The translations under genes were made by a program, and so were the position numbers. A stretch of DNA of 51,818 bases, the filler included, from Circinaria calcarea (Eukaryota): the NCBI GenBank assembly GCA_051942165.1. It is 2 parts of 2 records of this genome, joined end to end, with 100 filler letters (N's around TTAATTAATTAA, not from the genome) between each part and the next. Parts side by side here need not be neighbours in the genome. Positions count along the whole stretch, not along the records: positions 25,997 to 51,818 come from JAVECS010000089.1; 1 more part is not named here. One strand, written 5' to 3'. Under the pieces are notes generated by a model. That model saw only the letters and a list, made by a program, of their open reading frames with translations, had not been told where the DNA came from and did no database searches. Below, piece by piece: positions 1-51,818 of this stretch. Position 1 is the stretch's first letter, and each line of letters begins with the position of its first letter.

Positions 1-1981
1 ACCCCCAGCCTCCCCATCCCATTGTTCCTCTCCCTCTCCCTCTCCCTCTCCTCCAGCACAACCCCAGCGCACCTCTCCCCGATCAAATACGCATTCACCT
101 GCGTGTGATTCGTCGTCAGCAGCGGACAGACGCTCAGATCCGCCACGCGCAACCCGCGCACGCCCACGACCCGAAAATCCCTTCCTACGACCTTGTTCGC
201 CTCCTCCTCTCTCCCCATCACACAGCTGCTCATGCAATGGAAGCCCATGGTCAGGTTTTCCCGGACAAAAGCCGTGAGCGTGGCTTCGTCGTCCGGGGAG
301 GCAAGTTGGGCGGGGTCGGAGGGGGAATGGGGAGCGTGGAGGATGGAAGTGATGATGGAGGAAAAGGCGCGGGTATCGGTGAGGCGGAGGACGTGCTTGA
401 GGGTTTCGATGGCGACGCGGAGGTCGTATCGGGAGGTGAGGTAGCGGGGGTCGATGACGGGGAGGGCGCGCGGGTCTTTGCTGGCGAGGCTGATAGTGCC
501 GCGCGAGAGGTTGTTCTGGCAGAGCATTTCCAGGACCAGCACCGAGGCGTTGGGGGCCAAGGGGCCCAGGTAGAATTGGGGCCCGGAGTGCATCCAGATT
601 TCGGTGCTGGGTCGATTCTCGTGCTGAAGGAAGCGCTGGGTGTGCTCGGGGAGGGTTGAGAATTCCTGAGAGGCGAAGAGGGCAGGCAGACGGGCGAAGA
701 TGATGGAGGCGCTGGCGCCGAACATAGCCAGGGGTCCTGTATGAGAGATGCGGTATTCCTCGTGGGCGGCTTGCAGGGCGACGGGGTCTTTAAGGAGTTG
801 GTTGTGGCCGGCGATGGAGGGGTCGATTGTGAATTCGCAGGAAGCGGCTGTGTGGTCGCGGAGGTTTTGGCCGACGGCAGGGAGGTGGTGGACGAGAGGA
901 ATGTCGAGGGCAGCGAGCTGGTCGGCAGGGCCGATACCCGAGAGGAGCAGGATGTGTGGAGTCTCGAAGGTTCCGGCTGAGAGGATAACTTCTTTCCTGG
1001 CACGAACAACCCTTGGGACGTCGGATTCTCCCTTTTTAGACGGGAGAAGCTCAACGCCTATTGCCTTCTTGCCTTCGAATAGCACCTTGGCGCATATGGT
1101 TCTCGTGACAATCGAGAGATTCTTAATTTTTGAGCGGGACCGAGAATCAAGATATGCGGTGGCACTCGTTGTGCGAACACCGTTGTCGACGTTGAATTGG
1201 GCAACTGATATACCTTCAGGGTCGCCATCGTTGTGGTCGGTATTGATTGGGTTGCCAGCTTCTTCGCCCGCAAGGAGACAGTGCTTTACGATTGGCTGCC
1301 ACGATTGACCATAGCCAACGCCAAATACCCTGCACATAGTGATCAGACGGCTCCTGACTGGTTAAACAATCTCGGGAGTTCTTACCCGCCTTGACCGTGT
1401 GCTCCGGGAGTTGGTTTGGCATATTTTTCCATTCCCGGTGGACACTGGGGCTTGAAGTCTTCCATCTATGTCTTTAATGAACCACTAGTCTGGCACGCGT
1501 TTGCAACCTACGCACCTTGTTCATCACCGGCAACACACTATCCCATCTCCACCAAGGATCCCCCACGATCTCAGCCCATTCATCAAAGTCAGCCTTTGGG
1601 CCACGAACCCAGGCCAGGAAGTTATTTGCACTAACAAAAGGTCAGAGCCGATATTCATATACCTGATGTCAGGGGGCCATACGAGCAACCTCCCATGCCT
1701 AGCCCGCGAGGATAGGGGATTATTCTCCCATTAAGCTCTTTCTGCGGAACGGTAGAGTACAGCCAGTTGCCACTCTCGCTGCCAAATTTCGCTTTCGTCA
1801 ACCCTGGGATGAGGTTATCTAGGTCGTCCTCAATGTCTCCGCCGGCTTCAACGAGTAGGACTCCATTCTCTAGAGTCGCGTCTCCAGCCAGTCGGCTTGC
1901 CAGCAAACAGCCAGAGGTACCACCGCCGATTATGACATAGTCAAACTGTTTGTCTTGTACTTTCTCGAGTGTAGTCCGCAT
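1..1981 (-). CDS. GMC oxidoreductase (glucose-methanol-choline family), no signal peptide; 3 introns; 3' end runs off the window
   Basis: ATG at 1981: MRTTLEKVQDKQFDYVIIGGGTSGCLLASRL (Rossmann GxGxxG), LLVEAGG. After removing intron 1631-1682 the frame reads PRGLGMGGCSANNFLAWVRG. My own translation of the last exon (absent from the ORF track because it has no stop in the window) gives KEVILSAGTFETPHILLLSGIGP, VGQNLRDH, GFHCMSSCVMG, FRVVGVRGLRVADLSVCP and TNHTQVNAYLIGE, all GMC motifs. Confidence 0.93.
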
Positions 1982-3265
1982 TATGAACTGTATTATGATA
2001 TTGGAATGAAAATATGACCTCGCAAGTCATCAAGGCTTTATCAATCGATGCAAAAAGAGTAAAGCTCGATGATTCAGTCTTTACCGGTTCTAGATACCAA
2101 TATTATATCTCGAGAGCAGTATGAAATTTCAACGCTACGTAAATAGATCTGGATTAGATATCAGTCCCCATGCAGATCATGAGAAAGATGCTATATCGAC
2201 GAGGGCTCTTTCGAGACGGGTGAGTAGAAGTTGCTGCCGAAAATAAAAGTACGGTACTGGAAGGCCCCTCACATAGGAATCATAGCTCGTTGAATAATAG
2301 TATAAGACCTTCAAATATGTAGAAGTCCTATATTTAAAAAACTGAATCTGTAGGTAGTGGGGAATGGAGTACCCCTGATTGTCCCTCGTTTCTGAGTTTC
2401 ATCCAATCACTTTTAGTAAGCCTGCACCCCAAAACTGGCTGCATAAGTGACCAATGAGAGAATACGGATGCATCCGCAGATGTCAACTGGGATAAATAAG
2501 CCATGATTTGGATCAGATTGAATTCCCCTCGTCGGAATAACGAGCCATAAACATGACCTCGTAACTAATAAATATTGACGGGCCGCCTGGTATTTAGGAT
2601 AGTTGTGATTCTTTATGCCACCCACCTTTAGCATCCGAAACCAATACAAGCCGAGTTCTGAAACTATTGACAAATCTTTAGTCCAGATAGCACCTGAAAC
2701 AACATTTACAAGATGATATGACATTTCAAGTCGGCTGAAGGATAAAGGAAAGAGAAATGCAAAACTGCCCCTAACAAGTTTATTTTGAGATTCTGACAAG
2801 TACGCGCATGGTTTATTTTAAAGTACAGAGTATACTAAAAGCGTCATTGTTGGCTCTACCCGGAAAATAGGATAATCTCCCGGACCGTAGGACCAGCTTT
2901 ACCTCAGACTCAGCGCGAAGGGAGTTTGTTTGTTGGAGAAAATAGACCTTTCATCCGCCATATTCACGGTCGCTCGAACTATAAGACCCGATCGGTCCTG
3001 TGAGTGCAGTGTCTCGTCGTTGGGGGCAAACACCACGCTTTCCATCCGACTATTCGCTCTCCGGAGGCCTCAATATCGTCGGAGCCTCAAAAGGGCGACA
3101 GCGATTTGAGCCGACGATCAATGTCAATATACGTGGGCCATACGATTGAACCTGCTGGGTGATAGGTCACCGAGGATCTCGCCAAGTGCGGTATCTACTT
3201 GCGTGGGAAGTGGTACTTCGTTCCACACCTAGTCTGGACGTTTGCTCCTACAGCGGGTCTCCGAT

Positions 3266-6085
3266 ATGCCATCGTTCTTATCGGACCTCTGCAGCGAACC
3301 TGTTACTTTGACCGCCAGCGAAACCTCAATCTACGAACCACCGCATCAGTCCTCCCACGAGAAACCTGCATCCCGCTCCGCAAGCACTACCGAGACTGGG
3401 ATATGGCATTTTACTAACGGCAACATTGTCGAGCCTCCCACAACAAACAAGCACGTCAACGGCATATTAGCGGATGGGAATAATATCGCCAATAATAGTC
3501 TCCAGTCATTGCCGAATGGAAGATCGAGCGAAAGTACTCACGGTCCCGATCGACCGAATTCGAGAAACGAAAGCAGCTATTCCACAGTAAGCGGACTGGC
3601 GGGTAGTTTAGAAAACGGCCGAAAGAGCCCTGGCCCGGTCAACGGCGTCTTAAGACATGGCGGAGTTGAGCAGTCTCAGGACTTGGCTCGAACAAATAGA
3701 GGTGGATCGCCTCTCCAAAGACTTAGGACGCCGGACAGTATTGCAACAGCGATTGCCGATCGGTCCACACGCTCGAGACCGCATGCTTTATCTGAACCAC
3801 AAAGCCGTCGCAATCGTTCAGCGTCTGCGAGTAATCCGCAGAGTCCCTTTGTGAGCCCAAACACAAGTCTCGAGCTTTCAAGTAGCGAGATTGCGACGCA
3901 ACTTTCAAATAGATACTCTACGCCTCCAATTAAGCCGACATCGTCCCTAGCCCCTAGCAGCTCGTCAACGATTCTGCCACATCCTGGGGTGACCCGTCTT
4001 CAGCACCGTCATACCTTACAAGTTCCAAAGGCGACCACAACTCGGGTATCTCGAGAATTCTCATGGCCTGTTGAAAATGCGTCAGAAGATGCGATCACTG
4101 CGACCCTATCCCCAACTGCTGGCGCAGGCAGAAGAGGCTCTTTGAGCTTAGTTCGGAGGACGACTCGGTCCATTCATTCAGATATGTATCTTGAGGAAAT
4201 TCCCCAAGATGGAGAGGCGGCAAGATGGACTGAGACTATAAGACAGAAAAGGGCGAGCAGAAAGAAGAAAAAGGAGGAAGACGAGGATGACAGGGTTGTT
4301 GTAGGGACAAAGGTTGATATGAATCACGTCAACTGGGTGACAGCGTATAACATGCTCACCGGTATCCGCTTTACGGTCTCGCGTACCAACGCAAAAATGG
4401 ACCGAGAATTAACGGAACAAGATTTTGATGTGCGACATAAGTTTTCTTTCGACATCACAGGAAATGAGTTGACACCATCTGCAAAATACGACTTCAAATT
4501 CAAGGATTACGCGCCATGGGTTTTCCGTCACCTACGAACAAAGTTTGGTTTGGACCCGGCAGATTATTTGATCTCACTAACGAGTAAATACATCCTCTCC
4601 GAACTGGGCTCTCCTGGAAAAAGTGGAAGCTTTTTTTACTTTTCTCGGGATTACAAGTACATAATCAAGACTATTCATCATGCTGAGCATAAACTACTCA
4701 GAAGGATTCTGCGCGATTACTATGCTCATATTGAGCAGAATCCAAACACCCTGATATCTCAGTTTTACGGGCTTCACCGCGTTAAGATACCCTATGGTCG
4801 GAAAATTCACTTTGTCGTCATGAACAATCTATTCCCCCCCCACCGCGACATACATCAGACCTTTGATTTGAAAGGCTCTACTATAGGGCGGAATTTCAGG
4901 GAGGATGATCTGGAGAAAAACCCTAGAGCCACGCTCAAGGACCTGAACTGGTTACGACGCAACTACCACCTTGAGTTTGGACCCGAGAAGAAAAGGCTTT
5001 TTATTGACCAGGTAATACGAGATGTTAGGCTCTTGCAGAAACTGAAGATTATGGATTATTCGTTGTTGGTTGGGATTCATGATCTTCGGAAGGGTAACGA
5101 GGAGAACCTACGGGACAAGACCTTGCAAGTCTTCCAACCAGGAGTACAGGCCAATGAGGAACCCCAGCCTAATATGCTGACGCGGACACCATCGAAATTG
5201 GAGAACGCTCGTAAAGCAAGGGAGTTACGGAATATCATCAAGCGGGAGAAGCCGGTTCCAATGGAGCAAAGCTCAAACAAGATGCCGGAGGAGATACAGG
5301 AAGAGCGCAGAAACCTTTTGTTCTACAGTGACGACGGTGGTTTCAGGGCGACCCATGAGGACGGCCGGCCAGGCGATGAGATATACTATCTTGGGATTAT
5401 TGACTGTCTGACCCATGTAAGCCATTTGAGACCGTTAGCACAGGGAGAAGCTAATGTTATTTAGTACGGGATTGTTAAGAAGGCCGAGCATCTCTGGAAA
5501 GGAATGTCGCATGACAAAAGTCAGATTTCGCCGATAGCGCCGCAAGCCTATGGTGACCGTTTCGTAAAGTTCATTACTGGCATAACGATGCCAAGCGAGC
5601 AGGTTGAACAGCAAAGTCATGATCAGCTTGACGGATCCATTCACACTAACCGACCATCAAGCCATTACCTCTCGCGATCTTCTACAGATAGAGTTATGGA
5701 GAAGGCGGAGAAGCAGGCTCTAAAGACAGCAGATCAAAGTGGATCGGACGGCGAACCACATGACCGTACGATGGGCGCAATACAACGCCCTTCCACGGAC
5801 ATACTGAACGGGATGGGGGGGCCAACATTACCAATTGTGCAGGAGGATGGCGAAGCCAGTAGCACCGGTGGGCGTAGCGCGCAAAGTCGAGAAAGAGAAA
5901 ACGGCGCCTCATCCCCAAGGCCACAAACACCAAACGGACTGCTTCTTGAACCACCTCCACTGGGAGGGAATCCTCCGCCAACTCCCCCGAAAGACATTGT
6001 AATGCGTGAGAAGCAACTTCCGTCCCTTCCTCAGGCGTCATCACTTACCAATTCGTTTCCTATTCTCAGTCCAAACAGTGGCTGA
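3266..6085 (+). CDS. MSS4: Phosphatidylinositol-4-phosphate 5-kinase (Mss4/Its3 ortholog); intron 5417-5464
   Basis: PIP5K motifs FKFKDYAPWVF, SPGKSGSFFYFSRDYKYIIKT, FDLKGST, IMDYSLLVG and YYLGIIDCLTH|YG. A GTAAGC...TAG intron joins in frame to the 5504-6085 ORF. Long low-complexity N-terminus. Confidence 0.95.
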
Positions 6086-6762
6086 TCCACTCATTATATG
6101 CTGCTTTGGTGCCTTTTTGGATCCGATGATACCCATGGACTTTACAGGTGAAGCGACAGATGGCGTTTTTATACTGATAGGTATTCTTTTGGTTTACTTC
6201 CCACAACTCGCGGATGAATACGGGCGGTTCTCTATTTTGCAAAGCTTTGCCTGGCTTGAGAGTTGGGGTGAACAAGGGCAACCTGCTTTTTGTAAATACT
6301 TTTGCGTCGCTCGCACATTCTCGTTACAGACACAACTTTCCATTCCCTAGTTCAATATAAGTTGCATCAGGTTTCTGATATTCCCCTGTAATACAAGCTG
6401 TCGAATGTTCCTTTGATGATTTGACTGATAGGAGCCCACACGCCAGCCGGAAACCAGGCCTGCTGTTTTGCCATGGAAAACGATGATTCTTATCCGGAAC
6501 TAACCTACGACGCTCAAGTATGCAACGTGGAACAAATAACGAAAAAATAATTATCGACTGGCGATTTCTGTCATGGCCATGAATTTAGAATGATGACTAG
6601 TGGTCTATCTTTGGAGTTCGGCTAAATCCCTGATTGGATTTCGGACAAACTATTCCGAACTCCGCAGCTTTATCTTCAAGTCGCGTCTCGCGTCCTACAA
6701 ATAATCTGAACGCCCATCAACACTATCACTAACCCACATTAATTCACACCACCAAAGCGATC

Positions 6763-8060
6763 ATGCCGTATGGCATCTCAAACTCATTCAAACGGTAGAA
6801 CCTATACTTGCGCCAGATCTGCGGATGCTAATGTATTTCTCAAGGGGGATTACCAAAACCTATTCTCGTCAATCCCGGCGTATCCTCGCAGATGATAATA
6901 GCAACAACAATACTGATTTTGGTCGCAAGCGAGTACGAATGGACGATTCCGGCAACGTAATCACCGCAATTCTCCCTGTTGAATCAGTTGAGATCGCACC
7001 TTCATCCACGGCACCCTCTTCTCCTGCACCATACGACAACGCGCTTCTCTCGTCCGATCCTGTCCGCAACAGTTCACCGTCACCACCTTCTTCCCCACCT
7101 CCTAGTCTTCTTTCTCCAGTTTTCAAGTTCCATAAACCTACATCCACGTTCCTCAAACGAAAACGCTCTGCGCTACCGGAGCATGAAGGGCAAGCATCGC
7201 AGGCACTCACGGAAGCCTCTGATAATAAGATGAACACGGTACGGATTGCGAAGAAAGCGCGTCATTTGACGCAGATGCAGATCGACCTAGGCGGGGAAAC
7301 GCGAAAAGCTTGCAAAGGATGTGGCATGGATTACATACCCTCAAACAAGGAGGATGTGGATATGCATAAAGGATTTCACTCAATGAACGTTCAAGGCATA
7401 GACATGGGGAAGACATTTCTCAAAGATGCAAAAGTCCTAGAGACGGTGGAAGGAGGCGGCATCTTGACAGTCATTGATGGAAGGAGTTCACTAGCGACAA
7501 AAAACAGGGCAAAATTAATTCTGGAGGTTGTGAACAAAGAACTGGGTGCGGTGGAAATTGAACAGTCGACGTTATGGGGAAGCCTCGCGATTCCCACTAC
7601 AAAGAAAACCCAGACTCGGCTGATGAAGACGCGTCAAAATTCTGGTACCACTGAAAGAAAAGAGGACCGATTCAAGTTCTTCTTATACATGACCGGCGAC
7701 AAGTGTGTGGGCCTGTGTTTGGCGGAACGAATCCACAATGCTTCGAAAGTAGTATCACCACAACCTCCTGCACTATCTGACCAGAGACAAGTGATCTCAA
7801 CCAAAAGTTCGTCGATCTCAACTGCTGCCACAAGTGACCCGGCTTTGCTCGGTATTTCCCGGATATGGACATCGAAGTCGCATCGAAGGAAGGGCATTGC
7901 CTCTTTGCTCCTCGATTGCACCAGAAGCAATTTCTTCTATGGAATCGAAGTACCAAAGGAGATGGTCGCATTCAGTCAACCTAGTGAAAGCGGCGGCCTG
8001 TTGGGGGAAGCATGGTTTGGGGATGCGGCGGGATGGCATGTCTATGCAGAGGGACAGTGA
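6763..8060 (+). CDS. ECO1: Sister chromatid cohesion N-acetyltransferase Eco1/Ctf7; intron 6795-6844
   Basis: PIP-box-like QMQIDLG, C2H2 finger CKGCGMDY...HKGFH, GNAT motifs GISRIWTSKSHRRKGIA and VAFSQPSESG. A short exon 1 (MPYGISNSFKR) joins through GTAGAA...GCTAAT...AAG. Confidence 0.93.
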
Positions 8061-8575
8061 GGTGTGATCGCCTTCAGAGTGGGACAAGCTCGCAAGGACT
8101 GTTAATAGCTACAATGGTAATTGCTATTAGCTTAGAATCACTGTGTACCTAGAGTATATTGCTTGCAATGGATAGTCAAGCTATCAGAATAGACGATCCA
8201 TCCAAAGTTATTATGTCTGCGTGGTGAACATCGTCGTGTATAGAAAAGTAGCTCGAGATTGTTGCCTTCAGTCATAATGGATCTAGTCTCTGCCAAAGAG
8301 ACTGTCTAAACATCACTTGAGGTACCTATGCTAATTCCTGCTGCGGCCGATTATGAAAAGAAGGATTATGAACGCCAAGGGTAGCACGGGTCCCTGCAAA
8401 AGGAAAGCTCCGAAGTTCCGCGAGGACGTGTCGATAATGTGGGATGCGGGATGCGGTGTAATAGCTCAACGGCGCGATCTTTATGCTTACCATCATTGAG
8501 TTTGCCAGATAGTCACCATCAGTCTCTTGACCTTGTTCATTGCCCTCATGACGAGTATAACATGTCATACCCCTC

Positions 8576-10394
8576 ATGGCTGGCTCCAACCCTTTCCGCC
8601 GTAAGCAACCCGCTCAAGCCGGTAGCGAACTCCCAAACACCAGCGACAATGAGATAGCTAGGGCTGTAGACCGCTTCCCTTCCTTAGATACAGGCGAGCC
8701 TCACATAAGCCCAATGTAGCCCTTTCGGAAACCCAGGAACTAACGCGAAAACAGAACTCGCTCAACAGCCGCAGAAGGCAACGAGAAAGACAGTTCGAAT
8801 CGTATCACCCCACTCATCCACATCAGACTCCGACGATAATGGCCATCACAGCCCAAGCGCATATTTTGATTACAGAATCAAGCCCAAGAAAGAGTATCCG
8901 CCACCTGGAACTACCCCTTCATCTCAACCATTTGCAAGTTCACCGCCAGTCGATCCATTTAATGAAGAACAGGGGATTGATGAAACATCAGAAGGAGCAG
9001 GCTCACACATGAGCCATGCAGAGATCATGGTTACCAAAGGGTTAGTCGCCGGAGGTGTTTTGAGTCAATCGTCAAGACGGACCTCGACCATGCCATCGAA
9101 CCCATTCTCCAGGGCTTCCCAGCTTGTCGAGCAGACTCCACGGACAAGCGCCACAAACGAGCAGTCAGTGCGAGGTCCAATCGCTTCCATGACATCGTCT
9201 ACGTCAGTTAATAGAGTACCCTTAGATGTGGATGCGTTCAAGAGGTTACTCTTGACTGGTGATAAAGACTCTACTACGAATAGTGCACCCCCAACACCCT
9301 CTACTCATGGCTTTCCACTACACGGGAATCAGCATGGCGATAGTAGTAGTAACACCGATTCTTCGTCCTTGTCAAGACAATCCATCTTAGGTTCGCAAAC
9401 AGATCTTCACCTTGAGACGCCTCGAACTTCTCATGAAATATCTCCATCAGATGAGGACCACCAATACCAGTTTCAATCGAGGTCTCCTAAATCTGATAGA
9501 TTTTTACCGCCCATTCCCCGTAGTCGCAACGGGAATGTTCTCAAAGGTACCCTACCGCAAATGGTGGCCTTTGCAGAACCAGCCTCATACACGAACCAGT
9601 ATGAATTTGCGCCTCCGACATCTCCGATGCCAAAATCCCTTCGCTCGCCTACTGATTTAAACAAACCCCTACCTCCGCCTCCAACGTCCCATTCACCAGA
9701 CTCCCCCGCAGATACTCCTGGTGCAATTAACCAAAACCCTGCAGAAACCTTGTCTGAACCACCCAATGTTTCAGCACCCCGAGTCAGAGTCGCGCCACCT
9801 CCGCCTTTATCTCGGCGACTCAGCCAGCTCCGCTCCCAATACCCTTCAAACAATCCAGGAACCTCTACCTCTATAACCGAGGAAAGTGTTACCGAACTAG
9901 TTCCACCAGCTGTCACTGCCAAACCTCCAGCTCCTCTGCCACCCCGGCGAAGAGGTGCGGATCGCTCTCAGAGCTTATTGGAAACCCGCCTGCCTTCTGA
10001 GCTAGAAGCCGATATTGGCAAGTCGTCGATTAAGTCTCAGTCATCAAGACCACCGCCGCCTCCAAGACGTACTCCGTCCTCATCATCAGCTAGGCTACCA
10101 CGTCGGATCTCGCCTAACATGTCTAACCCGTCGCCTCTGCCGCCACCTCCTCCACCGAGGAGAAGAGGGTCTAGTGGAAGTAGCTTTAGCAGTCGTCGGG
10201 TTAGTGGCGAGGTCAACCACGCTGATGTGGAAGGCCATTATCATGCATCAACATCCGCCCATTCGAGTATCACCCCTGATATAATCGAAACTAAGAATGA
10301 GAAGGATGTTCTAGCTGATCTTACTGCGCTACAGAGGGAAGTCGATGCTTTGCGAGGCAAATACGAAAGGCGGGACTCTACAGACAAGACATGA
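8576..10394 (+). CDS. Proline/serine-rich hypothetical protein with NPF motifs and a C-terminal coiled-coil helix; GC-AG intron 8694-8754
   Basis: Exon 1 MAGSNPFRRKQ...SLDT joins in phase through AG|GCGAGC...ACTAAC...CAG| to the long frame that contains the 9009-10394 ORF. Motifs SNPFRR, SNPFSR, LDVDAFKRLLLTG, many PPPPxRR, and C-terminal DVLADLTALQREVDALRGKY. Confidence 0.75.
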
Positions 10395-10892
10395 CATGGA
10401 CAATCGAGACCGAGTGAGGAGCCTTACATATGAAAGCCATGGCAGCGGCGGAGTCACGGCGAACTTAGGGATACGTTTCTTACAGCAGCAAGGAATAGTC
10501 GAGCGCAGTGAAGCCGGAGAATCGGTGTTTGGTAACAAGGGAGCGAAGAGCGGGATTACTATTTCTGGCACACGCAGGCATACCTTACCCACTTCCATTT
10601 TGGTGATTGGGAGCTTAGACTACAGAGCCTTGAATGTAATCATGATACTCTAAAGTATATCCATTTTCTCACAAGCGATACCGTACAGCTTCAAGTAATT
10701 CTAGCGCTCGATGTTTTTACCACCTCCTCCCTTCGAACCAAGATACTCGGGATAGGAAGGGTGAGCCAAAGCCCCTAGTTTTCCCGTGTCAAATACATGT
10801 AGACGGTGATATCTTTGGAGATTCTCTAGGTCGAGGCTTTAGGGATTCAATGGGCTCTTGATTTTTATCTAGATTCTTTGGCTGGGTACAGA

Positions 10893-10998
10893 GGGGTGGA
10901 GGCCGGAGGGGCGGAAGGGAGGAAGGGAGGAAAGGAGGAAAGGAGGAAAGGAGGGGACGAAACGGCCTGAGGGGGAAAGAGGAGAAGAGTGGGCGGGA
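10893..10998. repeat. Polypurine low-complexity tract (GGAGGAAA-like repeats)
   Basis: GGAAGGGAGGAAGGGAGGAAAGGAGGAAAGGAGGAAAGGAGGGG in intergenic DNA. Confidence 0.7.
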
Positions 10999-11373
10999 GA
11001 TGTGCTGATGGTTGCGGACGATATACTTGTTTGATGGGGCACCTTGTGCATTTGCGGATTTCTATCATAACTTCACCGGTGTAATAGTCTTTGGTTGTCA
11101 GGCGTGCTGTTTTGTCATGATTTGACTAGTATAGGGCTGGTGTGGGGTATTTACCCCAACACACCTACGGTAATTTTTACATCCCCATCCTTGGCATTAT
11201 GGTCACGCCAGCATTAATAAAAGGATACCATGCAACCTAACAGCTTTCAGAATTTTCTTTAAGTGGCAGTCTTCGGAATGGTACGTTCCTGCGCATTTTG
11301 TAGGCTAAAGCGAAAATGCCACTTATATTATGTCACCCAGCCGATCCCCCCGGTGGTTTAACTAAAAGGATCT

Positions 11374-11418
11374 CGATAGGCTGCCGCCACCCTACCCACT
11401 ATCTGCTATCAGCGATAA
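11374..11418. promoter_or_regulatory. Cluster of HGATAR sites (putative AreA/Nit2 GATA-factor sites) upstream of the amine oxidase
   Basis: CGATAG (11374), CTATCT (11399), CTATCA (11406) and CGATAA (11413) within about 45 bp, roughly 150 bp before the ATG. Confidence 0.5.
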
Positions 11419-11563
11419 AAGAGGGGAAACTTTTGGCATTAGCATATTAGCGTTCAACGACCCCAGTTATATTAACTGTCAATTCCTCCCAAAATTGGTC
11501 TCTCCAGTTTTGTGTAACTTCAGACTCTCAAGAGATCCGAGTGAACAGAAGAGAATATTCCCC

Positions 11564-13808
11564 ATGTCTACCGAACAGGTCGAGTCCACGCCCTCGGTTG
11601 GCGTGGCTAAGCAGGTTCCCAACCATCCTCTTTCACCATTGACAGCATCGGAGATTACCACCAGTGCAGAGCTCATCCGAGGGTTATATCCCTCCCAAAC
11701 CAACCTGCAGTTCAAGGCTGTCACCCTTGAAGAGCCAGAGAAAGCCCAATTGATCCCCTTTCTCGAGGCTGAACATCGTGGTGGACGTTCTCCAAGCATA
11801 GATAGAAAAGCCTTTGTCAATTATTACATTCGGAATACCGTATGTATTCAGCGGTTCGACATATATCAACTCCTGCTAGACCTGATTTGATATTGGACAG
11901 GATAAATTCCATGAGGCGATAGTCAATTTGACCCAGCACCGAATTGAGAGCCATTTCCGACTTGGTCCAAATATACATAGTCCTGGAGACGCGGAAGAAA
12001 TCGTTTTGATTGAGAAGATAGCACTAGCAGATGATGGTGTTAGGGCAGAGATTGCAAAACTTCAGCTGCCGGAAGGCACCGTGATCATAAGTGATCCATG
12101 GATCTATGGTATGGAGTCGTTTTCGCTTGGTCAATTCTCAGTGGCTGATTCGGAAAAGGTTCCGATGGGATTAATGATGACCAAAAGCTATGGCAATGCT
12201 TCTTATACATGAGAGATCCATTGAACCCTAGCGATGCCGACTCTAACCATTACGCCCTACCTCTTGCCATCTCACCAGTAATAGACACGGTGGAATACAA
12301 AGTCATCCGTATTGACTTCCTCCCTACTGGCGCCGACCATACTATCAAAGAAACACAACCCTATAAGATACAACCGCCAAACGAGTATACTCCAGAGCAT
12401 CAAAAACTGCGGACCGACCTGAAACCATTGAATGTGGTACAGCCCGAGGGTGCAAGCTTCAAAGTAACCCAGGCTGGAGAGACCGGAGAGATTATCGAAT
12501 GGCAAAAGTGGTCATTTAGGGTCGGATTCAATCAGCGTGAAGGCATGGTACTTTACGATGTAAGTAGGTTAGAGACGGCAATTATGCAGGAACTAAGTGA
12601 AACAGGTGCGGTATGGCAGCCGAAACTTGTTTTACAGGCTATCGTTGTCTGACATGAACATCCCTTATGCGGATCCTCGACATCCATTCCACAAGAAAGC
12701 CGCGTTCGATCTCGGTGATGCCGGCGCAGGTATTATGGCCAACAATCTGAAGTTGGGATGTGACTGCCTTGGATCCATTCATTATCTGAGCGCCGTTTTG
12801 TCCAATGACAAAGGGGAGGCAACGCCCATGGAGAACGTTATATGCGTGCATGAGCAAGATGCTGGTATTGGATGGAAGCACACTAACTACAGGACAGGGA
12901 GGGCCGTGGTGGTACGAAATCGAGAACTTGTCGTCCAATCCATCATCACGGTCTCCAATTACGAATACATCCTCGCATTCATCTTCAACCAGGCAGGCGA
13001 AGTGAATTATGAAGTTCGAGCAACAGGGATCCTTAGCACGCAACCAATTGACGACGGCATTTCAGTGCCTTGGGGAACAGTCGTACATCCAGGGGTCCTG
13101 GCTTCACACCATCAGCACATTTTCTCACTCCGGGTGGATCCGATGATAGACGGCCACAACAATCGCCTTGTTTATGAAGAAGCGCACGCTATGCCCCGCT
13201 CCGATTTCAACCCGCATGGAGTCGGCTACACAGTAGAGGAGACCGTTGTGGAAAAGTCTTGCGGCCTTGACATTGACTACGAAGCCAACAGGACATTTAA
13301 AATCCAAAACGTCGCGGTCAAGAACCCTGTCAACGGCAAGCCTGTGGCGTACAAGATCCACGTACCACCATTTCAAAAGATGTTGGCGCATCCTGACAGC
13401 TTCCATCATAAAAGGGCGGAATTTGCAGACCACAATCTATACGTGACCAAGTATCGTGACGCGGAGCTGTACGCCGGTGGCAAATATACCAATCAATCGA
13501 GAGGGGGCGCTGGCGTCCGAGCCTGGGCAAACCGGCGGGAAAACGTCAAGGATACCGATCTTGTGGTATATATCCAGTTCGGGCTCCAGCATGCGACCCG
13601 CATAGAGGATTTCCCCGTCATGCCGGTCGAGATCATCAAGGTGGCGCTGAAGCCAGCCAACTTCTTCGACAAGAACCCAGCCATAGACGTCCCGCCGTCG
13701 GATCAGGAATTCAATCGGTCTACTCTTGTTTCGGAACAGCATCATCAGCCAGCGGCAGAAGCCGTCGTGGGTCAGAAAGGGGAAGTGTGTTGTTCCAGCA
13801 AACTATAG
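11564..13808 (+). CDS. Copper-containing (TPQ) amine oxidase, peroxisomal (PTS1); introns 11840-11900, 12109-12158, 12560-12605
   Basis: HPLSPLTASEI N-terminus, AFDLGD (catalytic Asp), LGCDCLG, topaquinone consensus TVSNYEY, Cu ligands HQH and GLQH, EDFPVMP, C-terminal SKL. Confidence 0.95.
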
Positions 13809-15452
13809 GTAGCCACGACAGCGCCAGATCCTCCGTATGCTTAAGGTGCACATAATGATGAGAATGACTGTATGCAAACAACTTGTACTATGCGTTTGTC
13901 AGTTTTGATCTGCCAGGCTCCCGTATGATCCCGCCACGCCCGGCTTACGTGTCTGTCATCAATCTCAGCCTGACTCTTTCTGATTTAGGGCTAAGAATCC
14001 TTGCGGTAAAGCCTTTCTCTGCCGGCGGCCGTCACTCCTCCTTCAGCATGATGGCCCCTTTGTCCTTTTAGCGATTGCCCCAGCAAACAATAGGCCTAAG
14101 TGTGCCGTACTAAACGCCACGCCAGGGGGTCATCACACTACCCAGCAAGTTAAGCTTATTGGCAATGATAAGCGCTGAGACCTGTGCGCATACAAACCCC
14201 TTGAAATTTAACATGTCTTTTTATGAAGGACCTAATCTCCCACCCGTCATAAGAGCCCTGAGAGCAGTGATGCAAATAGGGCACGGCAGTCAACAAGGTT
14301 TACAGCGCAAAGATGCGGCTGCTCCTTCCCAGCCTTCACGAGGCGGTACGAGCCGTCCTTTTCGTATGGAGAATGAGCCTGCTGAGGTGGGAAGCGTGCT
14401 TAGCATTGCGTTTCCTTTATTGCATGCGCTTGGCTTCCCCTTCCGTCTAGGTCCGAGCATGGCATCATGCGAGTCAATTACGACAACGTGTGCGTGAGGG
14501 GCTTATCTCCACTGCGAACGCTGCGAACCCCAAGCCCCCAGACGCACGTCAGGTTCCAGCTTTCTACTGTACCACGCAAGCGCAAGCAATGATTGATCGA
14601 GGAAGGGACTCACTGCCGAGATTTGGGCATTTATGAAGTACGGGGGCCATTGGAAGTGAAACCGTCCACGTTGTTTCTAGAATCCCGTTCGGCTCCGGCG
14701 AGGGCCCTTGTCCGGTAGGATTTTGGTTCGGCATGTCAAGTTAGCGCCGGAGCATCCTCACTTCTGCATGATGACACAGATTTTGGGATTTGCTGCTGCT
14801 GCTCTCACACGCTGAACGCCTGTGATGTGGACTTCCTTCTGAGTATATACATCGAAAGCAGTACTCGGACCACATACTTCATCACAGGTAACCGTTCTCT
14901 TGGGCTCGAGTAGACTGTTATTCTCGACAGCCTTGCCGCTGCCAATCTCCCAAATATAAGTGACAGACCGCTTTCTGCCATCATGACGGAGTCCAGGTAA
15001 TTTTCCACTCGCCAACAAGATAAGTAGTTTACCTTATTGGCGGGGTGTCGAGGACATTACGAGACGATGGCTGGTACTCTCCGGGACCGGTGAGCTTCGA
15101 AGATGCATAGCATGGCCACGATGTTTTCTTTTCTTCTAGCTTGCTGCACACCGCTTCCAAGTCGCGCGGCATCCAGCCTTGATTCGTTGCTGCACTTCCT
15201 CACATGATGCGATGGCGGCCATCGACCGGACGGCACTTTACCCGCCCCCTAACTGGTATCGGTATTGGTGTCGGATTGGCATCCATTCTGCCATTTTCCA
15301 AAGGTTGGCATGTAGGAAGTCTGGGCTTTACGCGGGTGATTCTCATTGTCCGAAACTACAGGGGAGCAGCTGACGCCCTCCTCCAGGAACACCTCGACTT
15401 TTGGCCTATAACCACTATCCAAGTACCATGGCGACGCGATTACCTGCCTGCA

Positions 15453-15610
15453 TTATCGTTTCCAGTCGAGTCGAGTCCGGCAATAGCATCCTTGGGGAGT
15501 ACAACCAAGAGATAGGCGAGAAAGTGCTTCAGCCACTCACCTCTTCTTATCATCGTCAGACGAAGCACCCTATCAATCAGGTATCTTGCAGCCCGTATCC
15601 TTTATATATT
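15453..15610 (+). promoter_or_regulatory. GATA-site cluster and TATA-like element upstream of the permease
   Basis: TTATCG (15453), AGATAG (15510), TTATCA (15547) and CTATCA (15570), followed by TTTATATAT at about 15601. Confidence 0.4.
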
Positions 15611-16152
15611 GCCGCTTTTTGTGAAGGTGTTTCTCTCAATGCGATTGCCAATTTTCTTGTCGTGATCAGGCTGAGAAGTCCAGATCTGGAGTTTCGACAC
15701 CCACACCTAGCATTACATCTTCGCCGTTCCTCCCCCGCAATTTCTTCTCGGCCGTCTTCACGGACCAATTGTGGGATGGATTCACTTGATAGCAGAGGCG
15801 TAGTTCTCCTTCTTGCTTCTGACACGTAGCACCGTTAGCACCGTTAGCACGATGTCACTTCTTTAGGTCCCGCACCAATTGACTTTTGCTAGCCTCATTC
15901 TTGGTTTTTTTTTTCGCCAGAAAGGTCCCCAACTGAGTAGTTGATGATCTGATCCATGCCTAGCCCAAGCATCCTATTCCTCGTTGCCTCATCTCCCTGA
16001 CTTCCTTGGAGCCCTTACTTCAATCCCACGGGAATAGTGCGTGAACGCCAGCCATGGCTCACATCCCTCGGCCTTTGCCACTTATATTAACTTCTTCTGT
16101 CTTACCGACGCTTTTAATGTCTATATTTTATCCTTATTGAATTCATGACCGG

Positions 16153-18435
16153 ATGATGCCTCAGCAACTAATCATGACATCGAAAACAGGCACTAAGATA
16201 AATTCCTACAGCAATGGTGAAAAGAAGCCCAATCCCACCATCGATGAGCCGCCGAAGGAAGGTCAATTTAGGGTAGGGAGGCCCATGGCTACGATACAGG
16301 ATGGCGACGAACGCCTCCTCGCGCGAATCGGTTATCAACAGGTTTCTGCCCTTGCCCATGTGTTCCTCAAGAAAACTAGCTTACTCGGGTTCAGGAGCTA
16401 CGCCGGGAGTTCACCAGGTGGTCTGCGGTCTCTTATGCCATCTCCATTCTTGGCGTATTGGGCTCTGTCCCTGCTACATTTGGTAGTCCTATCGCGGCTG
16501 GTGGTCCAGCGACGGCGGTATGGTGCTGGTTCATTGGGTCCTGTACGGCTTACTGCATAGCTAGTTCCGGCAAGTGTGGTCATAACTATTTGAGTGATAT
16601 TAGCTGAGCAAACAGTGGCCGAACTTGTCTCCGCTTATCCTACCGCGGGTGGCATGTACTTTGTTACAAAACACGTTGTCCCTCCAGCGCATGTGGCCAT
16701 ATGGGCATGGATTGTGGGATGGTGCAACTTTCTTGGGCAGACAGCAGGCGTATCCAGTGTAGCGTACACTGTTTCCCAGATGATGTTGGCTTGTGCGAGC
16801 ATGAATTCAACATTCAAGAATGGGGAATATGCTTACGCACCGTAGGCATACCCCCTTTTTAAACAAACCAAATTATGCTCATTTTTCGATAATAGGAACG
16901 CACTACAGACAGTCCTACTGGCAATACTTTTGCTTTGCGTTATGGGCGCCATCTGTTCGCTGAGGACGTTACAACTCCACAAAATAATCCTATGGTTTGC
17001 GCCGATCAATAGTGAGCATCTCCTATATGGCACTCGATGACTGCTAATAGACTTGAAGTCCTTGCATCTGTCAGCATCTGCATTGCGTTACTCGTTCTCA
17101 CTCCTGAGAAGCAGACTGCAACATGGGTCTTCACATACGTTACTGATGGCTCGGGCTGGGGTAGTAAGGGGTTCTCGTTTCTGCTAGGGTTAGTTTTGGT
17201 AACCAATTTGAGGGGCCCTTTACTAGACAAAATCTCAGTTTCCTCTCTGTGGCCTGGACAATGACTGATTACGACGGTCAAACTGAAAGTATTGCCTTCC
17301 TCCGTCTTGAATCTGCTCTCTAACCTTTTACAGCAGTAAGAGAGACACCCTTTACCCAGCTGCCACCTGATTACTAAGATTACGCAAAGTATGTCCGAAG
17401 AAACCCATGACGCAGCGATCCGTGGACCAGTAGCCATACGGCTTGCCGTCGTTGTTTCTGGTATTGTTGGCTGGATGCTTACAATCACGTTCTGCTTTTG
17501 CATGAAAGATTATGAGGGGATTGTCTCTTCGCCCACGGGTCTCCCGGCAGCACAGATTTTTCTCAATGCCGGAGGAAGGACCGGCGGTACAGTAATGTGG
17601 TTCTGGGTGATACTTGTCCAGTTCTTCACTGGCTGCTCGGCTATGTTGGCAGATACAAGAATGGCATATGCATTCGCACGAGATGACGCCCTTCCGTTTT
17701 CCAAGTAAGCTAGGGTTTTCATATCTATAGATGGGATAATAGGATGCTGAGTCCTTGCAGTTTCTGGAGCTCTGTCAACCGATATACGCAAACACCCGTC
17801 AACGCCGTATGGCTCGTGGTGCTATTAAGTACATGTCTCAACCTCATCGGGATCGGATCCACACAGACTGTCATAGCCATCTTCAACATTACAGCCCCGG
17901 CGCTGGATCTCTCCTATATCGCCGTTATACTCGCTCATCGCGTCTACGAGAACCGAGTCAAATTCGTCCCGGGGCCGTATACACTCGGCAAATGGGGGAA
18001 GCCCGTCAATGCCGTAGCGATCGGCTGGGTCTGCTTCATCAGCGTCGTGTTGTTCTTCCCCCCCGTCAAGCCCGTGACTGCTGAGAACATGTGCGTATTT
18101 TTTCATGGGCGATTTTTCTCTGTTTCGAAAGATGAACACTTATCTGTTTTCCAGGAACTACGCCGTCTGTGTCGCCGCGTCCATCGCACTCTTTTCATTA
18201 TCATGGTGGTGGATCGGAGCTCGAAGGTAAATTATGAAACCCCCCCCCCCCCCCTTCTTTCTTTCATACCAGATTTGATTTATTTCGTCAGCTAATGTTT
18301 GGGGGGTAATTTTTTTTTAAAAACAATAGCAAATACACCGGCCCACGTACCAAGGATCTTCTCCAATTGATCAACAGCGATGATATCGAAGATGGATTTT
18401 TTCCCGGGTTACCTAGTCCTGAGTACAGAGAATAG
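16153..18435 (+). CDS. APC-superfamily amino acid/GABA/polyamine permease (Uga4/Tpo5/Hnm1-like), about 11 introns
   Basis: Spliced motifs LARIGYQQ|ELRREFTRWSAVSYAISILG, GGPATAVWCW, SSVAELVSAYPTAGGMYF, WTMTDYD...MSEETHDAAIRGP, RMAYAFARDDALPFS, TPVNAVW, PVTAENM|NYA and KYTGP; many hydrophobic segments; stop TAG at 18433-18435. The start codon could be 16153, 16156 or 16174. Confidence 0.9.
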
Positions 18436-18837
18436 AGAATAGAGAGTTGGGATATGTATATATGGCAGCGATCGCGTTGTATGGCTATCCTTGTCGTTTT
18501 CTTGGAATTCTGCTGGTCACTACTTACTGGATAGGGGCATGCAATTCTGAACACGGGGCATAGTTTGGACGCTTTGATGAAAAATGTGCGCACATGTCCG
18601 ATATCGCTAGAACATTGAGCGTTTTAATCCGCTGTCTGTCATATAACCTCTACCCCCTCCCTCTCCCCAATACTATACGTAGCCTCCCGCCATTCCAGAG
18701 CTCGTGGTGCTAAACCAAACCCCCTTGCCCAAGGAAAGGCCTAATCTAAAACAGACGGTTATGAATTTCCCAGACCAGCTCCTAGCAGGGCTTGACCATC
18801 ACGGCAAACTGAAAATCTCCTACACCGCGGTTCCCCT

Positions 18838-20194
18838 CTATGCTCGCTGTAACGTGACATCTAACATCTGGATTTAGTGATCTAATATACCCCAAAAAGG
18901 TTGGGGGGAGGGTCGTTACTCGGATCCTTGAGGATAGCTCCATGTTCGGCTGGCAGCAGAGCCCCCTTTGGAGGGTGATTCTTGCGCTTGAAGTCGTCAC
19001 ATATGTCTTCCATTTTGACCCACTCGACGCCAGGTTTGGTGCTGATGTATTCGATCAATCTGGTTGGGGTAATGTTAGTCGAGATATTGTTGGAAGATAC
19101 TCTTTGAGGGGTTAAAGTCGGTACCGTTCCAACATCAAAATCACATGCGGGTGTCCGCCGACGTCGGGATGGATCGTGCTATATGGAATTAGGTTTAATC
19201 GGAGGACCATGTTCGAACGGGAACCCCCTGATACTCACACCGGGAAACAAAAATCCTCTTCCTCGCGGTAAAAGTAATCGAAATGGTCTCGCCATAAATC
19301 TTCCACATCTCTTGGATTGACCCAACCGTGCGAGTTTGGGGCTTTCTTGATGAACATCATGGGAGGAAGATCATCAAGGTACCAGTTTGCCGGGATCTCA
19401 ACAAGCGCGGTTTGCGGACCGGCTTGGAGAGGGTGCATCCAGTGGGAGGGGTGTTTGCTGTAGTCAATGGGCGTCCATGAGTCACCGGTACGTAGCCAAT
19501 ACGGATGGCAGTCTTGGTGGGAGAGGGAGTGGTCTGCATGAAGAATCAGCCGGTTCATCATCCAAGTGGTGGCCGATGTCGGAGTGGATGGTCTACCGTA
19601 TTCGATGCCATATTTCAACATCAACTCGGCAGCCTCTCGGGATGCCTCCCACCAAGGCGCCACACCCCCTCGCGGTGGTTTGCCACAGAATTCCGTCAGC
19701 TGCTTGTAGGTCTTGTCCAGGACTGCGTGTTGTTGCTCGATGCTCATCTTCGTAGGGTTTTCGTGGGAGTAGCCATGAAGGCCTCTGGGTACTTAGATGT
19801 TAGCACCGTTCCAACGTCTCAAGGCTCAGTGAAGGCATACATTTCATGACCTGCGTCCCGGACCATAGCGCATTCCTCTGGAAAGGTATCGAGCGAATGG
19901 CCTGGGATGTACCAGGTGGTCTTGATGTCATATTTCGCAAAGAGCTTGAGCAATCTGCGCACGCCCACGGTACCGGCGAACAAACCTAGAGACAAGATTG
20001 AGCTTATCCGTTAATAACTATCAATCCGGATATACCTCGAGAAATATCGCTCGTACTATCCTCCCCTCCATAAGACCCAAGCCATCCTGCAACGGCGTCG
20101 ATATCGACAGAGATACAGCAAAGTGCACCTGCGCTCAATCAGCAAGGCCGTGTCAATTGATCTCGGAGTTTGTAAAGTTACGTTTCTTAGCCAT
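18838..20194 (-). CDS. Cytosolic CE4/polysaccharide-deacetylase-fold amidohydrolase, H. pylori HP0310(PgdA)/PuuE-like; 7 introns
   Basis: Spliced sequence [51 protein letters not shown]...[14 protein letters not shown]...[14 protein letters not shown]...[10 protein letters not shown]...[30 protein letters not shown]...TIHPDV; no signal peptide; last exon NVTLQRA*. Confidence 0.92.
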
Positions 20195-20221
20195 ACTGGT
20201 GCGGGGATGAGAGCGGTGACG

Positions 20222-20543
20222 AGATAGCAGAGGATAGCATTTCCCCGCACTGTAGGAATGCTGACATATAGATAACGGACCCCACTCCGCACATTATTGC
20301 GGTACTTGATGGTGTTTCCAAAAAGGAAGCCACTCGCCCGCATCTTGACTACGTAGGTGGTAGACAGGGGTATTGGCGGACGCTAATCTGACATGTTGCA
20401 GTGATAAGAGAGATTACCCGACCGATAAGGTAAGGCAACCAACGTGATGTTGATGACTTGGAGGTCAGGGATGGTCGGATGGAATCAATCAAGATAAAAG
20501 CTACGAGCACCCATGAAGAAGCAACTTTGAAAGGGTAGATAAG
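20222..20543. promoter_or_regulatory. Dense HGATAR cluster upstream of the deacetylase-like gene
   Basis: AGATAG 20222, AGATAA 20270, TGATAA 20402, CGATAA 20423, AGATAA 20492 and AGATAA 20537, all on one strand. Confidence 0.55.
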
Positions 20544-21098
20544 AGAGGTAGCTTTATGGAGCTATAGAAGTATGAACACCTACAGTTATATATGCGAGCA
20601 TAGGAGTAGATCGAACAGGTGGCTTGCCCTCAGTGTATGAATACCAGTTGACATTTAACATCACATGCTAAAAAAAAGGGCTTGCCCTGTTCCTACAAGT
20701 ATCTGAACGGGACTGTAATAGAAGTGAAGTCGCGTTGGGTCGAAGAGTATTTGCCGGTATGGAGTGTTTGCTCCACATAAGCTCGAGGTTGTCGGTACGG
20801 AGTATCAACAATGACGTCGTGCCTCGAAATGCCGAGGGGGTTGCAGGGGGTGCATTGACCCCTGTCAAGGGGAGACACTATTCACAAGGTGTTTGTTCGC
20901 GGACGGATCGCGTGAGGTTTCTTTTGACCGTATTCACTGTTAATCATCACTACCATCAAATCTTCTTCACCACCGCTCAAGCCACGCTTGGAGAAGAACA
21001 TCAGCGCGAGACTAGACTTTAGGCAGTGATAATACAGCTTCTGTGACGCTGATGTTGACTCCTAGACCCAACTCATCACCTCCCTATCTAACTTGAAG

Positions 21099-24000
21099 AT
21101 GTTCAACTTCACCCCCCTCCTTGGGGCGCAGTCGACATCGCCTGCATCACAGTCTTTACTGGAATTTGAAGGAGGAATCAAGGTCTTGGTGGATGTGGGC
21201 TGGGACGAGGGCTTCGATGTCTCAAAGCTGAAGAGCTTGGAAAGGTTGGTGTTGCGAGGATACACCTACTCTTGGTGCCTAGAGCTTGCTCTGCATGAAG
21301 GAGATGAAATTCAGCCTTTGTGATGATATGCAGTCATGTAGACTCAATTTAACGCATCACTATTACTGCCAAGTCCATGTCACCCTGAGTTCTCGTCTCA
21401 TGTCGGATTACATGACTGACTTGTAATTCTGCCTTAGACACACACCCACCCTTTCAATCGTGCTTCTAACCCATGCTACGTCAGCTCACATCGCCGCCTT
21501 CGCTCACTGCTGCAAGCATATTCCACTATTCAGTCAGATTCCTATCTACGCCACCAATCCTGTCATCTCACTTGGTCGAACCCTACTACAGGACCTCTAT
21601 TCCTCTACCCCGCTGGCGTCGACTGTCATACCGGAAACATCCTTGTCGGAAGCGTCGTACTCATATTCAGCTACTGGCCTTGGACATTCTCTCAAGCTCC
21701 TCCTCCAACCTCCTACATTGGACGAGATCGCCTCCTACTTCTCCTTGATCAATCCACTAAAATACTCTCAGCCTCATCAACCGCTGCCATCATCCTTCTC
21801 TCCACCACTGAATGGCCTTACCATTACAGCCTACAATGCCGGCCATACGCTTGGAGGAACAATATGGCACATACAGTCGGGGATGGAATCAGTCGTGTAT
21901 GCGGTGGACTGGAATCAGGTTCGTGAGAATGTCTTGAGTGGAGCGGCTTGGCTTGGAGGGTCTGGTGCTGGCGGAGCAGAGGTCATTGAACAGTTGCGTA
22001 AACCGACCGCGCTGATATGTAGCACCAAGGGAGCCGAGAAGAATCCTTTGGTAGGAGGACGGAGCAAGCGCGATGATCTTCTTTTGGAGATGATTCGTAC
22101 CTCGATAAGTAAGGGGGGTACAGTCCTGATCCCCACAGATACCAGTACAAGGGTGCTCGAATTAGCCTATCTTCTTGACCATGCATGGAGAAGAGAAGCA
22201 ACGAATCAAGGGAGCCCATTTCAGAGCGCAGGCTTATATCTTGCGAGTCGAAACGTTGGCGCAACCATGAGGTATGCTAGCAGTATGCTTGAGTGGATGG
22301 ACGAGAACGTGGTTAAAGAATTCGAGGCTTCAGCAACGAATTCTTCCAATCGCCAGCACAATCGTACAGACAGCAAGCAAATGCGAAACAATCAGGAGAA
22401 CCCGAACAAAGGCAGCAAACCCACGGAGAATGCAGGCGGGCCGTTCGATTTCACAAACCTCAAGTTGATCGAGCGCAAATTCCAAGTGGAGAAAATCCTG
22501 GCAAATAAGACCGCCAAGGTAATATTAGCCAGTGACACATCTATGGAGTGGGGCTTTTCCAAAGATATTCTACGCCACATTGCGAGCGAGCCCGCCAATC
22601 TTATTCTCCTTACGCAAGATTACGGGGTGGAAAACGTAACGGATGGGCAGGATGTTGGTAGAACGATCTGGGAATGGTACCGGGAGAGAAGAGACGGGGT
22701 GGCCATGGAGATTGGATCTGATGGGCAACGTCTTGAGCAAGTGCATACCGGTGGTCGGAACCTAACAATCAGCGAGGCTCGTCGCACGGCTTTGGAAGGT
22801 AAAGAGTTATTGATCTACCAACAGTATCTTGCAACACAGCGCCAATTTCAAACCACCCTTCAGACGAACGGCGGTCCCGGTCTTGAGACCAGCAACGACG
22901 CCATTGATGAGACATCTTCGACGAGCTCCTCGTCTTCAGATCAATCGGATCCTGAGAGGCAAGGGAAAGCGCTCAATCTATCCACCACATTAGCCCACGG
23001 CAATCGGAACAAGCTCAATCCTGCTAAACAATCAGTTGGGGTAAACGCACTCCTTCATCAGCCAAATCTGTACGACTATGACGTGAGAAGTAAAAAGGGT
23101 AGAGAAGCGATGTTTCCATTTACCACGAAGCGGCGGCGAGGAGACGACTTCGGAGAATTGATACGGCCCGAAGAATATTTGAGAGCCGAAGAACGCGACG
23201 AGGTAGATGGGCAAGACATGCGAGGTGCAGGGCCAGGTAAGGAAACCCGGATGGGCCAGAAGCGAAAGTGGGAAGACCCAGGACAATCGAATGGGAACGG
23301 CCGTCGCTCTTCTACCGGCGCCGCAAAACGACGGAGAGTTGAGGGTTTGTCTAGAGAGGACGAGCCGTTCGGTGGCACGATTCGTGAAAAGGATAGCAAC
23401 TCAAATGACCATACACAAAACGAGGTCTCTGAAGACTCGGACTCGGAGGGAGAGGAGCTACCATTGGGTCCGTCTAAACTTACTTTCGAGATCACGACAG
23501 TACAAGTCAATTTCCGAATTGCGTATGTCGACTTCGCTGGGATCCATGATCAACGAAGCTTATCAATGTTGATCCCCCTTATACAACCACGGAAAGTTAT
23601 CTTCGTTGGAGGTACCGTTTCGGAGACCTTGTGGCTAGCCGAAGATTACAGGAAGAAGCTCCGATCCAAGTCTATACAATCTGATGAACAAGCCACGAAT
23701 GATATATTCTGTCCAATGATAGGGGAGACGGTGACCGCAAGCATGGATACAAATGCATGGACTGTCAAACTGAGCGAAGCTTTGGTAAGACGCCTCCATT
23801 GGCAGAAAGTGAGAGGTCTGGGTGTAGTCACACTTATGGGCCGGCTGGCAGCCACGGTCGCACCGGATAATTTGCTTTTGGAGGTGTCTAAATCGAAAAG
23901 ACAGAAATTCTTGAAAGAAGAAGTCCAAACGCCTACCTCTGAGGATGTGCCAATGGCTTCTGAACAGGCTTCCGAAGCGCCACCAACCCTCGATGTATTG

Positions 24001-24297
24001 CCTGCCTCCATGGTTGCTGCAACCCGTTCTGTTGCTCAACCGCTTCATGTTGGTGACCTGAGGCTCGCTGACTTAAGAAAGCTTCTCCAATCGGTAGGCC
24101 ATATGGCTGAATTCAGAGGTGAGGGAACCTTGCTTGTTGATGATTTGATCGCAGTGAGAAAAACGTCAACTGGGCGAATTGAGGTGGAGAGCGGAGGCCT
24201 TCAGCTCCCAGTCACGATGATGAGAGATCACCAAGATTCATTCCAGGCTGTAAAACGAAAAATATATGATGGTCTTGCAGTCATTGCTGGGGGTTAG
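21099..24297 (+). CDS. CFT2: Cleavage and polyadenylation specificity factor subunit 2 (CPSF100/Cft2); intron 21245-21437
   Basis: MFNFTPLLGAQS...ASQSLLEFEGGIKVLVDVGWD, LLTHAT, AYNAGHTLGGTIWHI, VYAVDWNQVRE, DDFGELIRPEEY, LHVGDLRLADL...AEFRGEGTL, KRKIYDGLA; metallo-beta-lactamase/beta-CASP architecture. Confidence 0.95.
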
Positions 24298-25177
24298 TGA
24301 GTCTCTCATGGCCGAGTGTCCTCTCGTTCCCGTTTCAAGCCATATATTCATGTATTATCCATGTATTTTCAGGACTTTGTCGCAGGGAATCTGATAACTG
24401 TTCGAAGCGCGTGTGCAGATATCATTGCCAATGAAAGATGTCAGAGTAAGAAAAACTTCATATACTACGATAAGAGAATCGCAAAAAAACCAATTTTGAC
24501 AAAGACAATCAGAGTATGAGGTCCGTTCTTACTACATATAGGCCGAACTTTTTAAACCGGACTTCTATACGTTCAAGGTCTTAAGTTGCTTGACGCGTTA
24601 TAATTTCTGCACGAGAGGCCATCCAGTGCCATACTGCTACTTTTGGTAACTACTTCTACTTACCCGCCTTACCGGGTGAATCGACACGGAACAGTGCATT
24701 CTAGATGCCACCTTGGTGGAATTGGTGTTTCGAAACACTTGCTGCATCACAACCCAACTTCATCTTTCCCCTGCTTCCATAAATCTTCTTATTCATGGCT
24801 GCAATCAGCGGTCATGAATGCCGATAATCTGACTCCAGGATGTGTCAAACATACGAATTCATCCAGGACTGACATCAAGCGGTGACTGGTATGAAGGGTA
24901 TAAGTTTTCCATCGACTCCCCCTCTCGATGGGTTCTTCCCAAGCATCTGTTTCTCATTTATTTCGACATCGAACAACCCAACATCACTTTCGCTGTCATC
25001 GACCAAGCAGAGACATCCAACCAAATCACCGTCATATCATATTAGGATTGCAGTCAGTATTGTAATTTTAATTTAAGAACTAGTTTCCTTACCTAAACTT
25101 CCCCTACCGACTGACATCCACCTATCTTACCTTGATAATCCTCCACGAACGACCGATTTCGAGGTCCCTCCGACTCC

Positions 25178-25896
25178 ATGGATCCTGCACCTACGCGATA
25201 CGTTGGAGGAAGTAATGGAGGTCCACCGCAAGGCGGGAGGGCTCCGGGGTTGAGACCGGGAACAGGACCTCATAACGTTTCAGCACCACCGCCTCCGTAC
25301 CAGCGCCATCCACCAATGAGGGTGGTTGGACCAATACCTCTTGTGGTGCAACCGGTTATCCAGTATGTCCCTGTCGTGCAGCAAGCATGGTTGGTTGCGC
25401 GACCACGATTACCTTCACCGCAAACTCCTCCTACACCTGCAGTAACACCACCACCTGCGCGAGCTCAAGTACCGGACCGTCCCACCATCCCAGGTGAAAC
25501 CATGAAGGGAAAGCAGGTGACCTTTGACAACGGGGCCACTTATCTATTTCCCGAAAAGGTGGTCACGATAATGTTCATCAACAACAATTTCCAGCCGTGG
25601 AAGAACCCTGGCGTTCCATTCGAACATACGACTCACTACATCGACTGCTCTTCCACCGTACGGCATCTCATGAGCCAGCTCGGCATCCCCATCACTGCTC
25701 CGAACGAATGGGGAATCATCGAGGCCGAGGAACTGGGTTCGGGGCGATGGAGAGCATTGGAGAAGGTGGTGCCAATAGACGTCGAACACGAGAAGAAAAA
25801 ATACCGCACCCTTCTTCCTGACGTGCCTGAAGACAAACTGACGGCTTTGGTCGGCGACGATCCCGGTCTGCAGACGCTGGAATCTCTTGGTTGGAA
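25178..25896 (+). CDS. Hypothetical protein, Pro-rich N-terminus plus a compact C-terminal domain; truncated at the scaffold gap
   Basis: An ATG-initiated frame of about 240 codons stays open up to the N-run; globular-looking C-terminal part (YLFPEKVVTIMFI...TVRHLMSQLG...WGIIEAEELGSGRW...TLESLGW). Confidence 0.6.
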
Positions 25897-25996
25897 NNNN
25901 NNNNNNNNNNNNNNNNNNNNNNNNNNNNNNNNNNNNNNNNTTAATTAATTAANNNNNNNNNNNNNNNNNNNNNNNNNNNNNNNNNNNNNNNNNNNN
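25897..25996. other. Artificial assembly gap/linker: 44 N + TTAATTAATTAA + 44 N
   Basis: Symmetric 100-nt spacer whose core puts stop codons in all six frames; the genes on both sides are truncated at it. Confidence 0.95.
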
Positions 25997-26417
25997 GCCT
26001 GGGCCACCGTTGAGCCAGATGGTGATCTCGTCCGAGGCGGCAGGATTCTCGGATGGAAAGAACCAGAAATAGAGTTGACGAGTCTCGTTGACGGCGCTGG
26101 AGATGGGAAGGAGTCCAGCATATGATTCACCAATATCAAAATCGACATCTGGGATAGCGGTGCCATTGACAGCAAATTCTAGCATGCTTCAGTCAATCGT
26201 TCGTAAGCGTTCTGTCAACGTACAGCTTACTGCTAGTATTTGCATTCAAGTAGGATGAGGCACGTTTCGCGTGAGGCGTCGCCGGGTACCTTGGTATAGA
26301 GAAGTCTCTCTTGGCTTTGGGTGCCCTTTGCGGCAAGCTCTTACCCACATGTTGCGGACTCCTCGCCACTGTCAGGCAGACGCTCGCGAGCAAGGTGAAG
26401 ATGGTAAAGCTTTGCAT
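25997..26417 (-). CDS. Secreted serine carboxypeptidase (peptidase S10, CpdS/Sxa2-like), 5' part only; truncated by the gap
   Basis: Signal peptide [18 protein letters not shown], Kex2-type KR sites, then after one intron [25 protein letters not shown]...LYFWFFPS...[10 protein letters not shown]. Confidence 0.9.
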
Positions 26418-27612
26418 TTTCAATTTTGCAGAAGACGGGAAACTTTGTTGAAAGTTACTCTGAGCAAAGGAATGCTTAGAGAGACGCTAGACATCCACCG
26501 CTGCAGGTGCCTCGGTGACCTCATTTTTTGACCTTCACCACAGGGGAATTTTCACGCGGCCGCCGGATCTGTCTCCAGGTCTTTTTTGAAGCCACTGCCC
26601 ATGGCCTTGGCGCTCCCCAGTCATACCCAACATCCTTAGGCAGGTAGGTAGGTATTGGTCCTATGATTCGTCATGAGGCGGTGAACTGTCCGAGTACGTG
26701 AGTAGGGGTGCTTGCATCCACATGGATCATGATGGTCATGTATGTTACTGGGCTTGCTCGGGCATTCCTCGACCTGCCCTTTTGGATGGTAGGGCTTCGC
26801 TCCTACACAATATCGGAACCTCTATACGCCGTTGAGCTAGCTGCTAGCTGCTAGCTTCGGATATTCGGTAAAGCTAATTAAGCATTTCCGGATGAGATAA
26901 GAGAACGATCAGCATCATGGGTCAAGGTACTGTGGTAAATCGCGGACGAATAGCGTTTAGGGGAAAGCATATCCTCCGATATATCATACGCACCAATCAT
27001 GAGCCCCAAAGTATCTTACAATCAAATCAAGAGAAAGTTATATATCCGCAGGAAATCGCGGACGATCTTGACTCGGAGTTCGCCGGGGGATGGCGCGAAT
27101 TGATTCAACTGCTGTGACCGCAGGCATAATGGCGGTCGGCGCAGGTTCCGACCAACCCCGGTACAGTCAGCATAGGCTGTATGAATGGTTAGAAAAAGGC
27201 AATGTGATATGGAGGGTATTCTCCGGTGTACATTCGAGCTTTCTGTATGAATTCCATCCGTCGTTTGGGCCTTCTATGATTATTGCAAGAGGACCGCGCT
27301 AACGTCTATTATGCCTGCGACCATAGTACTCTGTATTCTACGCCATAACTATATGCCCAAGGCGCTCTCCCCCAGCTAATTAAGGTACCTGTATCATCTA
27401 CCAACCATCCCTTTGGCTTTCCGAGTGGAATCCAGAAGTGTTTCTTGTAGTCGTTTAAGCCTACAGATATTCATGAACTTGCTGCCATGTCAGAAAACGT
27501 ACTGTCTGTCCTGCCGTACTTTTTACTGCTGACAATAGTAAATCAACCTGACGATGCTATGACTATGTGAACATGCTGTCATACTATTTATCAAAACGTC
27601 ACATTGATTCTT

Positions 27613-29672
27613 TTACTTCTTCATAAGTGCCAAGGGTAACAGTTTCTGGAAGTCCGGCGTACCGTAGCCAGTTACCGGATCCCATCCTTCCGTCGCGTTC
27701 CAACTAGCAAATGGAACAAATGGTGCTGGTAACCCCGAATAAATGCTTCTTCCGGTGCATCCCCGGCTCCCACCATCAACAATATCAGTAAATCCGGCGT
27801 AGCCTCTTGAATATATCCACGGATTGAGAAAGCCAAGTGGCTTGCGGCCGCGAGAAAGACGAGCGCTGTTAAGGAGGGCAACGATACCAGCGAAAGCTGG
27901 AGCAGAAGCACTGGTACCGCCTACGGGTATGACTCGACCTCGGTCAACAACACTGAAATTGTAAGATTGAGCGGCGACATCTGGGAAACCTCGACCTGCT
28001 GGATTGTATAACCCCGTCCATCGATCACCTAAAATGCCAAGGTATCGGGTGACTGCGGCGTCCTGGTAGGCTGGCCTGGGGAACCTATCCGAAAATCCCC
28101 CCGAGGAGAAGGCAATTGCACGCTCTGGTTGTACGCGGTAAGTGCCACCAACAGAGGTGACGAAAGGACAAGCGGCCGGAAAGATAGGCAAGAAACGAGT
28201 CGTATTTTTGCCGTCGTTTGTCTGACAAGCACTGCCAACACCCGTATCACCACTTGAAAATATAACCGAGACACCACGAGCACCAAGTTGAGCGAACATG
28301 CTGCACGTACTGCAGGATATGGATGTCAGCAAATGAAAACACGATCTCTCGATTAATTACACGTACGCGTTGGTATATGGCTCTGGAACGCTCTGCTCGT
28401 CCTCGCCATATGAAGTAGTCAAAACTCTGGGTAGATCCTTGTTCGGGAGAGCGAGAAGGTAGTGCAGGAAATCTAGGTATGGCTCGTTTTGATTATCGGC
28501 CGCAGTAGGTTGATCAAGATCTGGTACAAGCTCCCCGCGCCCACCAGTGCTGTAGTACACGCTAGGGGTTTCGTACGACAATGAGAGGGCGTATTGTACA
28601 TCCACTGCTGGCATTAGCCAAGTCTTTTGGAACTTCGTGTAGATACTTGCAGTTAGCTTCGACGCTATCGTCCACCGCGGTTTGATTGCTGAGTCCCCCG
28701 TTGATAAGCGCGTAGGTGAAGTTGTTCAGTTCCGCATTTTGCTCTGGTGCGAACATTTGCAAAAATTGTGCTAGGTCGTTGTATCTCGCATACTGCTCAA
28801 GGTAACCACATATACCTATCCGGTTTCCTACATATTGTCAGCAAGAGAAGAATAGTGTAATTCTGAATTATGGATACATGCCATTCAAAGGATCGGCGCG
28901 GAAGTTTCCAATATTGTATAACTGGCGAAGGCATGTCGGAGTAATGGTCGAATTGCAGAATGTAGCATTAAAACCAGGGAGAATAGCTTGTTTATAGTAC
29001 ATCTCTTTGACATCATCTACGTCAACACCGTCTCCGCTTTCAAAGACGTTTGATCGTTCTGGGCGCATCTGGCCGAATCGAGTTGTGGGCTGGATCATCT
29101 GAATGTATTGACGGAGGGTCTCCGGGACAGAGTAGTGCAACGTGCGAATTCTGATTGCTCCATTGATAGAGCTCTTGTAGTAATAAAACCTAATAAAAAT
29201 CAGCATCCACCTGAACGCTCCGCTTGATGCAGTCATCGACTACTGACTTTGTGTCCAAGATGCGTTCAGCTTCTGCTGCGGGTAGGTAGAAGTTGACCCA
29301 GTCGCCATCATCTTCTAGATCCTTTGCCGGTATGCCCTCAGACTCGAGCCAGCCAATAATTGATTTGCTACCATCAATGCTAGGCCGCAACATGTCCTTG
29401 AGCTCTTCACGTGTCATGTGTTCCCCATACTTTGGGTGATCTGGGGTTGAGATATCCATAACATGCTGCTCGAATGCGTGTGCATTTTGCTGCTTGATGG
29501 CAATCCGGAATCGAAGACGTTTCGCAGCAGGGACGGCGTCTTGTTGGATCCACCCTCGGGGAATTGCTGGCAAACTCTCGAACACGGAGAGACCGGAACG
29601 TGGAGCTGCATGGACAGTAGCCAAGGGGGTAATGACTGACAGCAGTCCAACGAGGTAAGTGAGGGACCTCAT
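27613..29672 (-). CDS. Secreted tripeptidyl peptidase / sedolisin (peptidase S53), multi-intron
   Basis: Signal [22 protein letters not shown], pro-domain [24 protein letters not shown], catalytic EANLD (split by a GC-AG intron at 28605-28650), [11 protein letters not shown] oxyanion motif, GTSASAP nucleophile, [11 protein letters not shown]a-site motif. Confidence 0.93.
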
Positions 29673-31033
29673 TCTTAACTGCAAAATGTGGAACTATGCG
29701 ATTAGCCAGCCGGACTGTTGGAGAAAGAGGCCCAGAGCCATGAACGTACAGATACTTATGGTGTTAAAGGATCGAGTGATGATGCTCGATCGCTTTTTCC
29801 GTGACCGGCGCGCAGTTCTTCTCTTATTCTTGCCCTGCGTGAGGAGGACTTTCGCGCTTCATGCCGAGAGAGCTATGGGAACTCGCCAGAATATATATTC
29901 TGGAATGCCATGATCACGCCGGGGTCGTCTCGGATGCCCATTAGGGTATGCACAAGAAAGACACCAACACATGCCACCATCTAAACCTGATCCATGGGAC
30001 TTGACAGGAAGCTCGTTACCGGCATGGAGGCGAGCTTCCTATCGGGGCTCGCGAGGAGGAGATGGAGGATTGCATTCCCGACAGAGTCGAGACCACCTTC
30101 CCCACTTCAAGTCCCTCTACCCCGTACGCGAACGTAGATGCCATCATCATGCTTCATCCCCTTGGTGGTTTGGAGAGGGAGCTTCCAAGAAGGGATTGGT
30201 CAGATGCAGACCGAGTTGTGTGCATGTTCTCATTCCCTGCTTCCTGTGCTAAGATAGCGAAAAGGCGGCCGATGTGGTCGCTGGTCGATAAGGTTTGGCC
30301 GGGTCTAAGGTAGTAGTGCCGGAAGCGCCAAGACTCCAATCGCTAGGCTCGGACTACTTCAACTCAATCTCGATTTCTATCTTTTACCCTAAGGTAGTTC
30401 CCCTGTATAACTACAGTTAGCCTCCCTCGTCTTCAAAGCTCCCCGCTAATTCCCCATTTCACCCATTGCCACGGACCATCACCCTATCGTTCTCACGTCC
30501 GTCCCCCGTCTCGGGCCTCTCGCCTAAACAAAAGCTTCATCCCGAGCGCCACCACCCTTCGTAAACAGTTCCAACGCTGCTTGGCAGCGGGTTCTAATCA
30601 AGCGCTGGCAGCTAATGTAAGATGACTTATGCGCCGGGTCCTTTTGCTTGTGTGGGGAGCGAGGAAAGAATTGGCACAGTATAATGGCGAGAAAGGATCG
30701 TGCTACCATGATTCCACGCAGGTTGTATGAAGCGAGTAAATTTATTGGGGGTCCGCCGTGATTTAGTATTCACAGAATGGCACGTGATATATATATTAAG
30801 TAGGAGACTATACTCATTGGCAACTTGGATGAACCAGCCATAGGGCATGCTTCGCTGTTCTAGACTCACAAGTATTTGCTGTTCCACTTTCAGAGAAATA
30901 GCTGGAAATAAACTCTGTGACCCTTTGCAATCTCCAAATGCACGCCAACATGCCACAGAGAGTCCAAAAACCAGCCCTATTTCAACCCAGACCAACCAAT
31001 CCCCCGTTATATCCCTTCTACCCCTCCAACATC

Positions 31034-31396
31034 CTATCGCTGAATCCCACTGCCATCCAGCAGCCGGCCCAAACCTACCAACGGGCCATCGTAAAACTCA
31101 AACTCAAGCGGAATGATCCTGCCTCGAATTGCGCGCGCCTCCAATAGCCTCAGAAACCCATCGACTACCGGGTCCATCCGTCCCACTCGTTGGAGTGGCT
31201 GAACCCATTCCGGCCTCTGGGCGCAGACGGTCTCGTAGATGAGTTCAGTTGCTCGGGCGCTGAGACGTGCAGAGGGGAAGTTATCGTTGATGATTTCGGT
31301 TATTCGATGGTAGCAAAGACCGCTGTAGATGGCGAGGAGACTGATGCAGGCGATGACACAGGCGGTATGGGACATGCCGAGAATCACTTCTGGCAT
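31034..31396 (-). CDS. Small hypothetical protein (120 aa) with an N-terminal hydrophobic segment
   Basis: Intronless ORF with CAAAGATG start context, a C/A-rich leader typical of fungal 5' UTRs, and TATTTATA about 135 nt upstream; hydrophobic stretch TACVIACISLLAIYSGLCY. Confidence 0.5.
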   Translation of the reverse strand: MPEVILGMSHTACVIACISLLAIYSGLCYHRITEIINDNFPSARLSARATELIYETVCAQRPEWVQPLQRVGRMDPVVDGFLRLLEARAIRGRIIPLEFEFYDGPLVGLGRLLDGSGIQR

Positions 31397-32036
31397 CTTT
31401 GATGAAGGTCCGGGATGGATTTGTTGAGTGTGGTTTGGTAGATGATGAGATGTATATTTCTGATGAAGAGAATTGGCGTTGTACGATGGAAGATGTTGAG
31501 AATAAGACTGCAGCAGAATAGTGGGATCATATAAATAATCGCTTCCTCGTCGGTGACTCGGTTCTGGACTTCACAGTGTCGTTTACATAGACCGTAATCA
31601 TATGTCAATTTTGCCCATGTATGTTAACTCAAGCCCTACCTTTACTAATAATCCATTCCCAAGGTAATAGCAAGAGTCATAAAGCCAGGGACTGACTGCC
31701 TACTCCTTTTTCTCTTTCAAATCGCCAATAGTGGAACAGCTACACCGTCCAGATTAAATCGTCAGATCGTCCACTTATCACAAGTAAAATGGTCATCTAA
31801 ACAGTGATTTCCCATATCTTGTTCTTTGGCTCGGTCAAAGGACAGCCAAGACATTTGAGCTGGTTGAGTGGAGGACGTCATGGCTGTAAGTTGTTTGAGA
31901 AGCCTCTCGCAGCGGAAAGATTGCCAGTGGCTCAAGTTTGTATGCACTTGGTATCTACTCCTGTATATGGCTTTCCTTGGTTGCGTAAGGCTTCTTCCCG
32001 GCTACCACTATCACGATGGGTCTTTCCTCACTACCT

Positions 32037-33412
32037 TCAGCTAGCTGCTCTGGTACCTTTGCTTGCGTCTTCATCTGCAGCCAGGGCCTCTAGATCTCTG
32101 TCTGTTAGCCATAGACGAACACTTTGCATGATTTCATCGAGGCTATCGCCACCTTCCATAACGTTATCCAAGTGATGCAAAGTGATGCCACTTCGATGGT
32201 CTGTAACGCGTTGCTGGCCCCAGTTGTAGGTTCGAATCTTATCACCCCTGCCCATCTTTGCAATGCCAACCACGCTGACCCTCATCTGTGCCATTTCCGC
32301 TTCTCTTGCCTCACGTCTTGTCTGTGCGATCTTGGCACGTAGCAGTCGCCATGCCTTTTCCCGGTTCTTGGGTTGAGATCTGGAATCTTGCATTGATACC
32401 ACAGTGTTGGTGGGTAAGTGAGTAAGCCTGACTGCAGAATCAGTAGTATTGACATGCTGTCCTCCTGCACCCCTCGCCCGCATCACGTCGGTTCTGACTT
32501 CCTTGGGATCAATGTAGTAATCACTGGACGGATCATTGAAGCTATTTTCCCCAAGCTCATCGCTTCCTGTGCTCGGAAAGCTAGGGAGTACCAAGACCGA
32601 TACAGCACTAGTATGCGTTCGCCCTTTGCTTTCTGTGGCGGGTACGCGTTGAACGCGATGGACGCCGGCTTCACATCTCAACAAGCCGTACGCGCCTTCG
32701 CCTTCGATTTCCAGGACGGCTTCTTGTATTTGGTTTTCATTACCAACCACTTCAGAGTCCTCCAATTTCAATATACTAGCACATAGCCCGTGTCGTCGGC
32801 AAAAAGCCTGATACATACGAAATAGATCTCCCGCAAATATACCAGCTTCTGAGCCCCCTGCTCCGGGTCGCAGCTCTAACAGACATGGTAGATGCGCAAA
32901 CGGATGTACAGGTACCAAGCTTCTCGTTAACTGTTTGGACACTAACTGGAGATCCTCGGTAGTGCCACCGATTTCTTCTGCTGCAATGGTGCGCAACTCG
33001 GGATCCGTTGAAGGATCTCCAAGCAACTCCTGAAGTTCTGCTAAAGACTATTTCAACATCAGCTTGTTAACAGTCCTTTGAAACCTGCTATGACCGACCT
33101 TCGAAGCCGACTCCCACTTTTTAAGCGCCGATGCTGCCGCGTTCAGCTCTCCGACCTTCCGCGCAATTTTCGCATCGTATCCTTTGGCTAGCTGCCGCGA
33201 CAGCTCTTCATGTTCGCCGGCAATTGAGCGAGCTCTATCGAGGTAGACAGGGGAAATCGTAGTCGCGTTATTAGCTGAATCTCTAATGTTAGTGAGGAAT
33301 AGGGCTATCCAAAAGGAACACTACCATTGACAATGGAGCGTACTTGCAACCATGGTTTAAACCTCAATGACTTGACATGGCATCTGAAACATGCACGGCG
33401 GGCGATGATCAT
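32037..33412 (-). CDS. MRF1: Mitochondrial peptide chain release factor 1; 2 introns
   Basis: Arg-rich mitochondrial-type presequence MIIARRACFRC, LELRPGAGGSEA, EAGVHRVQRVPATE (PxT motif), GAGGQHVN (GGQ), RSQPKN, KIRTYN, RVTDHR. Confidence 0.93.
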
Positions 33413-33722
33413 GCTATGTCGACAACCCGCAGTTCCCTAGATCCCTTGAGTCGTACACAGAAAAGGTACAAAACGATGATTGAGGTTGTTATATTTAATT
33501 AGATCAGTTCTTGCCAATCAAATCTTCCCGCGGCCGCCCATGCGTTTTACTTTACTCGGTAAGCTTTGGTGCTACTCCATAGGGCGGAATCATGTGGGGT
33601 GGAGCTGATGCTTGTAGCGACGGAGGATATGGAGGATATGTATGAAGCAACGGGCCAGTTTGAAAAGTGGTGTAAAAGTAAATAGGAATAAATTTAAATA
33701 AAAAAATAAAATAAAACAAAAC

Positions 33723-33825
33723 AAAAACCACTCCCATATTACTGGGAGTCGAACTCAGAAACGGCAAAAGTGGAACTCATATCCGAAGAGACCTCGGATA
33801 CTTTAATCACTTTAGTGAAAGAGGC
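33723..33825 (-). ncRNA. tRNA-like structured element (Pol III-type ncRNA, tRNA pseudogene or SINE head)
   Basis: On the minus strand: D-arm-like ACT-AAAGTGATTAA-AGT, 5-bp stem/7-nt loop TCCGA-GGTCTCT-TCGGA, T-arm/B-box CTGAG-TTCGACT-CCCAG, 3' hairpin ACTCCCA...TGGGAGT, then a T-run. No acceptor stem. Confidence 0.35.
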
Positions 33826-34359
33826 TAGTATTCAATTGGATAAGGCACTTTCACCTTTCACCCCTACACCCAACTGCACCACTTAACCTCCCACTTGAAG
33901 AAATTACCTCTAATATTTTTATATCAAATAATGATTTATCCAATGACCCCCAGAGCTAAGTTACTCTATTTGTTCTACACCTTATAGGGCTGACGCCTAG
34001 AATACTCCGTGGCCCAATTGCCATGGAGCTGACTCGCAGCAAAAGATTCCCGTATGCAACCGGTATTTGCGTTCCCACCTATCGGGAGAAACGTCATGGG
34101 CTACGATAGAGGCAATCTCTTGGTGGGGGTGTTCCCTTGCGGGGCAGATGTAAAAGACCCTCGGCTACGACTATCGGATGATTCCTCGGGGGAAGAGTGC
34201 AAGAGATGCTTCGAAAGAAGTTCGACCCAGTCTACCTTACTACACCTTAATACAGCCGCATTGAAGGGTTTGTATGTTATATTCACGCTGCTTACCCATC
34301 CGTTGTTGCTATTCCGATCAATTTCCTCTGCTGAAAACAAGCCTTACTCATAGCTCAAC

Positions 34360-36229
34360 ATGCCTCTCAATGCTCAAGCCATCTATCCTGCATCCGATCC
34401 GGATTTCATATCATTTCCCAGTCGACGCAGTGTTGTTCACAGCACCAATGGCATGATAGCTTGTACACAGCCTTTAGCCGCCGAAGCTGGTCAGAGGATA
34501 CTCAGAGCAGGAGGGAATGCCGCAGATGCTGCCGTGGCCGTAGCAGCCGCGCTAAACATGACCGAACCGTCCTCAACAGGTATTGGTGGAGACATGTTCT
34601 GTCTGTTCTACAATTCCAAGACGAAGAAGGTCCATGCCTTGAATGGTTCTGGAAGAGCGGCTGCGAAGGTTAGCTTGGAAGGCATGAGGAAGGACCTGGG
34701 AATGAAACCTGGGGAGTCTGGGAGAATTCCCATGACCAGCGTCCACGCTGTTACCACCCCCGGCGCTCCAGCCGGTTGGGTGGACACGGTTGAAAAGTTT
34801 GGGAGTGGGAAGCTTTCCATGGAAGAAATCCTTATGCCTGCAATTCAGCTTGGAGAAGAAGGCTTTCCTGTCTCCGAGCTTTCCTCATACTTCGTGAGTC
34901 TGGTCCACTCAAGATCAACCTACACACTTGTCTCATAATCCACAGTGGCAGACTAGCGAGAAGTCAATTCGGAATGCATCTCCGAACTTTAGTGAAATGT
35001 TAAAGTCTGACAGCAAAGCTCAGGATGGCAAACGAGCGCCGTTGCCGGGAGAGATTATGAAAAATCCGACTCTCGCCAACACCTTTCGATTGCTAGCGAA
35101 ACACGGGAAAAAGGGTTACTATGAAGGACCGGTTGCTGAAGCCTTGATCAAGGTTGTACAAGATCTAGGTGGCCACCTAACTTTGGATGATCTAAAGAAT
35201 CACGCCCAATCTGGCAGTCAAGAGGTGGATGCCATCTCACTCAAGTTCAACGGTCAGAACATTGGGAAGATACAAGCTGAGCATGCCGAGGATCAACTAA
35301 ACTCTGGAGTGGAGGTTTGGGAACATCCTCCGAACGGACAAGGAATTGTGGCGCTTATGGCTCTCGGCATTCTAGAAGAGCTGGAGCGAACGGGAAAGCT
35401 AAGGAAATTTGACGAGAAAGAACACAATTGCGTCGAATACCTTCATGCCTTGATCGAGTCACTCCGAATATCATTCGCGGATGCTAATTGGTGGGTGACA
35501 GACCCCGACGTCGAAAAGGTCCCGACCAAGGAACTGATCTCACGAGACTATCTCGCAGAACGCGCGAAGCTATTCGATCCGAAGAAAGCGTCCAAGCACC
35601 CTCATCACGGCTCACCGGCCCACAACCACTGCGATACCGTGTATTTTGCAGCCACCGACAAGTTTGGGAACGGCATCTCGTTTATCAATAGCAACTATGG
35701 AGGATTTGGTACTTGCATTATTCCCAAGGGTTGTGGGTTCACCCTCCAAAACCGGGGTGCGAATTTCAAGCTCGAGGAAGGCCATCCAAACGTGCTCGCT
35801 CCCAACAAGCGACCGTACCATACCATCATCCCTGCGATGATCACGAATCCGGAGGACCAGAGCCTGCATACCGTGTATGGAGTGATGGGGGGTTTCATGC
35901 AGCCGCAAGGTCATGTGCAGGTGCTCTTGAACATGCTCACGTTCAAGTACAACCCCCAGTCTGCGCTTGACGCGCCTCGAATCTGCATCGGAGCCGGCAT
36001 GCCCGATCAGGGTAAGGTGCTGGACACGACGGTCTACCTGGAAGACGGCATCCCCGAAGAGGTGGCGCGGGAGCTCAAGGGAATGGGCCATGAGGTTGAA
36101 ATGCTGAAAGGTTACCAGAGGGGATTGTTCGGGCGCGGACAGGTTATCAGATGTCACATGGAAGATGGCAAACATGTATATAGCGCCGGCAGCGATCCAC
36201 GAGGGGACGGCGCTGCGATTCCCGCATGA
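34360..36229 (+). CDS. Gamma-glutamyltransferase-family Ntn hydrolase (YwrD/HpxW-like cytosolic type); intron 34894-34945
   Basis: GGNAADAAVAVAAAL, EPSSTGIGGDMF, NGSGR, PPNGQG, autoproteolytic DTVYF (Thr nucleophile), LQNRG, KRPYHTIIP, GVMGGFMQPQG, SDPRGDG; no N-terminal anchor. Confidence 0.93.
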
Positions 36230-36929
36230 GTGAATTCGTTTAGTTTCTTGTTTGATAATGTCCCAAGTTCGAGTCCTTGGAGATGGGAGGTAAGGCGTCG
36301 GGAGCGGGCCGAGGATCCCCTCACATCTACCAAGTACTATAGTAGATAATGGCCTTCTCCCCCTGCGGAGACCCAAGCGTCCAATGGCTGTGCATCGCTG
36401 ACGCCCCGGTGCCCCCCACCTTATCATTGTTACTATGTAGTAGAGTGTGGTTAGAAGACCGGACGCTGATTCGTCGCATCTTCGATCTGCTCCTGCCCCA
36501 CGAACTCTAATTCTTCCGAACCCCCCCCTCTCCCTCTCTTTCCTTTCTTTCAGCGGCCGCCTTTCAGACCGTCCCAAATTCGAATCTCACCCCCTCGCTC
36601 CAGGCTTAGTGTGTGACTCGCTTCCGGGCGGAGGACTGTCCATTGTTCAGCTCTCCCTTCGAACATATATAAAGGCAGGCCCTCTCCAGAGATCGTTCCG
36701 ATTCAAATACACTCGCTGCTAGAACACTTGGCCCTACGTCCTGTTGATCAGGAACCGGCCACCCTTCACCCCGCTTTGCGCTCACCGTCAATCGCTGTAC
36801 GACCTTGCTTCGCTGCAAGCTCCCGGAGACCTGCAAGAGCCGCCTGCTTCCAGTAGTGACTCGACCTGCTGCACTCGCCCGGAAGATTGACCGCTCTGAC
36901 ATCTTCAAAACCAGTCCCGGTTCGTCGTC

Positions 36930-38514
<1,585 letters not shown>

Positions 38515-39302
38515 ACATGGTGCCCATAGCCAAAAAGGGGGTTTCTGCGGGCCCAGGCGGAGACGTAGTCTCCACTTATTGGGCCATCTCTTTCTAAGGC
38601 GAGAGGGACTAACCTCCCAGGTCATCCTACCTTGCTTCGGTCAACGAATGGCTCCACATGTCGGTTCTTTAATTCTTCTTCTGTTGGATTGGATGAGTGA
38701 ATGCAACGGAAGGCAATCGGATTGGTAGGCCGACTAGGAAATCTGATTGATTGGGGGTTTCTTCAACTGCACCTCCTATTGTCAGACTGTCTAGTTAGTC
38801 GATGCGAATGTAAAGTAAAATGGCATAAGATGTTATTCTGGAGTGCCGTGGTCGATTAGTGTAGCTGGGCGAATGGTCGAGAATGGGAAAGGGGGAAGGG
38901 GGAGTGACTCTTATCGAGACCGACCAATGAATGAGGTGCGTGATTGTGGCCGTAGAGTATCCGATTATTACCCCGCGGCTGCCTTGACTTCCTCCTCCCG
39001 ACATCACACCTTCACCTCCCGCCGCCCTCGTAGGCGAATCCTCGCCCTCGCCCTCGTACTCGCCCTCGCCCTCATACTGTGCGAGCGTCGTGCTCGAGGC
39101 CCTTTCAGCGACCCACGGGCTCCGTGTGTGGGCGTGATCACCAACCCTTCAACACATCGCCGTGTTGCCCGCAGGGCTTCATGGTCCGTAAGCTCGGCTG
39201 AGCTGTTTCACCTCTCGGTTCGAACCAGGCTGCGGCATCCATCCTCGAAGACTCTCAGCACCCTTTGAACAGCCACCTCTGTACTCCCTCACGACGCTCA
39301 TC

Positions 39303-42105
39303 ATGGAGGTTATGACTGAAGGTAAGTTCGTCCGGCGTCGTAAGGAGGTGAAATTTGCGGGACCATGGGCTGGAAGAAGCTTGGATATTCCTCACTTCTT
39401 CGCTCCTTTGGTCTAATCAAAGTATGTGCTGATCACTTCTACGACTAGTGGTGATTACCTTGACACCGCTCGATGGCACCTCGAAACGTACACTTATCCT
39501 TAACCCTGCCAAGCGACATGTCGAGATTGGGAGAGCTTCCAAAACGGCGAGCAAAGGACTGGTAGCCCGCAAAGATAATGCCTGGTTTGATAGTCCTATC
39601 ATGTCAAGGACTCACGCCGAGATTCTCCTTGTTCTGGACCCCGAGCGAGTAAGTCGGAGTCGGGATTTGGACTATCGCATTACTCGCTTACGCTGACTAT
39701 TTTAGGCTATCTTCCTACAAGACCTTGGCTCTACGCATGGGACGTTTGCCGAAACTCGGAGGCTGGACACTGGGGAGAGATACCCGTTCGTAAATGGAGA
39801 CGTGATCACATTTGGCCAGAAAGTTACGAGCGGAGCATGTATGTTCACCCACACCTGTTTGGTCCAATGAGTTCGACCCGCCCAGACAATCTCAAACCAA
39901 ATGCGGTGGCGTTACGGCTAAGTGAGTTCTAGGTACGTATCCTGCGAAAGAATTTCACGTACATTACATCTGGCAGCCTTGGAGGTATGTCCATCCAGGA
40001 TGCAGTACCTGACAGATATAAAAATCATTAACGGGGTTTCTAGTAGCCCCCAGTCCGATCCCAGCCCTGAAAGCTGGAGCACGAATGTCAATCCTGGGTT
40101 TCAGGTACCTTCTGAAGAGTCAGAATCCGATGAAGAATTTCCTCGCAAAACACGGTCTGATATGTCAATTCTTGTGTCTGCAATGAACACCTCTTCAGGT
40201 TCGCCCATGAACAATTCAGGCTTTGATATCGACGAGGCTATCACACCGTCGTCTTCAACTTCTCATGTAGCCTTGGATAAGCCTCCTTCGGGAAAAGTCG
40301 TTCCGGAAATATCTAAGAGCTCAAAAATAACTTCAGACCTGGCCGATCAACCGGTTGTAGTCTCTGAGGTGACTAAATCGGACGTTCAAGTGTTTGATTT
40401 GACTGGAACCGAGGAAGACAGACCCCACAAGAGTATCTCTGAAGACGCATGTCTCGGATCAACCCAAGCGAATCCGATTGAGTTAGAGCCAACCGATCCC
40501 AAGGTACATTACGATACTGTGAGTGATACTGACGATGAAGGGCCGGAGAGTTTGCCAATTGGTCAGAACCCAATCACCCAAAGTGCTCAAAACTCAGCTA
40601 CACAAGTCAAATCAGCAGCCACCCGGTCCACAAATTTCCACCGTTTCATGATTGATAGCTCTGATGGCAGCGAAGCTTCTGACGATGAGATTAATGGCAA
40701 GAGGATTAGGAAAGCTGCGGTAGAATCAACAATAGCCGATAGCGATACAAACGAAACAGACCCAGAGGATGACTTATTTGTATCCGAAGGCGAGGATTAC
40801 GACTTTGACCTCCAGCAAGAGCTCATTGCGGATCACGGGCGCACCTCTCATGATTCACACCCATTGAGCTGGGATGACAGTGATATTGACGAGGAGGTAG
40901 AAGATGACGACGAAGATCTCGTCGACCTCGACGAGAGTGGCCCTGATCAGAAAGCCGTCCAAGGAACCTGTGTCCACCTTAACATCAAAGAAGATATAGC
41001 CCTAGATCGGCATCGCGTGTTAGTGGAGAATAGTCAGATGATTATGCCATCACTTCGGATAAGCGCTGCAGAAGCTATCGATGTCAGCCAGAACTGCATG
41101 AGCCCTTGGGTTCCGTTGCATCGAGCTCCGAGTCCTTCTGATGCTGCGTTGGTGAAGCCTCCCAAGATGACTAAATTGCCACATGAAGCAACAATGGATA
41201 AGTCTTTCTCGAGATCCTTCACAGAGGAGCACCTCTCAACCCGGCATCTCTCCAGCGATATGAATGGGTATCCTCCCAAACTGACCGACGTCACTTCCAA
41301 CCATGTAACAGCCAATCCTAGCCTCTTCGTCCCAGACTATAACTTCAACTACAATGATCAAATCCTGCCGCGTTATGACGATGGGCCTTTTGCTGGGTGG
41401 CAAAAGTACAGCGTTCCATCACTACATCAGCACCAGTTCATGCCATCCTCCCGACCAGCCAACATCGAGAGTCAACAGAACGACTTGAATGCATCTGAGG
41501 GCCCTTATACCCAACCATATTGGAGATACAATATGGAACAACGAGACGCCGTTGATGCTGGTGCACCACCAGCTATGACCGCACCAGATATCTATACGGA
41601 ACATCAAAATACTCACAAGTTGTCGGAAACGCGGGAGATCAAGTCCTCTAGACTGCCTATCTCGGACATTGTCAATGAAGCTTCGGTGCAGATCAAGGAT
41701 CTGTCGCACGGTCTTAAGAGAAAAGTAGATGAGATGATGAGAGATGATCAGGTGGAGGAGCGCAATGCTGAAATGACTTCAGCCAGCAGTCACAGATTTA
41801 CTCAGGAATCCATCTTACCTAATGCCCAATCTCGAGACGTGGTGGAATTTTCAGAACCGATGCGCCAAGAGACTCTTCTTGAACCTGTGACTCTTGCTGT
41901 TGATTCTATGGCTGTAGCAAGCACTGAAGGCCCCATACGGAAGAAGCTCAAGCATGATGTCAGACGTCCCAGCGGTATCCGAACCTTTGTCTCTGGAATG
42001 GTGGCTGGAGGCTTATCCGTCATGGGAGCTCTTTTCATGTATGGTGTGACAGCCCCAGAGGTGATTCAAGATACCGTACGCCTTGAATTCCAACGACATG
42101 TTTGA
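39303..42105 (+). CDS. FHA-domain protein with a long acidic disordered region and a C-terminal hydrophobic anchor; 4 introns
   Basis: Spliced N-terminus with FHA motifs VEIGRASK, FDSPIMSRTHAE, LQDLGSTHGTF and GDVITFG; large last exon ending in the hydrophobic FVSGMVAGGLSVMGALFMYGV. Confidence 0.8.
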
Positions 42106-43214
42106 TTGCACCTCACCGAGTTCCTAAAGTCTGTTTCATTTCTCGAGACCGCAACTGTTTAAAGGCTGGATACATCTAAGACGAAAGTATGAAGGTGCCA
42201 GGGCACTGGTGGAGATTTGGTCTGGAGAATGGAGGAGGCCTGGAGTTATGGTAAGTTTGATGCATTGAATGCATATGCGGTTACAAAGTGTGATTCGGTA
42301 ACACCGAAGAAGGTGGTTGGCAATACACAAGCATTGTTCTCTTTCGCTCGTCATCCGCCAGGCGCAAAGTGGGAACCTTGATGCGTCTGTCTCGAGCTGG
42401 GAGTTTTGGAATTACGTGGTGATGTGTCTGCGTGGCTCTCGTCACAACAATCATGTTCTCTCCCTTTACAGGTCCGGATCTTTTGTCACTAGGCTTCATC
42501 AATGAAATTTGGTCGTTGGAATCGGTCCCTCTACGTTGCAGTCACTGAATCATTCTGGCCGGTCCTTGATCCGTAATAAATACATTAATATGTAATCTGA
42601 CAAGTCCTGACCCCTTGCCAGTCTTTGTCTATTTGAAATATTCCCCTCGAAGAAAAGAGATAAAATCCAGCTTTCCTTCCTTAGCTCTTCTCGTATGTTG
42701 ACAAAAGCCTACTTTATTTTCATAAGCGCCCTTGAAATAAAGTCTAGGTCAATCATAACCATGTCCGATCGTTAACTGCCTAACCGTCGAATAGCTTATT
42801 TGCATACAGCGCAGGACACCAATCTTTCCCCCTTTGGCTTTTTGGGGAGGTGCGGGGAAAGGCGTATCTGCATAAAAGCCTCCCTCGCTCCATGGCACCG
42901 TCGGGTCGAATGTTGGAGGTTTTAAAAAAATCAGCTTATAGACGAATTCGATATAACACTGAAAAACCGGGCGTTGCCGAACCAGCCAAAAACAAGCGAA
43001 TGTTATGATTGGCATGCATGGCCGGGGAAACAGTGCTAATTGGGCGCGCCTTTCGCGCCATATCTCAACGATTCCCCGAGCATTCTCCTCCACACATTCT
43101 CTCGACTCTTTACAGTAATTCATAATATCACATAGTATTTCAGTAGCCTTTATCAATATATACATTCCGGTTATACCGTGCAGCCTATTGAAGACATAGC
43201 GCCCCCCCCTGTGA

Positions 43215-43320
43215 TGCACCTCCTTTCTGCACGGTTCGTACTGCAACCTGCACCTCCTTTCTGCAGGGTTCGTGCTGCAACCTGCGCCTCCTTTATGCAC
43301 GGTTCGTGCTGCAACCTGCA
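43215..43320. repeat. Minisatellite, about 3.1 copies of a 34-bp unit
   Basis: Units start at 43215, 43249 and 43283 (partial at 43317): TGCACCTCCTTTCTGCACGGTTCGTACTGCAACC with a few substitutions each. Confidence 0.9.
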
Positions 43321-44126
43321 TCGCTTTTAACCACTCTTCTTGACACAGATTCCTGTTAGCCTTAGGACCCCAGCCCCACGGCAACCCTGTTCATGGGTGT
43401 CTTGGGCGTAGGGGTGGGCACAATGGTTCAGTACGAATTGAAAAAGCGTTGGTCCTTTAGGAAATAGGAGCCAGCAGAACAGGCGATTATGGCTTCATCT
43501 ATGGCAGTAAGGCTATAAGCAGTTATGGCCTTGAAGTATGTGTGTTTCTACTCAAACAGAGTTCTCACCCTTTTCTGCTGCTTTCGGCATGGCCCGTATT
43601 ACCTGCCGCGTGGGTTGGAGCTGAATGAATTCAGCAGCGTGCCTGATGGTAATACCAACAATATGTAGGAAGTTTCTCTTCACGGTGATCCTTCATTCGT
43701 TTCGGTGTTAGCTTAGCTGATCTTTTGCAATACATTCTAGCCAGTAGTAACAATTCCGCCTCCACTTACTGAATCGCAACTCGAGACGTGTCAGGCAAAA
43801 GTGCAGTATCTGCTAGTGTTGGACGATAGAATACGGCATCACAACAAAGAAGAGGCAGGCATTGCGCCTCACACAGGCAGTGGTCATAGTGTTATTGAAG
43901 ATCTCGAAGGAAATATGACCTTGAATGTTTGCAACTATACCCTGTTGGTGCTGTTGTAGAGGAGATCTCGAAACTGGCACGGCCTGGCTGTTTAGTGGTC
44001 CTACTGCTGTTTGAAACTCTCGAAGGGCTCATGAGCTGGAAGGGGTTGTTACTGTACAAAGTTGGGTGCTATTGCAGAATAGACTCCGAGATTTGCACCG
44101 CCTGACTGTTCAACCGTTGGCTCTTG

Positions 44127-44378
44127 TATAAAGGACGCCTCCACTCATAAAGATGTTCCTCAGTAGCAGGCTTCCTTCAATCATCACATTAGTCCAGTAT
44201 TCACTTAACACTACCTTGAGCAGTCCCGGCGACTCCTCATCAGTTTCATCGCACTACAACCATCCTTTTCACTACACTCAGATCTATCGTTCTCTCCGCC
44301 TCTATTTGTCAAGCAGGTAGGGGTCTCGGGCAGAAGTTCTTCGCCAAACCGTTTCTGATACTCCTCGCTTAGGTAAGT
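44127..44378 (+). promoter_or_regulatory. TATA box, AUG-free leader, and 5'-UTR intron (44317-44372) immediately followed by a second donor GTAAGT (44373)
   Basis: TATAAA at about 44127; CAG|GTAGGG...CTGAT...TTAG|GTAAGT. Confidence 0.55.
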
Positions 44379-44428
44379 AACCTTCACACGGAAAAGCCCT
44401 ATCTCGCGGCACCCTCTCGGCCCGGAAT

Positions 44429-44830
44429 ATGAAATTTATCGCCTCCGTTAGCGTCATCCTCTCGCTTACCAGCTTCGCCCTTGCCACCTTTATCCCCGAA
44501 GGAGGCATCCAACAGCGAGACGCCGCAGGAGAAATCTTTCAGTCTCGCCAACTCGATAGTCGAGCCCAGCGCACCTGTAAAAACCAAGGTTATATCGGTC
44601 GGCCCAAGTACGATCCCAACTGCCTACCGGCGAACAGCAAGGGTTATAAAAGCTCGCACAACTGCGCCAGCGGAGGACATAAATCTTACCTGTGCGTGGA
44701 AAACGGCGTTGCAACCTGCTATGTAAGTCTTTTCCGATACCGCTTGCTGTTCCAGGTAGGTTAACCGCTTTTATAGACCGGAGGACAAGTCAAGAAGCTC
44801 AACGCAGAAGGAGGCGAGTGCTTCAAATAG
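44429..44830 (+). CDS. Small secreted cationic cysteine-rich peptide precursor (115 aa, 6 Cys), putative antimicrobial/effector; intron 44723-44776
   Basis: Signal MKFIASVSVILSLTSFALA, acidic Arg-ended pro-segment, mature part of about 70 aa AQRTCKNQG...NC...NC...LC...TCY|TGGQVKKLNAEGGECFK*. Splicing supplies the sixth Cys. The mature part has 10 K/R against 4 D/E. Confidence 0.85.
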
Positions 44831-44854
44831 GCCCAATAACCAAAATCGCCCAGA

Positions 44855-45196
44855 ATGAACGTCCCACTTGCCAGCAGCACCATTCTTTCCACTCCCGCCC
44901 TCGCCGAACTCGCCACCTCCGGCGCCCTGAACGAAATCGCAAACTCCCCCGGTTCCATCAAGCATCACATCACGCGGGACGGCCAGATCGAGAACGGCCG
45001 TGTCAGTCGCCCGCTGTTCTTTGCCATCTATCAGACTGGCCGTTACGGACCACAGAACGGCTTTAAACTCTGCCTAGTACATCAGCATTTCGAGCTCGAC
45101 CGCTACGATTTCTCGGGCTTAGAGCAGGAGATTGCGTCAGGGACGGCGGAGTATATGGTGCTCGGGACTGCGGGACCGCCCATTAGAGATCCATGA
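44855..45196 (+). CDS. Small non-secreted hypothetical protein (113 aa) starting 24 nt after the peptide gene stop
   Basis: Intact ATG-TGA ORF with C-rich third positions and globular composition (PLFFAIYQTGRYGPQNGFKLCLVH); no signal peptide. Confidence 0.65.
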   Translation: MNVPLASSTILSTPALAELATSGALNEIANSPGSIKHHITRDGQIENGRVSRPLFFAIYQTGRYGPQNGFKLCLVHQHFELDRYDFSGLEQEIASGTAEYMVLGTAGPPIRDP

Positions 45197-46274
45197 GCTG
45201 TGAGCGTGCATAACTATTTCGAGTCTGCTCGGAGGCTGCGATGTATGCGATAGTTTAGCTACTGCGAAATAGAAAAGCTGGTGGATACTACCACTATACT
45301 GCTGTGCAATCATCGTCAAAAGAACGTTTACTGCTTATATCGTGTTTAACTTAACTCGGAACCAACTCCCCCCCAAAAAGAAAACCCAACGGTCGAGTTT
45401 TAAGGTAAGCCGGGGCTCCTTTGTGTAGAAAGGAGGAGCTTTACAAGGAGGAGACTACATCTTCAATGAGCGGCACAGTATGACCGGAATATATATATGG
45501 GTAGAAAAAAAATTGAATACTGCTATGTGTTAAATAGAGAGCCAAGCATACCGTATGTTATACAAAAGTTCTGTACTGCCCATATTAATACTAGCGTGGG
45601 CTATAGAGTTTTCCCCTTGGCTTCGCACTTTGCGAACCATACACGTTACACAATATATCGACTATTGCGTACACATTGAATACCGTCTTGATGCATTGCT
45701 TAAGCCACTCCCTGCTAAGCCTTTGACACTATGAAATGCTGTACAAATTCTGTATATGTACTATATATATAATATGTACGTGTCGGGAAGCAAAGTGGGC
45801 ATCGCTAAAATATGGGACGAGACGCGCGCCTAATGAGCGCTACTTTCCCGCCACTTTCCCGATGTGCTCCAGAGCCGGTTTTCACCATGGTGATATATAG
45901 CCTAATATACTACGTATATGCTATTGCTGAACGTGCTAAGCTATATTTGGCATTACGGGTATGAAATCTGTAAAGACGGTTTGCTCTTCAAGCCTCGCAT
46001 AATATCCTTTCGAACTACCGCCAAAACGCCCAAAAACCATGCCAGTCTAAACACTCCCTGTCCAGTCCCAGCAAAATAAGTTTGGAAAAAAAACCCCCAA
46101 CAACATAAACAGGCCCCTCTTTGTCAATTTGTGCAAATGCCGCCCTTTCATGCAGAGATCCTCCACCTCAACTTCTGTCTTCTCCACCTCACAAGTTCTC
46201 GCCATGGCCAGCCATGTTCAATCAACCTTTGCAAGTCCAGACTCTAGTAAACACTTTCCCATAGTTGTGCCTCC

Positions 46275-47078
46275 CTACGCTGAAGGGCTGCAAGATGCTG
46301 GAATAACAGGTCTTCGCGTCGATCGAGAGCCTCTTGTGCGCGAATCCCTTGAGTGAGACGCCGCTTGCACATCCCGAGCTGTGAATGATTGGAGGTCACG
46401 GCGTCGGTCAACAAATGCGGCGGCATAGTCCAGGGATCTCTGGTGCCTGGGGGAGCTACTGCGGGAGCCGCTGTTAGGAGAGCCTTTGGGGGAGGGAGAG
46501 TCTTTTGGAGAGCTAGGAGAGGGCTCCCGAGTGGGAGGTTCGGAAAGATTGAAATCAACGACGCTAACCTCGGGTTGGACGTCTCTGACTTTAGCATCGG
46601 CGACGCGCTTTGCGCAATTGCGTGCCCCTGGACCACAAGCAGGAATGACTTTTCGATCCTTTAAGCTGTATGTTACGACGGTGCCACCTTGAAATCCACC
46701 CGGGACAATCCTGGCGGCTAATTCCTCCCCGTGCTCGCCGTCTCCTGATGAGGCAAAGACGAAGTCACCGCGCGTGTTCTGGTAGACCGTTATTGCCATC
46801 GGGGCAGTCGGTGGTTTCTTAGCAAGACCTTTCAAAATAGCAACCATATGTCTGGCGGCCAATACGCACACGGCAGCCATATTATCTGGTCCCATGATAT
46901 GGTCGGTCTTATATATGCCTTGGAATCTGTTGCCTTTTAACTCCACCCATTTGCCGCTGTATTTCGGTGTTATGGGTGCTCGTCTTCCAAGAGCATGACT
47001 GGAGCTGTCACCAAAGACTAGCTGGCTTGTCGCGGCTAGTAAAAGCAGGACAACATGCCGCGAAACGCTGAAGAGCAT
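46275..47078 (-). CDS. Secreted protein with a Zn-dependent deaminase-like signature (putative toxin/effector), 267 aa
   Basis: TATAAA at about 47270, signal MLFSVSRHVVLLLLAATSQLVFG, pro-peptide ending in RR, domain with FVFASSG-DGE-HGE...VVTY...IPACGPGARNC, then an S/P-rich linker and an Arg-site-rich tail. Confidence 0.7.
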   Translation of the reverse strand: MLFSVSRHVVLLLLAATSQLVFGDSSSHALGRRAPITPKYSGKWVELKGNRFQGIYKTDHIMGPDNMAAVCVLAARHMVAILKGLAKKPPTAPMAITVYQNTRGDFVFASSGDGEHGEELAARIVPGGFQGGTVVTYSLKDRKVIPACGPGARNCAKRVADAKVRDVQPEVSVVDFNLSEPPTREPSPSSPKDSPSPKGSPNSGSRSSSPRHQRSLDYAAAFVDRRRDLQSFTARDVQAASHSRDSRTRGSRSTRRPVIPASCSPSA

Positions 47079-48286
47079 TGTGAAACGATAATACGCCGGG
47101 CCTGCAGCGCTGCTAAGATGCAGGAGGATTGATATCTGTCTTTGAACAAGACGAAGGGTTGAGGGAGACAGCGCGTTTGAGAGGAATACACTTGGAAACG
47201 CTTCAAAAGGTGAAAGAGCTTTGGAAGATATGATACCGATATAGAATAAGAGATATTGCCTGCCCACTTTATAATCAATACGCCCCTATAAGTCACGAAC
47301 AACATATCGAGGCTCTGCTATCAATATCGATGATTGTGCCATTTTCCTCTGCTGTTAGTAATATGTTTTAGATCTCCAACATATTGCTATTGGAGGCGAG
47401 GCGCACGTTGCAAAGAACAAGCGCTTCTCGGTTATAGGCTGGAGGAGATGTAGGAAACGCAGCCAAAAGGCAAAGATTTGCCCTAATTGGATGTTTACTA
47501 TTTGTAGTCCGTACAATTTCGATTCATATTCTTATAGCAGAATATCGGTAAATAATTAAAACATAAGCACTTGGTCTGTGGAGCTGGACTGCGGCGCCTG
47601 AGGTGTTCTATATTCTAGTTAATTTGTCGTGTGAAAATCTTAGTTCTGACCCTATGGTAGCATCCGTAAAGCTGCAAGTGCCCAATTCTTTAGAATACAC
47701 AGCCATGATCGGCTTTGCAACGGGTACAGTGCTGTCCATCCGGATTGGTGCGGGAATCTCCCAGGCTTGGTGCATGGCCTCAGCTGTTCGGCTCCTTACC
47801 ATCGCAGAGTTGGTGCTCGCAGGTGGCGTTAGCTTAGCCACAATGTCCATTGGTTTGTTTTGGAAGCAACCTGAGATTATTTAGATAAAATAGCTCGCCG
47901 AGTACAATAAGCTTTGGTGGCAAGGCGGAAACACCATCCCTTCTTCACCTGCTAAGGCAATTGCCTCCGTCCCGGAGAGGTGAACTTCCTTTCTTTTTTC
48001 TCGGTATCCTGGCTTGGCACCACCTGAGTAGCAGCCTTAAGGGTTATGTGTTGGATGTTGGTGAACTTGGACAAATCAAGGGACATTCTTTACAAAGCAG
48101 TTAACATGTAGCAAAGTGACCAGACTGTTCCTGGATAAGCCAAGTCAAAAGTCAAGTCCGGTTGGTGAATTAAGTCCATATGCCTTCCTCCATTGATCTC
48201 ATTCCCTTCATACCACTGCATCAAGTGCTTACTCGTCCGCATGCTCTCACCCTCTTTACGCCCTTCTACAGCGCCCCTTCACCATC

Positions 48287-50470
48287 ATGGCTCCAGCCCG
48301 CATGCCCTCCAGCTCAACGGCTCTACCGTTTGAACTTCTTTGTTCCATCATCACGAGCACGCGGGATGCGCAAACTCTCGATAGCTGGTGTATCGCCTCC
48401 AAATCTCATCCAAGTCTGCATCGAGTCGCCATGGGGGTCAGGTGGGCCAGAGTTAGCATAGCTCAGGCAGACTTCATCCTTCCCCCGGAAGACCGTGGCC
48501 CATTTTATACACACCACCCGCTGCTACTAATCGATCGGATAACTGGTGGGTTCGACAATGTCATGACTTCCCAATTGCCCGCAAGCTACATCAAACAGCT
48601 CAACCTGTCCTTCCAATTCCAGACGCCTTCCTCCTTTATGGGAGAAGAGGGACACCACGAGTATGTTCTCGAAGACCTCCCATGCAGCGAAGATTTACAG
48701 TATTCGCTCATCACTTTACTTCCCAACTGCACTGCATTGTCAGAGATTGACCACGAGGGAGTTTTACATCAAGAGAATCTGGACCAAATCACAAATCTCG
48801 TGAAACCGCCTCTCCATACACTTCGATTACGAAAGACTCCCCCTAGATTTCCGGCGAGGTGGCGCCATCCCCATCCTCCATACGGCGTACGACGTGACGG
48901 ATGTCGGGAAGATGGTTATCGTGTAGACTTTGAGCACATGGATCTACGGTGGGGTCATCTAGTACGACTAAGGCTCCTGCGGACCCTCGAAATCAGTCAA
49001 TTATTCCCGAATGAAGGGATTACTCTTGCCAAAGTTATCGGTGAGCTCGGAAACCTTGAGAGGCTTCTTCTCGTTACGGCCCAGCTGCATCCTGCAGAGG
49101 CCGACATGGATGTTCTAGGAGGGTATCCCTCTCACCTGAACGGATTTCTCAGTCATGTCTTTCCTGCAAACCATTCGACTACATCCGATCGACCATCATG
49201 TAAGCTCCCGCCACGGCTTAGATCACTAGCCCTCAGCGATCCCAATTCAAGGTATGAGTGCTTGCCGTTATCATGGTGCAGAGGACTCTGCTGATGGCCC
49301 TATAGGAATGTGTTTGTAAATGAGCCGTCATCATCATACCCTACCACGTATTCCGCATTGACAGAAATTTTCCTGGACATCGATAATCTTACTGCACTTG
49401 GAAATATCTTCAAGTGGTTGCAGATGCCGGCACTTGAGAGGTTTGCCGTTCCGGCAGTAATTACCATACCAGCACTCGATCCATGGGTCGGTCCTCCCGG
49501 TAACGAAGATCTTATACTCGTGGACACTGCGTATCCCGATCTTGTCGGGTTGATCAACAGTCTGATCCAAAGGCACGAGGCCACACTGCAGCAAGTGACA
49601 CTGTTCAACGCATGGCAGGAAGGGGGCGAGGATGGTAGTGGCACTGTGAGAGAATTGAGCCACGATTGGTGTTGCTCATTTTTTACCCATGACCTAGTCT
49701 TGGGTACACCTTCCCCAGACTTCTGTCGCCGCACGCCCAGATCTAATACGCTCCGTAATAGCTTCTACAGGCTCCGAAGGGCAATTGACGGTCCAGGATG
49801 GGGCTCAGATCTTCAGCGTCTAAGGATTGACCAACTCGATTTCGATGGACTTGTGCTCGATGGATTTGCCACGCCAGAGCTTGCACATCTGAAATTATTA
49901 ATGCTCTATCCGTGGTCTCTTCGTTTATCCTCTTCGAATTCCCAAAAGTCTCTTCCTGCAGATATGAATTCGTTTAATGAAGGACGGATTGCTCTGGGCA
50001 TCATATCAGAGAATTTGCCTCGGCTTCGTGTCCTGGTGATTGGCGGTTATCAATTCTGGGTTGAACGAAGCCCCGCTGTAAATGCCACTGATGATGCAAC
50101 CGTCCCATCAAGATCAAATGTTATCAAGACTACGACCAAGCTCTGGCACTTCCTATACGCACAAAAAGACGCCCAACAACGCCTTCAGATAGCTCATTGT
50201 TTGTTAGGCCACGACTGGAGCTTCCTCAACGAGATCCCTGCTCACCCCCGGAAAGACGACTCGCGAGCTATCCGCGCGAGACGAGCTCTGGATGGTAATT
50301 ATCTGTTTGGGCGAAGGCCATCGTTGCAGATGCGGAAACATAGGAATTACATGGTGCTCTCCCGTGAAGACCCTGACGCTGAGATTCAAACTAGGCAACA
50401 AGGCCAGCGCTCCTTTAGGCATGAGCGAGAGTTGATAGACCTCGCAACGTGGCATTCGTTCAATATCTAA
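48287..50470 (+). CDS. F-box-like / leucine-rich-repeat-like hypothetical protein (about 709 aa); intron 49252-49305
   Basis: N-terminal LPFELLCSII (F-box-like start) and repeated LxxLxL strands (LRTLEI, LERLLL, LRSLAL, LQRLRI, LKLLML, LRVLVI). The intron GTATGA...CTGAT...TAG joins the two ORFs in frame. Confidence 0.7.
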
Positions 50471-51818
50471 GGATAAGAGAGACGTGGACGTGGGGACCCT
50501 ATCTTGAAGAATGTTCATCAGTAAGTCACTGTCATGGAGGATAAAGGCTCCTTCCATAGCTGTTAGAGGATGAGAGTTGGCTATATACCCTTGCCTTCGG
50601 GCAGTACGTAGATGAAAATTCAACTTTCAAAATACAATTTTTGGTGCACGATGCACTAGCGTGATTCTTATCTTTACAAACGAAGCGCTTATCCTATGTG
50701 TAATTGCGTAAACCGCTCGCCTCTGCGTGAATAATCTCTATTTCTCTCGTGTTTGCGTCACGTGCTCAGCCCGATCATCGACGTGTTGGAGTAGGTATGA
50801 TATATAGGTAATAGTGATTACATTGCATCGGATCTATTCCTTCCTTACAGGAATTAAGGCTGCATTGATATAACAGAATATATCTAGCAGAATATAGAAT
50901 GATTTGGGCAATATCAATAAGCACGTCGTAAATAAAGGGGTTCTCTTAACCCCCTTGGTTTAAACGCCTCCCTTTCCACCTTCTATACCAGGCACGACCC
51001 TATGCATTAAACATATTTATCCCCTACCACAGCCATGCTATATGTCCCTAGATCTATCGTAGCCATGGGAGGATGGTTGCTCCCTAAGCTGAAAATTGCA
51101 AACTGATGGTCCCCGGTTTCAAATTATTAATATCGTTTCCGTTATCGAGACTGGCGTTAAATATCGATCTTGAGGGCCTACGGAGCCTAGGGTATAGATA
51201 TTAAGTCCGGTAATCCCAACGGTCCAAAACTTAAAGGTTTATAGAATTTCCCATCATTTATTCGCTTTCTCCTTTTAAGCTTGGTGATGTATAGGAAAAT
51301 GCCCCTCGAGCCTGGACTCTGGAGGGGAATAGCTATACGTGCGTACTTTCTAGGCTTCTTAAAATATTTTCCTGGTTTTTGTAGAAAGAAATTCATTTTA
51401 GGCGTCGCCTTGGACGAATAGTCCGGCATGGAGCATACATACGAGTATAGTGGATGTGAGGATGTGCAGTAGGTAATAGCATTAAGTGTATATAATGGAA
51501 CCTGGAACTAATGCAAAGCATGTCGCCTCTTACATATGCCGTCCATCCGCAGGATTACGATCCCGTCTCCGAGCAGTTTCCTACCCCCCGGAGTGGTTGT
51601 CAAATTCTCTGGTAACTTTAATGTTTGACTTTCGGAACACCAGGCACGCACGCCCTCCTTGATATGACGATTGTCGGACCATGTCTTGCTAGGGACCGCC
51701 GGCTGCGCGATCCTCATTCAGTTGCAAATGGTCGCTCCATACTCGAGAGTTAATAATCTGGCTGTAAAGGCTTAAAGACCTCGCTTCGACCTAGCTTCCA
51801 ACTGCTTGGTAAATGAAA

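What the first reader, a model, noticed from the sequence alone, without database searches (positions are those of the whole stretch)
44127..45196. One promoter, two proteins: candidate splice-switched secreted peptide / intracellular partner (toxin-immunity-like) locus
Seen in sequence: after a single TATA box the leader (about 44160-44428) has no AUG. A 56-nt 5'-UTR intron (44317-44372) ends in TTAG and is directly followed by a consensus donor GTAAGT (44373), so its removal creates CAG|GTAAGT, like a zero-length exon or recursive splice site. A second GTAAGT (44723) lies inside the peptide gene, and both donors could use the acceptor at 44776. Using 44723 gives the secreted 6-Cys cationic peptide. 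Using 44373 removes the peptide start codon and all of its exon 1; the first AUG is then 44855, because 44777-44854 contains no ATG. ORF2 starts only 24 nt after the peptide stop, which leaves no intergenic room for its own promoter. Inference: alternative donor choice lets one transcription unit make either an exported antimicrobial-type peptide or a cytosolic 113-aa protein, plausibly a self-protection or helper factor, like a bacterial toxin-immunity operon implemented by splicing. I know of no description of this for such a pair, but I could not search.
Basis: partly seen in the sequence, partly recalled or inferred. Interest (0 to 1): 0.88.

Follow-up and report, generated by a model that had tools for sequence, protein, structure and literature searches.

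The report
Conserved two-gene fungal messenger, peptide plus partner
A small secreted cysteine-rich peptide gene and, 24 bases behind it, a gene for an uncharacterised intracellular protein have stayed joined across several classes of filamentous fungi and probably share one messenger RNA, but nothing found here supports the proposed splicing switch or a toxin-immunity role.

Summary
The sequence features are at the stated coordinates. Both ORFs are real genes. The peptide (44429-44722 + 44777-44830) and ORF2 (44855-45196) each have homologues, none with a Pfam or PDB match. RNA contigs from a ~92%-identical relative use the 44722>44777 junction and run unbroken through the peptide stop into ORF2. 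The same-strand peptide-then-ORF2 arrangement recurs in distant lineages: loci L010 and L002, and merged gene models in Clonostachys rosea and three Teloschistaceae. These lie on both sides of the deepest split of the ORF2 tree. 11 of 13 usable metagenome loci carry ORF2 alone. In the window and L010 there is no ATG in any frame between the peptide start and the ORF2 start. That fits ribosomes scanning through the peptide ORF. It would not be needed if exon 1 were spliced out. The 44373 donor could not be tested because no RNA covers the leader, and L010 has no comparable donor. My reading is a dicistronic mRNA, with ORF2 translated by leaky scanning or re-initiation; a fungal precedent is the Glarea lozoyensis 26-bp-spacer operon. 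The toxin-immunity idea has no support. Interest is moderate: a new member of a known kind.

The parts
44127..44134 (+). TATA-like box TATAAAGG, the presumed promoter element of the unit
   Evidence: Read. Function inferred, not tested.
44156..44428 (+). Presumed 5' leader, 273 nt without any ATG
   Evidence: 0 ATG observed, 2.9 expected from base composition. The transcription start is not known.
44317..44372 (+). Candidate 56-nt 5'-UTR intron (GTAGGG...CTGAT...TTAG), unverified
   Evidence: It has a good branch point and acceptor but a non-consensus donor. No RNA covers it.
44373..44378 (+).
   Evidence: 0.042 expected per 273 nt. No acceptor lies before the peptide ATG. No RNA cover.
44429..44722 (+). 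Peptide exon 1: 98 codons comprising signal peptide, pro-region and 5 of the 6 Cys of the mature domain
   Evidence: 6 homologues, invariant Cys framework. Covered from 44531 onward by RNA contigs of a relative. No internal ATG in any frame once spliced.
44645..44652 (+). Second TATA-like element TATAAAAG inside exon 1, 210 nt before the ORF2 ATG; a possible internal promoter (rival explanation)
   Evidence: Formed by the Tyr-Lys codons. Function untested.
44723..44776 (+). 54-nt intron, GTAAGT...TATAG, phase 0
   Evidence: The joint 44722>44777 is seen in RNA contigs of 2 of 3 runs. The intron position is conserved, because all homologue gene calls read through '...ATCY|VS'.
44777..44830 (+). 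Peptide exon 2: 17 codons carrying the sixth Cys, then TAG
   Evidence: The '...GECF' end is conserved in P0018, L002 and L010.
44831..44854 (+). 24-nt spacer; A/C-rich, no ATG, no AATAAA or ATTAAA
   Evidence: It diverges fast in the relative: 6 substitutions and a 1-nt deletion in 24 nt (X1).
44855..45196 (+). ORF2: 113-aa acidic protein without a signal peptide, member of an uncharacterised Pezizomycotina family with the invariant motif YQTGR.GPQNG
   Evidence: 13 homologues; 47 representatives at E<=1e-10. AF2 mean pLDDT 82.7. No PDB fold match. RNA contigs of a relative cover it to 45160.

Best explanation
The locus is an old, tightly linked gene pair expressed as one dicistronic messenger. 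Transcription starts upstream of the peptide gene. The 54-nt intron is removed, and the mRNA continues through the peptide stop and the 24-nt spacer into ORF2.

Most ribosomes start at the peptide AUG and make the secreted 6-Cys peptide precursor. ORF2, a 113-aa intracellular alpha/beta protein of unknown function, is made from the same mRNA by one of two routes. Either 40S subunits scan past the peptide AUG (leaky scanning), or ribosomes resume scanning after the peptide stop (re-initiation). No splice switch is required.

Shown here:
- Both genes are real and conserved.
- The linkage is conserved across deep divergence.
- The intron junction is used.
- RNA is continuous from the spliced peptide CDS into ORF2 in a close relative.
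- There is an ATG-free path between the two starts.

Inferred:
- That a single RNA molecule carries both ORFs.
- That ORF2 is translated from that molecule.
- Which of the two translation routes is used.
- Any functional partnership between the two proteins.
For: 1. Both ORFs are genes.
- ORF2 has 13 homologues at 37-89% identity among 19 candidates, with 16 invariant columns.
- A profile search of 1.84 billion representatives gives 122 hits at E<=1e-3, 47 at E<=1e-10 and 8 at E<=1e-30.
- The peptide has 6 homologues among 6 candidates, with the Cys framework and the intron position conserved.

2. RNA evidence (3 metatranscriptome runs of one study, Logan contigs, 90-93% identical to the window).
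- The joint 44722>44777 appears in 2 of 3 runs.
- Those same contigs continue without a break to 45042 and 44984.
- A third contig covers 44786-45160.
- Because the spacer is only 24 nt, peptide mRNAs must extend into ORF2.

3. The linkage is conserved.
- In L010, the peptide (exon 1 4445-4663, exon 2 4793-4846) precedes ORF2 (4953), with a 106-nt spacer. ORF2 there is 38% identical to the window's.
- In L002, peptide exon 2 precedes ORF2, with an 80-nt spacer.
- Annotated proteins contain peptide plus ORF2 in Clonostachys rosea and in three Teloschistaceae.
- In a 41-row ORF2 tree, linked members fall on both sides of the deepest split, which has 98/97 support.

4. There is an ATG-free path between the two start codons.
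- Window, spliced, 369 nt: 0 ATG. Mononucleotide-shuffle P=0.013, dinucleotide-shuffle P=0.035.
- Synonymous-codon randomisation of the window peptide CDS gives a mean of 2.95 ATG, P=0.026.
- 0 of 59 control 348-nt chunks of long ORFs had no ATG.
- L010, 501 nt: 0 ATG, P=0.004 (mono) and 0.002 (dinucleotide). This is the longest ATG-free gap in that 6.1-kb locus.
- In loci with ORF2 alone, the nearest upstream ATG lies at -35 to -279, and density is normal beyond that.

5. Precedents (passages read).
- Glarea lozoyensis glpks3-glnrps7: one transcript, two ORFs, 26-bp spacer (PMC4471562).
- The spacer-derived IGG sequence supports re-initiation in yeasts and Aspergillus nidulans (PMC10352335).
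- AUG-poor upstream ORFs mark leaky-scanning bicistrons in green algae and in Drosophila stoned and Snapin (PMC11291117).
Against: - Contigs cannot prove a single molecule, and they come from a relative, not from this organism.
- No transcription start, poly(A) site or translation data were available.
- A dinucleotide shuffle of the whole genomic stretch 44156-44854 does not make the ATG paucity significant: observed 2, mean 3.38, P=0.29.
- The synonymous-codon test for L010 gives P=0.12. L002's 187 nt gives P=0.11-0.33.
- The L010 test was chosen after seeing the window.
- The peptide AUG has A at -3 in both the window and L010, so it is not obviously weak.
- The presumed leader is long, about 214-273 nt. 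The algal cases have short leaders.
- The peptide parts of the Clonostachys and Villophora models each contain one internal Met. Strict AUG avoidance is therefore not universal.
- A TATA-like element at 44645 could drive ORF2 on its own.
- ORF2 clearly works as a stand-alone gene in many lineages. 11 of the 13 metagenome loci with upstream DNA have no peptide; these collapse to about six lineages.
Confidence: 0.5

Rival explanations
1. Overlapping but independent transcripts. ORF2 has its own transcription start inside the peptide gene, for instance driven by the TATAAAAG at 44645 or by a TATA-less initiator. The peptide mRNA merely carries ORF2 as untranslated 3' UTR. On this reading the conserved adjacency is passive, because so tight a pair is hard to separate.
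For: - A TATA-like element lies 210 nt before the ORF2 ATG.
- ORF2 has its own promoter wherever it stands alone: 11 of 13 loci with upstream DNA.
- Assembled contigs can chain overlapping transcripts (caveat stated).
- In Agaricomycete polycistrons the co-transcribed genes are also transcribed independently (PMC4503453, abstract and passages).
Against: - It does not explain why exon 1 and the rest of the path between the two starts lack ATG in the window and in L010.
- L010 has no TATA-like element in its peptide gene (sequence read).
- The linkage persists across the deepest split of the family.
- The spacer is as short as 24 nt.
Confidence: 0.25
2. Alternative use of the GTAAGT donor at 44373, after or instead of removal of 44317-44372, with the acceptor at 44776 removes the peptide start and exon 1. 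ORF2's AUG then becomes the first AUG of a monocistronic mRNA.
For: - The strings exist as described.
- A perfect GTAAGT with no acceptor before the peptide ATG is expected only 0.042 times in the leader.
- 44777-44854 has no ATG.
- This model could coexist with dicistronic translation.
Against: - It was not tested. No RNA contig covers 44000-44530.
- The only junction seen is 44722>44777.
- The skipped segment would be 404 nt, long for a fungal intron (general knowledge, recalled).
- L010's leader (4100-4444) has no GT[AG][AT]GT donor.
- ATG avoidance inside exon 1 would be pointless if exon 1 were spliced out.
Confidence: 0.1
3. Functional reading as a toxin-immunity-like pair. The secreted peptide is antimicrobial, and ORF2 protects or assists the producer.
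For: - The tight, ancient linkage of a secreted cationic Cys-rich peptide with an intracellular protein fits some functional partnership.
- The nearest language-model clusters to the peptide include an 'Antifungal protein' cluster, but only at score 0.80. That is a lead, not a test.
Against: - The peptide has no Pfam hit, including PF11402, and no PDB sequence hit.
- ORF2 occurs without the peptide in most loci examined.
- The L010 peptide has no recognisable signal peptide.
- Peptide homologues P0015, P0017 and P0019 were found on JGI contigs whose lengths match no ORF2-bearing contig. This is a weak inference from contig lengths.
Confidence: 0.08
4. The two ORFs are joined into one secreted fusion protein by splicing or stop-codon readthrough, as the merged database gene models suggest.
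For: - Merged models exist in four species.
- In the window, ORF2 is in frame with peptide exon 2, 78 nt apart (sequence).
Against: - Two in-frame stops (TAG 44828, TAA 44837) lie between them.
- The frame relation is not conserved: 160 nt in L010 and 134 nt in L002.
- The junctions of the three Teloschistaceae models all differ, as expected for ab initio merging.
- The RNA contigs use the ordinary 44722>44777 junction.
Confidence: 0.03

Closest known systems
Glarea lozoyensis glpks3-glnrps7 dicistronic operon and its IGG spacer (PMC4471562 and PMC10352335; passages read)
   Same: It is a filamentous ascomycete case with two complete ORFs on one strand. The spacer is very short (26 bp there, 24 nt here) and lacks AATAAA/ATTAAA. 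The upstream gene has introns. One transcript was reported, and the distal ORF is translated without an IRES.
   Different: That pair consists of large secondary-metabolite enzymes, and it was shown by RACE, RT-PCR and antibodies. Here the pair is a secreted peptide plus a small unknown protein, and co-transcription rests on contigs from a relative. The spacer here is not conserved in sequence. I could not compare it with IGG1 or IGG6, because their letters were not in the passages I read.
Leaky-scanning bicistrons of green algae and of Drosophila stoned and Snapin (PMC11291117; passages read)
   Same: The upstream ORF and the inter-ORF stretch are devoid of alternative AUGs. The inter-ORF is short. 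The two ORFs have no fixed frame relation.
   Different: Those upstream ORFs have weak Kozak-like contexts and short 5' UTRs. Here the peptide AUG has A at -3, and the presumed leader exceeds 200 nt. The organisms are also different.
Agaricomycete polycistronic read-through transcripts (PMC4503453; abstract and passages read)
   Same: Adjacent same-strand fungal genes are found on one poly(A) RNA.
   Different: Those genes are also transcribed independently, and read-through may repress the downstream gene. The authors report none in the ascomycete Neurospora crassa, and conservation falls off outside Agaricomycetes. Here the pair spans classes of Pezizomycotina.
Bacterial bacteriocin/toxin-immunity operons
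   Same: An exported small cationic peptide gene is followed closely by a small intracellular protein gene in one unit.
   Different: No activity, binding or obligate co-occurrence was shown. ORF2 is often alone. Translation in a eukaryote needs a different mechanism.
Small cysteine-rich antifungal proteins of ascomycetes (AFP/PAF, Pfam PF11402)
   Same: It is a secreted, basic prepro-peptide with 6 Cys and similar size, made by filamentous ascomycetes.
   Different: There is no sequence match to PF11402 or to any PDB chain. The Cys pattern and conserved motifs are its own. No usable fold was obtained.
Recursive splicing at zero-length exons (Drosophila and vertebrate long introns; recalled, no paper read)
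   Same: Removing 44317-44372 would rebuild CAG|GTAAGT, the string that defines a recursive site.
   Different: Known cases subdivide very long introns. Here the total is about 460 nt in a fungus, use is unverified, and the feature is absent in L010.

Membership tests
Translated dicistronic mRNA of fungi (Glarea type) | Two complete same-strand ORFs separated by a short spacer without a poly(A) signal | tested here: met
   The spacer is 24 nt and has no AATAAA or ATTAAA. In the linked loci L002 and L010 the spacers are 80 and 106 nt.
Translated dicistronic mRNA of fungi (Glarea type) | One RNA molecule spans both ORFs | tested here: inconclusive
   Spliced RNA contigs of a ~92%-identical relative run from exon 1 into ORF2 in 2 of 3 runs. 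Contigs do not prove single molecules, and there are no reads from this organism.
Translated dicistronic mRNA of fungi (Glarea type) | The distal ORF is translated from that molecule, and there is no internal transcription start | not testable with these tools
   This needs 5' end mapping, ribosome profiling or reporters.
Leaky-scanning bicistron | No alternative AUG between the ORF1 start and the ORF2 start | tested here: met
   Window, spliced: 0 ATG in 369 nt (P=0.013 mono, 0.035 dinucleotide). L010: 0 ATG in 501 nt after the start-overlapping ATGGATG (P=0.004 and 0.002). Less favourable tests: P=0.29 and P=0.12.
Leaky-scanning bicistron | Weak initiation context at ORF1 and a stronger one at ORF2 | tested here: inconclusive
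   Both AUGs have A at -3 and A at +4 in the window. The peptide AUG has T at -1. No species-specific consensus was available.
Toxin-immunity pair | Obligate co-occurrence of the two genes | tested here: not met
   ORF2 is without the peptide in 11 of 13 metagenome loci that have upstream DNA (tblastn at E<=10 and hmmsearch --max).
Toxin-immunity pair | Toxic or antimicrobial activity of the peptide, neutralised by the partner | not testable with these tools
   This needs expression and growth assays.
AFP/PAF antifungal proteins (PF11402) | Match to the family profile | tested here: not met
   Pfam scan of exon 1 at E<=1 gave 0 families.
AFP/PAF antifungal proteins (PF11402) | Five-stranded beta-barrel fold with the family's disulfide pattern | tested here: inconclusive
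   The AF2 model of the exon-1 core has mean pLDDT 48.8, too poor to compare. The sixth Cys, in exon 2, was not in the model.
   No RNA contig covers 44000-44530.
   L010 4100-4444 has no GT[AG][AT]GT. The only GTRNGY there is GTGCGC at 4123. L002 is cut off and cannot be judged.

The most novel reading that the evidence does not exclude
This is an ancient, obligately dicistronic gene of Pezizomycotina, linked in Sordariomycetes and Lecanoromycetes and in unnamed lineages that group with Leotiomycete-like and Dothideomycete-like sequences. The ORF of a secreted Cys-rich peptide doubles as a translational gate that sets the output of an intracellular partner protein with a new fold. The two products would then be made in a fixed ratio because they act in one process, such as self-protection, maturation or sensing of the peptide. 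It would be the first deeply conserved translated dicistron described in filamentous ascomycetes.
Probability: 0.22. Interest if true: 0.75.

Novelty: new member of a known kind. Interest (0 to 1): 0.55.

Why it matters
Translated dicistronic mRNAs are rare in fungi. In the papers I read, the documented ascomycete cases are secondary-metabolite enzyme pairs in one species. A pair of small genes that has stayed fused into one unit across classes of Pezizomycotina would show that such units can be old and selected. It would also give a natural system for studying leaky scanning or re-initiation in filamentous fungi.

There is a practical point too. The pair is mis-annotated in public genomes, either merged into one protein or, probably, with the peptide missed. 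The pairing also attaches a testable partner to two uncharacterised families: a secreted Cys-rich peptide, and an intracellular protein whose confident model matches no solved fold.

Tried and rejected
- **Family and structure look-ups.** Pfam gave no family for exon 1, ORF2 or the 44153 uORF. PDB sequence and profile searches found nothing meaningful (best E=0.25).
- **ORF2 fold.** Foldseek against PDB gave no hit at E<=0.001. VIA-align wide gave a best Z of 2.6. The fold stays unassigned, which does not show that it is new.
- **ESM Atlas.** Best scores were 0.84 for ORF2 and 0.83 for the peptide. These are leads only.
- **Complex prediction** on ORF2 plus peptide residues 49-98 gave no verdict, score 0.04. 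It is no evidence either way.
- **AF2 model of the peptide exon-1 core** had mean pLDDT 48.8. I ran no fold search on it.
- **Metagenome scan with the peptide alignment.** 43 pattern matches, none confirmed. I therefore could not examine what lies downstream of peptide homologues.
- **The window's own genome** is not held, so there was no paralogue search. The window holds no second copy of the peptide.
- **RNA cover.** The runs do not cover 44000-44530 or anything beyond 45160. The leader intron, the 44373 donor and the RNA ends remain untested.
- **Bacterial-type promoter and terminator scan** is irrelevant to a fungus.
- **Rfam** gave nothing in 43800-45700.
- **Less favourable ATG tests.** The dinucleotide shuffle of genomic 44156-44854 was not significant, P=0.29. 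ORF2 itself is not ATG-poor: 3 observed, 3.4-3.7 expected.
- **Weak hits in the representative search.** Those with 5-12 matched stretches are unrelated. The three I scanned (P0054, P0055, P0063) carry YadA-head or XylR N-terminal domains.
- **Readthrough or fusion** was rejected because there are two in-frame stops and the frame relation is not conserved.
- **Literature.** Searches for a bicistronic small secreted cysteine-rich fungal gene (2 papers, both unrelated by title and abstract) and for five locus tags of family members (0 papers) found no description of this pair. Subscription journals and supplements were not searched.
- **Earlier findings of this scan.** Nothing by place or by sequence.
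Full report
**1. What is in the sequence**

- A TATA-like TATAAAGG lies at 44127.
- The + strand ATGs between 44100 and 45200 are 44153, 44429, 44721, 44855, 45155 and 45193 only. The presumed leader 44156-44428 therefore has none.
- 44317-44372 reads GTAGGG...CTGAT...TTAG and is followed directly by GTAAGT at 44373.
- The peptide ORF is 44429-44722 (98 codons), then GTAAGT at 44723 and an acceptor ending at 44776. Exon 2 is 44777-44830, 17 codons and TAG.
- The spacer is 24 nt, and ORF2 is 44855-45196 (113 aa).
- From T49 the peptide is 67 aa with 6 Cys, pI 9.0 and net charge +4.5. ORF2 is acidic (pI 5.7) and has no signal peptide.

The donor of the candidate leader intron (GTAGGG) is not consensus. 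And a second TATA-like element, TATAAAAG, sits at 44645 inside exon 1.

The window is ordinary ascomycete chromosome. It carries PIP5K, an ESCO acetyltransferase, copper amine oxidase, CPSF100, gamma-glutamyltranspeptidase and a kinase.

**2. Both ORFs are real genes**

ORF2 has 13 homologues (E 2e-61 to 3e-8, 37-89% identity) among 19 candidates. Named ones are hypothetical proteins of Bisporella sp., Pseudogymnoascus sp. and Cladosporium fusiforme. The alignment has 16 invariant columns centred on the motif YQTGR.GPQNG.

A profile search of 1.84 billion representatives gives 122 hits at E<=1e-3, 47 at E<=1e-10 and 8 at E<=1e-30. Most are stand-alone proteins of 90-190 aa. The weak multi-stretch hits are unrelated: the three I scanned (P0054, P0055, P0063) carry bacterial-type YadA-head or XylR domains.

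The longer-protein search adds members in Fusarium vanettenii, Xylariales, Teloschistaceae and, weakly, Schizophyllum.

AF2 gives a confident alpha/beta model, mean pLDDT 82.7 and pTM 0.74. It has no PDB match: Foldseek finds none at E<=0.001 and VIA-align wide gives a best Z of 2.6. There is no Pfam family and no PDB sequence match.

The peptide has 6 homologues among 6 candidates. They share an invariant Cys framework and an intron at the same place, since every gene call reads through '...ATCY|VS'. It also has no Pfam or PDB match.

**3. RNA evidence**

They hold a relative 90-93% identical to the window. Laid on 44000-45500, their contigs show three things.
- The joint 44722>44777 (GT..AG, 54 nt) appears in 2 of 3 runs.
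- Those two contigs continue unbroken through the peptide stop and spacer into ORF2: 44536-44722 + 44777-45042, and 44594-44722 + 44777-44984.
- In the third run, one contig ends at 44722 and another covers 44786-45160.

The splice shows the material is RNA. With a 24-nt spacer, peptide mRNAs must run into ORF2.

The limits are real. Contigs can chain overlapping transcripts. They come from a relative. Nothing covers 44000-44530, so the leader intron and the 44373 donor remain untested. No RNA ends are visible.

The spacer is the fastest-diverging part: 6 substitutions and a 1-nt deletion in 24 nt in run X1. A conserved spacer motif is therefore unlikely.

**4. The linkage is old**

A metagenome scan with the ORF2 alignment returned 15 loci. 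Two (L006, L015) are cut at or inside ORF2, which leaves 13 with upstream DNA. I searched them with the peptide family by tblastn at E<=10 and with a core HMM with filters off.
- L010 (ORF2 38% identical to the window's) has a peptide homologue directly upstream on the same strand. Exon 1 is 4445-4663, the intron is 129 nt (GTGAGT...TTAG), exon 2 is 4793-4846, and the ORF2 ATG is at 4953. The spacer is 106 nt.
- L002 is cut by its contig end but keeps the acceptor and exon 2 ('...GFENGECFL', stop), 80 nt before its ORF2.
- The other 11 loci have no peptide: L001; L003, L004, L005, L007 and L008, which are one species; L009; L011; L012; and L013 and L014, which are identical. L001 has only 284 nt upstream.

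Independent evidence comes from annotated proteins in which the peptide and ORF2 are merged. These are Clonostachys rosea VUC29452.1 (Sordariomycetes), and Teloschistes flavicans KAI4256366.1, Villophora microphyllina and Teloschistes chrysophthalmus (Lecanoromycetes). The junctions differ among the three Teloschistaceae. The merges are therefore probably annotation artefacts, but they prove same-strand adjacency.

Close relatives of the window are linked too.
- P0001 and P0014 share a longest-contig length of 5436 nt. That they lie on one contig is my inference.
- The N-terminal extension of P0002 reads out of the peptide's '...CFK-stop' end. This is also inference.

In a 41-row ORF2 tree, linked members lie on both sides of the deepest split (98/97 support) and in five separate places, intermixed with stand-alone members. 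The simplest history is an ancestral linked pair with repeated loss or relocation of the peptide.

**5. How ORF2 is reached**

In the spliced window mRNA the only ATG before ORF2's is the peptide's own. The ATG at 44721 straddles the donor and is destroyed by splicing.

Tests of the ATG-free stretches between the two starts:

| Stretch | ATG seen | Test | Result |
|---|---|---|---|
| Window, spliced, 369 nt | 0 | mononucleotide shuffle | P=0.013 |
| Window, spliced, 369 nt | 0 | dinucleotide shuffle | P=0.035 |
| Window peptide CDS | 0 | synonymous-codon randomisation (mean 2.95) | P=0.026 |
| 59 control 348-nt chunks of long ORFs | mean 5.8 | count with no ATG | 0 of 59 |
| L010, 501 nt genomic | 0 | mononucleotide shuffle | P=0.004 |
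| L010, 501 nt genomic | 0 | dinucleotide shuffle | P=0.002 |

- In L010 the 501 nt follow the peptide start ATGGATG. The second ATG there opens a 5-codon ORF.
- This is the longest ATG-free gap in that 6.1-kb locus on either strand.
- Where ORF2 stands alone, the nearest upstream ATG is at -35 to -279, and density is normal beyond that.

Less favourable results:
- A dinucleotide shuffle of genomic 44156-44854 gives P=0.29.
- The synonymous-codon test for L010 gives P=0.12.
- L002's 187 nt are not significant.
- The L010 test was chosen after seeing the window.
- The peptide AUG has A at -3, so it is not obviously weak.
- The peptide parts of the Clonostachys and Villophora models each contain one internal Met.

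An AUG-free upstream ORF is the reported signature of leaky-scanning bicistrons in green algae and in Drosophila stoned and Snapin (PMC11291117, passages). It is what is expected if ribosomes that translate ORF2 travel through exon 1.

Re-initiation is the alternative. In Glarea lozoyensis two ORFs 26 bp apart are on one transcript (PMC4471562, passages). The derived IGG spacer was reported to act by re-initiation in yeasts and Aspergillus nidulans (PMC10352335, passages).

Readthrough or fusion is unlikely. There are two in-frame stops in the window's spacer region, and the frame relation differs in L010 and L002.

**6.

The recursive-site-like string CAG|GTAAGT would indeed form if 44317-44372 were removed. 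A GTAAGT in the leader is mildly unexpected, 0.042 expected per 273 nt. But its use is untested, L010 has no comparable donor, and the ATG pattern argues that the switch is not needed. I give it about 0.1. It could coexist with dicistronic translation.

Nothing supports toxin-immunity. ORF2 is mostly found without the peptide. The peptide matches no antimicrobial family. The L010 copy has no recognisable signal peptide. What the two proteins do is unknown. The old linkage suggests, but does not show, a shared process.

**7. Verdict**

The 'one unit, two proteins' idea is probably right. The mechanism is more likely a translated dicistronic mRNA than a splice switch, and the toxin-immunity label is unsupported.

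It is a new member of a known kind, namely eukaryotic and fungal dicistronic genes. It is notable for its age and for pairing a secreted Cys-rich peptide with an intracellular protein of unassigned fold.

My literature searches found no description of this pair. Subscription journals and supplements were not searched.

Noticed in passing
L010:4445-4846: The peptide homologue linked to ORF2 in this distant locus has no recognisable signal peptide. The in-frame upstream stretch is open but has no ATG and is not hydrophobic. It carries 9 Cys instead of 6. It may be a decaying copy kept as an ATG-free leader, or it may have an unseen upstream exon.
   Followed up: partly
proteins P0036, P0043, P0140, P0141, P0139 (no window coordinates): Public gene models merge the peptide and ORF2 into one protein in Clonostachys rosea, Teloschistes flavicans, Teloschistes chrysophthalmus and Villophora microphyllina. 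They also merge an ORF2 homologue with a WD40 protein in Fusarium vanettenii (NECHADRAFT_75696). The splice junctions are inconsistent, so these are likely annotation errors.
   Followed up: partly
window 44720-44728: The only ATG inside the peptide gene (44721) straddles the exon 1 donor. It is removed by splicing. If the intron were retained it would read ATG-TAA, a one-codon ORF.
   Followed up: yes
window 44777-44857: In the window ORF2 is in frame with peptide exon 2, 78 nt apart, with two stops between them (TAG 44828, TAA 44837). In the X1 relative the 44837 T>A change removes that TAA. The frame relation is not kept in L010 or L002.
   Followed up: yes
window 46275-47078 (- strand): The next ORF downstream, on the opposite strand, encodes a 267-aa protein with an N-terminal signal-like hydrophobic stretch and no Pfam family.
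   Followed up: no
window 44153-44320: A 55-codon ORF starts at ATG 44153, only 26 nt after the TATA-like box. It would be a uORF if transcription began unusually early. It has no Pfam match.
   Followed up: partly
protein P0146 (no window coordinates): A prokaryote-style gene call for a peptide homologue reads 73 codons of its leader in frame without a Met. This hints that long ATG-poor leaders may be common in this peptide family. Only one frame is visible.
   Followed up: no
window 36435-36930 (+ strand): This is the longest ATG-free gap in the window on the + strand, 495 nt, lying just beyond the end of the gamma-glutamyltranspeptidase ORF (34997-36229). Such gaps occur elsewhere, so gap length alone is not diagnostic.
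   Followed up: no
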